Positions 1 through 64,000 of a DNA stretch of 64,000 nt are shown here, piece by piece. How positions within the stretch are numbered: position 1 is the first letter of the stretch; each line of letters starts with the position of its first letter. The stretch lies in sequence record MH791414.1, one strand, 5' to 3'. The notes under the pieces are model-generated. The model had not been told where the DNA came from. It did not search any database and was given only the letters and a program-made list of their open reading frames with translations. A program made the position numbers and the translations under genes.

Positions 1-52
1 AGATATGTTCATAATCTGATAGAATTTTACCTTCTTGTTCCTTCATTTTACC

Positions 53-403
53 TCACTTTAAAAAACCATAACGTTTCAGGATCTCTACTGACTTTTCGTC
101 ATCGAGAGAAACGGAGTTATATCGATTATTTATATTCAACTCTTTGTACATAGTATAATTGATTTCCGGAGGAACATGGATATAGTTTGTCAAAAAGAAT
201 GCTGGTTCGTAATCGGCTTCGTAGCAGATGTAAGATTGGTTTTCAATAAATTTCAGATCGACCAACTTATATGATCCGCAAATATCACCATTGATACTTT
301 TTGTACTTACCCAAAACATTCGAGCCGAGCAGTATGGTTTTTCTTTTAGGCGGTCTTTTGCGACCTCTACCAGTTCTGGCCTGTGTTGATGTTCAAAATT
401 CAT
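53..403 (-). CDS. hypothetical protein (116 aa)
   Basis: ORF with GAGG SD upstream, in a co-oriented gene run; no recognisable motif. Confidence 0.7.
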   Translation of the reverse strand: MNFEHQHRPELVEVAKDRLKEKPYCSARMFWVSTKSINGDICGSYKLVDLKFIENQSYICYEADYEPAFFLTNYIHVPPEINYTMYKELNINNRYNSVSLDDEKSVEILKRYGFLK

Positions 404-422
404 GTGTGTTCCTCAATAAAGA

Positions 423-439
423 AAGGGGATAGTCTCCCC
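423..439 (-). terminator. short hairpin, possible terminator
   Basis: aggggatagtctcccct inverted repeat between two ORFs. Confidence 0.4.
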
Positions 440-814
440 TTAAATTTTTTCGAGATAATAACTAGAAGTATCTTTTGATTGGTCTTCTACCTTTGTTGCA
501 ATGTAAAACGCCTGACGGCTACCATCTGCAACTATATAATATCGGTATACAATGTATTGATTGTATACATTTTTGGTATAGAAATAATCGTCACCAATGA
601 TATATTCAAAGAATTCCTTTGTTAGATGAGATCCAATTATCACAGGTAGTTCAACATTAAGGTTACCGTTACCGGTCCCGCTGGATACCCTGACACGACA
701 CGAATTTTCTATGGATGGTCTCACGAACCAACTATCTTTATTGAAATCAAATGGGTTTTCTGGTGATATTGGGAAATGTTTAATCGCCCATTCTTTAGCA
801 ATTTCTCTATGCAT
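440..814 (-). CDS. hypothetical protein (124 aa)
   Basis: ORF start overlaps the upstream stop. Confidence 0.7.
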   Translation of the reverse strand: MHREIAKEWAIKHFPISPENPFDFNKDSWFVRPSIENSCRVRVSSGTGNGNLNVELPVIIGSHLTKEFFEYIIGDDYFYTKNVYNQYIVYRYYIVADGSRQAFYIATKVEDQSKDTSSYYLEKI

Positions 815-987
815 TATTCCACCTTGGAGTATACAACAACCCCATCATATTGTTCATATTGACAAACCAAGGATCCGTCTTTGTAGAAAGACATGATGTG
901 ACCATCTGCATCATAAGAAGTTTTGGATTCCACACCATCAGCATAAGCCAGTTCTTCGAATTCTTCTTTAGTGATATCTACCATCAT
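814..987 (-). CDS. small acidic hypothetical protein (start reassigned to MMVDIT)
   Basis: GAGGAT SD before ATG at 987, just after the dexA stop. Confidence 0.65.
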   Translation of the reverse strand: MMVDITKEEFEELAYADGVESKTSYDADGHIMSFYKDGSLVCQYEQYDGVVVYSKVE

Positions 988-991
988 TTTA

Positions 992-1654
992 TCATCCTCT
1001 TTGTGAATTTGGGTCAACATCCGTTGGGATTGGTTCTAACCCATACGAATATCGTTTTGAGTACAGCAACATCATAACATCCCTTGCTGCATCATGCAAT
1101 GAATTATGTTTTGTGAACCCCGGTAAACTACCTACCGGGAGCGGGCAATAAGTCACATCCCGAGATAGGTTAGATTCTATCGCAGTCCTAACTTCACGGA
1201 AATTGTTAAACATCACTGGCATGTTATCAGTTACTTCGTCATCTTTCAAGTGATAAACGCAACTAAACCAACTACGTAGCCAAACGACATCCATTTCACC
1301 ACGAGTCCAGATATGAGATTTCTTAAATTTAACACCGGTATCTAGGAAGAACTGTCTCAACTCTTCGGCGGATTCGTACAAAGACTTATCCTCAGATGAG
1401 GGTTTTAGGAGAAGTTTAGCAGCATCCCCCTGTTTTTTCCACCACGCCAGCGTACTCTGGCTATATGTTCTACCAAGATATTTTTGCGACTTGATGTTAA
1501 ATTTAAACTTTTTACCACATGCAACTAATTCATTAAAATTTGGAGTATTACTTGGATCCATTATAAACGGAATTATAGAAAATTCAACAAGAATCGCATT
1601 TTCAACTGTATTCAATGATTCGAAGTCGATTAGGTAATCTGTTATCGGGTCCAT
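992..1654 (-). CDS. dexA: exonuclease A (DnaQ-like 3'-5' exonuclease)
   Basis: YLIDFESL, HIWTRG and HNSLHDAARD motifs as in T4 DexA. Confidence 0.9.
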   Translation of the reverse strand: MDPITDYLIDFESLNTVENAILVEFSIIPFIMDPSNTPNFNELVACGKKFKFNIKSQKYLGRTYSQSTLAWWKKQGDAAKLLLKPSSEDKSLYESAEELRQFFLDTGVKFKKSHIWTRGEMDVVWLRSWFSCVYHLKDDEVTDNMPVMFNNFREVRTAIESNLSRDVTYCPLPVGSLPGFTKHNSLHDAARDVMMLLYSKRYSYGLEPIPTDVDPNSQRG

Positions 1655-2145
1655 TACGCTGTCCCCGAAGATCCAATCCCAGCATCACCACGAGAAGTAA
1701 CATTTTCAAACTGTTCAACACGATTAAATTTCAGTTGGTTGAATACCGGGATGAACACCATTTGACAGAACCGTTCCCCTGCTGGGATATGAAGAACCTT
1801 ATTGAAACTAATGGGGTCTTGTTCGTTTACGTAATGTTCATTTCGAACCTTAACCATGATTTCACCTTGATAGTTTCCATCAATCAGACCCACGGTGTTA
1901 GCCAACCGAGTATAAAATTTGAAACCAAGACCAGAACGAGGGAGGACCATGGCAGCAATACCAAGACCCGGAACACCAGTATCAAATTGGCTCATATCAA
2001 ATCGCATACCAGTATTGACAACAATTTCTTCACCGGGTTTCAACATAATTGGTTCTGGTGTTCGCAAGTCAATTGCCGCATCACCGTCGCGTTGAAAATC
2101 TGGCATCACATCATATTCGAAACCACTAATAAAATTCATTTGCAT
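1654..2145 (-). CDS. dut: trimeric-type dUTPase
   Basis: AAIDL, PRSGLG, GLIDGNYQGEI, GERFCQ and RGDAGIGSSG motifs; start moved to ATG 2145 behind a GAGG SD. Confidence 0.93.
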   Translation of the reverse strand: MQMNFISGFEYDVMPDFQRDGDAAIDLRTPEPIMLKPGEEIVVNTGMRFDMSQFDTGVPGLGIAAMVLPRSGLGFKFYTRLANTVGLIDGNYQGEIMVKVRNEHYVNEQDPISFNKVLHIPAGERFCQMVFIPVFNQLKFNRVEQFENVTSRGDAGIGSSGTA

Positions 2146-2146
2146 T

Positions 2147-2533
2147 TCATACCTCATTTTTAATTTTATCTGCCAAGAATTTGGCAAGTTCTTTCCTAGC
2201 CTGACCATAAAAGCCTTGATACATATCATCAATTTCGTCATATGCGATATATGGGCAGCTAGTAGAAATACCATCGTTATATGGTACTGGGTACAGATCA
2301 TTTCCAGAAAACAATTCCCATTCTACCCAATATCGTTTAAATACGTCGGATATGTCATCTTCATATCCACGGATATACCTTTCGTCAATACAAAATTTCC
2401 AATCTTGGTTACAAAGACCAATCTCCTGACACCACCATTCTGGAAAAATACCATTGGATACATTTTCCAGAATTTCCGAAACTTTCATCCCATAATCTTT
2501 TTCGTAATCATCTTGTTCATCATACATTCTCAT
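2147..2533 (-). CDS. hypothetical protein, paralog of 2520..2840
   Basis: shares IGLCNQDW, WxxFSGxxxYPV and YGxxRKxLAxFLA with its neighbour. Confidence 0.75.
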   Translation of the reverse strand: MRMYDEQDDYEKDYGMKVSEILENVSNGIFPEWWCQEIGLCNQDWKFCIDERYIRGYEDDISDVFKRYWVEWELFSGNDLYPVPYNDGISTSCPYIAYDEIDDMYQGFYGQARKELAKFLADKIKNEV

Positions 2534-2840
2534 TTTCCTTCAACTTCTTGGCTAGGAATCCGGCTAGACGCTTACGAGATTCGCCATACATACCGGTATA
2601 TTTGCTTCGATTGGAATGATAAGCACCCCTAGCACAACCATCTTCATCATCAACGGGATAATCTTCAAACCCACTAAATTCATCCCATTGATGAAAATAA
2701 AAATAGAAAATTTCTTTTACTTTATGATATTCGATACCACACATGAAATACCAATCTTGGTTACAAAGACCAATATCTTTAGCCCAAACTGATGGGAATT
2801 CCCCTTGGCTTACCATTTCAAGAACTTCATAAACTTTCAT
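2520..2840 (-). CDS. hypothetical protein, paralog of 2147..2533
   Basis: same shared motifs; coupled to the primase stop. Confidence 0.75.
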   Translation of the reverse strand: MKVYEVLEMVSQGEFPSVWAKDIGLCNQDWYFMCGIEYHKVKEIFYFYFHQWDEFSGFEDYPVDDEDGCARGAYHSNRSKYTGMYGESRKRLAGFLAKKLKENENV

Positions 2841-3901
2841 TATTTTAACCTCTTATGTCCATATTTTCGCCATTTACTTAATGCATCAACCGCTCGTATT
2901 CCACTATATGTGTTTTCTCTAATAAATTCCATTATTTCGTCAACGGTTGCACCTTCGTCTTTGATCATATCATTGATATCCTTTGAAGTCCAAGGACAAT
3001 CAATCCATATGACGATTTTTTCGGATGCGTTTATCAGTTTTTCCATTCTCTTTATTGTATCATAAGATCTAGGTTCGTTGTCAAGTACCCATACCCGATT
3101 ATTTTCAAATGGAGAGTCTTCTAATGCCATAGAACCACCCACAATAGCACAAGCGTTTGGGATAAACACACTATCAATAGGACCTTCTAACATATACACG
3201 GTTTTTGATTCGTCAACCCGTTCCATTCCATAAACCTTTGACGCATCATCATCTGCCTTGATGGTCAGATATCGTTGACTTTTTTCAACGTTGGTCAATG
3301 CCCGTCCTTGAATAGAAGAATATGTACCATCTTTATTATAAATAGGTATTACCAACCGATATTCTTTTTTGTCATCGTATTTATAAGTTTCTGGTTTAAT
3401 ATTATTTGCTAACTTCTTCCATTCATCAGTAAAAAAGAAAAGTTTGTGTTTGTCTTTCGGGATCTTGCGACGATTTACCCAACCAATAACCGGGTGTGTT
3501 TCTGGCAGATCTGCAAGACAAATGGAATATGGTATTTCATTTTTCTTAATCTGTTCTTTCTTTACTTCTTTTTTCTTTTCTTGGTAAACAGGTTCCCAAG
3601 AATCCTCTTTGTTTGCATATTTTTCTTTAGCAAACTCTCTATACATTTCCGGTTCGTATTCGTATAGGTAATTTGTCAGTTTCATGTTTCTGCCGCAGTT
3701 ATAGCAGCCAAATCGAACATGACCCTCTGATTCATAAAACCAACCACGAGTTTTGTGATATTGTGTTGCACTATCACCACATATAGGACACCGGAAGTTA
3801 TATTTAACTTCAACACCGCGAGAGTGGTCGGTTGTTAGTTCCATCCTATAAGAGAGCATGGTTGCAAACTGTCTCTCGATTATAATTTGGTTAATCATCA
3901 T
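2840..3901 (-). CDS. 61: DNA primase gp61
   Basis: Zn finger CPICGD...CYNC; TOPRIM EGPIDS and DNEPR motifs. Confidence 0.96.
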   Translation of the reverse strand: MMINQIIIERQFATMLSYRMELTTDHSRGVEVKYNFRCPICGDSATQYHKTRGWFYESEGHVRFGCYNCGRNMKLTNYLYEYEPEMYREFAKEKYANKEDSWEPVYQEKKKEVKKEQIKKNEIPYSICLADLPETHPVIGWVNRRKIPKDKHKLFFFTDEWKKLANNIKPETYKYDDKKEYRLVIPIYNKDGTYSSIQGRALTNVEKSQRYLTIKADDDASKVYGMERVDESKTVYMLEGPIDSVFIPNACAIVGGSMALEDSPFENNRVWVLDNEPRSYDTIKRMEKLINASEKIVIWIDCPWTSKDINDMIKDEGATVDEIMEFIRENTYSGIRAVDALSKWRKYGHKRLK

Positions 3902-3922
3902 GTTGTGTATACCTCTGGAAAG

Positions 3923-3952
3923 ATTATATCACACCTATTTGGAAAAAGTAAA
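3923..3952 (-). promoter_or_regulatory. sigma70-type early promoter for primase
   Basis: TTTACT ... TGATATAAT (extended -10) on the minus strand, overlapping a terminator. Confidence 0.65.
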
Positions 3953-3972
3953 GCCCCTTTCGGGGCTTTTTT
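3949..3972. terminator. intrinsic terminator hairpin
   Basis: aaagcccc-tttc-ggggctttttt. Confidence 0.75.
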
Positions 3973-4420
3973 AAGACTTCAAAGTCTTTTCTATTTTACG
4001 TCTTTTCTTAACACCTAACGAAGCAGGACCTTTATCTACAATATCACCAGACTTGACACCAGAAGCAATATTAGTTGGATCGCCATCTGCATCCCCAGCT
4101 ACCATTGCTTCATATAAAGCCTCTATAGACTGCTCTGGCTGTCCGTAGCGTTCGGTAAGGGCATTGTATCCCGCCTTAGCCGCAAACAGATTAGCGGCTG
4201 TCTGACCACCGTATTTTTGCAATCCCTGTTTTAGTGTCCGGATTGTAGAATGAAAAGATGTATAAGCAGACTTTTCCCTAACTGTATCGGGTCGTTTGAT
4301 GAGGTTACCTTGATCGTCAATTAGCCCCAATTTACAAGCTTCCCAATTCCTGAAGGGTTTTCTTATTAAGTCTATCATACGTGCAGCGTATACCGCATCC
4401 ATAACCCTTTTGATTGACAT
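3971..4420 (-). CDS. 61.1: gp61.1-like protein whose C-terminus resembles the mature capsid N-arm
   Basis: lies between 41 and 61; MVAGD...IASG..SG...KGP tail typical of 61.1; CTAAATA at 4457..4463 upstream. Confidence 0.75.
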   Translation of the reverse strand: MSIKRVMDAVYAARMIDLIRKPFRNWEACKLGLIDDQGNLIKRPDTVREKSAYTSFHSTIRTLKQGLQKYGGQTAANLFAAKAGYNALTERYGQPEQSIEALYEAMVAGDADGDPTNIASGVKSGDIVDKGPASLGVKKRRKIEKTLKS

Positions 4421-4459
4421 ATATTTTTCCTTTTAAAAAGGGGATTACCCCCTATTTAT

Positions 4460-6028
4460 TTAGTCATCCCAAGGTGCAGAATCTTCATCGATCATCCCGG
4501 CGATATCTTCGTTAAAATCGATTTGGACCTTACTTAGATTGCGTTTGAACAGAACCGGTCCCAGTGGTTTGGTATCGATAATGTCGGCGATTTCTGGCTC
4601 TATTTCAACAGCCACCGAAGTCACATCATCACCCTTACGAACAACGATAGAGTCGGCGCTAATATCCGAGCGTTCTTCTAGATCTTTTCTCTCGTAAACA
4701 ACCGTATATGGTGCAGTATCATCAAGATCTGACCAACGCATTTTACCCTTTTCAACCACCATACAGAATTTGTTATGGGTGTTGATATCACCATATCGGG
4801 ACTTCAATTGTTTGAACAATTGCTGACCAAGGGAGATAAGGTCTTCGTCTTCGGAAATCGCCAATACGAAATCGCAACCATGAAGGAGAGCATACGAATC
4901 TGCAATGTCGGCTTTGTCAATTTCAAGACTACCAGATGACCCACGGTTTGTTTGAGCACCGGACCACGCAACGATTTTCTTTTCAATTGCCAAACCACGG
5001 ACTTCCTCGGAAATCGCTTTGATGAAGGAATATGAATTGTCAGAAAACTTCATCCGAGACGAAGCCATGATACCAAGATAGTCTACCATGATAACATCAG
5101 GTTTAAAACCCTTTTTCATCTCCAATTCATCCATCAGGTTTCTGATGTGATTTACGTTGGCTCCCGAAGTAGGAAATTGTTTAACAAACAATTTACCAAG
5201 TTTTTTGCCAAGAACCTTTTTATTAAAACGGTTCATGAACTCGGATTTTTGAACCAGACCACTATCCAGATCATCGAGAGAAATATCCATCAGGTTAGCG
5301 TCAATACGTTTACCTACGGTTTCTTCGCTCATCTCAAACGATACATATAGGACGTTAAGTCCGAGCTGCAAATATTCAGTTGCAAGGTGACACAAACCGA
5401 TAGACTTACCAACACCAGTACCGGCAAGAATAACGTTCAACGTACCCAGTTCGACCCCACCTTTCGTAATCCGGTTTAACATATGATTTAGGAAAGGGAT
5501 CTTGTTTGTTTTCTTATTATAGGACTCCCAGCGATCTTCTGCTTGTGCCATATAATCATGACCAATGTCAAAAGTAAATCCAACTGACAAGGCAGTTTTC
5601 ATAATTTCTGGAATAGCGCCGATATCCTTTATTTTCTTGTCTTGCTCGTCAAGGGGCTTAGAAAAGTTTTCTCTAATTTGAATACATTCGGAAATAGCGA
5701 TATCCATAGCTCTTTCCTGACAGAACTTTTCTGTTTCCTCAACCAACCATTTAGGATCTTCCGGAATTTGTTCAATTCTGGAAATCAATACCTTACTTTG
5801 GTCATATTCTACCTGACTAATATTTTGTTTCTTTTCAATCATTACACCCAGCGCATTAACGGAAGGTGCTTTATTATGCTTTTTTGCATATTCATGGATC
5901 ATCTCGAATGCAATTCGATATGGACCCCTAGCAAAGTATTCAGGTTTCAAAAATGGATATACTTTACCAAAAAATTCGCTGTTATAGACCAGATTATTAA
6001 TAATGATCTGGGACATACTGACACTCAT
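4460..6028 (-). CDS. 41: replicative helicase gp41
   Basis: Walker A AGTGVGKS, VDYLGIM, QTNR and KSRYGD motifs; start at ATG 6028 behind GAGG. Confidence 0.97.
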   Translation of the reverse strand: MSVSMSQIIINNLVYNSEFFGKVYPFLKPEYFARGPYRIAFEMIHEYAKKHNKAPSVNALGVMIEKKQNISQVEYDQSKVLISRIEQIPEDPKWLVEETEKFCQERAMDIAISECIQIRENFSKPLDEQDKKIKDIGAIPEIMKTALSVGFTFDIGHDYMAQAEDRWESYNKKTNKIPFLNHMLNRITKGGVELGTLNVILAGTGVGKSIGLCHLATEYLQLGLNVLYVSFEMSEETVGKRIDANLMDISLDDLDSGLVQKSEFMNRFNKKVLGKKLGKLFVKQFPTSGANVNHIRNLMDELEMKKGFKPDVIMVDYLGIMASSRMKFSDNSYSFIKAISEEVRGLAIEKKIVAWSGAQTNRGSSGSLEIDKADIADSYALLHGCDFVLAISEDEDLISLGQQLFKQLKSRYGDINTHNKFCMVVEKGKMRWSDLDDTAPYTVVYERKDLEERSDISADSIVVRKGDDVTSVAVEIEPEIADIIDTKPLGPVLFKRNLSKVQIDFNEDIAGMIDEDSAPWDD

Positions 6029-6052
6029 AAAAATCCTCTTATCTAACGAAAA

Positions 6053-6088
6053 CACCCACGTTTCAAATTTTGGTTCGGAACGTGGGTG
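6053..6088 (-). terminator. 10-bp stem hairpin in the gp41 leader
   Basis: cacccacgtt...aacgtgggtg, followed by TTTT on the minus strand. Confidence 0.55.
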
Positions 6089-6103
6089 ATACTTACTTAC
6101 ATT

Positions 6104-6622
6104 TTAACGTATTTTTGCAGGAACATGAAGTATACCGGTGTCGTTCAACACAAAAGGCTTGTCGTCCTTGGTCAAGATGTTCATCCAGAACTTCGCTTTA
6201 TACTTTGGAGTTTTCTTAACACGAGTCATACGCCGCGTGATCTGACCGTCTGGCATAGCATAGTGAGACACCATTAACGCCTGTCTTTCACCAACGAAGT
6301 CATAGAAGCTTAGAACCATATGGTTCTCACAGCACAACCACGACTTTCCGTTTTCCATAGTGATTTCCCACACTTCCGGGTTAAACGGCTCGGTAAATTC
6401 AGTGTCTACCATTCTGGTAATCTCTGCATATTCACCGGTTTTGGTTGATGGCAAAAGAACGGTATAACCATAGATAATTTGCATTACCTGATACATTGTC
6501 CAAGTAGTTGGGCGCATATCACCCCACATTTCAGGACAATAGAACGTTACTAGGGTATCTTCTGGAAACCCGTTAATATCATAACAGTCATTACGATCAC
6601 ATTCTCTGGTTACTTCAGTCAT
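6104..6622 (-). CDS. free-standing Hint/intein-like domain protein, catalytically degenerate
   Basis: GFPEDTLV (block A-like), VWEITMENGKSWLCCENHMVL (block B-like), NILTKDDKPFVLNDTGILH (block F/G-like); AAGGA SD before ATG 6622. Confidence 0.65.
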   Translation of the reverse strand: MTEVTRECDRNDCYDINGFPEDTLVTFYCPEMWGDMRPTTWTMYQVMQIIYGYTVLLPSTKTGEYAEITRMVDTEFTEPFNPEVWEITMENGKSWLCCENHMVLSFYDFVGERQALMVSHYAMPDGQITRRMTRVKKTPKYKAKFWMNILTKDDKPFVLNDTGILHVPAKIR

Positions 6623-6623
6623 T

Positions 6624-6908
6624 TTATTTCCTTTTGAAAATATCAAGGAATCGAATATACCAAGGTTTGGCTTCTTCGAAATTAAATTGAGCAATCAAGG
6701 CACGTTGAACATGTGGAAATAGAATTTCCTTCTCTTCCTCATGTGGTGTAGACCAATCAATATGCATTTTACCGTCATGAAATTGGACATCATGGACATA
6801 AGTTAGATAATGATCATCTCCAATACGAATAACCAACTCTTGGGTGACATTGCGCAATGCTTCCTTAATAATGTCTTTGTATTTATTTTCGTTATACTCT
6901 TCTTCCAT
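6624..6908 (-). CDS. 40: head vertex assembly chaperone gp40
   Basis: QELVI...HLTYVH...IDWST...PHV motif; synteny between uvsX and 41; late promoter at 6942..6948. Confidence 0.85.
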   Translation of the reverse strand: MEEEYNENKYKDIIKEALRNVTQELVIRIGDDHYLTYVHDVQFHDGKMHIDWSTPHEEEKEILFPHVQRALIAQFNFEEAKPWYIRFLDIFKRK

Positions 6909-6944
6909 AACACATCTCAGAAGAGGTGGTTTCCCACCTCATAT

Positions 6945-7361
6945 TTAGGGGATGATATTAAATTTAGTTCTATTTGTGTATACAACCGGTGCGACAATCT
7001 CATCAAAGTCGGTTTGGTGCTGAAACCCATCTTGAACTAGAAGATGACTATAACCCCGTCCCCTTAGATCCATTGGGTGTTTCACCACAATAAAACGAGA
7101 CATATTTTGCAATTTCATGGATTTTACACAGTCTTGAATAATTTTATTATCGAATACCTCATTTAATTTTTTAATTTGGTATTTGATCTCATCAAATATT
7201 CGACCTCGGTTAGGTTCCATTATAATTACAGTCTTAAACTCACCAAAATATGCGTCATAAACTGCTTTGGTTGTTGGGTCATCAAAAAATCCAAAATGAG
7301 TTAGATAGTATCCGTAGTCGTCACGAAGGTGTATGAACAGCTGTATTTCTTCTTCAGTCAT
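6945..7361 (-). CDS. hypothetical protein inserted between uvsX and 40
   Basis: ORF of about 138 aa from MTEEEI. Confidence 0.7.
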   Translation of the reverse strand: MTEEEIQLFIHLRDDYGYYLTHFGFFDDPTTKAVYDAYFGEFKTVIIMEPNRGRIFDEIKYQIKKLNEVFDNKIIQDCVKSMKLQNMSRFIVVKHPMDLRGRGYSHLLVQDGFQHQTDFDEIVAPVVYTNRTKFNIIP

Positions 7362-7404
7362 TTTGTGTTCCAATAGGGGGTTCAAGCCCCCCATTTATGG
7401 TTAA

Positions 7405-8514
7405 TTAGCCGAAAAGTTCTTCTACTTCGTCGAATACTTCTTGGGATACCTCAACCGATTTGAGTTTATACAATTCAGTACAAGCACGTTTAAATGGTTC
7501 GTGTGCAAACAGAGGTTTCCAGAACTCAAGAGAATTTGTTTCCACCTCAGTCCATTTCGGTTCATCTTCAGAGATGATACTAAGTTCCCCGGTTTCTTCG
7601 TCCAATAGGTATCTCTGGAAGCGGGCATTTTGTGGTTTATCAACAAACCCAAGGTCCAGCGCCAGTTCCAACATACCAGAGTATGTATTAATACCACCTT
7701 CGAACGTAACTTGCAAGGGGAGCTTCGATTTTTCCTTGATATAACGACTCTTCTCGGCGTTCATGATGAAATTATAACCAAGAAGCTCTTTACCATCTTT
7801 CTCTTGTTGTTTACCAAGAATAATAACGGTATCAGCTGAATACATCGGACCAGTACCACCAGACATAACAGTTTTACTGAACATCTCTTGTGTTTCATAG
7901 GTGTGGTTTACGGCAATACATGGAATATCGAGCACAGTCAGATATGGAGTAACCATACGGAAAAGACTCTTGATCTGTTTTGCTCGGGTCATATCTTGTG
8001 CAGATTTTTCTGATTTTGCATCTTCTAGTTCTTTCTTGGATGCGACGTTACCAATGGAATCAATAAAGATAATTACTTTATCGCCACGATTGATAGCTTC
8101 CAGCTTTTTAACAATGTCGAACTTAAGTTCTTCCACGTCAACAAACGGACAATGGACAACTCGGTTAATATCAACCCCCTGAGAGGTAAAATAGTCCGGG
8201 GTAGAACCAAACTCGTTATCGAAGAACAGACAAACCGCGTCTTTATACTTACGAAGATATGCAGATACCAACACCAAACTGAGATTTGATTTAAAGTGTT
8301 TCGATGGACCAGCAATACAGGTTAAACCGGGTTTTAGACCGCCGTCAAGATAACCAGACAACATCAGGTTAATAATGGGAACCCGAGTTCGAATCACATC
8401 TTTATCATTAAAGAATGTACTCTCTTTTAACATAGAACTCATTTTGTTAGATGAAGTTCCTACAAGACGTTCCAGAAGTGCACCAGTATTAGCAGTTTTT
8501 GCTTTTTTTGCCAT
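7405..8514 (-). CDS. uvsX: RecA-like recombinase UvsX
   Basis: Walker A AGPSKHFKS, DSIGN and SGGTGPMYSAD motifs. Confidence 0.97.
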   Translation of the reverse strand: MAKKAKTANTGALLERLVGTSSNKMSSMLKESTFFNDKDVIRTRVPIINLMLSGYLDGGLKPGLTCIAGPSKHFKSNLSLVLVSAYLRKYKDAVCLFFDNEFGSTPDYFTSQGVDINRVVHCPFVDVEELKFDIVKKLEAINRGDKVIIFIDSIGNVASKKELEDAKSEKSAQDMTRAKQIKSLFRMVTPYLTVLDIPCIAVNHTYETQEMFSKTVMSGGTGPMYSADTVIILGKQQEKDGKELLGYNFIMNAEKSRYIKEKSKLPLQVTFEGGINTYSGMLELALDLGFVDKPQNARFQRYLLDEETGELSIISEDEPKWTEVETNSLEFWKPLFAHEPFKRACTELYKLKSVEVSQEVFDEVEELFG

Positions 8515-8540
8515 TTTATTTTTCCTTTAAGTTATCTTAT

Positions 8541-8571
8541 GTGGGTATTATATCATTTTTACAATACCCAC
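8541..8571 (-). promoter_or_regulatory. extended -10 promoter for uvsX inside a 9-bp inverted repeat
   Basis: gtgggtatt N13 aatacccac, with TGATATAAT (minus) at 8547..8555. Confidence 0.55.
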
Positions 8572-8582
8572 TTAATTTTGAA

Positions 8583-9755
8583 TTAGAAGTCGAACAAGTC
8601 TTCAAGAGAAGTAGTTTTTTCTTGAGTCCAACAAACAGCGTCACAAATAGCCTGTAACGGTTTTTGGAAGTGCTTGCAATACATCCCTACGAAATCAATA
8701 TCCTTTTCTGGAATTATCCCAAAATCTTCAGGAATTTTATCACCAGAAGGCCACGCGATTGTTTCGATGTGGAATTTATTAGGAACCTTCAACATCGCAT
8801 ACTGGATTTTTTCACCAGAACGGATCGGGTCCACATAACTTCCTTTTTCTGTCAGGTCATGGCAAATCTTGTTGTAGTTGATCGCAGCTCTAACGTGACC
8901 GGGACAACCACTAACAGGAGTAAAGTTTTCATGATTCTTTTCGATGTTATTGGCACTACTTACTTGTGCAATACGTCTATAATCCTGCTTACTGTACTCG
9001 TCACGGACTTTCTCAACATGGTTGTGTAGGTCGGTCTCGGTCTGTGTCAGGATGATGTCTATGGCGGTTTCAAGCTGTTCTGACGCGAATGGTGGTGTGC
9101 TACTACGTCTAGTTTCGATACCCATGATCTTGAGCTTAGGAACCACATTACCATGTTCGTCAATTTTTCTCTTACCTTCGTTATCCCAAACAGAAAGAGC
9201 ATATCGCTTTTTCTTAGTCCAGAATCCACGAGTTGCGATTACTTCTCGGTCCATAAACAGTTTATGATCGAAATAGTTCATATAGTCTTTCAATTCTCTA
9301 TATGACGCATCAATATAAGGTTCTACTTTTTCTTTTGCGAAACGATCTAGCAAATCAACCCATTCAATAACTGGAACATCACCGATTTCAACCCCACGCT
9401 TTTTAGCTAGAAGTTTTACAATCCCATCGGCTCGAACATATTGTGAGTCAGTATCACAATATACAACATAATCGATTCCACTTGTCCCACACAACTTATT
9501 GAAATACTCATTGGTCTTTCTGGAAATCCATTTAATTGCAAGTTGTCCACCCATGGTAATAGATTCCGCCATTCTGAGGTCATAATATCTACCTACCGGG
9601 TGACCCAAAGAACCATAAAGTGAGTTAATCAATACCTTTTTTGCTTGTTGGGTGACGTTACACACCTTTTCGTATTTTCTACAATCTGAAATGAGCTGCT
9701 TTAGCTCATCATCAGACATATTATGAAGTTGTTCATCAGTATAATCTAGATTCAT
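8583..9755 (-). CDS. 43B: DNA polymerase B, C-terminal subunit gp43B
   Basis: KVLINSLYG, YCDTDS and KKRYAL motifs; PIP-like C-terminus SLEDLFDF. Confidence 0.95.
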   Translation of the reverse strand: MNLDYTDEQLHNMSDDELKQLISDCRKYEKVCNVTQQAKKVLINSLYGSLGHPVGRYYDLRMAESITMGGQLAIKWISRKTNEYFNKLCGTSGIDYVVYCDTDSQYVRADGIVKLLAKKRGVEIGDVPVIEWVDLLDRFAKEKVEPYIDASYRELKDYMNYFDHKLFMDREVIATRGFWTKKKRYALSVWDNEGKRKIDEHGNVVPKLKIMGIETRRSSTPPFASEQLETAIDIILTQTETDLHNHVEKVRDEYSKQDYRRIAQVSSANNIEKNHENFTPVSGCPGHVRAAINYNKICHDLTEKGSYVDPIRSGEKIQYAMLKVPNKFHIETIAWPSGDKIPEDFGIIPEKDIDFVGMYCKHFQKPLQAICDAVCWTQEKTTSLEDLFDF

Positions 9756-9919
9756 CGACGCGCACTCACTTCTATATCGTTAATAATAAAATCCATACTA
9801 TTACAATCCATATCATAATAAGGATTTGAACCATTCTCGATAATGGTATTTTTTCTGTGATTTAGAAAATCTTTCATCCGTTGGATTGTTGCTTGGCTAA
9901 CAGGCTGAAATAAAAACAT
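9752..9919 (-). CDS. small ORF between 43A and 43B (55 aa from in-frame ATG; possibly 63 aa through a -1 shift from ATG 9942)
   Basis: stop overlaps the gp43B start (ATGA); SD-positioned ATG at 9942 is out of frame by one base. Confidence 0.55.
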   Translation of the reverse strand: MFLFQPVSQATIQRMKDFLNHRKNTIIENGSNPYYDMDCNSMDFIINDIEVSARR

Positions 9920-9947
9920 CGCTTTGAATTCTTCTAAATCATATTTT

Positions 9948-11465
9948 TTATCCGTGTCGTTCTGCAAGGATACGTGCGGCTCGTGTAGCAAGTGCATCAG
10001 CTTTAAACTCCTCTTTTTTGGCATCTTTACGTTGCAAGAATACTTTTTCTACTTCAATCGGAAGAAAACCGCGCTTCGCGTTGTCGTATCGAACACCGTT
10101 TGCTGCAACAGAATATTTTCCTTCGTGTGGTACTTCATATTGTTTGGTAACTAAACCCATACCCTCAATATCTGGAACCATACGGTCTTTAACTAGAATT
10201 TTTGGGAAATCTAATTGGTCAACCAAAGTCTCAGGAGAAATATTCTCAGACATGATGATGTGTGGATACAGAGAAGTTAAGTCAAAAGACAACAACCACT
10301 CATACAAGCCGGGTTTTGGTTCTTTAACAAACGCACCCGCAAACTTAGACCGTTGGGCATGTTTGTTTTCTGGAATAATTACGTGTTCTGCCAACAGGCT
10401 ATTATAAATAATAGCGTCCCATGTTTTTAGTGGGCTGAATACGTCAGGTGCGTTTATTCCCGCATAATACGAAACTGATGCAATCAGGAAGATCAAACTT
10501 AGCCGTTCTTCCAACTTCTTGATAATTTCAACGTCTCGGATCGCATAGTCAATATAAGTTTGTGGGTCTTTCGTGGCAAACATCAAATATGTTTTATATG
10601 GCATTTCCACTTTATTAATACCCAGCTCACATTCCGCGATTGTATCCAACTTATAGTTTGGTCTGGTTGTGAATGTAAATTTCTTATATGCAGCCATGAA
10701 ATCAACACAGTTAACACCCTGAATGACATAAGTAACCACATCATCATCGTTGTCGTCTTTTGATATAACCTGTGTGGTCTCTCCAAACGGTGAAAGTTTA
10801 TGGATAAATCTCTCACCAAGCACCTTTTTAATACGACCAATCACATAAGGAATATCAAAGAATTCACTATTCCAACCGCTTAGATAATGCGGTGTGTTGG
10901 TAACAAAAAATTGCAAGAACTTAACCAAAACGTCTTTTTCGGATTCACACTTGATATATTCAACGTCATGTAGAACTTTACCATCAATGATTGATTTTTC
11001 TACATCCCATTCGCGAGTTGTCCAGATATAGTATTTCTTTTTCTTTGTACTATAGATCTGAATTGTATCAATTTCATATTCATGTTCTATTGCATGTGGG
11101 AAAGGTCCATCGGTTGGGACCTCGATATCCAAAAACATGATATCAAGCATAGTGTAATCATAAACAGAATTAGCCCCATAAGTATCAGAAATATACTGGA
11201 ATGTATAATTGTCCATTCCCAATACTTCTTTACCCATAGACTGCATCTCTTTAAACCATTTTCTAGCTTCTCCAATAGAATCTAGTGATTTGGGAAGACA
11301 CCGACGACCATAGATGTCTCGATATGGAGTTTCAATGTGATCACCAACGTGGCGATATAGGGTTGGAGCGAACCTAACTTTACGAATCTGGTCTTGTCCA
11401 GCATCGTTAAAATATCGGTCATAGATGGTGTTTCCATCCATCCAAACGCTTGTATAAAAATTCAT
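9948..11465 (-). CDS. 43A: DNA polymerase B, N-terminal subunit gp43A
   Basis: ExoI FLDIE, GWNSEFFDIPY, YAIRD and SFDLTSLYP motifs; ends in the fingers helix; CAGGAG SD before ATG 11465. Confidence 0.95.
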   Translation of the reverse strand: MNFYTSVWMDGNTIYDRYFNDAGQDQIRKVRFAPTLYRHVGDHIETPYRDIYGRRCLPKSLDSIGEARKWFKEMQSMGKEVLGMDNYTFQYISDTYGANSVYDYTMLDIMFLDIEVPTDGPFPHAIEHEYEIDTIQIYSTKKKKYYIWTTREWDVEKSIIDGKVLHDVEYIKCESEKDVLVKFLQFFVTNTPHYLSGWNSEFFDIPYVIGRIKKVLGERFIHKLSPFGETTQVISKDDNDDDVVTYVIQGVNCVDFMAAYKKFTFTTRPNYKLDTIAECELGINKVEMPYKTYLMFATKDPQTYIDYAIRDVEIIKKLEERLSLIFLIASVSYYAGINAPDVFSPLKTWDAIIYNSLLAEHVIIPENKHAQRSKFAGAFVKEPKPGLYEWLLSFDLTSLYPHIIMSENISPETLVDQLDFPKILVKDRMVPDIEGMGLVTKQYEVPHEGKYSVAANGVRYDNAKRGFLPIEVEKVFLQRKDAKKEEFKADALATRAARILAERHG

Positions 11466-11483
11466 CTTATCTCCTGATAAAAA

Positions 11484-11506
11484 TTGAGGATCCGATGGAT
11501 CCTCAA
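11484..11506 (-). promoter_or_regulatory. hairpin just upstream of the 43A SD (terminator or translational-operator candidate)
   Basis: ttgaggatcc-gat-ggatcctcaa; same position as the T4 gene 43 autogenous operator. Confidence 0.5.
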
Positions 11507-11533
11507 AAAATGATAACACGTCTAACCAATCTA

Positions 11534-11899
11534 CTAGATATTTTTATTGAAGATGTATTTACTCTTCAATGTCCAATATTGACGGTCTTTGTGTGGAATG
11601 ACATGGAACTCATAACGCTTCGGCGGTTCGATCAAGTCTATAACAGTACACAGACCCCATGACTCAAGAAGGGAAACGATGTCATCTCTACGGTCTATGT
11701 CTTCTTGTGAAATAACTACGTCTCTACCATCCCGGCGTAACAGTTCTTTGAAGTGGGCAATATAATAAAAGCCATTTTTCTGAATGATGTGGCAACTCTG
11801 CCACATATGTTTCGTTTCTCGATTTGCGATACCAATCCGGGTCAAAGTTTCACGGATCATCAAAAAGTCTTCAGTTTCTTCAATACCAATTCTAATCAT
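11534..11899 (-). CDS. regA: translational repressor RegA
   Basis: FLMIRETLTRIGIAN...QSCHII...YYIAHFKEL. Confidence 0.96.
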   Translation of the reverse strand: MIRIGIEETEDFLMIRETLTRIGIANRETKHMWQSCHIIQKNGFYYIAHFKELLRRDGRDVVISQEDIDRRDDIVSLLESWGLCTVIDLIEPPKRYEFHVIPHKDRQYWTLKSKYIFNKNI

Positions 11900-11905
11900 A
11901 TAATT

Positions 11906-12490
11906 TTACCATTTAGATGCGACTTTGTAAAGCCGTGCTTTTTCTGATTTATTAGGAAGGAAGCTAAGAAATTCACAGTCTGGTGAATTTATCATACACT
12001 TCATTTCTTTTTTAACTTGGTTAAGTTCTTTTTCGTCATGCAGCTCTATAAATTCAGAGGCTTTCTTGTCGGATACGTTATAATGGCGAGCCAATACTTT
12101 TACAATCAATTGATGGTCGTAATCACATTCCTGATTAATAGGCTTAACGAAAGGTAATTTGCATTTTGTAATTGTATGATACAAATAATCATAATGCATT
12201 TGATCGGTTATATTACCAGCCCACATATTCAACTCAGAAGCGTATCCATTCATAGTTGGGTGATATGACAAAGCCCTATTAATGCTATATTGGTCGTAAC
12301 TGGAAAATTCAAGGACGTTTTTATATCCAGTTTTCTCAGTTACATTTTTGATTATTTTATATAGGGCTTTTTCTTCGTCTTCCTTGAATTCTTTGCTAAG
12401 TTCTTTAACGCGAGCCCAATCTTTTGCATCCCAAGCTAGACGATGTTCATTTGGGGTTTCTAAACCTAGAAATTCAAGACTCATTTCCAA
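11906..12490 (-). CDS. 62: clamp loader small subunit gp62
   Basis: synteny; INRALS...ELN...DQMHYDYL pattern. Confidence 0.88.
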   Translation of the reverse strand: MEMSLEFLGLETPNEHRLAWDAKDWARVKELSKEFKEDEEKALYKIIKNVTEKTGYKNVLEFSSYDQYSINRALSYHPTMNGYASELNMWAGNITDQMHYDYLYHTITKCKLPFVKPINQECDYDHQLIVKVLARHYNVSDKKASEFIELHDEKELNQVKKEMKCMINSPDCEFLSFLPNKSEKARLYKVASKW

Positions 12491-13461
12491 TTAACCTCAC
12501 ATGCCAGATCAGAAAGCATATCCATCATATGGATTTCCAAATTCGGGACCTCATTAACATATTTCTGGTTTTCTGCAAGGATCTTGATCATCATTCGATA
12601 AGATTGACCGTGTACAAGGGGCTGTGCCCGTTCATAAAACGCATTAATAAAGGATGAATAATCAGAACATAGATTCGGGACCATCATACGAATTTCAACC
12701 AGTTTCTTGGCTTTGATAAGCTCGAATAAGTGTTCCATTTCACGAGTGGACCGCATAGAGGAAGATAGAACACCCTCATCGATATAGCCACACGAGCCAT
12801 ATTTGTCCATCTCAGTGATCACACTGCGAATATTCGGGAAGTTCTTTTTAACAAGGGTAGCAATCGCTCGCTTGTCTTTAACTTCAATACCTTCAGCCTC
12901 ACAAATCGCCAAACAACGAACGATAGCTTCTTTCATCATCCGAGCTTCGTCGGCTTTAGCCAACTCCGGTGTATCTTCTACAATTACCCCAAATTCAAAT
13001 ACCCGGAAACGAGATTTAACAGCGGAAGGAATAACTTCGGCGTTGTTACAAGTCATAATGATAGAACAGTTATCACCGTATGCTTCCATCCAACTACGCA
13101 ACTCTTCATGAACAGCTCGCATATTTTGGTTATCACCTTCGTCAATAATAATAACCTTACCACCTTTTTTACGAGTCGCAGTATTCGCAAAATCGGTCAT
13201 GCTGGTTCTTAGGTCATTAATACGAAGTTGTCCACCAGTAATAAACATCATTTCCGCATCTACATCATTAGCTAGAGCCATAGCGGTTGTTGTTTTGCCT
13301 GTACCCGGAGACTTTGAACAAAGCAACATGTGGGGGATCTTGCCTTTTTTGATGATCCCGTTAAATCGTTCGATATCATGGCGAGGGAGGATACATTCTG
13401 AAATGGATTGTGGACGGTATTTCATTTCAATCATGTGGTGGGTATTATCAATAGACAACAT
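12481..13461 (-). CDS. 44: clamp loader AAA+ subunit gp44
   Basis: KYRPQSISECILP, SPGTGKTT, IIDEGD and SRF motifs. Confidence 0.96.
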   Translation of the reverse strand: MLSIDNTHHMIEMKYRPQSISECILPRHDIERFNGIIKKGKIPHMLLCSKSPGTGKTTTAMALANDVDAEMMFITGGQLRINDLRTSMTDFANTATRKKGGKVIIIDEGDNQNMRAVHEELRSWMEAYGDNCSIIMTCNNAEVIPSAVKSRFRVFEFGVIVEDTPELAKADEARMMKEAIVRCLAICEAEGIEVKDKRAIATLVKKNFPNIRSVITEMDKYGSCGYIDEGVLSSSMRSTREMEHLFELIKAKKLVEIRMMVPNLCSDYSSFINAFYERAQPLVHGQSYRMMIKILAENQKYVNEVPNLEIHMMDMLSDLACEVNWK

Positions 13462-13488
13462 ATTTTATATTCCTCAAAAATTCTTTTA

Positions 13489-13800
13489 TTATTTCATGTT
13501 AGAAAAATATTCATCTCTATTGTCTATTATATCTTGTGATAACGGACAATTTGAATATTCTTCGTCAAAATCTACATAACCAGACCATTTTCCGTTTATG
13601 TATAAACAGTATTCCACAACCGGAGCACACCATGTTATATCAATAAGAGATTCATCAACATCAATTCTATTTGATATCAATTTCCTCACCCTATCGATAT
13701 TATGTTTTGGTTCTGGTCCTGCATAATCCCAATGATAATCATCACAATCCCCATTACTTTCGTAATGGGAATCGATTTCTTCCAAAGTTAATTTAGACAT
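13489..13800 (-). CDS. hypothetical acidic protein inserted between 45 and 44
   Basis: TAATG overlap with the gp45 stop; 103 aa from MSKLTLEE. Confidence 0.7.
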   Translation of the reverse strand: MSKLTLEEIDSHYESNGDCDDYHWDYAGPEPKHNIDRVRKLISNRIDVDESLIDITWCAPVVEYCLYINGKWSGYVDFDEEYSNCPLSQDIIDNRDEYFSNMK

Positions 13801-14492
13801 TAGGAAATGGTAGATGCTTTGTTCATAGAAATCACATAAGTGACTTTTGGACACTTGAATTGTGCAGCACCTTGAATACAAGACACTTCAGTATCACCAT
13901 CAAGATATGCCAAGTGTTTCATATCAAAACGCATATCAAAATCACCAGAATATTGAGTATCACCGATCACAATATCAAACTGATTGCTCTCTTGGTCAGA
14001 TACACCACCGGATTTATCAACGTAGAACAAACGAGCGACGATCTTACCGTCTTCTTTGATGAACTTGAGCATATTCAGCTTAAGCGTCGAACTCATTGCC
14101 TGAAGGCGGGATACGTCGTCTGAGTTCAGATTAAAAGATACTTTCGCCGGAGGAAATACGATTGGCTTTTTCGGATATACAATCTTGCTTTCCGGGCTCA
14201 TGATCAGAGTTGCTTTAGCACCAGACTCATGTTTAAGATTCAGTTTCAGATCTTCATCACCTTCTGCAACGGACATTTCGACTTCACCTTTGAAGTTGTT
14301 CAAAACCCCTAGCATTTGATCCATAGCATACAGACAAATTTTTTCTTCAAATACATCTTCAACAATTGCCTCTGCATAGATATTACCGTCAGCAGTTCGG
14401 GTATTGATATAATTACCCGGCATGATTCGAATGGATGGGTTAATAGAAGAGAACAACTTCAGGATATCGATAGTGGACTTATTAATTTTCAT
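13800..14492 (-). CDS. 45: sliding clamp gp45
   Basis: MKINKSTIDILKLFSSINPSI N-terminus; 230 aa; synteny. Confidence 0.93.
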   Translation of the reverse strand: MKINKSTIDILKLFSSINPSIRIMPGNYINTRTADGNIYAEAIVEDVFEEKICLYAMDQMLGVLNNFKGEVEMSVAEGDEDLKLNLKHESGAKATLIMSPESKIVYPKKPIVFPPAKVSFNLNSDDVSRLQAMSSTLKLNMLKFIKEDGKIVARLFYVDKSGGVSDQESNQFDIVIGDTQYSGDFDMRFDMKHLAYLDGDTEVSCIQGAAQFKCPKVTYVISMNKASTIS

Positions 14493-14516
14493 TTACAACA
14501 TTACCTTTTAGTCAGA

Positions 14517-14708
14517 TTAGAATTTTTGAAATGCTTCCCAATACTCATGGGTTCCATTTAGTATTTTTGACAACTCCAGCGGTTCGAAACGGTCTTGTAA
14601 TACTTCCATAGTTACAACCATTTCAATGGGGTTATCGGATACTTTATTTGTTAGGACCCAGAGGTTTTGAGCCTCTGGGTAAACTTCGTGTAGATTATCA
14701 AACATCAA
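14517..14708 (-). CDS. 45.2: gp45.2-like protein
   Basis: 63 aa directly after 46; EVLQDRFEPLELSKIL..THEYW pattern. Confidence 0.7.
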   Translation of the reverse strand: MMFDNLHEVYPEAQNLWVLTNKVSDNPIEMVVTMEVLQDRFEPLELSKILNGTHEYWEAFQKF

Positions 14709-17047
14709 TCTCTTTCCATTACTGTGAAACGACCTTTCTTAGTCATTTTAATATGACTTGTGAAGCTATCGTCCCTATTTTCGACTCGGTGAGAAATGAT
14801 GAAGGTATTACCACCAATTTCAGCAAGAAGTCTATTCACAGCATATACACCCTCAGAATCCATACCACCATCGAAAATCTCATCGAGAATTAACATGGAA
14901 ATCTTAGTACCGGAAACTATAGATGCGATATAACGCCATGTGAAAAGAAGTGCAATATTAATTCGTGCCTTTTCACCTTGAGAGAAGGACATATAACTAA
15001 ATTCTTCTCTACCCCTTGATTTAATGGATTCTTCAAACGAATCATCGAGAGAGAATACATAATCCGCACCAGTAATAGAGAGATATTCATTAATTTTCTT
15101 GTTGAAAAGTGGAATATATTTCTTAACGATATTGGCTTTAATACCGTCGTCCTTCAACATATCTTTAATTATACCACGGCAATACTTTTCGTTGAACAAT
15201 TCTTCTCGATCTTTGCCTTTAGAAATAAGCAACTCCGAAACCTCGGTCAGTCTTTCCGAGACAAATTGCTTCTCTTTAAGCTTGTCAACTTCGAGCTTCA
15301 TAGATTTCGCAATTTCTGCGTTATCTTTTGCACTATTTTCAAGATTTTGTATTGTCTGTTCCAGATTATACTTGGTTTTATTGAAAGAATCAACTAATTC
15401 TACATATTCTTTCTTTGCAACTTCGATTTCCTTATCTAGATCTAACTCAATACGGTCTAGTTTCATTTGGCTATCATTAAGATCCCGCTCCTTGCTAAGA
15501 AGTGAACTAGCCTTTTCGGTTTCCAAAGAAATAACCTTGCGTTGGGTTTCCCCTGAAATAGATTCCAAGCGGGTTTTCGCTTGTGTAATTTTGGTTTGAA
15601 GCTCGATAGTCTCTTGGGATGCTTTCATATTAGCATCAGAGATTTCATCCAATTTAGACTTTTCAAATTGAGATTTCTTCTCGTTATATTCTTTTTCCAA
15701 ACTCTGATACAACTCAACAGACTTCTTCGCTTCTGTGAATTTATCATCTCGGGTTTTTTCCAGATCGATTTTCTTAGACTCATATTCAGCCAGCTGTTTT
15801 TTCGCCGCTTCTAATTGAGACTTAGTTTCTTCGATGTGTGGGTGACCCTCTGATACATTCGCCTGACATGTAGGACAAACACCATCAGCAAAATTGGAAA
15901 GAATTGAAGTCTTCTCACGGATGATGTATTTTTTCTCTGCTATATCACCATCTAATTTTGAAATTTGTTGGTTGATCTCGGTTGGGTCAAAGTGAATCCG
16001 ATTATCTTCTGGTGGAAGTTCTTCAAACACACGACTTTCGATTTTAGAGATCAATTCATCAAGTTCTGATTTTACGTTCTGGTACTTGGATTCGAGATCT
16101 TTAATTTCTGAAATATACGAAGATTCGTCAACTACCTCATTTTTAGCAGCATCAATCCGTTGGTCGAAATCTTTATTGATTTCTTCTATTTCACTAGACA
16201 GTCTAATAATACGGGCTTGTAGATCAATTTTACCCACGGAGTATTTTTGTTGAATATTACTAACAATAGATTCAACAACACTCTCATCTGGTTTATTTTT
16301 CAGATGAGTTTCCAGTTCGGTTTGTTTTGATTCGATTTCATCCTTATAACCTTTTACTTTAGCTACGATATTTCGGATCTGGTTACTTTGGGATTCAATC
16401 ATTTCGTCATTCTGACGCTTTTGGTCTTCGAGGGAACGTAGAATCGTGTTTCTTTCGTTCTCAATACCATTAACCTCAACATCCAGAAGGTCCATCTTGG
16501 TGTTAAGCTGCTTCAGAGCCGCTTGGTTGAGTTTGTTCATATCACCCAATACAGACAGTTGAAGAAGGTCTTCAACCATTGTACGACGGCTTTCAGGCTT
16601 CAATTCCATGAAGGGGGTATACCCAGCAGTACCAAGAACGATAAGTTGCTTAAACGACTCATGAGATACGTTTAGTACGTCTTCTTCTAGGATACGTTGA
16701 TATTCGGTGGCAGAAGCGGCTTCGGCAATTGGTTCACCGTCAACGGTAACCTTAAAGATGTTAGGTTTGATTCCTCGTTCGATATGAACGACTCGACCAT
16801 CAATCGTAACCTCACCTTGTACATGAAGGGCTTTCTTGTTAATGGTATTAACAAGCTGTTCCTTTTTCAATTTCCGATAGGGTTTACCATAAAGGAGAAA
16901 TGAAATAGCTTCAATCATAGTGGATTTACCGGCTCCATTACTCCCAGTGATAAGAGTCTTTGTGCTTTCATCCAACTGTACGCGAATTGGTGCAGCACCA
17001 ACAGACAGGATATTTTTGTATTCGATCCAATTAAATATAATATTCAT
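14705..17047 (-). CDS. 46: SMC/Rad50-like recombination ATPase gp46 with extended coiled coil
   Basis: GSNGAGKST, zinc-hook CPTC, FSQGE and ILDEIFD motifs. Confidence 0.96.
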   Translation of the reverse strand: MNIIFNWIEYKNILSVGAAPIRVQLDESTKTLITGSNGAGKSTMIEAISFLLYGKPYRKLKKEQLVNTINKKALHVQGEVTIDGRVVHIERGIKPNIFKVTVDGEPIAEAASATEYQRILEEDVLNVSHESFKQLIVLGTAGYTPFMELKPESRRTMVEDLLQLSVLGDMNKLNQAALKQLNTKMDLLDVEVNGIENERNTILRSLEDQKRQNDEMIESQSNQIRNIVAKVKGYKDEIESKQTELETHLKNKPDESVVESIVSNIQQKYSVGKIDLQARIIRLSSEIEEINKDFDQRIDAAKNEVVDESSYISEIKDLESKYQNVKSELDELISKIESRVFEELPPEDNRIHFDPTEINQQISKLDGDIAEKKYIIREKTSILSNFADGVCPTCQANVSEGHPHIEETKSQLEAAKKQLAEYESKKIDLEKTRDDKFTEAKKSVELYQSLEKEYNEKKSQFEKSKLDEISDANMKASQETIELQTKITQAKTRLESISGETQRKVISLETEKASSLLSKERDLNDSQMKLDRIELDLDKEIEVAKKEYVELVDSFNKTKYNLEQTIQNLENSAKDNAEIAKSMKLEVDKLKEKQFVSERLTEVSELLISKGKDREELFNEKYCRGIIKDMLKDDGIKANIVKKYIPLFNKKINEYLSITGADYVFSLDDSFEESIKSRGREEFSYMSFSQGEKARINIALLFTWRYIASIVSGTKISMLILDEIFDGGMDSEGVYAVNRLLAEIGGNTFIISHRVENRDDSFTSHIKMTKKGRFTVMERD

Positions 17048-17322
17048 TATTTTGTCATCTCTTCTAATTCATCACTCATATTAACAATAGAATCAACCAC
17101 GTATTTATAAAATACAGAATCATTCAGATCAGGATACATTACCAATGGAAATTCTTTGTTTATTTTATATCCACGACGATTTACCTCACAAAAAACACAA
17201 ACGCGAATTGTGTATGGGGATTTGTCAATGTCTTTAATTTTTAATGTGTAATCATGATAAAAAGGAATTTTATTATCTACCATTTTACACAACTTCACAA
17301 AATCAATATCTTCGATCTTCAT
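17047..17322 (-). CDS. hypothetical protein between 47 and 46
   Basis: overlapping start/stop at both ends. Confidence 0.7.
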   Translation of the reverse strand: MKIEDIDFVKLCKMVDNKIPFYHDYTLKIKDIDKSPYTIRVCVFCEVNRRGYKINKEFPLVMYPDLNDSVFYKYVVDSIVNMSDELEEMTK

Positions 17323-18347
17323 TAGCTTGCTTCCGTATAAAGAGAACTGGCAAGTTTTTGTGTCAATAATTTGTGTTCTTCGTCTAGGTCCATCTCTTCG
17401 ATTGCTTCTCGGAAAAGTTGAAATACTTTTTTGACTTCGATTTCATCTCCTTCGTCGTCAGTTCCACCGACCTTAAAATCTTCAAGATTCTTTTGGGTTA
17501 TGCGCTCACAAACCTTTTCCATCTCAGTCAGAAATTTATTGAGGTCTTTATCTTCTTTCTCAATAATCAACTGAACACATTTATTCTCAAATTTCGGAAC
17601 ATCCGTGAGATCTAAGTCGGAGTAATTTCCTTTAACATGCCACATATTTTTATTTGGGATAAATTCAACTTCTTCTGTGTCCGTATCAAACACATAGAAT
17701 CCACGAATATCGTTACAATCGTTCATTGTAAGGGTGTATGGGCTACCCAAATATTGAACATTACCTTTCTTACTAGCGGTATGATAATGACCAGAAAAAG
17801 CGATTTTATAACCACTCAAAAAATCTTTATCTTCCCCACCCATAGACGGAATACCAGAATAAAAATCAAATCCCATCAGCTCCCAATGACCAATAGAATA
17901 TTCCGAATTACTTTCAGAGATAAACTTTCGGATCTGATCTTTATTCGATTTACATTCCCAAGGGATGATATCGAATAAAATAGAACCTAACGAAATAGTG
18001 GTTGGTTCATTATAAACCTTAAATAAAGGATCACTGAAAAAATTCTCATGAACTGAGTTTGGCATCACTTGGTTTTTAAAATGCATATCGTGATTACCAA
18101 CAAGAACATGGATCTTATCGAACACGGTTTCTAGATTTGGACGAACACTTTCCCGCATAAATCTAAGGGTTTCTTGTGTTACACCGGCTCGAACATCAAA
18201 CCAGTCCCCAGACTGGATCATGACACTAATCCTATTTTTATCAGCATATTCGCACATCTGATTGATGAAATCAAGCTGAATATTCTGAACGTATTGACTA
18301 TCTTTTCCCTCTCCTAAATGGAGATCACCACACATAATAAATTTCAT
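17322..18347 (-). CDS. 47: Mre11/SbcD-like nuclease gp47
   Basis: GDLH, GDWFD, GNHD and SGHYH metallophosphoesterase motifs. Confidence 0.96.
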   Translation of the reverse strand: MKFIMCGDLHLGEGKDSQYVQNIQLDFINQMCEYADKNRISVMIQSGDWFDVRAGVTQETLRFMRESVRPNLETVFDKIHVLVGNHDMHFKNQVMPNSVHENFFSDPLFKVYNEPTTISLGSILFDIIPWECKSNKDQIRKFISESNSEYSIGHWELMGFDFYSGIPSMGGEDKDFLSGYKIAFSGHYHTASKKGNVQYLGSPYTLTMNDCNDIRGFYVFDTDTEEVEFIPNKNMWHVKGNYSDLDLTDVPKFENKCVQLIIEKEDKDLNKFLTEMEKVCERITQKNLEDFKVGGTDDEGDEIEVKKVFQLFREAIEEMDLDEEHKLLTQKLASSLYTEAS

Positions 18348-18362
18348 ATTTTACCTATATTA

Positions 18363-18389
18363 AAAAGCCCACCCTATGGGATGGGCTTG
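18363..18389 (-). terminator. intrinsic terminator
   Basis: aaaagcccaccctatgggatgggctt hairpin with A/T tail. Confidence 0.6.
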
Positions 18390-18396
18390 CGCTTCA

Positions 18397-18777
18397 TTAA
18401 ATGTTACATACTGGGGTAGTTTTATCGGAAGTACGTGGAACCAAGAACGAATCTTGATCTTGTTTCGCAAACGCCTCTGCCAGAATAATATCGGTTCGTT
18501 CTTTCGAAGTCAACCACATAGCGTGTAGGGTTTCTTCGTCCAGTGGTTTTTGTTGACAAATAACACGAAGTTTGGTAATCGCGTATTTGTAACCTTCTTC
18601 ATTACATGTTACCAGACAATCCCTAGCATGACTAGTGAGTCGAGAGATTTCTTTTTTGTTTTTATTGTAGTGTTTGGTAGCAAGTTTTTCAGCTTGTTGT
18701 TTTTGAAACTCGGTCAACTCAAACTGGCGTTGTTCTTCAAGCTCATCATTCATTTTCAATTCCTGTTGTTCAGTCAT
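18397..18777 (-). CDS. a-gt.4: a-gt.4-like conserved protein
   Basis: position downstream of 55; QAEKLA...NKKEISRL...YKYAITKLR pattern. Confidence 0.75.
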   Translation of the reverse strand: MTEQQELKMNDELEEQRQFELTEFQKQQAEKLATKHYNKNKKEISRLTSHARDCLVTCNEEGYKYAITKLRVICQQKPLDEETLHAMWLTSKERTDIILAEAFAKQDQDSFLVPRTSDKTTPVCNI

Positions 18778-18994
18778 AATGTATATAATCTAACCTATTG
18801 CTATTTTGATATGTAATTGTCTTAATTTTACCATACTTTAGATGTGGCTTTAAGTTTTTCGGGTTTTTATAATCGAAGTCGATAGGAAACCCGTTTGACT
18901 TCATTTCAACCAATAAAATATATTCCAAGCCAGTCCAATCAAATCCACATGTTTCTAGCATGTCATAAAGATCAAGAGTTATCGATTTCATCAT
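18770..18994 (-). CDS. a-gt.5: a-gt.5-like small protein
   Basis: immediately downstream of 55; about 74 aa. Confidence 0.6.
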   Translation of the reverse strand: MMKSITLDLYDMLETCGFDWTGLEYILLVEMKSNGFPIDFDYKNPKNLKPHLKYGKIKTITYQNSNRLDYIHYD

Positions 18995-19526
18995 CGGATT
19001 CCTCTTCTTTATCATTTTCGTAATCGTACAGCCAATCTAATTTCCCTTCAACCTCTTCATCTTCTTCTTTGTCTTTTTTCTTTATTGACTCTTCATAAGA
19101 AGAAACCTTATTAACAAGGTCGAGATAGAAATCTGGATCAACCATTTCTGTCATATCACCATCTTCAGAATCATAAACACATTCAATGAAATATCGATTT
19201 TTTGTCGCTTCTTTCTTTTTTTCTTTTCTGATTTCATCAAAGAAACATCTTGCCGCGATCATTGTAATATAAGAGTGTGCATTTTCATATTTTGTTTCAT
19301 CGAACTTATGAATTTTTCTGATCAGGATTTCCAATGCTTCGGAAACCATATTTTCTTTCCATACATCGGTATATCTACGGAATCGATAATATTCGGTAAG
19401 TCCGTGGACGATGTTATATATCGCCAACCCTAAGCTATCTGACATTTTTTTGCTGGGGTCTTCTCTATCTTTTTTCCATTGCAAAATATCTGCAACTAGT
19501 TTTTTGTTGTCTACATATACGGTCAT
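18972..19526 (-). CDS. 55: late sigma factor gp55
   Basis: YVDNKKL, FRRYTDVWKENM, FDETKYENAHSYIT motifs. Confidence 0.95.
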   Translation of the reverse strand: MTVYVDNKKLVADILQWKKDREDPSKKMSDSLGLAIYNIVHGLTEYYRFRRYTDVWKENMVSEALEILIRKIHKFDETKYENAHSYITMIAARCFFDEIRKEKKKEATKNRYFIECVYDSEDGDMTEMVDPDFYLDLVNKVSSYEESIKKKDKEEDEEVEGKLDWLYDYENDKEEESDDEIDNS

Positions 19527-19552
19527 TGTTCACCTCAATCTATATAACCCCA

Positions 19553-19561
19553 TTATATCAT
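19553..19561 (-). promoter_or_regulatory. extended -10 promoter upstream of 55
   Basis: TGATATAAT about 30 nt before the start; no clear -35. Confidence 0.5.
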
Positions 19562-19581
19562 AACGAGGTCACCATACTGGA

Positions 19582-21030
19582 TTATCCCTTTCTTCTATTA
19601 TCGATCCATTCTCTGACAAGAATTATATCCTTTGGTTCCAAAATGGATAATTTACGACCTATTTGTTTTTGATAATAGGATAAAGCGGACTGTTCTTTTT
19701 TATCGAGAGAGAACATAGATTTGAAACTTTCTTTTCTAACCCTTGGAGTAGTTTCTTTCTTTCTTGGTTTTCTTTCTTTGATTGCGGTTATCATCAAACT
19801 TTCGTCGATAATCGCATCTGGTAGGTACTTTGACTTAAGATAATCAGCGACTCTCATATCTGGCACAATCAACCGGACCGGTGCCATACTTTTATTGTCT
19901 CGGATCTCTGTTCGCAAACACAGCTGAAACGCAGGTTCTAGGTACTTTGATACCAGAAATGCATCCGTCAAACTGTCTACGTCCAACCCTTGGTTATAGC
20001 TAAGTGATCTCAATAGCTCCAATTGCCAAGGGCTTGGGTTGTATGAGAACAACGCAACGGCGGTACTAAAGTTCATATAGCTGTTCATACCATGTGGGTT
20101 ATATGGTATCTTTGTTCCACCATTAAGGGGACCACGATATGAATTTGTCGTATATATATAATTAACAGGGCCAACGACGTTGTAAACAAGATCTTTCACT
20201 TTGTTGTATACCGTTTCTCCCCCAATTTCTATATCCGAAGCATATCTAGACCAGTTACCATCATACACAGGAATTATTTCTATTCGATGTGTATTCCGAT
20301 AATTGCGAAAATCAAGATTATTGACCAATGGACTTTCTATGAACTTCCAATTTGAATACTCTTTAAGAACAACCCCGGTAAACGTCTCTTGAAAATTAGC
20401 ACAAGCAATTGTAATTTTTTTAAACAACCCCCAATTTTGGGTGCTCATATCCTCAACGAAATAAGCGCAATTGTCTTTTACAATTACCGGGATATCAACA
20501 AGAAGTGCCTTAACCAAAGGGAATACGCTATTAGATACAACGTCTAGATTATGCAATCCATCCATTGCGATATCTTCTAGCGTTTTTCTATGTTCCTCTA
20601 TAATGGTCATTCTTCCGTTTGGTGCGATATTACAATATCGCGATACCACATCAATATTAGTTTTAAACTGAACTTGACGAAGATCTACCATATCAGGTAC
20701 TTCATCAATATACAATTCGTGCCCCTCGAACATTTCGAAATATGGAAAGTTCATTAGTGCTGAGTGTGTAATAAAAATAACTCGATAATTTCCAATCGAC
20801 TCTTTGATCGATTCAAAAACAGATGCACGTTTTTTAATATTGTCTGTATCAAGAATAATAGCATCACCATAACCCAAAGTCATGGTGAAAAAATCATATG
20901 ATTGTTTTGATAACTGACAAGAGATAGAAGCAATGATAGTTGGTTTCTTGCTTCTACCTACGTGCTTCAAGATTGCTTTCGTTTTACCACTACCGGGGAC
21001 TGAGGTTAGAATCTCAACCGTTAATCCCAT
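19582..21030 (-). CDS. superfamily-2-like helicase/ATPase, not a T4 core gene
   Basis: Walker A VPGSGKT, IFITH, Walker B LYIDEVP, HGMNSY and QLCLRTEIRD; basic C-terminus. Confidence 0.7.
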   Translation of the reverse strand: MGLTVEILTSVPGSGKTKAILKHVGRSKKPTIIASISCQLSKQSYDFFTMTLGYGDAIILDTDNIKKRASVFESIKESIGNYRVIFITHSALMNFPYFEMFEGHELYIDEVPDMVDLRQVQFKTNIDVVSRYCNIAPNGRMTIIEEHRKTLEDIAMDGLHNLDVVSNSVFPLVKALLVDIPVIVKDNCAYFVEDMSTQNWGLFKKITIACANFQETFTGVVLKEYSNWKFIESPLVNNLDFRNYRNTHRIEIIPVYDGNWSRYASDIEIGGETVYNKVKDLVYNVVGPVNYIYTTNSYRGPLNGGTKIPYNPHGMNSYMNFSTAVALFSYNPSPWQLELLRSLSYNQGLDVDSLTDAFLVSKYLEPAFQLCLRTEIRDNKSMAPVRLIVPDMRVADYLKSKYLPDAIIDESLMITAIKERKPRKKETTPRVRKESFKSMFSLDKKEQSALSYYQKQIGRKLSILEPKDIILVREWIDNRRKG

Positions 21031-21286
21031 TATCTACCCCAAAAATTGACGCATCATGACATTCAAGAATATACCCAACTGCGATTTCACGCAACTTAAG
21101 TTTATGGATATCCCCAATATGGCTAGTTACCTTTGCCATAGAGTCAACAATGATATCAAGGAATTTTGGGGTGACAATCTGATTATTATCTACCCTTGTT
21201 TGTACGCTATCCAGAATATGTTTTTTACATAGGTTCTGAATACTAATATAATTATCACGAGTTAGTTTCATTTTCATATTTCCCAT
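21014..21286 (-). CDS. hypothetical protein
   Basis: overlaps both neighbours. Confidence 0.6.
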   Translation of the reverse strand: MGNMKMKLTRDNYISIQNLCKKHILDSVQTRVDNNQIVTPKFLDIIVDSMAKVTSHIGDIHKLKLREIAVGYILECHDASIFGVDNGING

Positions 21287-21851
21287 TTTTCATATTCTTT
21301 TCTACTAGATTCCAATATCGATAACCTAGTTTTCGAAGAGACTTATTATAATCTTCTTCGGTACACTTATTTCCATGCAACCGTTTTGCGTCCTTTATAA
21401 GACGAATTTGAAAATCGGTAGTCGTTCGACACTCTATATACATCAACCCAGCAAAGCTAGGGATATCTTCGACTGTCAATAAACCATGAGGAACAATATA
21501 CCAGAAGTAATTTAAAAGTCTACCCTTTTCTAATGCTTCATACTTGGTCATTTCTTCGTAGATATAACCACGTTTTCCGTCCGGTTTTGGTGTTCGGAAA
21601 CTAACCATTTTCTTAGCATCGTTCTTGAAATCGGCCCGACTTATTTTAATTTCAAACTCATCTCGAAATCCACTCTTTCTAAAAGCCAATAAGTCGGCTT
21701 CTAGATCAGAAGTATAATAACAATTTGGAACTATTAGATCATATTTCTTCTGCATTGGATAGTATGTTCCAAATGCACCACAAATCATAGATTCCGTTAA
21801 CTTAGATTCTATTTCCGTATAGATCTCTTTTCTCTTTTTAATTATCGCCAT
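21255..21851 (-). CDS. PD-(D/E)XK nuclease, MmcB-like
   Basis: EADLL...EFEIKISRADFKND...YFWYIVP motif. Confidence 0.75.
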   Translation of the reverse strand: MAIIKKRKEIYTEIESKLTESMICGAFGTYYPMQKKYDLIVPNCYYTSDLEADLLAFRKSGFRDEFEIKISRADFKNDAKKMVSFRTPKPDGKRGYIYEEMTKYEALEKGRLLNYFWYIVPHGLLTVEDIPSFAGLMYIECRTTTDFQIRLIKDAKRLHGNKCTEEDYNKSLRKLGYRYWNLVEKNMKNGKYENETNS

Positions 21852-22119
21852 ACAGTTCCTTAAATTGTTTTATTGATCCAATATAAGAACCGTTTACAAA
21901 TATTCTTGGAAAAGATGTCGGTCGATATGGTAATTTTGCTCTGTTTTTACATTCATCAAATTTATCCAATATATAATCAAAACCAATAGGATTATCTGAC
22001 TTTTTAAGAACGGGGATCAGTTCATACTGATACCCCTTTTCGATACAGAGTCTAATAGTGTCAATACAACCAGCACAATTTGCAACGTCTGGCGGTATAC
22101 CATAGATCTCTACTTTCAT
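21838..22119 (-). CDS. nrdH: glutaredoxin NrdH
   Basis: MKVEIYGIP...CAGC...SFPRIFVNGSYIG. Confidence 0.88.
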   Translation of the reverse strand: MKVEIYGIPPDVANCAGCIDTIRLCIEKGYQYELIPVLKKSDNPIGFDYILDKFDECKNRAKLPYRPTSFPRIFVNGSYIGSIKQFKELYGDN

Positions 22120-22343
22120 AACTCTCCCCTCATAGCGAACCCCTTTTGTAAGGTCCCCCACCAAGATTCGAGTTTATCCCTTTCTTCAGATTCACCGGGA
22201 TAATTTTCTTTATGGAAATCTATAATAGCCCGAAGTGTATTAAGATCTAACAAAGTAAATTTACGACCATAGAAGTGACAATATACAACATCGTAACTCA
22301 ATCGGTCATAGTTAAATTTAGGAAGAGTAATTTCGGAATTCAT
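22116..22343 (-). CDS. hypothetical protein
   Basis: ORF from MNSEIT; stop overlaps the nrdH start. Confidence 0.55.
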   Translation of the reverse strand: MNSEITLPKFNYDRLSYDVVYCHFYGRKFTLLDLNTLRAIIDFHKENYPGESEERDKLESWWGTLQKGFAMRGEL

Positions 22344-22587
22344 CAAAGCCCCCGATAAGAGTTTCACCATCAAAAATTTGAGGCATAGTAAACCCAGTAA
22401 GCTCCAAACCAAGAGATTTACGACGCTCACCCAGCTCTTTTTTATTAGTTCTGGAAATCTCAGAAGTCCCTTCTTTCAGAATAGGTTTAAATTCAAACTC
22501 AATACCGCGAGATTCCGCCAACATCTTGGCTTTAATGCATGGTTTGCATTTATAATTATCTGGGTCAAAACCATAAATCGTAATCAT
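22318..22587 (-). CDS. nrdC: thioredoxin/glutaredoxin NrdC
   Basis: IYGFD...CKPC...TMPQIF...IGGFD as in T4 NrdC. Confidence 0.88.
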   Translation of the reverse strand: MITIYGFDPDNYKCKPCIKAKMLAESRGIEFEFKPILKEGTSEISRTNKKELGERRKSLGLELTGFTMPQIFDGETLIGGFDEFRNYSS

Positions 22588-22937
22588 TTATTTTTTCCTT
22601 TTTGTTTTGGGTAAATCGACACTGTAAAGTTATATCCACCAAAATTAAAAAACCCGACATCCACAGAAAAAGACATTTCGTTTAAAATATCACGAACAAC
22701 ATCACAGATCATAAGCAATGTTGTAGGTTCACCACATAGATAATAATCATTATCACCACGAGAATATGGTGCTGAAAATTTTTCGTGTTTAATATCAGCA
22801 TAACCATTGTTGATCAATGAATATTGTATATCGGGTTCAGATAGAACAGAAACAACAGTCTCTTTAATTGTTTCTTTAAACTTTTTCATTTTCTCATCAC
22901 GAATTGATTGAAAATGACTTGCAGATAAGTTTTCCAT
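22584..22937 (-). CDS. hypothetical protein
   Basis: ORF with ATGA overlap to nrdC. Confidence 0.65.
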   Translation of the reverse strand: MENLSASHFQSIRDEKMKKFKETIKETVVSVLSEPDIQYSLINNGYADIKHEKFSAPYSRGDNDYYLCGEPTTLLMICDVVRDILNEMSFSVDVGFFNFGGYNFTVSIYPKQKGKNK

Positions 22938-22944
22938 ATTTTTC

Positions 22945-23304
22945 TCACATAGATTCTGTAAATGTACGAGTAATAACGTCTTGTTGTTGCTCTCGGGTCA
23001 ATGCATTAAATCGAACAGCATAACCAGAAACTCGAATAGTAAGTTGTGGGTATTTTTCTGGATTTTGAATAGCATCTTCCAGTGTTTCTTTGTTAAGAAC
23101 ATTAACGTTTAGGTGTTGACCACCTTCAATTACCGGGGTGTGTTCCACATCAATTTCAACTAGCAAATCTGCGGCATGTTTCTTAAATTCAACCACATCA
23201 AAAGATTGACCTTCTAGAGAGGGATTTTTCGCTACAGCAACGACACCGGTTACATCATCTTCAGTTAGAACAATAAATTCTTTATTGTACATGTAAGCTT
23301 TCAT
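22945..23304 (-). CDS. grcA: autonomous glycyl radical cofactor (GrcA / T4 Vs.6-like)
   Basis: [10 protein letters not shown]...[15 protein letters not shown]...DVITRTF; ATGA-coupled to nrdG. Confidence 0.93.
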
Positions 23305-23774
23305 TTTAATTCCTTCAAATTGTAAATATTTTGATTTGACGAACCCTTCCAAATCAAATTAGGATCTTTTAGTTCTTCTTCAAATCGACCATCGATCAAG
23401 AAATCTATGTATTTCATTATACCACACATGGACACATCTTTTGAAATCTCATCGAGGGTATAACCAGTCCACAACCAAATTGTTTTATTTGGGTACTTGT
23501 CTTTAAACCAAGCAACAAACCGCAACACACCACCACGGTTTTTGTGGAATAACGGGTCCCCACCAAGCAAGGATATACCATCTCGGTTAATCAATGGGTC
23601 TTCCATATCTTTTTCAACAAGTTTATAGATATCCATATCCGACCCGTTATCATAATTCCAAGTGTGCTTAGAAAAACAACCCTTACACATATGATCACAC
23701 CCAGAAAACCAAATGGAGGAACGAGTCCCCCATCCATTTACTACATCTAAACTTTTATAATCCACAATTTTCAT
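23301..23774 (-). CDS. nrdG: anaerobic RNR activase
   Basis: radical [17 protein letters not shown] and WKGSSNQ motifs. Confidence 0.95.
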
Positions 23775-25612
23775 AGGTGTTTTACCCTTCTTACCGATTC
23801 GTTATGTTTTCCATCGTTAAATGGTCTTTTTTCCACATCACCCAGATACCCACAAACCCGGCGACGAACGTCTAATTTATCACCATCGTGGTTCCCGCAA
23901 GAAGGACACACATAACCTTTTGATGTCGGGTTCATCTCACCTTTATACCCACAATCAAAACACTGGTCGATTGGTGTATTTGTTCCATAATATGGAGTAT
24001 GTTTATATGCAAAATCCCATACATCTTCTAGAGCTTTAAGATTATTTCTCATATTAGGGAATTCCCCATAAGAAATAAAACCACCTTTGGAGAAGGTAAT
24101 AAAGTCTCGCTCAAACAAGATCTTATGATATGGATCTGTTTTATGCTCAACATCAAGGTGGAAAGAGTTGGTGTAATATCCTTTGTCATGGACTGAATGA
24201 ATGTGATGTTTCTTATCCAATTTGACAAATCTTTCACACAGAGACTCACTAGGAGTACCGTACAAAGAGAATGCAAATCCGGTTTCTTTAGTCCATTCGT
24301 CTGTAATGTACTTCATTTTTCGTAAAACAGCAAGACAAAACTCTTGTTTTTCCTTGTTGTTAAAGATGTGTGACTGATCGTTAAAATTAATGATCTCACT
24401 TACCTCATGTAGTCCGATATAACCACAGGAAACACTAGCTCGACCATTCTCAAACAAATGGAATACCTCTTCATCGGCTTCTAAACGAGCCACAGCGCCA
24501 TTCATGTACAGGATGGGGGCAACTGATGCCTTAACGCCTTTGAATCGCTCTATGCGAGAAATAAGTGCCTTCTTGACGATTTCCATCCGGTCGGAAAGAC
24601 ACGCCATGAATTTTTCTTTATCACCACCAACATCAAGGGCAATTCTCGGTAGGTTTAGGGTAACAACCCCGGCGTTAAATCGTCCATCGTGTACCTCTTC
24701 ACCAGCTTCATTTTTCCATGGGTTAAGGAAAGAACGACAACCCATCGGCGCTTTAAAACTGCCAGTAACTTGGACAACTTGGTCATAACTAACTATATCA
24801 GGATACATACGCTCGGATGAACATTTTAAAGCCAGTTGCTTAATGTCATAGAACGGATCTGACGATTTGAGATTATGACCATCTTTGAGAATAAAAATCA
24901 GTTTCGGGAATACCGGCGTTTCATGGTCATCACCAAGACCATCCATACGAACACGAAGAATCATCTCTTGGATCAGTTTCGCCTCTGGTGAAGTCCCCAG
25001 ACCAAAAGACAATGTGGTAAATGGGGTTTGACCTTGTGACGTACTCAATGAGTTAATTTGGTACTCGATGGTTTGCATAGAGTCATATACGATTTTACGT
25101 AGAGTATTTTCGACGTATTCTTTTTTATTCGGGATTTTATAATGGATTGCTTCAGCACATAGACGGTTATAATCCATCTTAACGTACTCTTCCAATACCA
25201 AATCGATATTGGCAATTGTATTACCACCATAAATGTGATTAGCAACTTGAGTGATAATCTGGGTAATAATATTTGCAGCAGTTTTAACGTTTTTTGGTTT
25301 GCTAATTTTCGCATTAGACAAAGTGAATCCATGATCGAACATGTCTTTGACATTAATCAACATACAATTAAAAAACGGGAGAAGTGGACTATAACCAAGA
25401 TCGTGGAAATGGATAATACCATCTCGGTGCGCGTCCAAAATATCAGGGGATAAAAAAGTGCTTGCATATGCTTTGCTTACAGCACTAGCCAACGCATCTC
25501 GTTTTGTGGGGAAGATCTTCAGATCCTTATTAGCATTCTCTTTTGTTAATTCTGGGTCGGAATCACCAACAATGCTCATTACTTCTTTATAAAGATTCAT
25601 ATTACTTACCAT
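23771..25612 (-). CDS. nrdD: class III ribonucleotide reductase
   Basis: NCMLI, MGCRSFL, YYGTNTPIDQC and RRVCGYLG motifs; GGAG SD before ATG 25612. Confidence 0.96.
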   Translation of the reverse strand: MVSNMNLYKEVMSIVGDSDPELTKENANKDLKIFPTKRDALASAVSKAYASTFLSPDILDAHRDGIIHFHDLGYSPLLPFFNCMLINVKDMFDHGFTLSNAKISKPKNVKTAANIITQIITQVANHIYGGNTIANIDLVLEEYVKMDYNRLCAEAIHYKIPNKKEYVENTLRKIVYDSMQTIEYQINSLSTSQGQTPFTTLSFGLGTSPEAKLIQEMILRVRMDGLGDDHETPVFPKLIFILKDGHNLKSSDPFYDIKQLALKCSSERMYPDIVSYDQVVQVTGSFKAPMGCRSFLNPWKNEAGEEVHDGRFNAGVVTLNLPRIALDVGGDKEKFMACLSDRMEIVKKALISRIERFKGVKASVAPILYMNGAVARLEADEEVFHLFENGRASVSCGYIGLHEVSEIINFNDQSHIFNNKEKQEFCLAVLRKMKYITDEWTKETGFAFSLYGTPSESLCERFVKLDKKHHIHSVHDKGYYTNSFHLDVEHKTDPYHKILFERDFITFSKGGFISYGEFPNMRNNLKALEDVWDFAYKHTPYYGTNTPIDQCFDCGYKGEMNPTSKGYVCPSCGNHDGDKLDVRRRVCGYLGDVEKRPFNDGKHNESVRRVKHL

Positions 25613-25662
25613 TTCAGTTTCTCCAAAGAAGAAAAGGAACCAAAATAGGTTCCTTTTCAATT

Positions 25663-26793
25663 TTATTCAAAGTCTAGGGTGGACAAAATTTCTGGTGTTA
25701 AGTCTGACTCTACAGCGGAGGTTAGATATGAACTGATTTCAACCTCTTGCGGAGCCACCTGCACAGTTTCAGAATTAAGCCATTTAGTTACCCATGGGAG
25801 CGGATTCTTTCGCTTCTGGAAAGAACTAGGAAGACCGGCAGAACGCATACGGTTATCTGCGAGATATTCCACATACTCACAAAGTATACGAGTATTTAGC
25901 CCATTTAGAGACTTATCACCAAACAAATATTCTGCCCATTCCTTTTCTTGGGCTACAACTTCTTCGAAGATCTTTACTGCTTTATTTTCAAGTCTTTTCG
26001 CGATTTCAGCAAATTCAGGATCATCTTTCCCAGATTGCCATTGATTTAGAATTGTTTGGGTTGCCTTCAAATGAAGATTTTCATCTCGGGCAATAAATTT
26101 CATGATTTTTGCACTACCTTCCATTAGCCCGTTTTCGGCAAATGAAAAGTTACAAATAAAGCTCACATAGAAGCGGATAGCTTCAAGAGCATTGATAGTA
26201 TGGACACAAAGATAAAGTGCTTCTTTGAGTTTTGTACGTTGTGCATTGATAATCGATTCATCCAAACCGATATATTGCATCGCCTCATACTTTTTGGTTT
26301 CCTCTAAAACAGAATCATAATATTTTGTAATTGATTCCGCTCGTTTGATAATTTGGGGGGTTAACATTACCTGATCGAATACTTCAGTCGGGTTTGGATA
26401 CACCGCCCGGATCATATGTGTATAAGAATCAGAGTGGATACATCCCTCAGTCATAGTCCACGCGGTGATGAAGTTTTCAAGAGTTACATCACTTACATGG
26501 GGAAGAAGTACCAAGTTCGGACCTCGACCTTGAATTGAGTCAAGGAGAGATTGAACAAATAGGTTTTGTGTATATACGTGTTTGGCATGTTCACTTAGTT
26601 TTGGAAATTGAATACCGTCGTTAGACATATCAACTTCCGTTGGTCGCCAGAAAAAAGACATTTGACGATCCATAAGGTCATAAAATTTTCGATGTTTCAT
26701 AGTGTCGAAACGTTGTACGTTCGGTTCTTCACCAAAAAACATATATTGGTTTGTGTGATCTACAATATTACGGTTAAAGACAGTGGAACTCAT
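25663..26793 (-). CDS. nrdB: class Ia RNR beta subunit
   Basis: FFWRPTEV, EGCIHSDSY, EAIRFYVSF, DENLH and APQEVEISSY; no intron. Confidence 0.96.
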   Translation of the reverse strand: MSSTVFNRNIVDHTNQYMFFGEEPNVQRFDTMKHRKFYDLMDRQMSFFWRPTEVDMSNDGIQFPKLSEHAKHVYTQNLFVQSLLDSIQGRGPNLVLLPHVSDVTLENFITAWTMTEGCIHSDSYTHMIRAVYPNPTEVFDQVMLTPQIIKRAESITKYYDSVLEETKKYEAMQYIGLDESIINAQRTKLKEALYLCVHTINALEAIRFYVSFICNFSFAENGLMEGSAKIMKFIARDENLHLKATQTILNQWQSGKDDPEFAEIAKRLENKAVKIFEEVVAQEKEWAEYLFGDKSLNGLNTRILCEYVEYLADNRMRSAGLPSSFQKRKNPLPWVTKWLNSETVQVAPQEVEISSYLTSAVESDLTPEILSTLDFE

Positions 26794-26835
26794 TACAAAA
26801 TCCTAGATGAGTGGGGGTTTCCCCCCACAGGTTAA

Positions 26836-29094
26836 TTAGATAGAGCAGCCAGCACAATCGGCTTCTTTGACAAATTCAACATCAGCATCTGATGCGTCGC
26901 GAGTGTTATGGTAATAGAATGACTTAATACCATACTTCTGAGCAAATACTAGGTCCCCCAGCATTACACTCATTGGCAGTTTCCCATTAGGATATTCAGT
27001 TGGGCTATAGTTTGTATTTACGCTAATTCCTTGGTCGAAGAACTTTTGGAATACCGCACAAATACTCAAATAACCTTTATTCCCACCATTACGAACCATG
27101 TTCCACAATGTTTCATATTCATCAGCTAAAATATCAGCCTCTGGAACCAACATATTGAAAGCACCATCTTTAGACGCTTTTACAGAAAGAATTCCACGAA
27201 CTGGTTCAATACCGTTGGTCGCATTCAGTAGTTGCGAACTACTCTCTGCTGGCATTTGAGCAGACAAGGTATCATTACGCATTCCATAAATTCGGACTTG
27301 TTTACGCAACCATTCCCAATCTTGTTTAAGATTGTTATCAACCAGTTCATCTACATTTCGATTATACCAATCAATAGGGAGCTGCCCACGAGACCATTTG
27401 GTCCGGTCATGCCAGTTGCTTGCCCCACGCTCTTTAGCCAGTTCCATACTTGCTTGGATCAGGGAGAATTGCATAGCTTCGATATGTTCGTGTACAAGTT
27501 CCAAAGCTTTCGGATCATTGTAAGTAAGGAAATTTTTAGCCAAGAAATATGCTAAGTTAACAACACCGATACCCAAAGCCCGACGATTTTTAGCCTTCTC
27601 GGCAGCTGGTACTGGATAATCTTGATAATCCAAAAGGTTATCCAGAGCACGAACCATAATACGAGCTAAACGCAAATAATCTTTGATCGATTTGATTTTC
27701 CCAAGGTTAAACGCGGAAAGTGTACAAAGTGCGATTTCTTCTTGAATATCACCCATAGGATACGTTGGAAGATTAATCTCTTTACATAAATTGCTCATCT
27801 TGATTTTTTCAAGATATGGAGTGTATTTATTCACGTTATCAACGAACATAATATAAATACGACCGGTAGAACTACGCTCGGTCATCAAAGCAGAGAACAA
27901 ATCAGCTGCTTTAACACGTTTCTTACGGATCACATGGTTCAATTCCAGAGCTTCATATCTTTTCCGGAATTTTGTATCGTCTGAATCATAAAAATCATCG
28001 TACAAACGACCACCATCAACGTCAGGGCTGAACAGGGTGATATATCCGTTGTTTTTCAAACGTTCAAAAAACAGTTTGTTTATATGAACAGAATAGTCAA
28101 GGTGACGGATCCGGGTTTCTTCGGTTCCCTTATTGTTTTTCAAAACCAACAGCTTTTCAACTTCCAGATGCCACATAGGATAGTTCATGGTAGCACTACC
28201 ACCACGCACACCACCCTGAGAACAGCTTTTAACTGAGGTTTGAAAGTGTTTCCAGAAAGGGATTACGCCAGTATGAACAACTTCACCAGAGCGGATTTTA
28301 GAGCCTTCAGCGCGTATCCTACCACCATTAATACCAATACCAGCACGTTGGGAAATATATTTCATGATAGCTGAACTCGTTTTAGAAATAGATTCTAGAC
28401 TATCACCGGATTCAATTTTCACACAAGAACTAAATTGTCTAGTTGGTGTACGAACACCAGCAAGGATCGGTGTTGGTAAAGAAAATTCGAATTTTGATAC
28501 TGCATCGTAAAAATCTTTCACATATTCCAAACGCTTTTCTTTGTCTTTCTCATCCTGATGTAGACACATAGAAATAAGCATATACGCAAATTGTGGGGTT
28601 TCAAAAATTTGTTTTGTGGAACGATCTTTCACAAGATACTTTTCTTTAAGTTGCATCGCACCCGCATATGTAAATTCATAATCTCGGGTATGATCAATAA
28701 ATTTATCGATTTTATCGATCTCTTCCATAGAATATTTTTTAATAATATCCGGATCATATACGCCAATTGCAACCAGATTTACCACATGCTCATGTAGAGA
28801 CGGCGGATCAAATTGGTTATATACCTCTTTACGAAGAGAATACATAGTAGAACGACCGGCAACATATTGATAATCTGGCTCATCTACAGAGATCATATTG
28901 ACGGCTGCTTTAATTACTTGATTTTGAATTTCTTTGGTTGACATACCATCTGTAATGGATGGTAGAGCAGCATCTAGAATACTTCTCGGGGAAGCTTCTA
29001 GTCCATCACATGCAAATTGAAGAACCTTCAGGATCTTATCCTCTGAGAATTCTTCTGTGATACCGCTAGATTTAACTACTTTAGTAATGTGCAT
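26836..29094 (-). CDS. nrdA: class Ia RNR alpha subunit
   Basis: ATP-cone N-terminus, FSSCV, SNLCKEI, KSFYY and C-terminal CAGCSI. Confidence 0.97.
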   Translation of the reverse strand: MHITKVVKSSGITEEFSEDKILKVLQFACDGLEASPRSILDAALPSITDGMSTKEIQNQVIKAAVNMISVDEPDYQYVAGRSTMYSLRKEVYNQFDPPSLHEHVVNLVAIGVYDPDIIKKYSMEEIDKIDKFIDHTRDYEFTYAGAMQLKEKYLVKDRSTKQIFETPQFAYMLISMCLHQDEKDKEKRLEYVKDFYDAVSKFEFSLPTPILAGVRTPTRQFSSCVKIESGDSLESISKTSSAIMKYISQRAGIGINGGRIRAEGSKIRSGEVVHTGVIPFWKHFQTSVKSCSQGGVRGGSATMNYPMWHLEVEKLLVLKNNKGTEETRIRHLDYSVHINKLFFERLKNNGYITLFSPDVDGGRLYDDFYDSDDTKFRKRYEALELNHVIRKKRVKAADLFSALMTERSSTGRIYIMFVDNVNKYTPYLEKIKMSNLCKEINLPTYPMGDIQEEIALCTLSAFNLGKIKSIKDYLRLARIMVRALDNLLDYQDYPVPAAEKAKNRRALGIGVVNLAYFLAKNFLTYNDPKALELVHEHIEAMQFSLIQASMELAKERGASNWHDRTKWSRGQLPIDWYNRNVDELVDNNLKQDWEWLRKQVRIYGMRNDTLSAQMPAESSSQLLNATNGIEPVRGILSVKASKDGAFNMLVPEADILADEYETLWNMVRNGGNKGYLSICAVFQKFFDQGISVNTNYSPTEYPNGKLPMSVMLGDLVFAQKYGIKSFYYHNTRDASDADVEFVKEADCAGCSI

Positions 29095-29117
29095 TATTTT
29101 CTCTCTTGTTTTTATCC

Positions 29118-29126
29118 ATTATACCA
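29118..29126 (-). promoter_or_regulatory. extended -10 promoter for nrdA
   Basis: TGGTATAAT upstream of the start. Confidence 0.55.
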
Positions 29127-29168
29127 CAATACCCTAAATAAATGTATATTTAGAATATTGAGGAAATT

Positions 29169-30068
29169 TTGATGAACTATGGACATTGGACTACTGATGA
29201 AAAATTCGATCCAAGGGATATTCTTGGATTTGTTTATATGATATACTTCTCCAACGGGAAAAAGTATATTGGTGCTAAACGAGTATGGAAAAACCTTAAA
29301 CGTCCACCTGCCACATACAAGAGGCAAGGTAAAACAGAATTTATAGAATCTGATTGGAGAAGTTACCGATCCAGTTCTAACGAAGTCGTTGAGCTGGAAG
29401 CAGCCGGTATCGAAATAACCGAAATGCGTATCTTGGCAACGTATGATTCGTGGGGTAAGGTTCTTCTTTGTGAAGCAATGCTTCAATTCTCTTTGAATGC
29501 ATTGTCCTCTGATACATACCTAAACAAACAGATCGAAGGTTTGTTCACATCTGCATGTTTTGATAAAAAAGTATATAATGACGTTGCCCGATGCGTAGCA
29601 ATCGAGCAATACGACCCGACCACACCACAAGTAATCGTTTATCGCGGTGGTGATCGAAGTATCATATGTGATAAACCAACCGCCAAAGAGTATATCAGAT
29701 CAGGGTGGTCTGTTGCTTCACTTCCTTCAACATATCAACGTAAAAGCTATCCAATGATACCATACACAATCAAGTGTAAGGATACTGGGGAAGAGATTAC
29801 AATATGTGATTTCAAAAAGCAATATGAAGTTGCAAAAAAACTTGAATGTCCTGCTGGGGACCTAAGTCGCCTTAGAGCTGGTGAAATCCTTAACATTGGG
29901 ACTTTCACCATGAAAGATGTTAGGTCCCCCCAAATGTGGGAGAAGGACGGACAATTTTATTACAATGCTGCGGACCTTAAAAATGCTGGGGTAGATAAAA
30001 AAGATTGTATCCATCACCCGGCAGAAGACCGAGAAGCATATAGGATCAGGCTTGCATTAGCAGTATAG
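29169..30068 (+). mobile_element. free-standing GIY-YIG homing endonuclease (Seg-like), antisense to neighbours
   Basis: GFVYMIYFSNGKKYIGAK, conserved Arg/Glu and YLNKQI; CTAAATA at 29134..29140 and GAGG SD. Confidence 0.8.
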
Positions 30069-30179
30069 CCAAGCACCAACACAGAAGACCCACTCATACC
30101 ATAAAGTAATGAGTTGTGGGTTAGTCCGATAACATGCTGGAACAAGATTGATTCGGATAGTTTTTTGTTCGGTTTTCAT
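30057..30179 (-). CDS. 40-aa peptide (not in ORF track)
   Basis: MKTEQKTIRINLVPACYRTNPQLITLWYEWVFCVGAWLYC; AAGGA SD; TTTACT-N17-TAGGAT promoter near 30213..30241. Confidence 0.5.
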   Translation of the reverse strand: MKTEQKTIRINLVPACYRTNPQLITLWYEWVFCVGAWLYC

Positions 30180-30256
30180 TTTGTATTCCTTTTAATGGTA
30201 GTTTCTAAGAGAATCCTAACATAAGATTTAGATCAAGTAAAGATTTTTTAGGAAAC

Positions 30257-30364
30257 ACGAACGAAGTGAGTCGCCGGAGGCGGTTCGCTACGCTCACAAT
30301 TTTAGTTTCACTTGTAATCAAACTATAAAATCTCTATAAGTAATTTAATAGAAGATCTATAATT
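30257..30364. repeat. intergenic element copy A: module X (30257..30297) then module Y (30302..30364)
   Basis: X is 41/41 identical to 52966..53006; Y is 56/63 identical to 52900..52962. Confidence 0.95.
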
Positions 30365-30393
30365 TGATTTCATATGATACTATTATAAGGACG

Positions 30394-30423
30394 AAAAAGC
30401 CTACCCTTTTGGGTAGGCTTTTT
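30394..30423. terminator. bidirectional intrinsic terminator
   Basis: aaaaagcctaccc-tttt-gggtaggcttttt. Confidence 0.85.
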
Positions 30424-30426
30424 CAT

Positions 30427-33400
30427 TTATACTATCTTCCATAAGGTGTTTTGGAATTTCAAACCCACTTCACCGTTTGGTCGTATATCTATGACCTTAT
30501 ATTGACTTGTTGGTTCAATCCATCTATCCACATCCGGATCTTTAGCGATAACATAGTTACCAGATCCAATCGCAGCATATTTAGTTTGAATAATACCATC
30601 AATATTTAGTTGTACTTCCAATTCGGTGTAAGGAGTTATTTTCCCTTCAAATTCGATGATCATACTATAAGAAGAACCACCACTTACAATCTTGGAGATC
30701 TTATTATCGTAGATATAAACGTCGTCTTTGAGTCTACCGTTTCCAGCCACACCCCCAATTGAAGAATCCCAACCAACTACACCACCACCGGTTTTCAATA
30801 AAACAGACCGTAATTTTTTACGGAAAGTTAAACTGTTCTGTATAATGTTGTTGGATGGTATGACATAACCACTATCAGCCAATTTATATACACGAGAGCT
30901 TGAAACCATATTAGAACTTTCAATCATATCAACTTGTCGAACAACAGATGCGTTATTTCTCAAACACATATTTGACGATATACCATCAACGTGATTATAT
31001 GTAGAGTTATTGACAACACCATTTGTTTTAATAGATAGGTTAGGAAAATTATATTGAATATCAATATCAAATTCTTTACCAGCAACAATACCATGGTTTA
31101 CAGTAATGTTACTAATTGTCGTCCCACGATTTTTTACAACGAATTGTAATGTGGTTCCTAATAGGGTAACGAATATTCCATGAGTTTTATCTGTATTATC
31201 CAAATAATAACCAACGGTGAAATTATCACCTAAAAATCTCAATCTCCATGATTCTTTTTGTGGTGTCCATGCAGGTAAGATATTTAGATAGTTGTTATTC
31301 GCTAAATTTGGAACCCAAGAACTCATCGTGTTACCAATCATTTGAGGTTCTTCAAATTCTTGGAAGAAATAGCTAGATGTAGCAACGTCAGTCCCCATTG
31401 CGTCGGTCTTTGTTGTATACACTACCAAACTACGTATTGTTACGATATCACCATTTCTGGCATTTGGTACACATACATACAGACCTGAATCATGAGTCGA
31501 TTCTGTGTGGTTTTGATACAATACACCCTTATATCTTCCAGTCGGAAGGGATTTCATAATACTACCAACACCAACGGTTGTACCATATACATCCTTTAAA
31601 TATAGTGGTCGTGGACAATCTATATCGTATTCTATACGGAATCTACCCCTTGGTGGTAAATTTAAATTGAATGTCATCCCACCTTCGGAAACGTCTTTGA
31701 TGAATTTAAATCGGTTGTTACTTAAAACCTGAATAGGCTGGTTTAATTCATCCGACATTTTCCATTTTGATAGATCAACTGTATCATATACCAACACCTT
31801 ATAACCATTTTTGTCTTCTATTCCAGTGGAATAATAGTTCAATCTAGATTCCGGGTTGTTTATATATGTCCTAGCGTCGTTATCACCAACCATGGTAATA
31901 TCCCATATGTTACCATTCCAGCATTCTGTTTTATTATATCTTCCACCGATAGTTCTAATAACAGAACCAACTTTCAATTCCAAAACAAGACTATGAGGAA
32001 CATACGGAGCCAATACACCACCAGTATATGGTTTTCCATCTAACTGGACAATAGAAAAGTGTTGACTTGATAGGTTCAGTGTTCTTGTTCTTGTAAGATA
32101 TATCCAACCACCTTGTAACTCTTGGGTATTTGAACTTCTCCCGTCAAACAAATACATATTGAAATCTGTCACATTGAGAATGAAGTTCAGAGTTATATAT
32201 CCATTTTTGTTTAGAGAATACAACGGGGGAATTTCCAAACAAGTACCACCATTGAAATTATATGTGTATTTTTTGTTCTTAACCCATTCTATTACAGGTT
32301 TTTCGCTATTTATATCTGGATCTGTATAACAATCAACGTCAAATTTAAGATTTGTCATATTACCAGAAGTAATCCAGTTTCTACCATCCAGTCTAAAAAA
32401 GAAAAGGTGTCTCGGTTGTAGATTTGCAGCAACTTGTCTCTCGGCTGTTACTTCATATCTTTTATTCAACTCGATACCAGTATTAAGAACTGCACCATTA
32501 TTTTCTACTATAGTAACCCAAGCTTTAGATCCGGCTTTCATACCAGCAGGTATTAACTGACTTCCTACACCACAATACAACCAACCACCGCCTGCATCAG
32601 GGACTATATTTGACCCAGAATAATAAATACCGCTAGATGGACTAGAACCTTTAATGAAATTAAGCTTCTCCGACTGTGAATACTCATAGTATCTAGAGTT
32701 ATTCGGGATTAGATAATCTTCATATTCGGATGTGATTATATAACCACTCATTTCAGAACCAACTCTAATTTCTTGGAAAGTCCTTTTATCTAAGTCTTCA
32801 ATTACCTCAGTACCTACAAGAACACCATTCACATAGAATTTGATATTTGGACTATCTACTTCCAATTTATAAAGATATTCTTTGTTGCAAGAAACGATAC
32901 CATTGGATCTAATTGTTTTTCCTGCATAAGTCACTATGTGACCCATACCAAGCGGATCCGATTGTGTCGTCATACCAATGAATATGGTATCATCTGACCC
33001 AGAACCAATCCTATTTGCTGGGACGTTAGTATCTGTATATACCATCGAAATGAAATATGAGAACTTTCTACCAACAACCAGTAATGGGTCTTTTATATAT
33101 TTTCCGTCGTTATATACAAATTGAGGAAAACTGACAGGTTCCAAATTACCGTACTCAAAAGCTGTTACATTCTTCTCTTTAATGCTCCCTACGATATCAC
33201 CACCAGTCTCTACAGCATCCTCTGTGATGAAACCCCACTGACCTATTGTCGCTTTACCATCTTTTTGTACATTAGGTTTTTTTCTAAAAATAGAAACAGA
33301 TCTAACCCCAGTAGTTCCCACGTATTGCGATTTGATAGGCCACGATGTTGCATAGACCATGATACGATCTATTCCATTAGGGACAACAAAATCATTGTAT

Positions 33401-34206
33401 ACAGAATCCCATTGACCAGATGTATCTAAAGAGCTTACATATCCGGATGTAACGGATGTAGTCCCGTTATATCCAATGTAATAAAATCTAACAGATTCCC
33501 CTGCCGCAGCGGCAAGATCATCTCTATATGTATCTAAACTGAATCTTAATGTCTCACCCTGATTAACTATCAGTTCGGAAAGCAAAACTTTATTCAGATA
33601 CATGTTTATTTCTGGTGTTGTAGTTTTGGAATTCATATATTCTTTTTGGTCAGATACAATAGAATTACCATATCCAACTACACCGATATCTGCAAATGTA
33701 TCAAAAACGACTTCAAGAGATACTTTAATAGCAGAACTAACGCCATATTGTTCAACCATAATCTTTTTCAGACCACAGTCATATATAGCTGCATATCTGG
33801 TATTTTGTGTTCCGGTTGTTGGGTCCCAATGATTATTCCACCCAATACTACCGATTTTCTTAAAGTAGTTGTTTATTGTGGTAGTTGTTGCATTTTCACC
33901 ATGTGATATCATCAAAATAATTCCAGATGTAACCGAAGACATCCAACCTTCGAATCTATTCACATCTGTACTGTTTTTAAAATTAAAAACGTCTCGCATA
34001 CCAACGCTGAGATCGTTATTTATACTAACGCATTCGAGGCCATCAACCTCAACAGGGTTAATAGAAAATCCGTTAATAGCTAATATCTTTTTTTCTGTAT
34101 TCGTTTTTGGTGAAATTTTTATCTGATTAAGACCAGAGAAATTTTCGGAAAGTTTATTAGACTTAATCCCACCATTCGAAATACTTGATATAACAAGTTC
34201 GGCCAT
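30427..34206 (-). CDS. large gp35-like tail fibre hinge/adhesin (1259 aa) with several beta-sandwich/lectin-like domains
   Basis: follows 34; N-terminal ILEI-like segment GIILMISHG...YAAIYD; Trp/Gly-rich beta modules. Confidence 0.7.
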   Translation of the reverse strand: MAELVISSISNGGIKSNKLSENFSGLNQIKISPKTNTEKKILAINGFSINPVEVDGLECVSINNDLSVGMRDVFNFKNSTDVNRFEGWMSSVTSGIILMISHGENATTTTINNYFKKIGSIGWNNHWDPTTGTQNTRYAAIYDCGLKKIMVEQYGVSSAIKVSLEVVFDTFADIGVVGYGNSIVSDQKEYMNSKTTTPEINMYLNKVLLSELIVNQGETLRFSLDTYRDDLAAAAGESVRFYYIGYNGTTSVTSGYVSSLDTSGQWDSVYNDFVVPNGIDRIMVYATSWPIKSQYVGTTGVRSVSIFRKKPNVQKDGKATIGQWGFITEDAVETGGDIVGSIKEKNVTAFEYGNLEPVSFPQFVYNDGKYIKDPLLVVGRKFSYFISMVYTDTNVPANRIGSGSDDTIFIGMTTQSDPLGMGHIVTYAGKTIRSNGIVSCNKEYLYKLEVDSPNIKFYVNGVLVGTEVIEDLDKRTFQEIRVGSEMSGYIITSEYEDYLIPNNSRYYEYSQSEKLNFIKGSSPSSGIYYSGSNIVPDAGGGWLYCGVGSQLIPAGMKAGSKAWVTIVENNGAVLNTGIELNKRYEVTAERQVAANLQPRHLFFFRLDGRNWITSGNMTNLKFDVDCYTDPDINSEKPVIEWVKNKKYTYNFNGGTCLEIPPLYSLNKNGYITLNFILNVTDFNMYLFDGRSSNTQELQGGWIYLTRTRTLNLSSQHFSIVQLDGKPYTGGVLAPYVPHSLVLELKVGSVIRTIGGRYNKTECWNGNIWDITMVGDNDARTYINNPESRLNYYSTGIEDKNGYKVLVYDTVDLSKWKMSDELNQPIQVLSNNRFKFIKDVSEGGMTFNLNLPPRGRFRIEYDIDCPRPLYLKDVYGTTVGVGSIMKSLPTGRYKGVLYQNHTESTHDSGLYVCVPNARNGDIVTIRSLVVYTTKTDAMGTDVATSSYFFQEFEEPQMIGNTMSSWVPNLANNNYLNILPAWTPQKESWRLRFLGDNFTVGYYLDNTDKTHGIFVTLLGTTLQFVVKNRGTTISNITVNHGIVAGKEFDIDIQYNFPNLSIKTNGVVNNSTYNHVDGISSNMCLRNNASVVRQVDMIESSNMVSSSRVYKLADSGYVIPSNNIIQNSLTFRKKLRSVLLKTGGGVVGWDSSIGGVAGNGRLKDDVYIYDNKISKIVSGGSSYSMIIEFEGKITPYTELEVQLNIDGIIQTKYAAIGSGNYVIAKDPDVDRWIEPTSQYKVIDIRPNGEVGLKFQNTLWKIV

Positions 34207-34221
34207 TATGCCCCCAAATTA

Positions 34222-34247
34222 AAAAGCCACCCCGTAGGATGGCTTTG
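34222..34247 (-). terminator. hairpin terminator between 34 and 35
   Basis: aaaagccaccccgtaggatggcttt. Confidence 0.55.
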
Positions 34248-34250
34248 TTA

Positions 34251-37200
34251 TTAACTAATCCAAACAAAGTCAACAGACTTGGTTACTGGGTTCGCTCTTA
34301 TTTCTAAGAATTCCCCGTTACCAACTGCTATCCTAAGTTTATTTACGGTTGTTGTTCCGTTGAAGTTTGCATCACCGTTTGTGGTTATTGCCTTACCAGA
34401 GTTGATGATCAATTCGCCAGTCATGGTATCACCGCCTTTGAATACGCGAGACCCAGAAGTTGTATTTACATCATCAATCACAGCATCCAAGTAATCTTTT
34501 CTGATAGCATCATCCGGATCCATAGGTAAAGAACTACCTATTTTAACTTGTCCGTATACTTTCAAATTACCATTCGATTCGAATGACGATGTGTTAGCGG
34601 GAGACGCTACCCCGTTCGGACGAATAGTCAATCCACCAAGTGAACCAATAGTCAAACTTTCGTTTAGAGCAATTGTGATACCACTCTTCGATGTGTTACC
34701 CATCCAAAGGTTTTGAATACCATTTCGTTTAAAATAAGTATCGTGAATGAAGGTTTTATTACCAGAAATAGTTTCTGCAATACTTCCTTCGGACCTAACA
34801 TATCTCAACTCGGAATAACCGAATCTAACCAGCTCGTTATTTCCTGACGGGTCCTGACCACCGTTAGAAACTCTACCAGAAAATGATGTTGCAGTATCGT
34901 AGAACTGAGCAGCAATAACGCTAGAACCTATTCTCTTCAAGGTAAATGGACTATTCAGACCACCACCAACCCCAGCATCCCAACCAGAATTATCAGTTGA
35001 GTTTGTGAAAGATATAATGGTGTTATGTGTAGAACTACCAGAATCATTAAGAATCAGTTTACATGTCCCTTTTGAAATAGTAACATCTTGCGAGAAGGTC
35101 ATCGCACCTGTGATTGTTTGTGCTACGGTACGACGAACCCAATCAGTAGATGGTATTCTATTTCCAGCGACTTCCATTGCGCTTGCGCTAACAGCAACGG
35201 CTTTCAGTGGCAGATAGTTAGCCAATGCAGTGTTAAGACCACGAGGTGAAACTAGAACATCTCCATGAGCATAACTAGATAAGGTTCTGGTGGAACCTAA
35301 AATATCGTTACCTTCAAACACAGAGTTAGCAGCACTACTATTTGTTAGAATAGCTGTGATACCTACACCATAACGGGTATCGGTCATTCTGTAACCAGTA
35401 CCAGACCGGATCCCGGTGGTCATGGTAAGAGGTGTAACCGCCTTGGTGTTATTTGTACCTGTATCGACATCAGATTGAGTCGCAATATACAGAATACCAG
35501 TCTGTGTGGTTGAAGCTTGTCTCGCACTTAATTTCTTAGGTGTGATTGCAACGTTATCAAGGGATGCCCCCGACATATCATTAGCTTCGATCTGGGTAGC
35601 CACTCGCAGGGAACCGCGCTGTATTTCCGTTGGAACCTGTATGTTGATAAGTTGACCATCCCAAATGTTTCCTTGAGAAGTCAAACCAGAATCGCTTGAT
35701 ACGGTGATACGGTCACGCGACAACCAGTTTCCGAATGTTTTAGGAGTAACAAACCATTTGTCATGAAGAATACCCGCATCAACTTCAAGTTGAGTAGCCG
35801 TTTCGGCTAGACCCCATCTGGTTTCAGTCGCCTGTCTATTCACCAGTCCTTTGATACTTACATGTACGTTATCTTCAGTTGGTGGTGTGTTGCTCAATAC
35901 TTCAGTTGAGTTTGCAGCTCTTGACAACCCGGTAAGAGTTGCTGTAGCCTGTCTTCCTTCAAGTGTTGAAGCAGTCACAACCAATGCACCATTTGTGGTG
36001 TTGGCAGCCCCGGTATTTGCTTCCCCTTGTGTAGCCAAGAAAACCATCCCTTGGGAGTTTTCTGTTGCTACTTTTTCAAACAAGGTTTTCGGGGTGATAA
36101 CCTTAATATGATCGTTAAAATCGTGAACCCCAGTACCAGCGGTTGTTCTGGTAGTCTGTTTGGTTCCACCAAAAGCAACGAGAGCAGACAAGCCGGTCAT
36201 AGTTTCAGTTGCTACCCTACCATTTAATGTTTGTGGTGTGATAGCAATCTGAGCCCAGTTTTCACCAGTACCGGATTGTGCATTTGCTTGTGCTTGAGTC
36301 GCGACTTTAAGCAGACCTCTCATTGAAGTGGTCGCCAGACGGTCATTTAGTAAAAACGGGGTGATTATCACACCGGACCAAGCTTCGTCATTGAGGTTTC
36401 CGGTAGTTGCTTTTGATTCTGAGTTAGTGGATAATCTCGCAATCCCACGACGAGTACCAGTAGCGGTTTTGTTTGCAAGTGTTTCTGATGTAACAAAATC
36501 CTCACAATCTGGATTCTGACCGGTTACAATGTCTTCTTTGTTCTTGTTTACGCTATCCTGTGACGCGATTGCAGCCATACCGTAAAAATCTCGGACGTTA
36601 CGGTCCACCCGGTAAGGGATCTCGCTCATTGTGACAACTGCCCAAACATCCTTACCAGAACCTAGGGCATTTTTGAAGAATACGAATTCCCATTGCTCGC
36701 CACGGTTTTGAATATTAAATGATTGCGTTTTTGTCAGATGTGTATTAAGATCGGATAAAAGAGCACGATACGCACTAATTCTAGGATTGGTTAACGTATC
36801 TCCATCTGGCATGAAATAATCATTCGTGCTAGTTCCATCTACGTTCAATACTAAGGTGGATCCTTGTACCATATAACGTGTATCTACAAAGAAACTATCA
36901 CCTTGTGCTGCATCCCTTGGGAATGTAACTGTAACGGTTGACGGGGTTTCTGTGTAGATCACAAGTTGGTCATTAGGTTCACCCTTGTATGTTGCAGTTT
37001 TTACGCTTTTCCATCTCGATTTACTGTCAGAGTCGAAAACTCTCCAAGCGTTTTGGTTTGCGTCAAATACAAACATACCCCAATCAGTAGAATCAAACAT
37101 TGCGGTTTTAACTGGTGTACTTCCTACTGATACTATGATATTATGGGTACTATTGGAATGAACAGACACATACGTTTTTGTGACCGGGTTATTACCATCA

Positions 37201-37940
37201 AGGTCATATGTGCTAATTGTATCCCCATGTTTTGCGTATCTTGGTAGGGTAATGTTTATCCCACCAATGTACTGGGTTTCCCTTACAAGTTGGTCCCCGA
37301 CAAAAGCCTTATAGTATCCACCAGATGGATAGCTACGGTTACTTATTATTTTTTTACGAACGTCCCCACGATATTCTATTTGAGGAATCCAATCGTTACC
37401 GTTCAAAATAAAATACACTGTTGAGTATGGAGCTGTTATCTTATAGATAGGCTCACCACCAATAGTTCTACCGTTTCCGGATACGTCAATTGTGTTGTCG
37501 TGTAGGTTTGTTCCGTTATCTCTGATAACGATCATATCACCCTGCAAAGCAGACGTAGGCATGGTAAAACCGATATCTTGCCCAGATGATTGAACCACTA
37601 CATGCTCACCAGCCAAAAGGTTGGTTTGAGCTGGTGCATTCGATGTAACCATTCTCCAACTTGGGTCAGTTCGAACTGGTTTCCATTTTGACTGAGTAAA
37701 TGCTTCTGGGGTTGTGATATCAACCAAACAGATATATATTCTGTTGTTGTATATTGCTGCAAAATCTTTTTCATACTTGCGGTTTGGATCGTACAGTTGG
37801 ATGGTGTTTTTATCTATGAACGCCTGTACGTTCATACCGTCCAATGGATCTGTAAAGTCTGGATAACCAACGTTTACAAGTTGTTTACCAGCTGCATCTA
37901 AACCGTCTGTAACTCGCAATGGTATTCTATTATCAGCCAT
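34251..37940 (-). CDS. 34: long tail fibre proximal subunit gp34
   Basis: N-terminal ATDGLDA-like motif, repeated GxxxxATQxExxxG...VTPxxL units; divergent from rnh; late promoter at 37978..37984. Confidence 0.92.
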   Translation of the reverse strand: MADNRIPLRVTDGLDAAGKQLVNVGYPDFTDPLDGMNVQAFIDKNTIQLYDPNRKYEKDFAAIYNNRIYICLVDITTPEAFTQSKWKPVRTDPSWRMVTSNAPAQTNLLAGEHVVVQSSGQDIGFTMPTSALQGDMIVIRDNGTNLHDNTIDVSGNGRTIGGEPIYKITAPYSTVYFILNGNDWIPQIEYRGDVRKKIISNRSYPSGGYYKAFVGDQLVRETQYIGGINITLPRYAKHGDTISTYDLDGNNPVTKTYVSVHSNSTHNIIVSVGSTPVKTAMFDSTDWGMFVFDANQNAWRVFDSDSKSRWKSVKTATYKGEPNDQLVIYTETPSTVTVTFPRDAAQGDSFFVDTRYMVQGSTLVLNVDGTSTNDYFMPDGDTLTNPRISAYRALLSDLNTHLTKTQSFNIQNRGEQWEFVFFKNALGSGKDVWAVVTMSEIPYRVDRNVRDFYGMAAIASQDSVNKNKEDIVTGQNPDCEDFVTSETLANKTATGTRRGIARLSTNSESKATTGNLNDEAWSGVIITPFLLNDRLATTSMRGLLKVATQAQANAQSGTGENWAQIAITPQTLNGRVATETMTGLSALVAFGGTKQTTRTTAGTGVHDFNDHIKVITPKTLFEKVATENSQGMVFLATQGEANTGAANTTNGALVVTASTLEGRQATATLTGLSRAANSTEVLSNTPPTEDNVHVSIKGLVNRQATETRWGLAETATQLEVDAGILHDKWFVTPKTFGNWLSRDRITVSSDSGLTSQGNIWDGQLINIQVPTEIQRGSLRVATQIEANDMSGASLDNVAITPKKLSARQASTTQTGILYIATQSDVDTGTNNTKAVTPLTMTTGIRSGTGYRMTDTRYGVGITAILTNSSAANSVFEGNDILGSTRTLSSYAHGDVLVSPRGLNTALANYLPLKAVAVSASAMEVAGNRIPSTDWVRRTVAQTITGAMTFSQDVTISKGTCKLILNDSGSSTHNTIISFTNSTDNSGWDAGVGGGLNSPFTLKRIGSSVIAAQFYDTATSFSGRVSNGGQDPSGNNELVRFGYSELRYVRSEGSIAETISGNKTFIHDTYFKRNGIQNLWMGNTSKSGITIALNESLTIGSLGGLTIRPNGVASPANTSSFESNGNLKVYGQVKIGSSLPMDPDDAIRKDYLDAVIDDVNTTSGSRVFKGGDTMTGELIINSGKAITTNGDANFNGTTTVNKLRIAVGNGEFLEIRANPVTKSVDFVWIS

Positions 37941-37995
37941 TGTAGTATCCTCGTTTATTAAAATAGTTCTCACAATGTATTTAGGGAGAAAACAA

Positions 37996-38919
37996 ATGTC
38001 ATTGTCTCATTTAATGGAAGGGTTGCCAGATACCCATTTCATTGACTATAGCCAAATAGTAATATCCAATATTATGTATCATTTTGATGATGAAGATGCG
38101 ATTTCACCAAAGATCGTTCGAAATATAATCATCGATACAATCCGTTCTCATGTAATTAAAAACAAACAAGAATATCCAAATGTTGTTATCGGAGTTGATT
38201 CGAGTGAAGGATATTGGAGAAGTAAACTAGCTTATTATTACAAGAAAAACCGGATTGCCAAAAAAGAAGGGTCCGCTCGTGATTGGAACTCGATTTATTC
38301 TTCTATGAACGCAATCCGTCAGGAACTGATTGACCACCTTCCATATAAAACCATTTATGTACCGGGAGCGGAAGCAGATGATACCTTCGGTGTTCTGATA
38401 AAATACTTCAAAGAGCAAGACCCCGGTGTTAAAATACTAATAACCTCTGCTGATGGAGATTTCACGCAACTACAGAGGTTTTCTGGTGTGAAACAGTGGA
38501 ATCCCATGCATAAGAAATGGGTTAAACCTGAACATGGTAGCCCAGAACGGGATCTACTTTATAAAATCGTGAAAGGTGATGCGAAGGATGGTATTGCTAA
38601 TATCTATTCTCCATCCGATATTCTTTATAAGAATAGTCTTCTTGAAAAAGAAGAACGAACCAAACAGAAATCAATTAGAAAAGAGTTGATTGCGTCTGTA
38701 TTCGCAGCTAAAGACCCAAAAAGTTTATTCACTGGTGAAGTTTTAGACCGATATAATGAAAATGAAAAACTTATCGATTTAAAATTAATTCCTGACGATT
38801 TAAGTGATAAGATCATACAAGAATATGAGAATTTTAAACCTGCTCCACGTGGTCGTCTAACCAACTATTTTATCAAATCTGGTATGGTTGAAATGATCGG
38901 AAAAGAATCTGAATTTTAA
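37996..38919 (+). CDS. rnh: RNase H / 5' flap nuclease
   Basis: IDYSQI, EADD, SADGDF and GDAKDGI motifs. Confidence 0.95.
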   Translation: MSLSHLMEGLPDTHFIDYSQIVISNIMYHFDDEDAISPKIVRNIIIDTIRSHVIKNKQEYPNVVIGVDSSEGYWRSKLAYYYKKNRIAKKEGSARDWNSIYSSMNAIRQELIDHLPYKTIYVPGAEADDTFGVLIKYFKEQDPGVKILITSADGDFTQLQRFSGVKQWNPMHKKWVKPEHGSPERDLLYKIVKGDAKDGIANIYSPSDILYKNSLLEKEERTKQKSIRKELIASVFAAKDPKSLFTGEVLDRYNENEKLIDLKLIPDDLSDKIIQEYENFKPAPRGRLTNYFIKSGMVEMIGKESEF

Positions 38920-38929
38920 GGAAATGAAA

Positions 38930-39232
38930 ATGGCTAAGAAAGAAAAACCTGTATTTAATATCCACTCATCCAAAAAAGAGTTGGCACAACTAGTAAAGAC
39001 CTGTTACGAACATATGAAGAAAATCGAGATGGAACGTGAAGGTATCAAATCTGCTAAAGACGCGGCTAAGGCTATGGGTGTTGAAACGTGGAAATTTAAT
39101 GACGTTTTGAAAATGTACGTGAATCAAAACCGTGACGAAGTAGAACAAGAAAAAGAAGAGACTTTAGATCTTTTCGATGAATTGTTTAGTAATGGCTTCA
39201 AGGCATCCCCTGATAGTGATGAGGATGAGTGA
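38930..39232 (+). CDS. dsbA: dsDNA-binding protein DsbA
   Basis: size and synteny in rnh-dsbA-33-59-32. Confidence 0.85.
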   Translation: MAKKEKPVFNIHSSKKELAQLVKTCYEHMKKIEMEREGIKSAKDAAKAMGVETWKFNDVLKMYVNQNRDEVEQEKEETLDLFDELFSNGFKASPDSDEDE

Positions 39233-39471
39233 TGGCTACAGAAATGGATAAGATTGAATTTAGCAAAAAAGTGGAAGAAGTAACCGAAAAACTAGGATCT
39301 AGTTTGGTTGAATCCTGCTTTATTGTCGCCGATGAAATGGGGGTCGAAGAAGAACATATCCCCGCACATATTCACCCAGTATTAAAAGAAAAGATCCGTA
39401 TTGAGGCTATTTCTAATAGAACTCTTCGGGTTGAACAAGATAACAACCTAGATTTCCTATTCGACCAATGA
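39229..39471 (+). CDS. 33: late transcription coactivator gp33
   Basis: IHPVLKEKIRIEA motif; acidic-aromatic tail LDFLFDQ. Confidence 0.88.
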   Translation: MMATEMDKIEFSKKVEEVTEKLGSSLVESCFIVADEMGVEEEHIPAHIHPVLKEKIRIEAISNRTLRVEQDNNLDFLFDQ

Positions 39472-40133
39472 TTAAACTAATTCTCCCTCCAAAACCAAAA
39501 ATGATGATTGATGGGAGAAGCTGTTATCGCCTTTATAGGTCTTTGAAGACCCAATTTTCAAACCCTAAATATAGGGTGATTAAAGGTGGTGAATGGAAAC
39601 TCCTATCTACTACTGAAGCCACATTCAATAAAATGTCTCGTAAGTTCGTGTATGAGCGTCTAGCTAAAAAATACGACCTTGGTACTTTATGTGGTATAAT
39701 GATAACTAACTTCTGCTCTAATCCCGATATGTGGGGTGGTGATATTGGAAATGAAGACGCTCATGATCATTACTTAAGAACAATCGGAAAGTATGATAGA
39801 ATGTCTTTAGTGTTCAAAAAAGAAGTTGAAGACTTATTGAGGAAATCAAAATCTAAAGGTATGTCCTTTCGTGATATGATATCCCCAAAAGATGGTCAAC
39901 CTTGGTTATTTAAGTACGTTCAACAAGACGTAATAAGTTATGAAACTATGCTTCTATTGGATTCAATATTCAATTTCATTGATTCATACGACACATTGAA
40001 TGATCATGTTTGGTCTAACGGTTATTCTAGCCGAATCAAAGCCTATCGGTTGATGGTTGAAATAGATAAATCAAAAGTAATGAAAAATTTCAAAAAAATA
40101 ATCGAAGATTATAAAGAACTAAACAATATTTAA
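39468..40133 (+). CDS. 59: helicase loader gp59
   Basis: MIKLILPP...YRLY, ISYETMLLLDS motifs. Confidence 0.92.
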   Translation: MIKLILPPKPKMMIDGRSCYRLYRSLKTQFSNPKYRVIKGGEWKLLSTTEATFNKMSRKFVYERLAKKYDLGTLCGIMITNFCSNPDMWGGDIGNEDAHDHYLRTIGKYDRMSLVFKKEVEDLLRKSKSKGMSFRDMISPKDGQPWLFKYVQQDVISYETMLLLDSIFNFIDSYDTLNDHVWSNGYSSRIKAYRLMVEIDKSKVMKNFKKIIEDYKELNNI

Positions 40134-40155
40134 AATATCTCAAAGGAAAAATAAA

Positions 40156-41109
40156 ATGTCTCTATTCGTTCGCCGTAAACAAGACCCGTCCCAACTGCAA
40201 GCCCAACTGGAAGCCGTTTCTGGTAGTGGTGGTTTTCAACAAGACCTCACTGAGTGGAAACTGACAGTTGATAAGAAAACCAAAGAAGGTTCCGCTGTAA
40301 TTCGCTTCCTGCAACCCTCCGATCTGGAAGGTAAAGAAGAGTGGCCCACCTTTGTTAAAGTATCTTCTCACTTTGTTGAGCGTGGCGGTAAGTATTACGT
40401 TGAAAACTGTACCGGTGGTACTTTTAAGAATTATGACGGTTGCCCTGTTTGTCAGTGGCGAGCTGCCCAAGGTTGGGACTGGAATAGTGAAGCTGATAAA
40501 GAAGCTGCTCGTAAATCTGGTACTGGTATCAACCATAACTATTGGGCAAACATCTTCGTTGTAAAAGACCCGGCGAACCCGGAAAACGAAGGTAAAGTAT
40601 TCAAGTTCAAATTCGGTATTACCGTACTGAAGATGATTATGGCAGCCCAGAAGGGTGATGAAGAAGTTGGGGAAATGCCGGTCGTTGTTACCGATTTCGA
40701 TAACGGTGCAAACTTCCTGATCCGTAGTACCAAAAAGAGCGAAAAGCATGGTACTCTGGAAACTTCTAAATTCTTGGCACCTAGCCCTCTTCCGGGTCTG
40801 GAAACCGAAGAAGTTCAAAAAGCAATCGTTGAAGGTCTGCAAGATCTGCGTCCTCTGGTTGCCCCGGACCAATTCAAGCCCGTAGATGAGCTTCAGAAGA
40901 AATTCGATAAGATCATGGGTGTTCGTGGTACTGCGGCTTCTTCTAAGAAAGCTAATGAAGAACTGGATGAGTTCGAAGCAGATATGCAGAAGTTTGAGGA
41001 AAAGGGTTCTCCGGAAACCAAAACCAAAGCTCCTGTTAAAGAAGAAGTCATTGAAACCTCTGTAGGTGGTGGTGATGACGATCTGGATGACCTTCTGGCT
41101 GGTCTGTAA
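40156..41109 (+). CDS. 32: single-stranded DNA-binding protein gp32
   Basis: EWKL, AVIRFL, ENC...CPVC, YWANI and acidic tail DDLDDLLAGL. Confidence 0.96.
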   Translation: MSLFVRRKQDPSQLQAQLEAVSGSGGFQQDLTEWKLTVDKKTKEGSAVIRFLQPSDLEGKEEWPTFVKVSSHFVERGGKYYVENCTGGTFKNYDGCPVCQWRAAQGWDWNSEADKEAARKSGTGINHNYWANIFVVKDPANPENEGKVFKFKFGITVLKMIMAAQKGDEEVGEMPVVVTDFDNGANFLIRSTKKSEKHGTLETSKFLAPSPLPGLETEEVQKAIVEGLQDLRPLVAPDQFKPVDELQKKFDKIMGVRGTAASSKKANEELDEFEADMQKFEEKGSPETKTKAPVKEEVIETSVGGGDDDLDDLLAGL

Positions 41110-41119
41110 TATAGAATCC

Positions 41120-41150
41120 AAAAGGGAGCCGAAAGGTTCCCTTTATTTTT
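41120..41150 (+). terminator. intrinsic terminator after 32
   Basis: aaagggagcc-gaaa-ggttccctttattttt. Confidence 0.8.
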
Positions 41151-41152
41151 TT

Positions 41153-41181
41153 TGACTGACTAATAAAACTCATTTATAATA
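41153..41181 (+). promoter_or_regulatory. sigma70-type early promoter
   Basis: TTGACT-N17-TATAAT. Confidence 0.75.
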
Positions 41182-41210
41182 TCGAAACAAAACTACTATG
41201 AGGATTTTTT

Positions 41211-41840
41211 GTGAAGAATAAAAAGAAAGTGATTACTACGGATATCGACGGTTGTGTGGTTCAATGGCAATCTAACCTTGTGTTTTTTGCTGCTGAACAT
41301 AACTTGCCAACTGATACGATCATCGATATGATCTTGGATGAGAAATTTAGACCGATGCACGAGATCTTTGATTGCTCTCCTGCTTTTGGTGACCAACTAC
41401 TTCAAAAGTATAATGAAAGCAAGTGGATCCGTGGTCTTAAGCCTTACGATGATGCACTAAAAATTATCAATGAATTAAAGGAAGAATTTGATTTTGTTGG
41501 CATTACCGCACTTGGAACTAAGTTTGAAGTTGCTGCTAATCGTATGTCAAATTTGAATGTTCTTTTTCCGGGGGCGTTTAGGGAAGTTCTGATCTGTAAT
41601 CATAACGAGAGTAAAGAACAATTGTTCAATCAAGCATATGAACACTATGGCGACCGGATTTGTATGTATATTGACGATCTGGATAAACATTGTTCTGTTG
41701 CTGAACGAGTATTCAACCAAGAACGGAATTTGAATATCCCTATTATTCGTATGGACCGTCGGATGGTTGACGTATATCCGAAGGGTCAGAATATGTATGC
41801 TATTGACCATTTCAGTGGAATTAAGGAATTTCTTAAATGA
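41211..41840 (+). CDS. 30.2: HAD-family phosphatase (T4 30.2-like)
   Basis: TDIDGCVVQW...YIDD; GTG start with GAGG SD. Confidence 0.8.
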   Translation: MKNKKKVITTDIDGCVVQWQSNLVFFAAEHNLPTDTIIDMILDEKFRPMHEIFDCSPAFGDQLLQKYNESKWIRGLKPYDDALKIINELKEEFDFVGITALGTKFEVAANRMSNLNVLFPGAFREVLICNHNESKEQLFNQAYEHYGDRICMYIDDLDKHCSVAERVFNQERNLNIPIIRMDRRMVDVYPKGQNMYAIDHFSGIKEFLK

Positions 41841-42220
41841 AAAAATGTTATGTGTTTGTTCATCGTGGTGTAAAAGGTAGTTATACTGGTATTCAGGCTT
41901 TACACGCTGCGGTTCGGTTGGTTAGTCAGAATCAAGACCATCCAGATATTAAAGCGTGGGCAGATGAGTTTGAAACTGTCGTAATTCTTGACGGTGGGAA
42001 TTCTAGCAATATGCGCACGATTTATAGCCTGTTGACATTTGCTGACAACCCGTCAGCAACATTCAGGGAAACCGACATGGATAATCTGGTTACTGCAATT
42101 GCATATGTTCCGTCAGAAGTTGAATATATGGATATTGAAAATATCAAACTAAATGGAATTGGTAATCTATCTAGTTCAATTGTTGATGTCATTGCAAATT
42201 CAAAAACACATAGAGGTTGA
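41837..42220 (+). CDS. peptidyl-tRNA hydrolase 2 (PTH2)-like protein
   Basis: YVFVHR...IQALHAA...W...VVIL...FRETD...TAIAY pattern. Confidence 0.5.
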   Translation: MKKCYVFVHRGVKGSYTGIQALHAAVRLVSQNQDHPDIKAWADEFETVVILDGGNSSNMRTIYSLLTFADNPSATFRETDMDNLVTAIAYVPSEVEYMDIENIKLNGIGNLSSSIVDVIANSKTHRG

Positions 42221-42222
42221 TA

Positions 42223-43788
42223 ATGGGTATTCTAGATATTCTAAACGAAATTAATAATGTTCGTGGTAGTGCAAAACTGGATGTTTTGAAATCCCATTCT
42301 GATAATGAGATTCTTTCTCGTGTGTGCCAAATGACGTATAGTAAACAAATCACATTTGGTATTAGCAAAAAGACATTTCCAGTCGTATCGTCTCATACTG
42401 GGGAATGTAGCCTTGAAAAGGCATTAACTTTCATGATGGAAAAATTTGCAACTCGGGTCTTTACTGGTGGGGATGCGATCAACCGACTTTCTGAAATTCT
42501 AAGCGAATTGTCTGAATCGGATTCGGAAGTGGTTAAAAGGATCATGTTTGGGGATCTGGATGTTGGTATTAACGTATCCACTATTAATAAAGTTTGGGCT
42601 GGTCTTATCAAAGAACAACCCCAGATGTTGAGTAGTCCAGAGAACCCGAAACTCATTGAAAAAATCCTGAAGGGTGGAAACGCATTTGCTGAACTCAAAG
42701 CTGATGGAGCACGTGGATTTGGAGATGTTACCGGGTTGTCTGATGAAGATGGGATCCATTTTTTCACCCGTAGTTCTAATGAGTATTTGTGTCTAGAACG
42801 CATTAAGAAAGCGATTGACCAAATGCAATGCGTTGGTTGGGTAATCGATGGGGAATTCGTTGTACGTGCCGAGGAAGCGCCAGAAATCGATGTTATGGCA
42901 TCGCTCATGGGTGACATTGAAGAAGTAGAACTCTCAAAGAGTGATAAATATAAAACCGTTTTTGACCGGGAAGCTGGTAACGGTATTATGAACAAATCTT
43001 TAAAGAACACGATTACCCCAGAAGAAGCTAATCGGGTCGTATATCAAGTTTGGGATATCACCCCACGCGATGTATATTACGGACTTGCTCCCTGCCTAAG
43101 TCACATGACTCAAGAATATCGTCGAAACATTCTTATTGACTTTTTGAGCCAGATCGATGATGATTGTATTCAGATAATCGATTCCACCCCAGTAAAAACA
43201 CTGGAAGACGTGAGACGGGTATATCAAGGTTACGTGAAGGACGGATTCGAAGGGATCATCCTGAAAGATGGTAATTCTCTTTGGGAAGATAAGAGAAGTA
43301 AATCTTTTGTTAAATTCAAAGAAAAATACCCGTTTGATCTTGAGATTGTGGAAGTATACGAACACGATAAAGACCCTAACAAAGTTGGTGGGTTTGTAAT
43401 GGTATCTGCTTGCGGGACTATCAAAACTCGTGGTGGTAGTGGTTTGACTGATACAACCACCATTAAGGTGTACGAAGGTAACTCAGGATGGAATCGCAAC
43501 CAACATCTTTATGAACACCACAAAGATAAAGCAGGTAATTTCATCGAACTTCCTATCCCAATCGAAGACCGTGATGTTTTGGATCGAGAAAAGTTGATGA
43601 AAATGCACAAAGATGGTATGCTTGTTGGTATGATTGTCGAATGCGAAGTAAACGCACCAACGACATCAAAAACAAGAAAAGCGGGGGAACCAGAGTTTAG
43701 TTTCTTCTTGCCTATCATCAAGAAATTGCGTTATGATAAAGACAAAGCAAATCGTTATGAAGACGTTTTTGTAATCGATGGGGAGTAA
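42223..43788 (+). CDS. 30: ATP-dependent DNA ligase gp30
   Basis: ELKADGAR, IDGEF, VWDI, EGIILK and KFKE motifs. Confidence 0.96.
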   Translation: MGILDILNEINNVRGSAKLDVLKSHSDNEILSRVCQMTYSKQITFGISKKTFPVVSSHTGECSLEKALTFMMEKFATRVFTGGDAINRLSEILSELSESDSEVVKRIMFGDLDVGINVSTINKVWAGLIKEQPQMLSSPENPKLIEKILKGGNAFAELKADGARGFGDVTGLSDEDGIHFFTRSSNEYLCLERIKKAIDQMQCVGWVIDGEFVVRAEEAPEIDVMASLMGDIEEVELSKSDKYKTVFDREAGNGIMNKSLKNTITPEEANRVVYQVWDITPRDVYYGLAPCLSHMTQEYRRNILIDFLSQIDDDCIQIIDSTPVKTLEDVRRVYQGYVKDGFEGIILKDGNSLWEDKRSKSFVKFKEKYPFDLEIVEVYEHDKDPNKVGGFVMVSACGTIKTRGGSGLTDTTTIKVYEGNSGWNRNQHLYEHHKDKAGNFIELPIPIEDRDVLDREKLMKMHKDGMLVGMIVECEVNAPTTSKTRKAGEPEFSFFLPIIKKLRYDKDKANRYEDVFVIDGE

Positions 43789-43815
43789 TCCCCAATCAAA
43801 TATGAGGAATATATT

Positions 43816-44007
43816 ATGGTAGTTGCATACATTACATACAAAGGTGTTGTAAAAGAAACCTCAGTGAATAACAGGGGTTTTGTAGATTTCGGTGTGGTGG
43901 GGGTTGACCCGTCACACCTGATCCATACACCTACCAAATTCAACCCCAATACCTTCACAGATAAAGATGGAAACATTCTTTTTATTAATGTGAGGTCCAA
44001 AAAATAA
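43816..44007 (+). CDS. hypothetical protein
   Basis: GAGG SD; 63 aa. Confidence 0.6.
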   Translation: MVVAYITYKGVVKETSVNNRGFVDFGVVGVDPSHLIHTPTKFNPNTFTDKDGNILFINVRSKK

Positions 44008-44017
44008 CGAGAGAACA

Positions 44018-45319
44018 ATGACAGAAGAAGTAACTTTAACACCAAGTCAACAACGTGTTATTGATTTTGTTATGAATGGAACCGGACACGTTACTGTGTC
44101 CGGACCTCCGGGTAGTGGTAAAACCTTCCTTGCAAAATATCTGATTGACGCGATTGGTGATTCCCTTGGTGTAACATTGGCAGCCCCAACACACCAAGCA
44201 AAGATCGTTCTATCTGAGATGTCTGGTATGGAAGCATGTACCATTCATAGCCTAATGAAAGTGCATCCAGAGACTCTAGAAGATATTCAAATATTCGACC
44301 AAAGTAAAATTCCAGACCTTAGTAAACTCAGATGGTTGTTTGTTGATGAGTGGTCAATGTATGACAAAAAACTCTTCCAAATAATCATGAAGTCAATCCC
44401 AGCGTTTACTCGTATTATTGCCTTTGGAGATAAAGACCAAATCCAGCCAGTTTCACACGAACCGGGGGTTTTGAGTCCTTTCTATACAGACCCTAGATTT
44501 ACCCAAATAGAAATGACTGATATTATGAGGCAGTCTTTGGATAATCCAATTATTCAAGTGGCAACCGATATCAGAGAAGGTGGTTGGATTCATCATAACT
44601 GGAATAAAGAAAATAAAACCGGGGTTTTTAAGGTCAAGAGTATATCAGAACTGGTAAATTCCTATCTTCGTGTTGTCAAAACACCTGAAGACCTTATTAA
44701 TTATCGCTTCCTTGCTTATACAAATAAAGTAGTTGACAAGGTGAATGGTATTATCCGAAAACATGTATACAAAACAGATAAGCCCATTATCGAAGGTGAA
44801 AAATTAGTCCTTCAAGAACCAGTAATGGTTGAGCACGATGATGGTATTATTGAAACTATATACACCAACGGAGAAACTATCACAGTTAAAAGTATTGAAG
44901 TACGAAATGATACCGTTCATATCGATGGTAGTCCGGATTTCAATATCGAATGTGCTAGTATTTTAGCTCGTTCCGATTACTCTGGGATTGAACATAAGTT
45001 TTCTGTTTTTTATGGAAATGAGGCTAAAGAGGAATTCGACTTTAGAATTTCTGAGGCCGCTGGTGTGATTAAACAAATGCCTCGTGGTTTCTCACAAAGA
45101 AATGCGTGGGATTCGTTTTGGTGCGCTAAAAAGCGTTATATTGACGTTAAGTCTCTTGGGGCTTGTACGATACATAAAAGCCAAGGATCCACCGTTAAAG
45201 GCGTTTGGTTGGCCCTGCATGATATTAGCTATGCAGACGATAGTCTCCAACAACAACTGTGTTATGTTGCAGTAACCAGACCTACCCAGTTTTGTCTATA
45301 TTTCGATGGGTCTAAATGA
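44018..45319 (+). CDS. dda: DNA helicase Dda
   Basis: GPPGSGKT, APTHQA, DEWSM, GDKDQI, TIHKSQGST and YVAVTR motifs. Confidence 0.96.
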   Translation: MTEEVTLTPSQQRVIDFVMNGTGHVTVSGPPGSGKTFLAKYLIDAIGDSLGVTLAAPTHQAKIVLSEMSGMEACTIHSLMKVHPETLEDIQIFDQSKIPDLSKLRWLFVDEWSMYDKKLFQIIMKSIPAFTRIIAFGDKDQIQPVSHEPGVLSPFYTDPRFTQIEMTDIMRQSLDNPIIQVATDIREGGWIHHNWNKENKTGVFKVKSISELVNSYLRVVKTPEDLINYRFLAYTNKVVDKVNGIIRKHVYKTDKPIIEGEKLVLQEPVMVEHDDGIIETIYTNGETITVKSIEVRNDTVHIDGSPDFNIECASILARSDYSGIEHKFSVFYGNEAKEEFDFRISEAAGVIKQMPRGFSQRNAWDSFWCAKKRYIDVKSLGACTIHKSQGSTVKGVWLALHDISYADDSLQQQLCYVAVTRPTQFCLYFDGSK

Positions 45320-45368
45320 AGGGGGTTATTCCCCCTAAATACCTATATAATCCAAAAGAGGAAATATA

Positions 45369-45542
45369 ATGGAAAATTGTATTATTTGTAAACAACCGGT
45401 AAGTGATTACGACGCTGTGAAAACTCCACATGGTACAGTTCACTCTGGTCCTTGTCTTAGTTATTACAATGACGCATCAAAGACAACTAATCTGAATGAA
45501 TCAGACCTTGGAAAAGAGCTGGAAAAGGTGCAGATCCTGTGA
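45369..45542 (+). CDS. uvsY.-2: UvsY.-2-like small Cys/His protein (not in ORF track)
   Basis: MENCIICKQPV...VHSGPC; late promoter at 45335..45341. Confidence 0.8.
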   Translation: MENCIICKQPVSDYDAVKTPHGTVHSGPCLSYYNDASKTTNLNESDLGKELEKVQIL

Positions 45543-45979
45543 GCGAACCTAAAAAGAATCAAGCATTTTCTTTAGAGGGTTTGCAAGAAGAATTGGAACA
45601 AGATTTACATATCGACCGTGGTAACATCCAAAATTCTGCAATGGATAATCCGATCATATACGGTAAATGGATCCGACATAAAGCGTCTTTGTGTCGGCAA
45701 AGGATTGGAATTGAAGCCGAACGGGTTACCGTTCTTAAAGAACGATTGATGTTTAACACTGGAAGAGGTGATGATGTTTGTGAATTCGATTTTTCACCGA
45801 CTGAACTAAAAACTATTATTCCAGCAGAAGACGAAGTGTTGATTGTAACCAAGAAACTAGATTATCTTGACTTGATGATCAAGTTTTGCGATGGTGCAAT
45901 TGAAGCAGTTCGACAACGTGGATTTAGTATCAGAGCAATAATCGATCACCAAGCTCTAATATCCGGAACAAAATTTTAA
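45539..45979 (+). CDS. uvsY: recombination mediator UvsY
   Basis: LEQDLHID...NPIIYGKW...RGFSIRAIID; GTG start. Confidence 0.9.
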   Translation: MSEPKKNQAFSLEGLQEELEQDLHIDRGNIQNSAMDNPIIYGKWIRHKASLCRQRIGIEAERVTVLKERLMFNTGRGDDVCEFDFSPTELKTIIPAEDEVLIVTKKLDYLDLMIKFCDGAIEAVRQRGFSIRAIIDHQALISGTKF

Positions 45980-45983
45980 AAAC

Positions 45984-46016
45984 AAAAAGCCCACTCTCAT
46001 TGAGTGGGCTTTTTTA
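45984..46016. terminator. bidirectional terminator
   Basis: aaaagcccactc-tcatt-gagtgggctttttt between convergent genes. Confidence 0.85.
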
Positions 46017-46295
46017 TTAGAAATCTTCTACTTCTTCACCTTCACCAGCCTCTTCAGCTGCAAAGGCTTCTTTTCGACCTTCAATCGCATCACGGATCTG
46101 AATATCATCGGTATCTGAAATAGATACGGTTTTTCTTCTGGACTTATAATATCGTTCCAGTTCATCCAAACCTGATTTAGTCATCACCGCCATAATTTTA
46201 CCTAAAAACTTTTCCACAGAAACCTGCGGTTTGTCATCTTCTCCACGTTCTTCGGTTTCCTCAACCAAAAGAACATAATCACCAAATGGAATCAC
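46017..46295 (-). CDS. uvsW.1: UvsW.1-like protein
   Basis: GLDELERYYKSR...DTDDIQIRDAIEG. Confidence 0.85.
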   Translation of the reverse strand: MIPFGDYVLLVEETEERGEDDKPQVSVEKFLGKIMAVMTKSGLDELERYYKSRRKTVSISDTDDIQIRDAIEGRKEAFAAEEAGEGEEVEDF

Positions 46296-47800
46296 AGTAT
46301 TACCTCTCTAATTGTATATTCAAATTTTTCTGAATTGTATTTCTCAATACGAAGTAGACCATGTTTATATAAATAGTTTTTATGACTATATTTAACTGAA
46401 CCCGGTTTACTCGTTTTTGATTCTATACAAAGATTATCTATAATGTCCCACAGATACGCCATATCTTTAGAACCATGTTTACGTAAAACACGACCGATTG
46501 ATTGCAACACAAGGGTTTTTGCCTTAATACCGGCTGCAAAAATAACGTGGTGTAGTTTCTTAATAGAAATACCAGTAGAGAAAACACCTAAACTCGCAAC
46601 GATAATAACACCATCCCCAGCCTCTGCAATTTTCTTCAATTCGTCTCGTTCATCAACTTTCGTACCACCATTCGCAAAATAAACTTTATCGTGTTTTTTC
46701 TTTAAAGCTTCGTAGAGCAATTTACCATGGTTAGTATGTCTAAAGAGTACAAGCGTATTTTCTTTCTTCTCTTTAGCTAGTTTCAGAGCTAGTTTACAAA
46801 TAACCGCATTTCTTCTGGTGTGCTGTTCTACGTAATCAATTTCTTGTTTATATTCTATACCCTTAACTAAAATACAATCCTCTTTTGGATATCTTAGCAT
46901 AAGGCTATTTATTTTTAAGTCCGTTACTTGACCTTCTTCCATTAATTGGACGGTGGAGACTGGTTTAAAAACTTCCCCAAACAATCCGACATAAGACATG
47001 ATGTGACTCTTTCCATCTTTAAGCGAACCACTCATACCGAACTTATAAGGGCATTCTGATAGATTGGTGACGATACTTTTGATCTCAGTCCCCAAGTTGT
47101 GACATTCGTCGATTATCAGACAACCAAATTGTTTAAACCAATGTATAGGCTGTTTGGACGCACTTTGCCAAGTAGATACATAGATTGGGGAATCTGAATC
47201 TTTGGACCTCCCAGACATAATACCGTGGCTATATTTTGGATGCATGAAGCCATAATCTTTAAAATCATCTATCATCTGATTTACAAGACCGGTAGTTGGG
47301 ACTATTAAAAGAACCTTCCCGCTATAATTGGTGATATACCAATAACAAATCAACGCCGCAATTAATGATTTACCTGCCGATGTTGGAAGGTTTAAAATAC
47401 CACGGTTATGTGTGATCGCATAATAAACTGCATCTGCCTGATACCAATGGGCAGTAATTTTTTCCCCATTGCTAAGGATCTCTATTTCACTAAGCCATTT
47501 GTCGAAATCTTCTCTCGATGGGAAATGTACATCAGGAGTAAAATCTTCATCTTTCTCGAACTCGTAATCATTCTTTATACAATATTTTTCTAGATGATTG
47601 ACTAGTCCATAAGGGAACTTCCCATCTGGTTGTAAAAGACGGATCCTACCATCCCACCCACTATATCTATATTTTGGGTTAAATTTGGCCCCGTTATCAG
47701 TTTCAAAAGAATAGTATTCTCTAAGCTCTCTAAAAATGTCCTGTTCTGTATCAATCACCGCATGACTATAGTCGTAAAATTTCGCTTTAACTTTCATCAT
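46292..47800 (-). CDS. uvsW: RNA-DNA/DNA-DNA helicase UvsW
   Basis: PTSAGKS, DECH, SGS and QSIGRVLR motifs; late promoter at 47835..47841. Confidence 0.96.
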   Translation of the reverse strand: MMKVKAKFYDYSHAVIDTEQDIFRELREYYSFETDNGAKFNPKYRYSGWDGRIRLLQPDGKFPYGLVNHLEKYCIKNDYEFEKDEDFTPDVHFPSREDFDKWLSEIEILSNGEKITAHWYQADAVYYAITHNRGILNLPTSAGKSLIAALICYWYITNYSGKVLLIVPTTGLVNQMIDDFKDYGFMHPKYSHGIMSGRSKDSDSPIYVSTWQSASKQPIHWFKQFGCLIIDECHNLGTEIKSIVTNLSECPYKFGMSGSLKDGKSHIMSYVGLFGEVFKPVSTVQLMEEGQVTDLKINSLMLRYPKEDCILVKGIEYKQEIDYVEQHTRRNAVICKLALKLAKEKKENTLVLFRHTNHGKLLYEALKKKHDKVYFANGGTKVDERDELKKIAEAGDGVIIVASLGVFSTGISIKKLHHVIFAAGIKAKTLVLQSIGRVLRKHGSKDMAYLWDIIDNLCIESKTSKPGSVKYSHKNYLYKHGLLRIEKYNSEKFEYTIREVIL

Positions 47801-47898
47801 ATTCTCACTGTGTTTAAAATTTGTCATATATGATTATTTAGGGAACTCTAAATAAATTGGAGGGGATGCATTTTCCCTCTTGTGTAGGGAGAATAAAA

Positions 47899-48267
47899 AT
47901 GCTTATTAATAGCAAGTTATTTAAAGACACTCTACCAGTCATAACGGTTATTATAGGTATTTGGGTTTCAATATTCTCATACAATGAGTTTATTGCTGAC
48001 ACAAGACAGATTGCACTAAAAGAAGAGATAACATCCCACATGGATAGATCTATAGACACATTACGGACAGAGATTAAGTCGCTACCAAATAAGGAGTCTG
48101 TAGAAACTGCACAATTGAGGGCTATGTTATACAGTAAGGATCTAATCGACGAGGTTAATAGGGGGAACCGAGAAGAATTATCTAGACTGGAAAAACGTAT
48201 CAATGATATGGAAAGTGCAAAAAATGATATACCAAAAAATCGTAAGTATAAAAGCGAGGAAGGTTGA
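47899..48267 (+). CDS. single-TM protein with helical C-terminus, late promoter upstream
   Basis: TLPVITVIIGIWVSIFSY hydrophobic segment; CTAAATA at 47848..47854; GGGAG SD. Confidence 0.65.
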   Translation: MLINSKLFKDTLPVITVIIGIWVSIFSYNEFIADTRQIALKEEITSHMDRSIDTLRTEIKSLPNKESVETAQLRAMLYSKDLIDEVNRGNREELSRLEKRINDMESAKNDIPKNRKYKSEEG

Positions 48268-48325
48268 GTTGTCTATGTGGGGTCATGGTGCGAATTTTGC
48301 TCATGACCTTTTTTTTGAAAAACCG

Positions 48326-48354
48326 ATTGACACGGCCAGAGAACTTGGTAATAT
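48326..48354 (+). promoter_or_regulatory. sigma70-type early promoter heading the accessory islet
   Basis: TTGACA...TGGTAATAT. Confidence 0.6.
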
Positions 48355-48386
48355 AGCTCTCGTAGAAACAAAACAGAGAAACAAAA

Positions 48387-48869
48387 ATGATGAAAGAAGC
48401 ACAAAGACTGATGTTTGACATGGATGGGGTACAAGCCGACTGGTGTATGGCGTTTGACCTTCGGTTTGGTGCTGGTGCTTCTGAACAGTTTGACCTTCTT
48501 GAGAAAGAAGACAAGGACAATATCAAAACCGAGCTGGCAAATGGTGATTTCTATCGACGTTTACCAGTTATGGAAAAGGGTGTTTCTCTGGTCATTGAAA
48601 TGGTTCGTCGTGGTCGTGATGTTTCTATTTTGACTAGCGTTGGTCGTCAAAACCCAGAAAATGTAGTGCGTCAGAAAAAAGCTTGGATCTCTGATGTTTA
48701 CCCAGCTGATGTTGCTAAGGTTCTCCTCGAAAACTTCTTCTTTACTCTGTGTAGTGAGGATAAAGCGGCCTTTGCGAGACCGGATATCTGTCTGATTGAT
48801 GACCGTGAAAAGAGCCGCAAACCATTCATCGCTGCGGGCGGTATGGCCATCGATATCGGGGATCTCTGA
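48387..48869 (+). CDS. HAD-family 5'(3')-deoxyribonucleotidase-like protein
   Basis: FDMDGVQADW, ILTS and LIDDR motifs. Confidence 0.8.
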   Translation: MMKEAQRLMFDMDGVQADWCMAFDLRFGAGASEQFDLLEKEDKDNIKTELANGDFYRRLPVMEKGVSLVIEMVRRGRDVSILTSVGRQNPENVVRQKKAWISDVYPADVAKVLLENFFFTLCSEDKAAFARPDICLIDDREKSRKPFIAAGGMAIDIGDL

Positions 48870-49090
48870 TGGAAAATTTATTGTTGACAGTGAATATGAT
48901 ATCTGCTTCAATTGGTTTCATGGCAATATTGATTTTTGGAGACCATTTTTCTGAAAGACCTAATGTCCACCGAGGAATTTTGTTGGTGGTAAGTATTACC
49001 GTTTTCTTTGGGTATCTATGGTATGACATTTCATTCTATTATCCAGTAGGAATGTGTTTTTATTCTTTAATCTTAAAACTGAGGAATTAA
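48869..49090 (+). CDS. small membrane protein
   Basis: two to three hydrophobic stretches; coupled to the upstream stop. Confidence 0.65.
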   Translation: MENLLLTVNMISASIGFMAILIFGDHFSERPNVHRGILLVVSITVFFGYLWYDISFYYPVGMCFYSLILKLRN

Positions 49091-49092
49091 TT

Positions 49093-49401
49093 ATGGAAAT
49101 GTTTTTGAAAACTGCATTGTTTGGTGTTGTGGTTTTTTCTTTGGGGTGGTTGATTGATTGGTATTTTCATGGTCGAACCCAACCAGAAGAGAAAACTAAA
49201 AAAATTGTGTTGTCAAACACAGACAATCAGCGTAAAATGAAAAACGAATATAATAAACAAGTTCTGGTGCACAAAAAGCAGGAAAGCCAGAACAAGACAC
49301 ATAGTCGTGTTCTGCACACGGAGATTAAAGAAACTCCAAAAATCCATCCAGTAATGGCAAACTTTTTAAACAAACTTTATCAAGAAGGTAAAAATAAATG
49401 A
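49093..49401 (+). CDS. N-terminal TM protein with basic tail
   Basis: GAGGA SD; hydrophobic N-terminus. Confidence 0.65.
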   Translation: MEMFLKTALFGVVVFSLGWLIDWYFHGRTQPEEKTKKIVLSNTDNQRKMKNEYNKQVLVHKKQESQNKTHSRVLHTEIKETPKIHPVMANFLNKLYQEGKNK

Positions 49402-49733
49402 GCGTAGGAATTCGCCCGGAATATCCAAACATTGTGTTTTTTAAAAATTCAGATGGAACATTCTCTAATCAATTTGCTTGGCGAAACGATAAAGGTCGAG
49501 ATGCAGAAGCACTCCCGATAAAAATCAAGTCTTATGAAGATCTGGAAGAACAGTGTCGTATTGTTAACGAAGGTCTAAAATATTTTGTGTGTTCTTCATG
49601 TGGGGTCGCACAAGATGAAGATCAATTTGCAGGCTTTGTATTTGCTACAAAATATTGCAGTGGTTGTAAAAACACCAAAAAACAAGTTGCAAGTGCCATC
49701 AAAGAAAGCAAACAACCCGGTTTTTATAGTTAA
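49398..49733 (+). CDS. zinc-finger hypothetical protein
   Basis: CSSC...CSGC. Confidence 0.7.
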   Translation: MSVGIRPEYPNIVFFKNSDGTFSNQFAWRNDKGRDAEALPIKIKSYEDLEEQCRIVNEGLKYFVCSSCGVAQDEDQFAGFVFATKYCSGCKNTKKQVASAIKESKQPGFYS

Positions 49734-49745
49734 GGAGAAATAAAA

Positions 49746-50747
49746 ATGATTTTTGTAAAATATAATTCGCTTGAGAACCATTATCGTCAAAACGTGATTG
49801 ATTCATTTGTACAGTCTGGATATACATCACCCGGCGTAGAATGGATTGCAATGGAGAAGATCCACGGTACAAACTTTCAAATTGCTGTAGATGATAATTA
49901 TGTACAGGCTGGGCGACGGACCGACCTTCTGGGAGATTTCGACCAGTTTTATGAAGCGGACCTGATTGTTAAGAAATATCACGATAATGCTCGGAATGTT
50001 TACAATTTTGTAAAATATCATTATCCAGCCGCCACACAGATTACAATTTTTGGTGAGTATGCAGGTAACCTGACTACTGGTAAGATGATCCAAAAAGAAG
50101 TAGAGTATGGTGAACAAGATTTTTACGTGTTTGATGTTTTCGTCTTCTCAGGTGATGAAGGGATGTATCTTTCCCATGATTTTGTTATGATGGCGATTGA
50201 TGGTAACTTTAAACATGCACCAATTATCTATCGAGGTGATTTTGAAGGTGTCACAAAACTCCCGAACGACTTCCAATCCGTTGTTATCCCAAGTAACAAA
50301 GCCGGGAAATTTGGTCTGGTTCAAGGGACCGATAACACCGCAGAGGGTTTTGTTGCTAAAACTGTAGAACCGCACTACACCCGCCATGGTCGGACTATTT
50401 TCAAATCGAAAAACTCTAAGTTTACGGAGAAAGAGAAATCCGATAAGCCGGTAAAGGTAAAAGAACCTCTCGGGGAATCCGACCTTGCAATGGTACATGA
50501 GATTGCAGAATACATCACGGTAAACCGACTCAAAAACGTACTCAGTAAGATTGGTATCCCAACCACTAAAGAGTTTGGTAAAGTTTCCGGTAACCTTTCT
50601 AAGGATGCAATTGAGGACTTTACAAAGGATACAGAAAAGAGTCTTCGTGATGCGGAACGCCCGTCTGATGTGGGTAAAGCAGTGAACAACCTTTCCGGGG
50701 AACTGGTTCGGGAACACTGGATGAACATTCTTGATGGAAATTTCTAA
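49746..50747 (+). CDS. rnlB: RNA ligase 2
   Basis: YNSLENHY, EKIHGTNF, IFGEYAG, FDV, EGFV and KSKN motifs. Confidence 0.93.
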   Translation: MIFVKYNSLENHYRQNVIDSFVQSGYTSPGVEWIAMEKIHGTNFQIAVDDNYVQAGRRTDLLGDFDQFYEADLIVKKYHDNARNVYNFVKYHYPAATQITIFGEYAGNLTTGKMIQKEVEYGEQDFYVFDVFVFSGDEGMYLSHDFVMMAIDGNFKHAPIIYRGDFEGVTKLPNDFQSVVIPSNKAGKFGLVQGTDNTAEGFVAKTVEPHYTRHGRTIFKSKNSKFTEKEKSDKPVKVKEPLGESDLAMVHEIAEYITVNRLKNVLSKIGIPTTKEFGKVSGNLSKDAIEDFTKDTEKSLRDAERPSDVGKAVNNLSGELVREHWMNILDGNF

Positions 50748-50757
50748 AAAATAAATG

Positions 50758-50800
50758 AAAAGGGCTTGCTATCCGGTAAGCCCTTTTGATACTATATCCA
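50758..50800 (+). promoter_or_regulatory. terminator hairpin overlapping a promoter
   Basis: aagggctt...aagcccttt with TTGCTA...TGATACTAT. Confidence 0.55.
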
Positions 50801-50830
50801 TATCGAAACAAGAGACAAAAGGAAAGGTAT

Positions 50831-51472
50831 ATGGACCACGTAAAATTCAACGAGATCATGGAAAATGTAGTTGGTATGGTTGAATCCGGGTTTGTTTCCA
50901 AGGCCGGTCAGAAACGAGCACTCAACGAATGTACCAATATGATGAATATGGTACGTGCTGAGTTCTCTTCCTTTTATCTCGACTCCATCAGCTTCGAAGA
51001 ACGCAATATGAATCTTCCAGAGCATTCCGCAGCGGTTGACCTTTATTATGCACAACCAAACACAGCAACTTTCGGTAAGTACCTGAAGAAAGCAGAAAGC
51101 GCAATGCCTTGGATGGATAAGACCCTGTGTAACGAGCTGATATCTTTGGGCGAACAAGTTGTGGCAGTTATCGAGACCGTCAAGTCTGCTGAAATCAACG
51201 TTCCGGCTCCGAAGGTAAACGAAAAAGAAGTCGCCATCAAAGAAAGTATCATGGATATCATGAAACGTCGTGGTGAACAGTACAACCGCTGTCTGCACCT
51301 TGATGAAGTTTTCGGATCCATGTGTGTGACTGCCAATGTTCACATCGTTCACGGTCACAAAGGTACGGTCTTCCTTCGCGCCTTCTACTACGTTCTTGGT
51401 CGTCTGACCCCCCTGAGTGTGATTATCGCAGCCATGGAAGAAAGCGCCCGCCGTGAAAAGGCAAACGGATGA
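50831..51472 (+). CDS. hypothetical protein (213 aa) with highly-expressed-type codon usage
   Basis: AAGG SD; ANVHIV...GTVFLRAFYY...LTPL C-terminal motif. Confidence 0.75.
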   Translation: MDHVKFNEIMENVVGMVESGFVSKAGQKRALNECTNMMNMVRAEFSSFYLDSISFEERNMNLPEHSAAVDLYYAQPNTATFGKYLKKAESAMPWMDKTLCNELISLGEQVVAVIETVKSAEINVPAPKVNEKEVAIKESIMDIMKRRGEQYNRCLHLDEVFGSMCVTANVHIVHGHKGTVFLRAFYYVLGRLTPLSVIIAAMEESARREKANG

Positions 51473-51732
51473 TGAATAAGAAAGCTCATGAGTTAATGGT
51501 GGGCCTGCTAAATGCGGGCCTTGATTGTAAGTTGATATCGTCATCAACCAGTACATATATTAATGTAGAGGGTCACATGGTTAGAATATCTGATCATCGG
51601 GGCCATTCTAAATTTAAAGGTACACAAATCAGAAAAGATAGTGGATACCAGAAAACAAAATATGGTATGATATTTGGATATGGAGAAATTCCTATGGCGA
51701 TTAAACATATTAAGAAATGCCTAAATAAGTAA
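51469..51732 (+). CDS. basic hypothetical protein
   Basis: ATGA overlap; STYI...VRISDH motif. Confidence 0.7.
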   Translation: MMNKKAHELMVGLLNAGLDCKLISSSTSTYINVEGHMVRISDHRGHSKFKGTQIRKDSGYQKTKYGMIFGYGEIPMAIKHIKKCLNK

Positions 51733-51754
51733 TATTGTTGTAGAGGAAAATCTA

Positions 51755-52528
51755 ATGGCTAAAAAAGAAGAACTAAAGGAATTTGACCTTGGTGTAATCA
51801 ATGAGATTGTGGAATCTAATACCGCACCAGAAGCAAAGGCTAAAATCCAAACCTATGCAAAAGAGTGTGGGTTTAAGATCAGTAAATCAAATATTTCAGT
51901 TGACGATATGATCCAAAAATTGCTTGAAATGGCTGACGAAAAAGAAAACGAGAAGCTGAATGCAAGCCCTATGGACAAAGTACCAACTCCAAAGGTCGAT
52001 GTGGAATATAAACCGTCAGAGACAAAGGTTGAGGTTCCAGTTGAACCAATGGAACCAATCGGTTATAATCCCCCAGAGGTTGAGTTTGAAAAACTTACTG
52101 AAGCGATTCAGAAAGAAGAGTTGTATATTAAAGAAAAACTATCTATGGATGGTGTTGGTATTCCCACGGCAGATGAGCTTATAAAGACTTCTGGTGAACT
52201 GTACACACCATCAGTACCAGAGGATGGGAAATCTGTAGAAGTCGCTAAAACCGCAGCCAGTGAGCCGGAGAAAGTCGATCTTGATTGGATGACTGGGTTT
52301 ACTCCAAAAACTTCTTTGATTGGCGTAACCGGGAAACAGTATATGAACTGTCCATATTGGATTCTTGATTGGATTCTTGAAACAGGACCCACTTGGAAAT
52401 CAAAGATTTCTGAAAATCCACGTGTATCGGACCATGCAATGTTGAAGACTGTTCTTTATTACATTGTAATTAACGGTTCTGTTACCGTGCGAGAAAGTCG
52501 GAATTCCCAGTATCATACACTTTATTAA
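51755..52528 (+). CDS. inh: inhibitor of prohead protease
   Basis: C-terminal YMNCPYWILDWI...TVLYYI...GSVTVRESRNSQY; late promoter at 51721..51727. Confidence 0.88.
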   Translation: MAKKEELKEFDLGVINEIVESNTAPEAKAKIQTYAKECGFKISKSNISVDDMIQKLLEMADEKENEKLNASPMDKVPTPKVDVEYKPSETKVEVPVEPMEPIGYNPPEVEFEKLTEAIQKEELYIKEKLSMDGVGIPTADELIKTSGELYTPSVPEDGKSVEVAKTAASEPEKVDLDWMTGFTPKTSLIGVTGKQYMNCPYWILDWILETGPTWKSKISENPRVSDHAMLKTVLYYIVINGSVTVRESRNSQYHTLY

Positions 52529-52533
52529 AATTA

Positions 52534-52558
52534 AGCCATCCTACTGGGTGGCTTTTTT
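52534..52558 (+). terminator. intrinsic terminator
   Basis: aagccatcc-tact-gggtggctttttt. Confidence 0.75.
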
Positions 52559-52611
52559 GATCCCTAAATATAGAATGGTCTATTTTGGCCTGTATTTAGA
52601 AGGATTAATAA

Positions 52612-52815
52612 ATGTATAGATTCACACAAGCAAATCATGATACCTTTTTATTGACTGGTTATGAAGGGGATTATGACAAGGTAATAAGTCGGATCGACTT
52701 ACATTTAGAAGAGATGTTAACTCCCTATTTCAGGGATGGATTTAAGGTGGTTGTATTTTGTTCTAGTGCGGATAAGTTTATTTTATTAGAAAAGAACAAA
52801 ACTAGTGTTTTTTAA
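52612..52815 (+). CDS. hypothetical protein with late promoter
   Basis: CCCTAAATA at 52562..52570; AAGGA SD. Confidence 0.65.
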   Translation: MYRFTQANHDTFLLTGYEGDYDKVISRIDLHLEEMLTPYFRDGFKVVVFCSSADKFILLEKNKTSVF

Positions 52816-52842
52816 ATTATAACATGGTAGAATGATATTCTT

Positions 52843-52882
52843 AATCAAAATTGGATGGATACTTTTTCATCCAATTTTGATT
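52843..52882. repeat. perfect 15-bp inverted repeat
   Basis: aatcaaaattggatg N10 catccaattttgatt. Confidence 0.9.
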
Positions 52883-52899
52883 AGTTTTTGATCAAAATA

Positions 52900-53006
52900 T
52901 TAGTTTCAATTGCAATCAAACTATAGATTCTCTATAAGTATTTATATAGAAGATCTATAATTAGAACGAACGAAGTGAGTCGCCGGAGGCGGTTCGCTAC
53001 GCTCAC
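52900..53006. repeat. intergenic element copy B: module Y (52900..52962) then module X (52966..53006)
   Basis: see copy A at 30257..30364; module order is swapped. Confidence 0.95.
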
Positions 53007-53043
53007 TATTAATTTATGTATTTAGATGTGTTAGAATGACTGT

Positions 53044-53610
53044 ATGAAAAGACGAATCGTAACTCTAATAGGTACTAGATACCCACAAAAAGAATATCAA
53101 GACCTAATGGTGCGCATCGGAAAGGCGTTTTCTGAAAAAGGATATGGTGCTCGTTCTGGTGGTGCTATTGGTTCTGATACTCTATTTTTACAAGAATATG
53201 ATCCTAAGCTAACTATCATTTATAGACCCGATGATAGACCCGGATGTGTGAATGTAAAGAATCATGAAAATTATTATGAATTTGAACTTATTGCCTCACG
53301 TGTTCATTGTTTAGGTTCTGGTGTTGGATGGGAATTTATGCCTATAGGACATCAAGAACTTCACGCAAGAAATGTACCCCAAGTAATGGGTCTGAATCTA
53401 AAAACGTATTCAGATCTTGTGGTGTTCTGTGCCGATGAAAATCATCGTGGTACGGTTTCTGGTGGAACAGCAACCGCTGTTAAAATAGCCCGGTCCTTAA
53501 ATATTCCAACTATCAATATTATGAATGACGAGCAAAGAAAGAAGCTTTGTCAATGGCTAAAAATAGAAGATATACCGAAATATGAAAAGGTGGACATTTT
53601 CAACCTCTAA
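53044..53610 (+). CDS. SLOG-superfamily (DprA/Smf/YpsA-like) nucleotide-binding protein
   Basis: LIGTR, RSGGAIGSD, HARN, DLVV and SGGTATAVKIA motifs. Confidence 0.8.
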   Translation: MKRRIVTLIGTRYPQKEYQDLMVRIGKAFSEKGYGARSGGAIGSDTLFLQEYDPKLTIIYRPDDRPGCVNVKNHENYYEFELIASRVHCLGSGVGWEFMPIGHQELHARNVPQVMGLNLKTYSDLVVFCADENHRGTVSGGTATAVKIARSLNIPTINIMNDEQRKKLCQWLKIEDIPKYEKVDIFNL

Positions 53611-53649
53611 ATATTATTGTGGAATAGAACAATAAAAATAGAGGTTTGA

Positions 53650-53994
53650 ATGAAAAACTCACCACGGAAAATAGCTCACAAAGCCCATGATGCAATTCGA
53701 CGTTTTAATTTGGTTCTTGGAGATACCGATACTTTATGGAAAGATGAGCCAGAACGTGTTAAACGTGTTTGGTCTAAACATGTTTCTTATATAATTGACC
53801 ATCCTGATTCTGACGCAAGAACAGTTCACGATCTATGGAGGACATATAAACATAAAGAAGGGTGGATCTTCGGGGAAGAAAAATCATCAGAGGATAAGAC
53901 ACACCCATGTCTTACAACATATGACGACCTTCACGAAATTGAAAAGATGAAGTATTACATTTTCATGGAAACTATAAAAGAGCATAATAAATAA
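53650..53994 (+). CDS. RyR (ryanodine receptor repeat) domain protein
   Basis: HDLW...KEGWIFG...KTHPCLTTYDDL...EK motif. Confidence 0.8.
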   Translation: MKNSPRKIAHKAHDAIRRFNLVLGDTDTLWKDEPERVKRVWSKHVSYIIDHPDSDARTVHDLWRTYKHKEGWIFGEEKSSEDKTHPCLTTYDDLHEIEKMKYYIFMETIKEHNK

Positions 53995-54025
53995 AAAAGC
54001 CCCGACCAAAATCGGGGCTTTTTCT
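53994..54025. terminator. bidirectional terminator
   Basis: aaaaagccccga-ccaaaa-tcggggcttttt. Confidence 0.85.
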
Positions 54026-54237
54026 TATTTCATAAGAGCTTTTATAAATCGCTCTTGATCGCTTTTAGGGATTGAGTTTAAATACTCTTTAGTTCTTGAT
54101 AACTCAGAGTCAAAACGAAATTTATTATCCTTAACTTTTTGTTCAAAGATCCGCTTCTGTGTTTCGTCTGGACTGGAATTAATAAGTTCTGCACATAGTT
54201 TAGTTAAATCACTATCCCATACTGTCATACCTGTCAT
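54025..54237 (-). CDS. hypothetical protein coupled to 24
   Basis: ATGA overlap with the gp24 stop. Confidence 0.6.
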   Translation of the reverse strand: MTGMTVWDSDLTKLCAELINSSPDETQKRIFEQKVKDNKFRFDSELSRTKEYLNSIPKSDQERFIKALMK

Positions 54238-55466
54238 TGTTGATAATCCTGCATTTCTACAATACACATCCGGGCCAGCTGAGATTTATTCGCAGCACCC
54301 ACCCAATCTTCACCATCATAAACTTTTGCTGGGTCCGCATCGATTTTTGTAAAATCTGGGGAGCAGCTAAGAGCGTATCGGTTGATGATCCCGATCACAG
54401 GTTGTAATGCTTGTGGGTCAGACGCAACCATAAACGTCCCTGCTTCGTCTTCTTCGATATATGGACTGTAATATACAGCAGACACTGTATCCATTCCTTC
54501 AAACTGTTTCTTAACACCAACCAACATATAATGAACTGGGGTTTTTGTATCAACTACCAATTGCATTTTTGTACCGATAATTCGGTGTTCGTTGTCAACG
54601 AGTCCAGAGGTCTGTATCAACGCTGCAACGTGCGCACTAGCTAACAGATAGGTTGGCTTAAAGGATGTGTCCAGAGTGATTTGAGCGCCCATACGACACG
54701 CTCTAGCAACCAGATCCCGACCGGCAAAGTATTCTGTAGTAGCTACGTTGTAGGGAACCGCTTTCTTTTCTTTAGTTGCAACTGTTACCAGCTTCATGAT
54801 GATATCGCTGTTAATTTCTTCCGCAATAGCAACAGATAAAAGATCCTCAACAGCAGCATCCCCATCCATATTCATACCGGCTAGGTCTTGAAGCATTTCT
54901 ACTGTAATTTCAGTTCTCAGTTTACGACTTCTAACATGAGCTTTCCATTTATTCATAACATAACGAATATCTTGGATCTCTGTGTCTTCTTGGGTATAAG
55001 GTTGAATTGCATCAACAACAAGACGCAGATCCCCAGTAAATACCTTTTCGTAAGTTTGTTCGAATGTCAATGTACCGAAATCACCAGCTTTAAGAACTTG
55101 GAATACATAACCGTCTTTTCTGAAATAATCCCCTACAGCCATACCGTCAGCAGGATCGCCAACTTGAGTAGCCATATTAAAATTACCACCATAATTACGG
55201 TTGTCAAGGTTAATATCTCTAATTTGAGAACCGTCTTTACTTACATATTCATATCTAACACCAAAAACGTTAGCTACTGGGTCACGTGTAGGTTGAACGC
55301 CCGCCAACTCATCGTAAATCTTGTTAAAGGTTTTTCTTGTTAGAGATACAAGAGAAGGGCGACCAGATACAATATCATCACTTCCAGATTCCGTAATTAG
55401 GTTTCCAGACATACGAGATTCTTTAATAAGATCCTGTATCTTTTTAGAATATATTTTGTTATTCAT
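54234..55466 (-). CDS. 24: capsid vertex protein gp24
   Basis: GRPSLVSL, QPTRDP...FGVRY and SRKLRTEITVE; late promoter at 55495..55501. Confidence 0.92.
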   Translation of the reverse strand: MNNKIYSKKIQDLIKESRMSGNLITESGSDDIVSGRPSLVSLTRKTFNKIYDELAGVQPTRDPVANVFGVRYEYVSKDGSQIRDINLDNRNYGGNFNMATQVGDPADGMAVGDYFRKDGYVFQVLKAGDFGTLTFEQTYEKVFTGDLRLVVDAIQPYTQEDTEIQDIRYVMNKWKAHVRSRKLRTEITVEMLQDLAGMNMDGDAAVEDLLSVAIAEEINSDIIMKLVTVATKEKKAVPYNVATTEYFAGRDLVARACRMGAQITLDTSFKPTYLLASAHVAALIQTSGLVDNEHRIIGTKMQLVVDTKTPVHYMLVGVKKQFEGMDTVSAVYYSPYIEEDEAGTFMVASDPQALQPVIGIINRYALSCSPDFTKIDADPAKVYDGEDWVGAANKSQLARMCIVEMQDYQQ

Positions 55467-55509
55467 TTTGATTTGTTCCTTGAATAGTTTATTTTATTTA
55501 GGCCAAACG

Positions 55510-55545
55510 AAAAAGGGGACTGCATATAGCAGTCCCCTTTTTTAA
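55510..55545 (-). terminator. terminator after 23
   Basis: aaaaaggggact...agtccccttttt. Confidence 0.8.
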
Positions 55546-55558
55546 AGGATTTACCTTA

Positions 55559-57241
55559 TTATGCACCCAGTACACGAACACGACGGTAGAAGGAGTTTTT
55601 ACCGAAGATTGCAGCACCCGGCATACCGGACTTAATCTTCTCAAAGCCCTTGTTCTTAGCGCCATCAGCGAACGGATGGAGTTTCAGACCGTACCGAGTC
55701 TTGAAACCAAGGATGGTTTGGAAGGACTTCGGATCAGTACCACGGAGCGGAGTCAGCGGAACGTATGGGCAGTAGTACAGACCAGCATCCATTTCGGAGC
55801 TACCCTTGTAACCTACAGTGAAATAATCTTCAACAGCGTATTGGTCGATATACACGCGGTATTTGTTAGCCAGAACGCCAGCGAACACGCTTACAGAGGT
55901 ATCTGTGTTCATGGTAGTAGTACCAGCAGCAGCAGGGCTTACCAGTTGGTCACTAGAACCCAGAATTACCGCAACGTTACGGGAACAAACCAAGAAGTTA
56001 CCATTACCACGACCGGTTTGACGACCGATTTCAGCGGCTTCTTTATCGATTTGGGTAACAAGCGCCTTCGCACTTTCACCTTGCCAACGAGCACCACGAA
56101 CATCGTTCGGGTCACCGAAGTTAAACACGCCAGTAGCGCCACCATGTTGGTTAGTCCAACCAGATTTACCGATTTGTGCGGTAGCGTTGATCCACAGGAT
56201 CAGCTCACGGTTGATTTCCAGCATGATTTCGTTAGCCAGAATAGAACTCAGCTCGCTGTCAGCATCCAGACCGTGTACGTTACGCAGATCTTGCGCCAGC
56301 TCGATGGAGTATTGAGCTTTCAGTTGACGGGCTTTCGCTTCAACAACTTGCTTGTCGATTCGGAAACTCATCTCGTTCCATGGGTTATCAGTAGAACCGT
56401 TGAAGTTTTCCTGAAGTTCAGCCATGGAAGTTGCCATACCTTCACCGATTTCAACTGCCAGTTTATCATTGATCAGTTTCTTATAACCAGCGGTTTTTGC
56501 ATCCGGGGCGGTATCAGCAGTATAAGCTTGGATAAACTGAACTACTTTAGTACCAGAACCGGAGTAATTATCAACTTCTTCGTCCAGTTGGAAGCGAGCC
56601 AGATCACCAACAGAATAGGTAGTGGCTTTATCGAAAGCTGGGATCAGCGGTTTGGTTGCACCACGACCGGAGAAGCTTGCATCAGGACCGTACATCGGGT
56701 GGAATGCTTCACGAGCTTGTGCGTCCAGAGCGTCATCACCATAGATTGCACGAAGGGTGAACACTTGACCAGTAGAGTTAACCATCGGCTGAACACCACA
56801 GATATCAAATGCAATCAGGTTAGCAATTGCACGACGAGCCAGACCCATAACAGCCGGACCTACAGTGGTGATGTTACCAGAAGCTTCACCAGAGGCGATC
56901 TTCACAGCATCATAACCATGGTCACCAACGATGTTTGCTTCGGTCAGAACGGTTTGCAGTTCGGTATCCGACAGTTCTTTACCTTCAGACAGAGCTTGTT
57001 GTTTAGCTTCGTTGATCAGGGCTTTTGCTTCTTCCAGTTGAGCTTTGCGACCGGCTACGTCAATCATGGAATCGATAACAGATTGGTCGGTATAAACACC
57101 ACCATCGTTAGATTTAATATCGTTGAACTGGTTTTCCATCAGACGGGCAACGATATCTTTGCGCTTCATTGACGCAATTTCCGGTGCACCTTCTTTTTCC
57201 AGCAAAGGCTTCCACTTATTAAGAATAGTAGATTTAGACAT
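55559..57241 (-). CDS. 23: major capsid protein gp23
   Basis: LIAFDICGVQPM, EAFHPMY, WNEMSFRIDKQ, YSIELAQDL and TRYG motifs. Confidence 0.98.
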   Translation of the reverse strand: MSKSTILNKWKPLLEKEGAPEIASMKRKDIVARLMENQFNDIKSNDGGVYTDQSVIDSMIDVAGRKAQLEEAKALINEAKQQALSEGKELSDTELQTVLTEANIVGDHGYDAVKIASGEASGNITTVGPAVMGLARRAIANLIAFDICGVQPMVNSTGQVFTLRAIYGDDALDAQAREAFHPMYGPDASFSGRGATKPLIPAFDKATTYSVGDLARFQLDEEVDNYSGSGTKVVQFIQAYTADTAPDAKTAGYKKLINDKLAVEIGEGMATSMAELQENFNGSTDNPWNEMSFRIDKQVVEAKARQLKAQYSIELAQDLRNVHGLDADSELSSILANEIMLEINRELILWINATAQIGKSGWTNQHGGATGVFNFGDPNDVRGARWQGESAKALVTQIDKEAAEIGRQTGRGNGNFLVCSRNVAVILGSSDQLVSPAAAGTTTMNTDTSVSVFAGVLANKYRVYIDQYAVEDYFTVGYKGSSEMDAGLYYCPYVPLTPLRGTDPKSFQTILGFKTRYGLKLHPFADGAKNKGFEKIKSGMPGAAIFGKNSFYRRVRVLGA

Positions 57242-57364
57242 TTTTATTTTCCTTTAAGGTTTATATTTTAAAAAGTTTTCGGATGAAAGAACCATTTCCT
57301 TCTCTCCTTACAAAATTATTTAGGGGTGATTTTTTATAGTGTTTTTAACCACCCCTGAAATTAA

Positions 57365-58207
57365 TTACCAGTAAACGTATTGCTTAATGGACTCGTCGAT
57401 TTTGGTGGATTTAGATTTCTTATCTTCGTCTTTATCCTTACCTTTATCGTCTTTGTCTTTGCCTTCACCTTCGTCTTCGGTGTCATCTTTCTTAAAGTTC
57501 AGTTTGTCTTTATCTTCCTGCTCATTAAGATTGGTGGCTTTGGTTTCTACTTTTTGTGAAACCATCTCAACCAAAGAACCAATACGAGATTTGAATGCGT
57601 CAGCATCACCGAAAGTAATTCCCTCGCTCAAAGTCATAACCTGTTCTTGTTGAATAACAGTCAGATCCTTAATAGACTCGGAAAGAATAGATTCACGCTC
57701 TTTACTCTGCAAAGATTCGGTCAGACTAGTATTTTTTGTCAGAAGAGTATTAATCTTCTCGTGTGCTTCGGAAAGTTCGGACTCCATTTCTGCAACAACA
57801 TCGATAGACTCTTCAGGTACATGTACGTTATGTGCAACAAATGCCTCTTTCAGAGTTGCCAACAGACTTTCTGTCATTTGGGACTTAATACCAGATTGGA
57901 TTGCAACTTTGTTGTCTTCCATAAACTGTTCTGTCAGGTGCTCAAAATAACCATCCAGAGTTTGCATCAGTTCTTCGTTTTTCTGGCGAGCAGCTTCTTC
58001 AACCAGTTCATCACTACGAGCGGCTAGTGCTTCGATGTGTGATTCAGCCAGTCGAACGGCTTCGGAACGAACTTTAGCCTGAAAAACATCAGTCAGAGTT
58101 TCCTTAACACTTTCGTTTAATTGAACCCCTTCAAGCGCCTTGCTCAAAGCATCAGATTCAATAGTGATATTTTTAGCTTCACTAAGCAGTTGGTCTTTAA
58201 TAGACAT
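57365..58207 (-). CDS. 22: prohead core scaffold gp22
   Basis: MSIKDQLLSEAK, LAESHI, GIKSQM pattern; synteny. Confidence 0.9.
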   Translation of the reverse strand: MSIKDQLLSEAKNITIESDALSKALEGVQLNESVKETLTDVFQAKVRSEAVRLAESHIEALAARSDELVEEAARQKNEELMQTLDGYFEHLTEQFMEDNKVAIQSGIKSQMTESLLATLKEAFVAHNVHVPEESIDVVAEMESELSEAHEKINTLLTKNTSLTESLQSKERESILSESIKDLTVIQQEQVMTLSEGITFGDADAFKSRIGSLVEMVSQKVETKATNLNEQEDKDKLNFKKDDTEDEGEGKDKDDKGKDKDEDKKSKSTKIDESIKQYVYW

Positions 58208-58231
58208 TGGGTTTTTCCTTATAATTGAAAA

Positions 58232-58918
58232 TTAACTTTTTAATGCTTCGATTAAATTCTTAATCGCCTCATCATCTGTATTATTTAGGGGTTCATTTTT
58301 TGACTCATTCATACGATAAGCATTTGTATAAGCACTAGGAGCACTCGGACCCCAAACAACGTCAACACCAACAGTTAGTTTATATCCCTCTTGAACCTCA
58401 TTAAGCCCCTTAGAATTACGTTTTAGAGACCCCAGTCCACGAGAACTAACACCGGGAACCCAACCAGCGCGAATTAAAGCCGCAACTTTATCACCTTCTG
58501 CACCATCACCCTCGACAATTCTAGCCTTACCCCAAACATCATTTCCTTTCCACCATAGTTTTTCAATAACCAAGGCAGCATGTTTAGGATCTGGATAAGA
58601 TCTATTTCCGGGGTGATTAAGTTCACCAATAGATTGTTTGATATTAACTTGCTCTTTTATATATTTATCAACTGCCTTTTCCAAAATCTTTTTCGGATAA
58701 ATCCGACCATTTCCATTTGGAATTTCAGCTTGAAGGAAAATACCCTCTATATACAAATTACCAGTATCTTTATCGTTGTATGATTCAACGAGTAACCCTT
58801 TACCATTACTCTCTGAAACACCTTCAGGACAACCCCAATTTTCAATTAGGAGTTTAACGTCTGATGGTTTTCCCGAATCTCTTCCTTCCCAAGTTTCGTT
58901 TATTGTGTCCATGATCAA
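58232..58918 (-). CDS. 21: prohead protease gp21
   Basis: IEGIFLQAE, NGRIYP, GELNHP, GVSSRGLGS and DVVWGPSAP. Confidence 0.96.
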   Translation of the reverse strand: MIMDTINETWEGRDSGKPSDVKLLIENWGCPEGVSESNGKGLLVESYNDKDTGNLYIEGIFLQAEIPNGNGRIYPKKILEKAVDKYIKEQVNIKQSIGELNHPGNRSYPDPKHAALVIEKLWWKGNDVWGKARIVEGDGAEGDKVAALIRAGWVPGVSSRGLGSLKRNSKGLNEVQEGYKLTVGVDVVWGPSAPSAYTNAYRMNESKNEPLNNTDDEAIKNLIEALKS

Positions 58919-59385
58919 AGCCCCATAGAATGACGCTTGCGCATTGCCTTTTTATACTTACGTTGGGCTCTTACTTGGATAGACGGGTTTGCCCGCTTGG
59001 TTTTAACTGCATGTCGTGCAATTTGACGCCGTTGGCTCTTACTAAGACCAGTGGTCTGTGTAGCCCGACGCTCACGAGTAGCCCGGTCATGAATACGAGT
59101 AACCGCACCCATGGAGTTGACACGCTTAACCAAAACCTCATTTAGATCGGTTTCATTTTCAAGAATAGAGATAATAGCCAAAGCTTCGATTGCATTATCT
59201 GCGATCATATTTTCGGCGATAATATATGCATCATCACCAAAAGTTTCCAAAAGCTTTTGTGCTTTAGGTGCAGAAGATTCGATACATTCGGAAATTAGTT
59301 GTGTGAGTAAATCATACTCTACATCAGATTCAAGAATGCGCGAACCTTTTACACCCCATTTAGAAATAACATCGGTTTTTTCCAT
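58915..59385 (-). CDS. 68: prohead core protein gp68
   Basis: R...TTGLSKSQRRQIAR...A.RKYKKAMRKR. Confidence 0.9.
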   Translation of the reverse strand: MEKTDVISKWGVKGSRILESDVEYDLLTQLISECIESSAPKAQKLLETFGDDAYIIAENMIADNAIEALAIISILENETDLNEVLVKRVNSMGAVTRIHDRATRERRATQTTGLSKSQRRQIARHAVKTKRANPSIQVRAQRKYKKAMRKRHSMGL

Positions 59386-59415
59386 TTCTTTTTCCTTCTG
59401 GGGTTAAATTAAAAG

Positions 59416-59571
59416 TTATTCTGTATCGTCCTCGAATGGGGCTAGTTCAGCGCCAAGTTGGACACGCATTTCCTGTGTTTTAGCGGCAATTCGTGAAAAC
59501 ATTTCAGTTTCAAATGCGGAACGAGCATTCAAGAGATTACCCGCTCTAGCTGCTTCGATAAATTCTTCCAT
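59416..59571 (-). CDS. 67: prohead core protein gp67, 51 aa (not in ORF track)
   Basis: MEEFIEAARAGNLLNARSAF; position between 20 and 68; AAGG SD; late promoter at 59585..59591. Confidence 0.85.
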   Translation of the reverse strand: MEEFIEAARAGNLLNARSAFETEMFSRIAAKTQEMRVQLGAELAPFEDDTE

Positions 59572-59596
59572 TTTTATATACCTTTATTTAGAGTTG

Positions 59597-61177
59597 TTAA
59601 AAATCGTCTAATCCATCTTCTGGGTTAGGTGGGTTGAAAATAGTAGATTTAGATTCTTCTTCAATCTTTTTAATCTCTTCTTCGATTTGTTGATCTGTCA
59701 TTTTCATAATGTTTTTCATTACGAAATCATTTGAGTAATAACGACCAATAATCTGGTTGTTCATCATATCCCCAACCACACGGATCCGACGCTCTAGAAT
59801 TTCAATATCTTTCAATTCTTCATAATAAGAATCTTTGGCATAAACGATCCGGATATTTTCCTTTTCTAAATCCCAATCCTCTTTAGACATAATACCTTTC
59901 AAGATTAGGTTAGTAATAAGGGGATCATAAAACACCGCATCAAATTGTTTTTGCATACCACGAACAATCTTTGTAAAAAGAAGTTCATCGCGGGATATAT
60001 CACCACCATTCGAGAAAGTAACACCACCAGATTCGGCTGGTAGTCTACTAAGTGGGATTTTCATCGCTTCATAAAGCTTTCTATTAAACCAGCGAACATC
60101 GTCCATCTCACCAAGTGATTGTGCCCCCGGAAGAGTGCTAATTTCGGTAGACGCTTTACCATCTCTACGCATCAACCAGAAATCTTCTGTCATGCTTAGG
60201 TTATTAGATGCAGTTTTTACCTTACCGGTTGAAGTGTCATATATGACCCGATTTTTAAATCCTTGCATGACTTTATTTACATGTTCTGCTGCTTTTTTAG
60301 GTGGTATACCAGCAACATCAATATAGAAAACCCGTCTTTCTGGGGCGCGGGAAACACGATATATAACTAACGCATCCTCAAGCATTTTTAATTGGTTTGC
60401 TGGTTTAATTGCAGCATGGAGATAACCAATTATAGACCGACCATCACAAGATACTTTCCCGCTATGTGCATATGTCATTGCATCACGTGGAATAATGATA
60501 CGGTTGTTATTTGTTGAGTTTAGGTTGTAGTTAATATTCTCTACTCCGGAATATACGAAATATTCTCGATATCCTTTGTATATACCTTCACCCTCTTGGT
60601 TTTCTTTAAAGTTTTCTCTTACAAATTCAACAGCACGTGGATCCAATAAGCGCATTTCTTTAATGCCTTCTTTCGGTTTTTTCGGATCTATCATTTTATG
60701 AAAATAAATTCGACTATCCACATACCATCTACGATATAATCTTTTTCCTTCTTTTTCGAAATGAAGGAGTCTCAATACTTCTGCGAACTCTTCTTGTACA
60801 AGTTTCTTAACTCTATCTCCCCATTTGGTTGAATCCAAATCTAGGGAAACGCAATTTTTTTCATCCTCTTGGACAATAGAATCGTTTACAATCTCATCAA
60901 TCGCATTATCAACTTCGTGATAATTGGTCAACGACCGATATTGGTTTATTAATTGACGAGTGTTTAAAATTTGTGGGTTAGTCCCAAAGGTATACGCTTG
61001 ATATGCTCTTGTAGGAGCGGACGTATCCATTCTATCAATCGAATTAGCACCATCTGGATTATCAGGAGCTGCAAAGCTATCTATTCCAGAGCTTAATTCG
61101 TCTTTTAATTCCTTATCTTCGGATTTCGCCCAAAGCTTTAGGAAATTTGGAATTCCAAAACCATTAGATGTGAACAT
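59597..61177 (-). CDS. 20: portal protein gp20
   Basis: EVDNAIDEIVND, WYVDSRIYFHK, NQLKMLEDA and RAPERRVFYID. Confidence 0.97.
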   Translation of the reverse strand: MFTSNGFGIPNFLKLWAKSEDKELKDELSSGIDSFAAPDNPDGANSIDRMDTSAPTRAYQAYTFGTNPQILNTRQLINQYRSLTNYHEVDNAIDEIVNDSIVQEDEKNCVSLDLDSTKWGDRVKKLVQEEFAEVLRLLHFEKEGKRLYRRWYVDSRIYFHKMIDPKKPKEGIKEMRLLDPRAVEFVRENFKENQEGEGIYKGYREYFVYSGVENINYNLNSTNNNRIIIPRDAMTYAHSGKVSCDGRSIIGYLHAAIKPANQLKMLEDALVIYRVSRAPERRVFYIDVAGIPPKKAAEHVNKVMQGFKNRVIYDTSTGKVKTASNNLSMTEDFWLMRRDGKASTEISTLPGAQSLGEMDDVRWFNRKLYEAMKIPLSRLPAESGGVTFSNGGDISRDELLFTKIVRGMQKQFDAVFYDPLITNLILKGIMSKEDWDLEKENIRIVYAKDSYYEELKDIEILERRIRVVGDMMNNQIIGRYYSNDFVMKNIMKMTDQQIEEEIKKIEEESKSTIFNPPNPEDGLDDF

Positions 61178-61257
61178 TTATGAGGGTTCCTTTAACTTTA
61201 TCTATAATTATTTAGGGGGATAAAATTCAAGGAGGGGGAATAATCCCCCAACCCGCA

Positions 61258-61746
61258 TTATTCCCACCAGTCTAGAGACAGGATAATTTCGAACATTTCC
61301 ACTTCGGAACCGGTATCCCAGTCCAAAGCCAGTTCTGAAATTTGGGTAGGCCAACATCCATAAACTGTGTAAGATCTGGTTCTATTACCAGCACGGTCTA
61401 ACTGATGTACGGTCGCTTCTTTCTTATAAACTGTAGGAACTTCACCGTTAATATTACGACCAAGGGATTGCGCAATATTTTGCCAATCGATAAATTGTTG
61501 GCGAGTATTGTGTTGAGTGTCGTTATATACAGTAATAGTCCAGTCGTCGAAAGTCCGATCTCCAGCCAATTTCATTTTTTTGTTTTGATACCCTAAAACA
61601 ACTGGTTCTACAGTTGCACCCGGCATCGAAGCCGCTTTACATTTAAAGCGTAGGTCTTGACCCATGAAAGGGATCTCAACCTCAAACAAGTTAGGGCGAG
61701 CTAGGTCCCCCTGACTAAACGCTCTTGAAACGTCTGTTAAGTCCAT
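61258..61746 (-). CDS. 19: tail tube protein gp19
   Basis: GDLARPNLFEV, AGDRTFDDW and YGCWPT. Confidence 0.96.
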   Translation of the reverse strand: MDLTDVSRAFSQGDLARPNLFEVEIPFMGQDLRFKCKAASMPGATVEPVVLGYQNKKMKLAGDRTFDDWTITVYNDTQHNTRQQFIDWQNIAQSLGRNINGEVPTVYKKEATVHQLDRAGNRTRSYTVYGCWPTQISELALDWDTGSEVEMFEIILSLDWWE

Positions 61747-61809
61747 TATTGAAAACCTCTTTAACTGATTTTATTTAGGGGTTGATTTTTCAACCCCTTT
61801 GTGTTTTAA

Positions 61810-63846
61810 TTAGTTCTGTACACCGACCAGTTCATCAAAGTTTGCTGATGTTGCAGTTGCTGCAAATGTCAGGCTTACGTAGTTGATAGAACGTGCTGGT
61901 TTAATCAGGATGGTTGCTACAAACTCATTGCGATCAATAACGGCTGGTGTGTTGTTTGTTTCGTCACAAACAACCCGGAAGTCATAGATACCACCAAGAG
62001 ATTTGATAGAATCCAGATAGGCATTAACTTCACTGCGGAAAGACGAACGAGTAAACGCATCGTTATTCTCAAACAGTTTGTATTTTGCACTTTCTGTGAT
62101 AGACTTCTTCAGAAGGTTAAACAACCGACGAACGTTAATACGGTCGAATGGTGTTGGGGCAAGACTCATGGTCTTATCACCATAAAGGATAAATCCTTGA
62201 CCGGGGAAACCTACAATCGGGTTAATACTGTTCTGGTACAGCTCATCACGGTGTGATTGGCGAGTTTCAATAGCTAGTTTGCGAACGTCGAGGATCTGAC
62301 CACGGTTGAATCCAGCCGGGGACATCCAAGGTTGCGAAACTGTGTCAGTACGTGCGCACAGACCAGCCAAATCAGCACTGAGCGGAATCCAGCGGTTTGT
62401 ATCGTTGTATTTATCATACTGAAGCTTATAGTTACCACCACATGAACTATAGGTAGTACCCACGTTCATATTGTCATCGACAACAGCACCAGATGAAGTT
62501 ACACCACGACGCCATTCAACAATCTTACTGACTGCGGTTGCAACCGGGAGATTGATCATATATTCGCGTGGTGGGCTGATCCAACCTAAACAATCTTGAC
62601 GCTCATCACAAATTGCAGCTACGGATTTTTGTACAGTAGAGGCAATAGCTACACCCTCACCCGCACATGTACCGGCGATAAACAGGTTTACGTCTACGTG
62701 TTCACGGTCTGCAAATAAATCCCATCCAGTAATCCAATCACCAGCAGATGCAGCTTCGTTACCACTTGCACCACCACCGAATGTTAGGATCCCTGAGTAT
62801 TCTGCGGGCCAGCTTTCAGCAACACCTTGAATAAAGGTAGAGTACCCATTGATGAAGAATTCATCAACATAGATACTAGAACCGTAAATGTCTCTATCCC
62901 CTTCCTTAGTAGAAAGTACACGAGATTCAACAGCAGAACCACCCAAGAAAACAATCATTGCGAACTGGTCTTTGGTTTGTGGTCCATACTCCAAATATGA
63001 ACTTGGGGTAATATTACCAAAACTCGAACCACTCGGGAAAGTTTTAAGGTTTACTGTTTTTACAGTTGTCGGTTTTCCATCAGTTCCGAAATTATAATAA
63101 TCTTTATATGCGATAAAAGCAACTTGTAGATTATCACCTTTCTGACCAGCATAACGAGAAGCGACTACCGGGATACCATAACTTTCACACATATCAATAT
63201 ATGTGTCCGAGTTTTCATCCCTACGTAACAGGGCTTCCCGCGCATATTCATCATTACGGATGTAAATTTCACTATCTTGACGAATACCATTCAGCACTGC
63301 GGTTGCAGATTGTCCGCTACCCGGACCGCCAGATGAAAATTGGATCTGCCAACCATTCTGAAGTGCAGGATAATCGTTTAATTCTTTTGCTTTAGCCACA
63401 ACTTCGGCAGTAGAGAATTTAACAAAAGTAACACCACCAACAGAGTTAAGAGCGGAAACTTTACCAGTTGTAATAGTAGTCCCGTTTTGAAGGATCTTAA
63501 CATCATCACCGATACGATAATCAACACCCGGAGATGTAATTGTATAATCGATTGTTTGGAAGAATGGACTTGAATTTCGGGCAGTATCTTCATCCAGAAT
63601 ACGCACTGTACGGAGATCGTTACCGTATTTTAAAAAGTTGATAGCACTCAACACGCTATCAGCGGTTTGATTATCTGGGCGACCAAATCGATCTATAAGA
63701 TCGGTCTCAGAAACAATCTGAGCGATTTGATATGCAGGCCCCCACTGGAATTTACCAGCTAGGGCAGCCCGACCAGTGCTAGATCGGGCAATAGTTGTCT
63801 GCATATTAATCTCTTTGGCTTCTACACCCGGAGAGAGTAATGTCAT
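61810..63846 (-). CDS. 18: tail sheath protein gp18
   Basis: MTLLSPGVE, FQWGP, PAGFNRG, RINVRRLF and KPARSINY. Confidence 0.97.
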   Translation of the reverse strand: MTLLSPGVEAKEINMQTTIARSSTGRAALAGKFQWGPAYQIAQIVSETDLIDRFGRPDNQTADSVLSAINFLKYGNDLRTVRILDEDTARNSSPFFQTIDYTITSPGVDYRIGDDVKILQNGTTITTGKVSALNSVGGVTFVKFSTAEVVAKAKELNDYPALQNGWQIQFSSGGPGSGQSATAVLNGIRQDSEIYIRNDEYAREALLRRDENSDTYIDMCESYGIPVVASRYAGQKGDNLQVAFIAYKDYYNFGTDGKPTTVKTVNLKTFPSGSSFGNITPSSYLEYGPQTKDQFAMIVFLGGSAVESRVLSTKEGDRDIYGSSIYVDEFFINGYSTFIQGVAESWPAEYSGILTFGGGASGNEAASAGDWITGWDLFADREHVDVNLFIAGTCAGEGVAIASTVQKSVAAICDERQDCLGWISPPREYMINLPVATAVSKIVEWRRGVTSSGAVVDDNMNVGTTYSSCGGNYKLQYDKYNDTNRWIPLSADLAGLCARTDTVSQPWMSPAGFNRGQILDVRKLAIETRQSHRDELYQNSINPIVGFPGQGFILYGDKTMSLAPTPFDRINVRRLFNLLKKSITESAKYKLFENNDAFTRSSFRSEVNAYLDSIKSLGGIYDFRVVCDETNNTPAVIDRNEFVATILIKPARSINYVSLTFAATATSANFDELVGVQN

Positions 63847-63858
63847 TTTATTTTCCTT

Positions 63859-64000
63859 TTAAGTTGCAAAAGTATAAGATTCTTCACTGTTGTATCCAGT
63901 GGAACTATTTATCTCAATAGTATTTACCCCATCATTATAAATGACGGTTAATTCGAATTCTTCATCCATACCATCTATTTCATCTTGGAATAGATCTCTA
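63859..64000 (-). CDS. 17: 3' end of large terminase gp17 (truncated by window)
   Basis: acidic tail RDLFQDEIDGMDEEF...; directly upstream of 18 as in T4. Confidence 0.6.
   Translation of the reverse strand, partial: RDLFQDEIDGMDEEFELTVIYNDGVNTIEINSSTGYNSEESYTFAT

Follow-up and report, generated by a model that had tools for sequence, protein, structure and literature searches.

A gp61.1-family protein of Aeromonas phage Aswh_1 carries a copy of the N-terminus of the mature major capsid protein and is a putative head-assembly or head-packaged peptide

Introduction

In the unexpanded head of phage T4, residues 66-105 of the mature capsid protein gp23 lie disordered inside the shell, where they probably touch the scaffolding core, and expansion moves them to the outer surface, where an extended N-arm and an N-fist of 25 residues arise from them (PMC9546572, PMC9958956). 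The N-fist contacts four subunits and helps to build the Soc sites, and it is missing from gp24 (PMC9546572, PMC9958956). Structures of this part of mature gp23 are available (PDB 5VF3, 7VS5, 6UZC and others).

The internal proteins IPI, IPII and IPIII of T4 are leader-directed, gp21-processed and injected inhibitors of GmrSD-type restriction. Their leader is a capsid targeting sequence, which sends internal proteins and also foreign fusions into the scaffolding core and is removed by gp21 (PMC3012670). A paper of 2025 still puts the number of leader-bearing T4 proteins at three, with nothing but the leader in common, and gp61.1 stands outside this count of internal proteins (PMC12373910). Further comparable components are the internal peptides and core proteins of T4, i.e. 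gp67, gp68 and fragments of gp22, and the Gol region of gp23, which together with EF-Tu activates the Lit protease.

The consulted papers on the structure of the T4 head do not name gp61.1 and leave only a helical density under mature gp24 unassigned (PMC9546572). Our literature search found no account of a function for gp61.1 or GC1491, and no paper that describes a similarity between 61.1 and gp23, a leader on T4 gp61.1 or its relation to the capsid targeting sequence, or clade-level tracking of the gp23 type. Here, the 61.1 gene of a T4-like Aeromonas phage is compared with these systems.

Results

Gene and locus

The window, i.e. the whole stretch of 64,000 nucleotides that was analysed, originates from Aeromonas phage Aswh_1 (MH791414.1; Straboviridae, Ishigurovirus), which is T4-like. 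The translated 61.1 ORF is 100% identical to that of positions 65971-66420 of the record, where GenBank gives only the label hypothetical protein. The profile of PHROG 2086 covers residues 2-146 and that of PHROG 1823, the 54-position family of T4 gp61.1, covers residues 103-144 (E 5.7e-15). By these profile matches, the Aswh_1 gene is a member of the gp61.1 family (PHROG 2086, with PHROG 1823 as its short form). A word-indexed homologue search with 61.1 returned three proteins only, and an IMG/VR scan with the single protein gave no match. BFVD entry A0A411BBR2, a predicted protein of 672 aa, shares 62% identity with 61.1 across 141 columns, and its size fits an annotated read-through of helicase and 61.1 in a related Aeromonas phage. 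The RB69 RefSeq sequence (L005:1318-1784) splits a long 61.1 into ORF032c and gp61.1, which are annotated separately. In other Mosigvirus genomes, approximately 95% of the long 61.1 is matched unbroken. The split represents either a frameshift or a sequencing error in the reference.

On the minus strand, the 61.1 ORF is located between the genes for a gp41-type helicase (4460-6055) and a gp61-type primase (2840-3901). The same arrangement on one strand was found in T4, RB69, phi-ST2, K65 and GEC-3S, and a primase gene adjoins 61.1 or lies within a few ORFs of it in Straboviridae, in a pelagiphage and in Sinorhizobium phage phiM12. The head genes are located approximately 52 kb from 61.1 on the same strand (Table 1). 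Gene 40, which acts in head assembly, sits in the cluster of 61.1 and provides a precedent for a head gene at this place. Two ORFs 3' of the primase gene (2147-2533 and 2520-2840, both on the minus strand; 128 and 106 aa) are paralogues with a common ...IGLCNQDW... stretch and resemble a tandem duplication.

Table 1. Features of the 61.1 locus and of the head genes in the window; a slash marks a cleavage position.
Feature	Position	Strand	Evidence or remark
61.1 homologue ASwh1_152, 149 aa	3971..4420	-	ORF list; phrog_2086 E 1e-49, whole length
N-domain, residues 1-98, helical, widespread in T4-superfamily phages	4127..4420	-	AF2 pLDDT 90-98, residues 1-70
Copy of mature gp23 N-terminus, residues 99-138	4007..4126	-	hhalign, PDB profile search, phrog_1823
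L-Y-E, residues 102-104, gp21-type hydrophobic-x-Glu site directly before the copied segment	4109..4117	-	sequence
Lys/Arg-rich C-terminal tail, residues 137-149	3974..4012	-	K/R count
Late-promoter-like CTAAATAA at -43, 36 nt before ATG	4456..4463	-	overlaps helicase stop codon
Weak hairpin then T-run, between helicase and 61.1	4439..4453	-	read from sequence; -9.7 kcal/mol
Strong intrinsic terminator directly 3' of 61.1	3941..3969	-	8-bp stem, 5 G-C pairs, T-run
Sigma-70-like promoter before primase gene	3923..3952	-	TTTACT, 18 nt, TATAAT, extended TG; 10/12 consensus positions
gp23 major capsid protein, 560 aa	55559..57241	-	Pfam Gp23 E 1.6e-119; phrog_138
gp23 residues 97-136, LTE/A site and N-fist/N-arm segment copied by 61.1	56834..56953	-	BLASTP, hhalign, phrog_1823
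gp21 prohead protease, presumed processing enzyme	58232..58918	-	Pfam Peptidase_S77 E 1.4e-68
gp22	57365-58207	-	
gp24	54234-55466	-	
Portal	59597-61177	-	

Similarity between 61.1 and gp23

The preliminary description of the window had aligned residues 104-136 of 61.1 (4013-4111) without gaps to residues 101-133 of gp23 (56843-56941), with 16 of 33 positions identical, and both the alignment and the two coordinate ranges proved exact. BLASTP of one protein against the other reported 18 identities in 39 positions (E 4e-7 for this single comparison). The best ungapped BLOSUM62 score between both proteins was 80, whereas shuffles of the whole protein gave 31.6 +/- 4.1 (0 of 2000 reached 80) and shuffles restricted to the C-terminal 50 residues, which are rich in Gly, Ala and Asp, gave 28.2 +/- 3.9 (0 of 5000), which places the observed score approximately 12 standard deviations over the shuffles. 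Profile-profile comparison bore out the match: hhalign of 29 aligned family members against seven gp23 N-termini returned a probability of 98.4% and E 9.9e-15 over 40 columns (residues 99-138 of 61.1 and 97-136 of gp23). Searched against PDB sequences, the 61.1 profile recovered T4 gp23 (E 5.7e-11) and matched the mature chains at residues 2-33, i.e. the N-fist and the start of the N-arm, and phrog_1823 also matched gp23 at residues 101-137 (E 1.5e-5). In a six-frame translation of the window, an HMM of the motif detected exactly two copies, located in 61.1 and gp23, and none in gp24. The HK97-fold body of the capsid protein (Pfam Gp23, PF07068) gave no match to 61.1 even at E<=1.

Both segments directly follow an L-x-E sequence, as had been observed earlier (LYE/A in 61.1 and LTE/A in gp23). 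Among eight phages, positions E1, G6, D7, I15, G18, G22, G28 and P29 are invariant in both families, and each family has its own signature (MVAGDSGG in 61.1 versus EIxGDHGY in gp23). These separately kept signatures point to old paralogues under selection. Judged from the combined comparisons, the C-terminal third of 61.1 is a paralogous copy of the gp23 segment with which the mature capsid protein starts. The lack of a known function and of gp61.1 in T4 proteomics would fit a functionless remnant, in which part of gene 23, from its 5' side, was duplicated long ago and became fused to another gene. Such a remnant is barely credible, as the motif is kept with its own signature and with invariant Gly, Asp and Pro positions in 973 phage records and many metagenomic clusters, and in three genera it persists alone as an ORF of 54-58 aa that has a good ribosome-binding site.

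Several GenBank homologues of 61.1 (KaAlpha, KLB21, KLB15, Xman and AB1I1M-1) bear the label "major capsid protein" or "capsid component". Annotation pipelines had thus already picked up the similarity to the capsid protein, and the labels are annotation transfers, evidently from the 40-residue match alone.

The Gol region, which comprises residues 93-122 of T4 gp23, adjoins the copied segment and overlaps it slightly around a GPxxMG stretch. The Gol core of gp23 (RRAIPNLIAFDICGVQPM) is absent from 61.1; all alignments stop at residue 138-140 of 61.1 (136-137 of gp23), and exactly where the Gol core starts 61.1 turns into its basic tail. Since the similarity ends at this point, a decoy for Lit is unlikely, and this part of the earlier proposal of a decoy for capsid-sensing immunity was not sustained.

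Architecture of the 61.1 family

The AlphaFold model of 61.1, which was computed from an alignment of 66 sequences, has a mean pLDDT of 79.6 and combines a well-predicted helical N-domain (Table 1) with low values (57-70) for the C-terminal 50 residues. When 1.84 billion cluster representatives were searched with the profile, 795 of them matched at E<=1e-3. Most of these cover profile positions 1-80 only and have varied C-termini, and the N-domain is far commoner among the representatives than the gp23-like segment. A PDB fold search with the N-domain found no match (best E 4.4), BFVD returned uncharacterised family members only, Pfam has no family for the N-domain and its PHROGs families carry no assigned function. 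Kinship of the N-domain with prohead core proteins was rejected, as hhalign against gp22, gp67 and gp68 never gave more than 0.4% probability, and similarity to the gp23 propeptide, gp21, gp40 or IPIII was not found either. The idea that T4 61.2 (presumably AdfA) and 61.1 are the parts of one split long protein was also dismissed, as 61.2 has no similarity to the N-domain.

The strict capsid-like motif was present in 25 of the best 150 cluster representatives, including the protein of the window. In every one of the 25, the motif is preceded by a hydrophobic residue at P3 and by Glu at P1, and 5-10 Lys or Arg lie within the next <=20 residues. The layout of the family is a hydrophobic-x-Glu site, a GD...IAxG...G...GP motif and a basic tail. 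The window protein fits this layout and has 7 Lys or Arg among the 17 residues past the Gly-Pro of the motif (residues 133-149). Longer family members carry additional C-terminal modules behind the capsid-like stretch (P0141, 364 aa; P0010 and P0024, about 250 aa; P0054, 291 aa). One of these modules is polynucleotide-kinase/HAD-like and another is a conserved ...FERWSKYLNLED... domain. Such modules would fit an architecture in which an N-domain is combined with cargo.

Short forms and the internal-protein leader

In Tequatrovirus, Jiaodavirus and Krischvirus the N-domain is lost and only the gp23-like segment is kept. T4 gp61.1 consists of 54 residues, in which a leader of 10 residues is followed by the motif and a charged tail. 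Its leader, MKTFKEFIKE/D, contains an I-x-E site at residues 8-10 and matches those of IPII and IPIII (MKTYQEFIAE/A) and of IPI (MKTFKEF); T4 61.1 and ipI share an identical sequence over their first 22 nt. The short form of a Jiaodavirus begins with MKTFKEFVKLNE/E, and that of a Krischvirus begins with MIGFKQFVEENKLKE/D, a looser leader (MIGFKQF). The MKT(Y/F)(Q/K)EF-type leader is thus found in the orthologues of T4 and K65 and, loosely, of GEC-3S. Aswh_1 61.1 begins with MSIKRVMD, and no ORF in the window starts with this leader. The replacement of the N-domain by an internal-protein leader in the short orthologues independently supports, from sequence comparison, a link of 61.1 to the head.

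The strict leader pattern occurred nine times in 439 kb of T4-superfamily DNA, namely in the three T4 internal proteins, two 61.1 short forms, two ORFs of HTVC008M at a 61.1-like locus and the UvsW.1 homologues of RB43 and KP27. By this distribution the pattern is far from random, yet not exclusive to proven internal proteins. In the UvsW.1 homologues (RB43, L016:8152-8382 (-); KP27, L018:14127-14360 (-)), the leader ends in Glu and is followed by Ala-Ala, and the C-terminal part of T4 UvsW (L127:2677-4440) contains the similar stretch EFKQFLYE/AS. Either the pattern extends beyond capsid targeting, or such targeting may also apply to UvsW.1 as a further candidate.

The short forms also bear on a possible replication accessory, in which the N-domain would work with helicase and primase and the gp23-like tail would be a flexible basic appendage used, for example, in DNA binding. 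The proximity to primase genes in phages as distant as a pelagiphage and phiM12, the basic tail and the predominance of the N-domain over the gp23-like segment would all be accommodated. We nevertheless consider this explanation decidedly improbable: three genera drop the N-domain, which leaves the capsid-like peptide as the conserved unit there, and a replication role explains neither why a capsid N-terminus should be copied along with its cleavage-type site nor why the copy should follow the gp23 type from clade to clade.

Expression signals

In Aswh_1, 61.1 looks like a separate transcription unit, because sequence signals place a late-type promoter in front of it and a strong terminator at its end, and the primase gene has a promoter to itself (Table 1). 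The octamer CTAAATAA (CTAAATA followed by A) also occurs upstream of gp19, gp20, gp22, gp23, gp24 and other ORFs, and CTAAATA was counted 24 times in the window, with 13.3 occurrences expected. At 29134-29153 and 47835-47854, back-to-back CTAAATA sequences on opposite strands each lie upstream of an ORF and are probably divergent late promoters. The terminator directly 3' of 61.1 has a folding energy of -14.4 kcal/mol (z -3.24), and equally good folding was obtained in 0 of 200 shuffles. The CTAAATA reported before as a late promoter is present at 4463-4457 (-), but the additional claim that transcription starts within the 5' arm of an intervening terminator could not be established. The hairpin at 4439..4453 is no better than shuffles (z -0.65), the terminator scan calls a site here on the plus strand only, and a transcript starting at 4451 would keep a 4-bp stem of the hairpin (4453-4439). 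Bypass of a terminator by the late start site was therefore rejected, as this hairpin is too weak.

Phages 133 and Acj9 also have plausible late promoters, TATAAATA and CATAAATA, at -26 and -28. No late promoter was found within 200 nt of 61.1 in T4, RB43, KP27 and phi-ST2, and RB69 has only an imperfect TATAAAT at -56. A late promoter is thus missing in four of eight phages and imperfect in another one, which rules it out as a general trait of the family. According to T4 omics data, 61.1 mRNA is early and gp61.1 protein was not detected, and the mRNAs of ipI-III and gene 40 are early while their proteins accumulate late (PMC9697503 supplement). The earlier view that 61.1 is made late therefore holds as a plausible reading for Aswh_1, 133 and Acj9 and is weaker for the phages without a late promoter, T4 with its early mRNA included. 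Late transcription is neither general in the 61.1 family nor required for a head role, because the products of ipI-III and gene 40 act in heads despite their early mRNA.

The early mRNA of T4 61.1 would also suit a cytoplasmic competitor, i.e. a free 61.1 protein that mimics the N-terminus of nascent or unassembled gp23 and blocks or titrates its partner outside the head. This partner could be a factor for folding or assembly or a host sensor that recognises capsid protein, and 61.1 itself would not form part of the head. Consistent with this, many relatives have no late promoter and the start codon of phi-ST2 61.1 overlaps the helicase stop codon; moreover, every characterised T4 protein that bears this leader acts against host defence, and counter-defence by capsid mimicry is conceivable. 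On balance we regard a competitor as rather unlikely. The early mRNAs of ipI-III and gene 40 weaken the argument from timing, Lit would be an ill-fitting target for a decoy that halts before the Gol core, and neither the universal hydrophobic-x-Glu site nor the internal-protein leader of the short forms would be explained.

Co-variation with gp23 and marine relatives

Co-variation of 61.1 with gp23 across phages had been suggested earlier as a check. Pairs of 61.1 and gp23 from the same phage were compared for eight Straboviridae (Aswh_1, T4, RB69, Acj9, 133, RB43, KP27 and phi-ST2), and the likeness within own-phage pairs did not significantly exceed that within cross-phage pairs (p 0.10 by identity and 0.15 by BLOSUM, from exhaustive permutation). 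This pattern looks like an old duplication with parallel constraint rather than ongoing exchange. Own-phage co-variation was thus not significant within the Straboviridae; between clades, the gp23-like segment appears to follow the gp23 type.

In the pelagiphage HTVC008M, gp23 contains ...FLGE/IANVTGSAV..., and an ORF at the 61.1-like locus starts with MKTFTDF and later contains ...ED/IANVAGDGAV... followed by a basic stretch, an arrangement that is kept in 13 related metagenomic ORFs. The match is short and reaches p of about 0.003 on the N-terminal parts only; for whole HTVC008M proteins it was not significant (p of about 0.01 for the second pair) and BLASTP did not report it. Other marine gp23 N-termini, taken from 80 fetched loci, mostly read E/AAPTNATGS..., and several marine family members contain ...APTNVTGSAV... 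or a similar sequence right behind the N-domain. An HMM built from 63 marine gp23 N-arm segments scored >=5 bits in 5 of 125 family members that do not have the N-fist motif, which was equalled by 0 of 40 shuffled sets. By contig name, only two pairs of marine 61.1-like genes and gp23 could be formed (HTVC008M and one contig). The contig of marine member P0085 is 1.1 kb long, and gp23 of phiM12 could not be located and is absent from 100-150 kb of its genome. Clade-level tracking of the gp23 type in marine and pelagiphage relatives is suggestive only.

Two HTVC008M ORFs (L013:2200-2613 and L013:3965-5044) with T4-type leader-like N-termini are located on either side of the 61.1-like N-domain gene, and they are the only ORFs with the leader pattern in 105 kb of this genome. 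Although HTVC008M is only very distantly related to T4, the region is reminiscent of a locus for internal proteins. Directly upstream of the 61.1-like gene, HTVC008M (L013:2623-2988, phrog_407) and phiM12 (L024:2127-2501) have ORFs that look similar, which suggests a two-gene cassette. The annotation of HTVC008M shows no gp24-type vertex gene near the head genes, and cyanophage-type T4-likes are not known to have gp24. Filling of the N-fist sites that are vacant in gp24 cannot be a general role of 61.1, because HTVC008M has the gp23-like segment although no gp24-type gene is annotated near its head genes.

Discussion

The gp23-like part of 61.1 is homologous to the N-fist and N-arm of T4 gp23, with the Glu of the cleavage site included. 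It differs in being free-standing without an HK97-fold body, in having Ser and Gly where gp23 has His and Tyr and Lys where gp23 has Ile, and in ending in a Lys/Arg tail where gp23 runs on into the RRAIPNLIAFD region. As a true copy of the gp23 N-terminus with a cleavage-type site, 61.1 is probably a head-assembly or head-packaged peptide. The more specific proposal of a prohead-targeted protein that is cut by gp21 has, in our estimate from sequence, an even chance of being correct. Processing by gp21 is plausible, because the hydrophobic-x-Glu site is present in every motif-bearing representative and a T4-type protease is encoded in the window.

According to this proposal, 61.1 would enter the assembling prohead. 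In Aswh_1, entry could be mediated by the N-domain, by the gp23-like segment, which in gp23 itself sits within the shell before expansion, probably in contact with the scaffolding core, or by both; T4-type short forms would use their internal-protein-like leader. gp21 would then cut after Glu104, as it does after the equivalent Glu of gp23, and release a basic peptide of approximately 45 residues with an N-terminus of the mature gp23 kind. This peptide might join or modulate the N-arm/N-fist contacts during head maturation or, alternatively, stay with the DNA via its basic tail as a small internal peptide.

The internal proteins IPI-III provide the closest functional parallel, as T4 and Jiaodavirus 61.1 share their leader (that of Krischvirus is looser), the genes are small and T4 61.1 mRNA is early. 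In contrast, Aswh_1 61.1 has a 98-residue N-domain in place of the leader, and its putative mature part is a copy of the capsid protein and not a unique globular inhibitor. As for gp67, gp68 and the gp22 fragments, a small product would be expected from cleavage by gp21 in the prohead. The classical T4 internal peptides are acidic, whereas the product predicted for 61.1 is basic; it also has no sequence similarity to gp22, gp67 and gp68, and its gene lies outside the head cluster. Several observations argue against a prohead protein. Whole-cell proteomics of T4 did not detect gp61.1 and the consulted T4 head-structure papers do not mention it, the Aswh_1 protein has no internal-protein-type leader, its N-domain is unlike any core protein, the leader pattern is also found in UvsW.1 homologues and the pelagiphage match is short. 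The place beside the primase gene, which is kept in very distant phages, could mean a role in replication.

Database labels that name 61.1 proteins major capsid proteins are corrected by the present analysis. Few assembly pathways have been studied as thoroughly as that of the T4 head. The list of T4 prohead components and leader-bearing internal proteins is treated as complete, and 61.1 would add one member to it. 61.1 would also provide a direct handle on the N-fist and N-arm, the part of the capsid protein that moves from the inside to the outside of the head on expansion and helps to build the Soc sites. A still broader reading, that T4-superfamily phages share a conserved class of peptides delivered via the capsid, each a copy of the mature N-terminus of the phage's own major capsid protein, is in our view distinctly unlikely on the present sequence comparisons. 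If it were true, gp61.1 would be a fourth leader-bearing and gp21-processed head protein of T4, and the 61.1 N-domain would represent a second kind of capsid-targeting module with varied cargo. The gp23-like peptide would then govern the docking of N-arm and N-fist at expansion or, once injected, blunt a host sensor of the N-arm.

Follow-up and report, generated by a model that had tools for sequence, protein, structure and literature searches.

A free-standing protein with a predicted Hint fold, probably an exapted mini-intein, encoded between gp40 and gp41 of T4-like Aeromonas phages

Gene X and its surroundings

We analysed a stretch of 64,000 nucleotides from sequence record MH791414.1 (referred to below as the window), in which a small gene, here called X, is located on the minus strand between the genes for gp40 and gp41. 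The region comprises the following features:

4460-6028, minus strand: gp41, replicative helicase (522 aa), uninterrupted, downstream neighbour of X
4463-4696, minus strand: C-terminal tail of gp41 (residues 445-522), clade-specific and acidic (net -12)
6053-6088 (stem-loop) and 6045-6052 (U-run), minus strand: terminator-like hairpin between the stop codon of X and the ribosome-binding site of gp41
6104-6622, minus strand: ORF X, a free-standing protein of 172 aa with a predicted Hint fold (PHROG 16672; ASwh1_154, 'hypothetical protein')
6624-6908, minus strand: gp40, head vertex assembly chaperone, upstream neighbour of X, with its stop codon at 6624-6626
6629-6633, minus strand: Shine-Dalgarno sequence of X (AAGGA), six nt before the ATG and within the last codons of gp40
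6945-7394, minus strand: hypothetical gene
7405-8514, minus strand: uvsX
8583-9755, minus strand: split DNA polymerase 43B
about 9948-11465, minus strand: split DNA polymerase 43A

The 4.2 kb around X are 100% identical to the Aeromonas phages Aswh_1 and ZPAH1 (Straboviridae, Emmerichvirinae). X is an ORF of 172 codons, which starts with ATG and ends with TAA (6104-6106); the original prediction, made from the letters of the window, had described it as an ORF with its own Shine-Dalgarno sequence next to an intact gp41, and both statements hold, gp41 being uninterrupted and free of any Hint match. The profile of PHROG 16672 ('unknown function') matches X over its full length (E 1.3e-72, positions 2-168 of 171) and also matches two other family members, P0007 and P0008. 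The homologues of X carry the annotation 'hypothetical' in all 21 GenBank records that contain them.

Distribution, junction layout and selection

A tblastn search found X in 21 phage records, all of them Aeromonas phages of the genera Ishigurovirus and Ceceduovirus, and beyond these the phage collection, searched with E up to 10, returned only noise. A gp41 at least 60% identical to that of the window occurs in 21 of 2416 gp41-bearing records, a number equal to that of the X-bearing records. Metagenomic assemblies contributed four further lineages of X, with identities down to 30% and 23%, and the family comprises eight 90%-identity clusters in all. A search of IMG/VR for related loci with P0007 and P0008 found nothing, and an additional word-indexed protein search with the family alignment yielded no new members, which makes the family a very small one. 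Phage AsSzw2, which has runs of N over the X region, was left out of the judgement. The gene order gp40-X-gp41 is the same in nine of nine distinct loci, down to 23% identity, and in every one of them the ORF of X is intact, with the gp41 proteins of these lineages only 53-55% identical.

X is absent from the corresponding junction of T4, in which gp40 and gp41 are separated by a gap of 9 nt, and from that of Aeromonas phage Asfd_1, in which the two genes overlap, so that X is an insertion at exactly this point, acquired in the ancestor of the clade that is now 53-55% identical in gp41. A link of X with the split DNA polymerase was considered and rejected, because the polymerase of Asfd_1 is split although this phage lacks X. 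The distance from the gp40 stop codon to the start of X is 1 nt in the window and 1-5 nt over the nine loci, with the ribosome-binding site of X inside gp40. This variation by locus places the two genes in different frames, and a fusion of gp40 and X by read-through or frameshifting was therefore rejected as well. On the other side of the gene, a GC-rich hairpin with a U-run stands between the stop codon of X and the ribosome-binding site of gp41 in all nine loci; its stems differ in sequence among the lineages, so that the structure, and not the sequence, is what is conserved. Since there is no space for a promoter from the hairpin to the start of gp41, the helicase gene must be either read through the hairpin or transcribed with the hairpin in its leader. 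No T4-type late promoter motif was found within 3 kb of X, and sigma-70-like sites are no commoner than in shuffled sequence. By this layout X appears to be attached to gp40, although it lies physically upstream of gp41; the original placement of X immediately upstream of gp41 is thus right as to position but not as to organisation, the hairpin coming before gp41.

The dN/dS ratio of X was read only from pairs with unsaturated synonymous sites, and amounts to 0.049 between phage 65 and avDM6 (dS 0.45), 0.09 between phage 65 and L009 and 0.13 between CC2 and L007, which is comparable with gp40. A comparison of the window with phage 65 gives dN values of 0.65 for X, 0.46 for gp40 and 0.11 for gp41, X thus changing faster than both of its neighbours. 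Nine columns of the eight-member alignment (M1, G18, G34, E75, P82, H101, G126, T151 and H166) are invariant despite pairwise identities of 21-23%. These comparisons indicate that the X protein is under purifying selection, though it evolves fast.

Predicted Hint fold and the residues of splicing

Two AlphaFold models were compared with known structures, one of the window protein (pLDDT 73.7, pTM 0.70) and one of P0008, the most distant member of the family (23% identical; pLDDT 92.4, pTM 0.87). In a Foldseek search of the PDB, the top 50 matches of the window model were inteins, BIL and hedgehog Hint domains only, the best of them being the VidaL intein (E 1.4e-5, prob 1.00, target-normalised TM 0.73). 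The top 50 matches of the P0008 model again consisted solely of intein, BIL and Hint structures, with E-values down to 2.1e-6 and TM up to 0.78. In the BFVD search the CC2 orthologue came first (TM 0.84), followed by inteins in phage DnaB, terminase, polymerase and RNR proteins.

A family profile of six members was run against 1.84 billion representative proteins and, outside its own family, matched two multi-intein phage proteins only, P0009 and P0010 (E 1.4e-4 and 3.5e-4), each of them three times, at block B of their inteins; in the reverse search, P0009 and P0010 match PHROG 16672. Four mini-inteins were excised from P0009 and P0010 and made into a profile, with which X came out top (E 2e-4) among the window's 410 six-frame ORFs, and hhalign of the family against these four mini-inteins aligned residues 18-167 of X with intein residues 1-142 (E 1.3e-5, at a probability of only 59%). 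Pfam searches with the window protein gave no match to Intein_splicing (PF14890), Hint (PF01079) or PT-HINT (PF07591); PF14890 reached E 0.041 in one of the eight family members, below its gathering threshold, and the single-sequence searches (Pfam, NCBIfam, and phmmer against the PDB) returned chance-level matches only (beta-trefoil designs, xylanase, AftA_C). By sequence profile, the best PDB match is the gp41-1 intein, over about 20 residues of block B (E 0.66 with six sequences, 0.1 with eight). The likeness to block B of gp41-1 that had been noted in the original prediction is therefore present as the best sequence match in the PDB, but it is not significant by itself. The two models and the profile matches agree that X has a Hint (horseshoe beta) fold, the fold that had been predicted from its intein-like blocks. 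Along the protein, the blocks and their flanks are arranged as follows:

6572-6622, minus strand: N-terminal leader, residues 1-17, weakly conserved and of low model confidence, in place of an N-extein
6122-6571, minus strand: Hint core, residues 18-167, aligned end to end with mini-inteins (residues 1-142)
6548-6571, minus strand: block-A-like GFPEDTLV, residues 18-25, with Gly18 at 6569-6571
6311-6376, minus strand: block-B-like EVWEITMENGKSWLCCENHMVL, residues 83-104, with His101 at 6320-6322
6182-6244, minus strand: basic segment, residues 127-147, a strand pair running into block F
6122-6190, minus strand: block-F/G-like FWMNILTKDDKPFVLNDTGILHV, residues 145-167, with Asn148, His166 and Val167

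At the positions that serve splicing in inteins, the window protein and the family have the following residues:

Position 1 (Cys or Ser in inteins): Gly18 in the window protein, Gly in 8/8 members
Block-B Thr: Cys98 in the window protein, C/A/P/S over the 8 members
Block-B His: His101 in the window protein, invariant in the 8 members
Block-F Asp: Asn148 in the window protein, Asn or His over the 8 members
Penultimate His: His166 in the window protein, invariant in the 8 members
Terminal Asn: Val167 in the window protein, V/Y/F/V/G/G/A over the family
+1 residue: Pro168 in the window protein, Ser in 5/8 members

The hhalign alignment bears out the block assignments first made from the letters alone, i.e., a Gly at position 1, C98-E-N-H101 as the TxxH block and a penultimate His without the terminal Asn; the three strings quoted for these blocks are present at residues 18-25, 83-104 and 145-167, and the core is indeed of mini-intein size. 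No family match to an endonuclease (LAGLIDADG or HNH) was found between blocks B and F, where only about 20 residues, and no insert of endonuclease size, lie between the lobes, in agreement with the predicted absence of this domain. The class 3 signature, a Cys in block F, is likewise absent from the family alignment. X is not situated inside a host protein; it has a ribosome-binding site of its own and forms an ORF apart from gp40 and gp41, both of which are complete. The statement that X has no extein is correct in that no host protein surrounds it, but the Hint core is flanked by the 17-residue leader and a 5-residue tail. Because the first nucleophile and the terminal Asn are both missing, we infer that X is incapable of the known splicing or cleavage chemistries; as it is, in addition, not embedded in a protein and, in the window copy, followed by the wrong +1 residue, we did not file it as an intein.

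Comparison with known systems, candidate partner and alternative readings

X works like nothing yet characterised, and its build is that of a class 1 mini-intein. With class 1 mini-inteins (VidaL, NrdJ-1, gp41-1, Npu DnaE, Ssp DnaB) it shares the Hint fold (TM 0.6-0.78), the size, and recognisable blocks A, B, F and G, in which both the penultimate His and the His of block B are kept; unlike these inteins, it has no host protein, first nucleophile, terminal Asn, block-B Thr or block-F Asp, and its sequence identity to mini-intein structures is 10-20%. The Hint fold also links X with BIL and hedgehog/Hog domains, and Tetrahymena BIL2 is among the top structural matches, but those domains sit in larger proteins and have an N-terminal nucleophile for autoprocessing, whereas X is free-standing and has Gly18. 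The nearest precedent is the inactive orphan intein Arth_1007 of Arsp-FB24 (Tori & Perler 2011, PMC3196547), which resembles X in being a phage-derived, intein-like gene that does not splice and has hardly any extein sequence. Arth_1007, however, is a single gene without the block-B His and was judged a pseudogene by the authors (Tori & Perler 2011, PMC3196547), whereas X keeps this His and forms a family with fixed synteny and signs of purifying selection. Taken with the fold and the lost residues, X is probably an exapted stand-alone mini-intein that has lost splicing and cleavage and that selection maintains as an accessory gene in one clade of Emmerichvirinae-type T4-like phages.

As such an exapted gene, X would be expressed along with gp40, as part of the uvsX-40 transcription unit, and its protein would act by binding and not by catalysis; the candidate surfaces are the basic strand pair 127-147 and the cleft left over from the splice junction (Gly18, His101, His166). 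The invariance of these three residues over the family, however, does not follow from a non-catalytic role. The whole protein is acidic (pI 5.2-6.2), but residues 127-147 are basic throughout the family, at net +3 to +8. As a putative partner we prefer, though only weakly, the extended acidic tail at the C-terminus of gp41, which is confined to X-bearing phages. In the nine X-bearing phages this tail is 61-78 aa long with a net charge of -5 to -13, and gp41 of T4 and Asfd_1 has shorter tails, with the last 40 residues at net -2. CC2 and L007 are 95-100% identical over the region and differ in exactly two patches, X (80% aa identity) and the gp41 tail (81%); their gp41 cores are 99% identical, and dS in X is 1.09 versus 0.08 and 0.24 in its neighbours. 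In gp40, X and the gp41 tail, phage 65 clusters with L009, but in the gp41 core it clusters with CC2. The co-occurrence of X and the acidic tail is confounded by shared ancestry within one clade, and their co-variation rests on non-independent pairs; the tail patch of L007 adjoins a homing-endonuclease-like insertion, which alone could explain the tail difference, and most of the differences in X between CC2 and L007 fall within its N-terminal half rather than the basic segment. The basic segment itself may simply be an inherited charge zipper between two intein halves. It seems rather unlikely to us that a mini-intein without endonuclease was domesticated into a replisome accessory factor, the cleft and the basic strand pair of which would dock on the gp41 tail; if this were true, new replication proteins of phages could arise from intein-derived scaffolds. 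A second candidate partner would be a component of the gp40-dependent head initiation.

The original prediction had gone further and proposed that X is an intein that left gp41 and is now a regulator or partner of this helicase, a reading that we regard as doubtful. T4-like cyanophage gp41 genes are documented intein hosts (PMC2677866), X adjoins gp41 in every locus, the gp41-1 intein is its best sequence-profile match in the PDB (E 0.1-0.66, block B only), the top intein-bearing match in BFVD is a phage DnaB helicase, and the acidic gp41 tail co-occurs with X. By fold, however, gp41-1 comes only at ranks 8 and 13 with the window model and at ranks 20 and 29 with the P0008 model, behind the VidaL, BIL2, NrdJ-1, RadA, TFIIB and DnaE inteins, and the highest identity in the fold search with the window model (20%) is to NrdJ-1. 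In all members, residues 18-106 of the core have a net charge of -5 to -12 and residues 127-167 of 0 to +7; a negative N part with a positive C part is the polarity of NrdJ-1, IMPDH-1 and NrdA-2, and is opposite to that of gp41-1 and gp41-8 (Dassa et al. 2009, PMC2677866). Furthermore, the gp41 genes examined in the clade contain neither an intein nor a scar, X starts 1-5 nt after gp40 with the hairpin standing between it and gp41, and its leader and tail are too short for a comparison with helicase sequence. Excision from gp41 is thus not supported by fold ranking, charge polarity or the intein-free gp41 genes, and X is best described as descending from a small class 1 intein of phage type, with no specific support in these sequences for gp41 as its host.

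Four other readings concern what X does, if anything. A functionless relic, i.e., an orphan intein pseudogene carried between two essential genes, would have a precedent in an inactive intein of DnaB type that has no more than 66 extein residues (Arsp-FB24 Arth_1007, PMC3196547), and it would agree with the lost catalytic residues and with the faster evolution of X than of its neighbours; but none of the nine copies is disrupted, dN/dS stays at 0.05-0.13 where synonymous sites are unsaturated, synteny is fixed, the ribosome-binding site is conserved and nine columns are invariant at 21-23% identity, and a neutral relic was therefore rejected as very unlikely, the original view of X as domesticated and no pseudogene having come through both the orthologue and the dN/dS comparison. 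That X might instead be an atypical but active autoprocessing domain, shedding its leader or tail in a non-canonical way, is suggested by the invariant block-B His, penultimate His and Gly18, by the Ser that follows the lost Asn position in five of the eight members, and by class 2 and class 3 inteins, which also have no nucleophile at position 1 (PMC3196547). We give this very little credence, because block F has no Cys and hence no class 3 signature, a terminal V/Y/F/G/A cannot cyclise, the +1 residue is Pro in the window protein, and the poorly conserved leader provides no evident product worth releasing. A protein of phage-phage or phage-host conflict, e.g., a decoy against intein-dependent proteins of competing Aeromonas phages, would fit an allele replacement limited to X between CC2 and L007, which are otherwise 95-100% identical (the high dS given above), the cassette-like layout of a gene plus hairpin inserted between two core genes, and the occurrence of inteins in essential genes of T4-like Aeromonas phages (the split intein of Aes123 PolB1, and PX29 gp17). 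T4-like phages recombine often, though, so that a local patch is weak evidence of conflict, and a split-intein fragment would find no free half-site in a Hint domain that is already whole and folded; we regard the conflict reading as quite improbable, and the more specific role of X as a trans-inhibitor of split inteins as unlikely, since the predicted complete Hint domain would offer no empty half. The Cys-based metal or redox sensor that had also been proposed could draw on the 5 Cys of the window protein and on C97, which is conserved in six of the eight members, but the members have 5, 4, 5, 4, 2, 2, 1 and 0 Cys with no invariant Cys column, and P0008, with zero Cys, gave the most confident Hint model. 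A sensor of this kind does not hold as a property of the family and is barely credible, whereas a His-based site (His101, His166) is possible in X.

If X is an exapted mini-intein, its history may differ from that of most inteins. To our knowledge, inteins are usually seen as pure parasites that can only persist, decay or disappear by precise loss, and the cases of intein domestication documented so far are, as far as we know, rare and involve the endonuclease part. The yeast HO endonuclease is a domesticated intein, free-standing, without splicing and beneficial to its host, that keeps and uses its endonuclease domain; X, in contrast, has the fold of the splicing domain only. Here the splicing-domain fold alone appears to survive as a separate gene, with every nucleophile lost and under selection at one fixed position, in lineages that span helicases diverged to about 55% identity, and X has the look of a once selfish element that became an ordinary phage protein. 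It would be a clean natural case for what the Hint fold does beyond autoprocessing, and PHROG 16672, a family of unknown function, can now be given a predicted fold. In the literature we found no description of the X family or of free-standing phage Hint proteins, and by profile searches X has no detectable sequence relation to the Hint-only phage ORFs in BFVD. These other stand-alone ORFs with a Hint fold are 143-172 aa long and include, e.g., 'Hint module [Herelleviridae sp.]' and A0A1S5RCV4 of Lactobacillus phage P1, and stand-alone phage Hint proteins may be more widespread.

The hairpin ahead of gp41

A terminator-like element separates X, the free-standing 172-aa Hint-fold ORF, from the replicative helicase gene gp41:

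6045-6088 (-): GC hairpin followed by a U-run, between X and gp41

Such a hairpin with its U-run directly precedes the gp41 ribosome-binding site in all nine loci counted (the window, L001, L002, L004, L006, L007, L009, L010 and L013), and its stem sequence varies from lineage to lineage. No comparable element is present in the 9-nt gap between gp40 and gp41 of phage T4. The hairpin possibly serves as an attenuator or as an element of RNA stability, and would thereby determine the ratio between the upstream genes and gp41. The record of Aeromonas phage AsSzw2 (L003; MN871441.1; flagged UNVERIFIED_ORG) contains many N runs across gp40-X-gp41, which account for an odd 621-nt tblastn match in this phage, and it was unusable for judging gene integrity.

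Divergent patches and the gp41 tail

The genomes of phage CC2 (L004) and L007 are otherwise 95-100% identical, but two divergent patches with sharp borders set them apart:

4013-4540 (locus coordinates): first patch, spanning X, with 59-87% nucleotide identity
5738-6145 (locus coordinates): second patch, spanning the 3' end of gp41

Adjacent to this second patch is a gene for a 313-aa CapR/DUF723 homing endonuclease-like protein (L007, 6189-7130), which is absent from CC2. In the window, the gp41 protein itself ends in a strongly acidic, clade-specific extension:

4463-4696 (-): C-terminal extension of gp41, residues 445-522, net charge -12

This tail terminates in P-W-D in six of the nine loci, and P-W is retained close to the end in CC2 and L013, whereas the gp41 proteins of T4 and Aeromonas phage Asfd_1, both without X, have a shorter, near-neutral tail instead.

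Hint folds of mini-intein size in other viruses

A search of BFVD with the AlphaFold model of X matched further viral proteins of mini-intein size as whole-length Hint folds, namely A0A2Z3EFP0 (172 aa), A0A8S5VRF6 (151 aa), A0A8S5P792 (144 aa), A0A8S5TJS4 (153 aa) and A0A1S5RCV4 (143 aa). These structural matches suggest that free-standing, Hint-only ORFs may be recurrent among phages.

Other ORFs nearby

Three further features lie upstream of gp41:

8583-11519 (-): split DNA polymerase, gp43A and gp43B
9752-10024 (-): additional 90-aa ORF, overlapping the end of 43A and abutting 43B
6945-7394 (-): 149-aa ORF between uvsX and gp40, PHROG 20104 (unknown function)

The split polymerase of the window carries no intein halves, and the 90-aa ORF is absent at that place in CC2 and phage 65. 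No Pfam domain was found in the 149-aa ORF. The uvsX-gp40 interval is variable, holding zero to three small ORFs across the related loci; in two comparisons, CC2 with L007 and phage 65 with avDM6, it is completely different.

Follow-up and report, generated by a model that had tools for sequence, protein, structure and literature searches.

A two-module cis-element fixed at six loci in Emmerichvirinae phages, and its possible role as a transcription-opened replication initiation site

The DNA analysed here, which we call the window, is a stretch of 64,000 nucleotides from the genome of Aeromonas phage Aswh_1 (MH791414.1; Straboviridae, Emmerichvirinae, Ishigurovirus), a T4-like phage of 229,730 bp; a window position is the record position minus 62000. 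The two largest non-coding gaps of the window, by the GenBank annotation, are each occupied by one copy of a two-module element. Copy A lies between a small conserved ORF and the 3′ end of a gp35-like tail-fibre gene, and copy B lies between a strong terminator, which has a counterpart at the matching position in phage CC2, and a DprA-like gene (Table 1). In line with the original prediction, module X is identical in the two copies (41/41 positions, with 0 matches in 100 shuffles), module Y is repeated on the same strand with 86% identity over 74 nt (30294-30367 versus 52892-52965), X comes first in copy A but second in copy B, and an intrinsic terminator adjoins each copy. BLAST searches with both copies give a 100% match to Aswh_1 and return, as other matching records, approximately 20 Aeromonas phages that belong solely to Ishigurovirus and Ceceduovirus.

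Table 1. Features of the two copies of the element and of their surroundings, in window positions
Feature	Position	Strand	Details
Small conserved ORF, 40 aa, phrog_33162	30057..30179	-	follows X when read along the ancestral Y-then-X unit
Module X, copy A, three mini-hairpins	30257..30297	.	repeat match and pair counts over 10 variants
H1, copy A	30257-30271		ACGAAC-GAA-GTGAGT, tandem G.A on the plus strand
H2, copy A	30272-30282		CGCC-GGA-GGCG
H3, copy A	30283-30297		minus-strand complement GTGAGC-GTA-GCGAAC, second G.A hairpin
Module Y, copy A	30302..30367	+	flipped relative to the ancestral orientation; left arm 30302-30322, then dyad-symmetric core
Invariant TATAAT (-10-like) hexamer of Y, copy A	30358..30363	+
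Remnant of the ancestral Y left arm	30363..30382	-	TTTGATTTCATATGATACTA
Two-way intrinsic terminator	30393..30424	.	3′ end of the gp35-like tail-fibre gene
gp35-like tail-fibre gene	30427-34206	minus
Strong intrinsic terminator	52841..52884	+	19-bp stem and T run, directly upstream of Y copy B
Module Y, copy B	52900..52965	+	standard orientation; TATAAT 52956-52961
Module X, copy B	52966..53006	.	H1 52966-52980, H2 52981-52991, H3 52992-53006
DprA-like gene	53044..53610	+	37 nt downstream of X copy B, same direction as Y

The repeat is therefore real, but a count of two is incomplete: the whole Aswh_1 genome contains six X+Y loci, at record positions 48.3 (L1), 92.3 (A), 114.9 (B), 158.1 (L4), 190.4 (L5) and 227.7 kb (L6), and the count is six per genome, at matching sites in the genera Ishigurovirus and Ceceduovirus. 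X is identical at A, B, L4 and L6 and diverged at L1 and L5. The standard unit, found at five of the six Aswh_1 loci, consists of Y, a gap of 0-9 nt and X, in which X reads forward along Y at two loci (B and L5) and backwards at three (L1, L4 and L6); only at copy A does X lie on the other side of Y. The same Y-then-X unit is present in phages CC2, AS-szw, Assk, AP1, AS-zj, avDM6 and 65. Comparison of the flanks by tblastx places the six Aswh_1 loci in synteny with five CC2 loci and with locus A of AS-szw, and this synteny extends, where checked, to phage 65 and avDM6. The counterpart of L6 is displaced by a few genes within a variable region, and several of the six loci lie inside conserved core regions. 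Both modules are under strong constraint across two phage genera, and X+Y is a non-coding, modular cis-element, fixed in six copies, of Emmerichvirinae phages.

This conservation of position bears directly on whether the element is mobile. The original prediction had raised a circularly permuted mobile unit as an alternative, and a selfish element of this kind, either MITE-like or the product of a mini-circle from a PeSL, the promoter-early stem-loop cassette of T4-like phages, could account for four X copies that are 100% identical amid differing flanks and for the divergent module order of copy A. However, all six positions are syntenic across the two genera and the relatives have the same copy number, so the element is old, fixed in position and not recently mobile. 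Viewed by eye, the flanks contain neither target-site duplications nor any terminal inverted repeats other than the modules, and a local flip, of which a remnant arm survives, accounts for the order in copy A. We therefore consider a mobile origin very improbable. The concerted variation of X, with four identical copies in Aswh_1 and a different variant common to four loci (L1, B, L4 and A) in CC2, points to frequent recombination or gene conversion between loci.

The six loci are spaced more evenly on the circular map than random placement predicts, with gaps of 23-50 kb and a mean of 38 kb; the probability of a variance as low is 0.002, of a minimum gap as large 0.011 and of a maximum gap as small 0.003. 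The genes that adjoin the element differ from locus to locus, and the Y-then-X direction is independent of gene direction, being sense at B, L5 and L6 and antisense at L1 and L4 in both genera. At L1 and L4 the unit opposes all neighbouring genes in both genera, and at L4 it runs into a terminator and the 3′ end of gp54. Locus L5 stands at the head of the ndd/gp52 region. We observe no consistent shift in GC skew at the six loci, which counts against reading them as replication origins.

Module X is a block of 41 bp with about 63% G+C by our own count, stems of 4-6 bp and no T run. To describe its structure, we aligned ten distinct variants, all oriented along Y. Their compensatory changes support three local hairpins, which fit the variants better than the fold with a gtgag/ctcac outer stem in the original prediction. 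H1 has the form NN-GA-NN-GNA-NN-GA-NN, as in ACGAAC-GAA-GTGAGT, GTGAGC-GAA-GCGAAC and ACGAGT-GAA-ACGAGT. H2 is a GC stem of 3-5 bp whose loop is mostly GNA (GGA, GAA, GTA or GCA) on either strand, with AAA and tetraloops as exceptions, while H3, read on the opposite strand (H3′), is a second hairpin of the H1 type. The loops of H1 and H3′ are mainly GAA or GTA, with an H3′ tetraloop in two variants, and nearly all loops are closed by C-G. In the three-hairpin model, 95.5% of cells are paired, both members vary in 9 of the 11 pairs, and the score for covariation is 0.71, compared with 0.29 ± 0.04 for shuffled alignments and at most 0.10 when the partners are slid. Other folds were tried and rejected: the gtgag/ctcac outer stem pairs 90% of cells, with one pair failing in 4 of 10 variants; a long-range CGAAC/GTTCG pairing reaches 86%, with one pair failing in 6 of 10; and the single long hairpin that is the RNA minimum-energy fold of the Aswh_1 variant pairs 65.7% of cells in the extension and shows no compensatory change.

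One-sided changes of the G-U type number 0 in 110 cells, and the one C.A cell, which belongs to H3, reads as G.T when taken from the other strand. Compensatory change without G-U intermediates suggests that the hairpins are kept as DNA, and on both strands, rather than as RNA. Each strand opens with a purine-mismatch hairpin whose partner on the other strand carries pyrimidine mismatches, and with one G.A/GNA hairpin per strand, X should work alike in either orientation. It is in fact used in both orientations relative to Y with identical sequence, as a strand-symmetric DNA signal would allow. Tandem sheared G.A pairs need a pyrimidine-GA-purine context, and this is the context in which the G.A pairs of X sit. 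By DNA nearest-neighbour folding, X is no more stable than its shuffles (z about 0), which counts against an origin; nearest-neighbour parameters may, however, miss the stability that sheared G.A pairs and GNA loops confer. Tandem G.A pairs in the context described above are a mark of very stable DNA mini-hairpins. So are triloops of the C-GNA-G type, the RNA versions being far weaker (PMC13037366).

These properties make it quite improbable that X is a small structured RNA, another alternative in the original prediction, with Y as its promoter and a nearby terminator as at L4. The arrangement at L4, where Y-then-X precedes a hairpin terminator in both genera, and the GC-richness of X within an AT-rich genome are what such a gene would lead one to expect. 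At most loci, in contrast, X is not followed by a terminator. The lack of G-U pairs, the DNA-stable GNA loops, the symmetry of the strands and the use of identical X in both orientations also speak against an RNA, and since the third hairpin on the transcribed strand would carry tandem pyrimidine mismatches, an RNA made from one strand would gain nothing from H3. Searches against Rfam agree: the whole window gives no match at gathering thresholds, and with E values up to 10 the matches to 301 bases around copy A centre on the terminator, all below the gathering score, while in 241 bases around copy B none overlaps X and none reaches that score.

Module Y, of about 66 bp, was aligned from fifteen distinct copies. 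Its invariant blocks are TAGTTTCA, TG.AATCAAA, TCTATAA, ATAGAA and T.TATAATTAGAAA, and this combination of motifs occurs only at the six loci in the whole genome. A TATAAT hexamer precedes X by 4-13 nt and is invariant except at L5 of Aswh_1, where TACAGT still conforms to TAnnnT. The core of Y is an imperfect palindrome with arms at approximately 17-37 and 45-65, each reading TATAGAA-N4-TATAATT-GA. Where the original prediction had seen three CTATA units, we find four TCTATA-type boxes within the dyad, set about one helical turn apart, of which three are direct and the fourth inverted. Iterons, which had been part of the same prediction, are not supported: the boxes are 7-8 bp long and of mixed orientation, whereas an iteron origin has three or more direct repeats of about 17-22 bp beside an initiator gene.

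Y lacks a -35 element, the sequence 17 bp upstream reading TATAAG or CTATAA, and a scan with the sigma-70 consensus finds no promoter in it, which also counts against a transcription-opened origin. Two conventional assignments were considered and set aside. An ordinary early promoter does not fit, as the early and middle promoters of this phage have the form TTGACx-17-TAnnnT or TGnTATAAT. A late promoter on the reverse strand of Y (TATAAATA) does not fit either: CTAAATA is the late-gene motif of the phage and is present at the genes concerned, and TATAAATA, with 24 copies versus approximately 39 expected, shows no enrichment. Aswh_1 encodes AsiA. Searching by tblastn with T4 MotA yields no MotA homologue (E above 3), Y contains no TGCTT-type box, and neither Pfam nor PDB gives a match for the gene that occupies the motA position.

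It is possible, though somewhat unlikely, that X+Y is a special promoter and leader cassette, related to the PeSL and with no role in replication, whose antisense copies would make regulatory antisense RNA. Y would then be a strong activator-dependent promoter, and X would stabilise or insulate the RNA, either as its leading 40 nt or as a block adjoining the promoter. The position of the invariant TATAAT before X fits this reading, and repeated terminator/promoter cassettes are known in T4-like genomes (PMC2839356, PMC4122927). The siting at B, L6 and L5 is equally expected of a dedicated promoter with its leader. At three loci, the unit in fact sits exactly where an ordinary promoter would be expected, which weighs against an origin: locus B has the strong terminator just upstream of Y and the DprA-like gene 37 nt past X in both genera, and L6 and CC2 L126 have a ribosome-binding site with ATG within 16-22 nt past X (16-37 nt with B included). 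Moreover, the Aswh_1 X folds better as RNA than its shuffles do (z about -2). On the other hand, this RNA fold, the long hairpin, is not conserved, and the strand symmetry of X, its lack of G-U pairs and its DNA-type loops are left unexplained by an RNA role. The ordinary early promoters of the phage look different from Y with its missing -35 element, and at two loci the unit runs antisense to the adjoining genes in both genera. PeSLs differ as well in being many and clustered in variable regions, compared with merely six fixed, evenly spaced copies here, and in having a stem-loop that lies upstream and terminates, whereas X lies downstream and has no U run.

The relative orientation of the two modules is not fixed, as originally predicted, but the swapped order in copy A does not appear to be a designed feature. 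In phage 65, avDM6, CC2 and AS-szw, locus A reads X then Y with the unit on the minus strand, which is the standard unit, and this ancestral unit faces the small ORF, a SegE-like gene and nrdA. Y is on the plus strand at this locus only in Aswh_1 and its 98-99% identical relative ZPAH1. Beside the terminator lies TTTGATTTCATATGATACTA; aligned by eye with the left arm of the ancestral Y, as seen in phage 65, it agrees at 19 of 23 positions, so the Y core of copy A is flanked by inverted copies of a 21-nt arm. Judged from these alignments, copy A arose when Y was locally flipped, or duplicated in inverted form, in the Aswh_1/ZPAH1 lineage alone, and its TATAAT now faces the terminator and the tail-fibre gene. 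At locus B, it is X of Aswh_1 that is inverted relative to CC2, Assk and AP1. Each module has thus been flipped in place once in this lineage, and both keep the features of their family: X of copy B is 41/41 identical to the other identical copies, and Y of copy A retains nearly all invariant positions, TATAAT among them.

Such indifference to orientation, together with the even spacing, the dyad symmetry of both X and Y, the four phased TCTATA boxes and the joint evolution of X copies within one genome, would also suit a DNA-level protein-binding or structural site that functions without transcription. Examples include a dyad operator, a recombination hot spot, or the target of a cruciform-binding protein, topoisomerase or structure-specific nuclease. 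A site of this kind might organise or break the genome at six places, and the breaks could seed recombination-dependent replication; T4 origins reportedly coincide with recombination hot spots, going by the title of a 1985 paper by Kreuzer and Alberts. No candidate binding protein has been identified, however, and the conserved TATAAT, with its TAnnnT variant, resembles a -10 element. We regard a purely structural site as unlikely.

We tentatively favour, as the most likely explanation from sequence comparison, that X+Y is a transcription-opened replication origin similar to T4 oriF and oriG, equipped with hairpins like the single-strand initiation sites of G4 and RSF1010. A replication origin had also been the best guess of the original prediction. 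An origin-like site is favoured by the way X is built (symmetric between the strands, with DNA-type loops and no G-U pairs), by its tolerance of either orientation, by the fixed and even placing of the six sites and by a T4-like mixture of sense and antisense placement. An origin and a promoter cassette are not mutually exclusive, since T4 origins are promoters. In the mechanism that we envisage, a phage or host factor would bind Y, which has no -35 element, and recruit RNA polymerase to the invariant TATAAT, so that the transcript would start 6-8 nt downstream of it, at the border of X. Opening of the duplex could then let both strands of X snap into very stable DNA mini-hairpins, each strand with a G.A/GNA hairpin at its 5′ end and the GC hairpin at its centre. 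These hairpins would resist single-strand-binding protein and might hold the site open as an R-loop or cruciform. The weaker third hairpin of each strand would stay accessible and could serve as the entry point for helicase and primase in both directions. This weak hairpin always carries a G(T/C)T triplet, which we take to be the recognition triplet of a T4-type primase and which presumably fits the specificity of T4 gp61.

The hairpin tip of X is also found well beyond these phages. Exact matches to the 15-mer ACGAACGAAGTGAGT number more than 112 in IMG/VR, and in 45 of 117 matches it is flanked directly by at least four perfect pairs, compared with approximately 0.5 expected. This enrichment of pairing flanks indicates that the hairpin tip occurs in many unrelated contigs, where it is nearly always intergenic. 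The same contigs (0.95 Mb) contain 40 further G.A/GNA hairpins with other stems, versus approximately 2 in shuffles. A long non-coding region of E. coli phage DCP80 (Straboviridae) also carries the same hairpins. No Rfam family matches the IMG/VR or related hairpins, and the contigs that carry the tip have no match among isolated phages, with PHROGs being uninformative. Some of the IMG/VR G.A/GNA hairpins form clusters or X-like triplets. As the tip is enriched approximately 20-fold in contigs of unrelated, uncultivated phages, it may represent a general signal. It is possible, if doubtful, that hairpins of the form N-Y-GA-NN-GNA-NN-GA-R-N represent a widespread class of phage single-stranded DNA signal, not described in the sources consulted, and that a strand-symmetric pair of them combined with the dyad-symmetric, AT-rich Y makes six evenly spaced, sequence-sharing origins in the present phage.

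If X+Y does act in replication, there would be six origins that share one sequence, which has never been shown for the origins of a T4-like phage. The design of the hairpins would link large double-stranded DNA phages to the mini-hairpin signals of small single-stranded DNA phages, RSF1010 and N4. A review of T4 lists as open how the R-loop forms at oriF and oriG and whether the same mechanism operates at other origins (PMC3016281), and a T4-like phage with six copies of a conserved two-module element would make these questions directly testable: X and Y can be swapped, flipped or deleted singly, and each has already been flipped once in nature. Even if it is merely a promoter cassette, the element would be a compact, orientation-tolerant regulatory part with an unusual anatomy.

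Among known systems, the PeSL resembles X+Y in being a repeated intergenic GC stem-loop with an AT-rich promoter region, sometimes followed by a ribosome-binding site and ATG, and in being able to recombine between copies. It differs in having both a -35 and a -10 element near the sigma-70 consensus with a 17-bp spacer, whereas X+Y has only the -10 element, and in its upstream terminating stem-loop (polyG...polyC), whereas the hairpins of X+Y lie downstream, have no U run and are strand-symmetric. PeSLs also occur in dozens of copies in hyperplastic variable regions and are linked to insertions and deletions, unlike the six fixed copies of X+Y. A looser likeness is to viral core origins with dyad symmetry, such as those of SV40/polyoma and HSV oriS, and to iteron origins, such as the T4 oriE region, R6K and lambda. 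These share with X+Y short dyad boxes or repeats and an AT-rich core beside a structured element. We regard this as a resemblance only, as no initiator protein was found here and the boxes of Y are 7-8 bp.

Closer parallels to X are found among natural GNA mini-hairpins, which serve in the priming origins of G4, St-1 and alpha3, in ssiA of RSF1010 and, with GGA or GAA loops, in the promoters of the N4 virion RNA polymerase (PMC13037366). As in X, the hairpins of G4/St-1/alpha3, RSF1010 ssiA/ssiB and N4 are C-GNA-G triloops (GGA, GAA, GTA and GCA) on short GC stems, with adjacent hairpins, and ssiA and ssiB together provide a signal on each strand. Hairpins of this kind exclude single-strand-binding protein. 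These systems use DnaG, RepB′ or the virion RNA polymerase, whereas X is without a known matching enzyme. The tandem G.A mismatches that flank the tip in X are not among the features by which these systems are described (PMC13037366), and the context differs in being a double-stranded T4-like genome of 230 kb.

The origins of T4 itself provide the most direct comparison. OriF and oriG each consist of a middle-mode promoter and a downstream A+T-rich unwinding element, with the transcript serving as primer in a persistent R-loop (PMC3016281). The T4 record places oriA at 16763, oriE at 79355, oriF at 115321 and oriG at 152947; with these four and oriC, which lies near rI.-1 (PMC3016281), the gaps between origins are approximately 20-42 kb. 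In several dispersed sites at a spacing of tens of kb, and in a promoter or promoter-like module with a sigma-70-type -10 element followed by a downstream element of about 50 bp, oriF (uvsY) and oriG (34) are like X+Y. The transcript of a T4 origin, like the one predicted for X+Y, need not code, and both show a mixture of sense and antisense placement in which some units are antisense to late structural genes. The T4 record gives the primer RNA as the mRNA at oriA and oriF, as "complement of gene 5 transcript" at oriE and as "opposite direction of adjacent gene 34" at oriG. There are clear differences: oriF and oriG use a MotA box at -30, which X+Y lacks, in a phage where MotA was not found by tblastn, and their downstream element is A+T-rich, whereas the downstream module of X+Y is GC-rich and the AT-rich Y lies upstream, which argues against an origin. 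T4 origins have no motif in common (PMC3016281), whereas X+Y is a repeated, sequence-conserved unit. C-GNA-G hairpins in the whole T4 genome show no general link to origins, with 2 within 200 bp compared with 0.5 expected. Both of these are at oriG (GCGTAGC and TACAC-GAA-GTGTA, 15 nt upstream of the MotA box), and one X+Y locus adjoins the gp34/gp35 tail-fibre genes, as oriG does.

At XY copy A, a SegE-type GIY-YIG ORF is placed between nrdA and the element. This position is kept in both genera, and the annotations of phage 65, CC2 and AS-zj call the ORF a homing endonuclease. At copy B, the DprA-like gene is followed by an ORF with a RyR domain. Several XY loci adjoin long inverted repeats whose arms are AATCAATTC...GAATTGATT; the arm motif is similar to the invariant AATCAAA of Y. 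In the records of Aeromonas phage AS-zj, an N falls exactly within XY at two loci (~4056 in sequence stretch L128 and ~1046 in L137), and at locus A a portion of X and Y is missing; these Ns and the gap may reflect assembly or sequencing trouble at the hairpins.

Coordinates of features in Aswh_1 and other phages (L numbers are fetched sequence stretches)
Feature	Location	Strand	Detail
SegE-type GIY-YIG ORF	window 29169-30068	+	299 aa; Pfam PF19835, E = 6e-29
RyR-domain ORF, next after DprA-like gene	window 53650-53994	+	Pfam PF02026, E = 5e-11
DNA polymerase	window 8583-11465; record 70583-71755 + 71948-73465	-	annotated as two ORFs
Repeat family D6	window 57316-57344, 58281-58309, 61771-61799		late-promoter motif (C)CTAAATA
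Long inverted repeat	Aswh_1 record ~190250-190330		after XY locus L5
Long inverted repeat	Aswh_1 record ~227770-227860		before XY locus L6
Long inverted repeat	avDM6, L125 1640-1720
Long inverted repeat	CC2, L127
Non-coding region, Escherichia phage DCP80	L133 1000-1370; record 1-1286		>1.2 kb
oriG GNA mini-hairpins	T4 153049-153075 (L142 3049-3075)	-

Elsewhere in Aswh_1, gene 43 appears to be split, as the annotation divides the DNA polymerase into two ORFs with a small ORF in between. The late-promoter motif is (C)CTAAATA, found upstream of most late genes, whereas that of T4 is TATAAATA; the T4 motif is rarer than expected in Aswh_1, with 24 copies in the whole genome, 5 of which lie within Y.

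Among uncultivated phages with large (240-367 kb), low-GC genomes, six IMG/VR stretches (L011, L017, L020, L036, L045 and L078) and about 18 more loci represent one conserved non-coding locus. Here, AAGA-ACGAACGAAGTGAGT-TCTT precedes another hairpin, AGATGAAC-GAA-GTTCATCT, which has a covarying stem and lies between conserved blocks. This locus corresponds to no Rfam family and has no match among isolated phages. The DCP80 non-coding region contains ATGAGC-GAA-GCGAAT and ACGAAC-GAA-GTGAGT as well as AATCAATT motifs and several GC hairpins whose loops are GAA or TTCG. In this phage, a distant member of the Straboviridae, the region thus described resembles X.

Within 200 bp of the remaining annotated T4 origins, we find no GNA mini-hairpins. 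At T4 oriG, two such hairpins, GCGTAGC and TACAC-GAA-GTGTA, occur within gene 34, 15 nt upstream of the oriG MotA box TTTGCTTCA.
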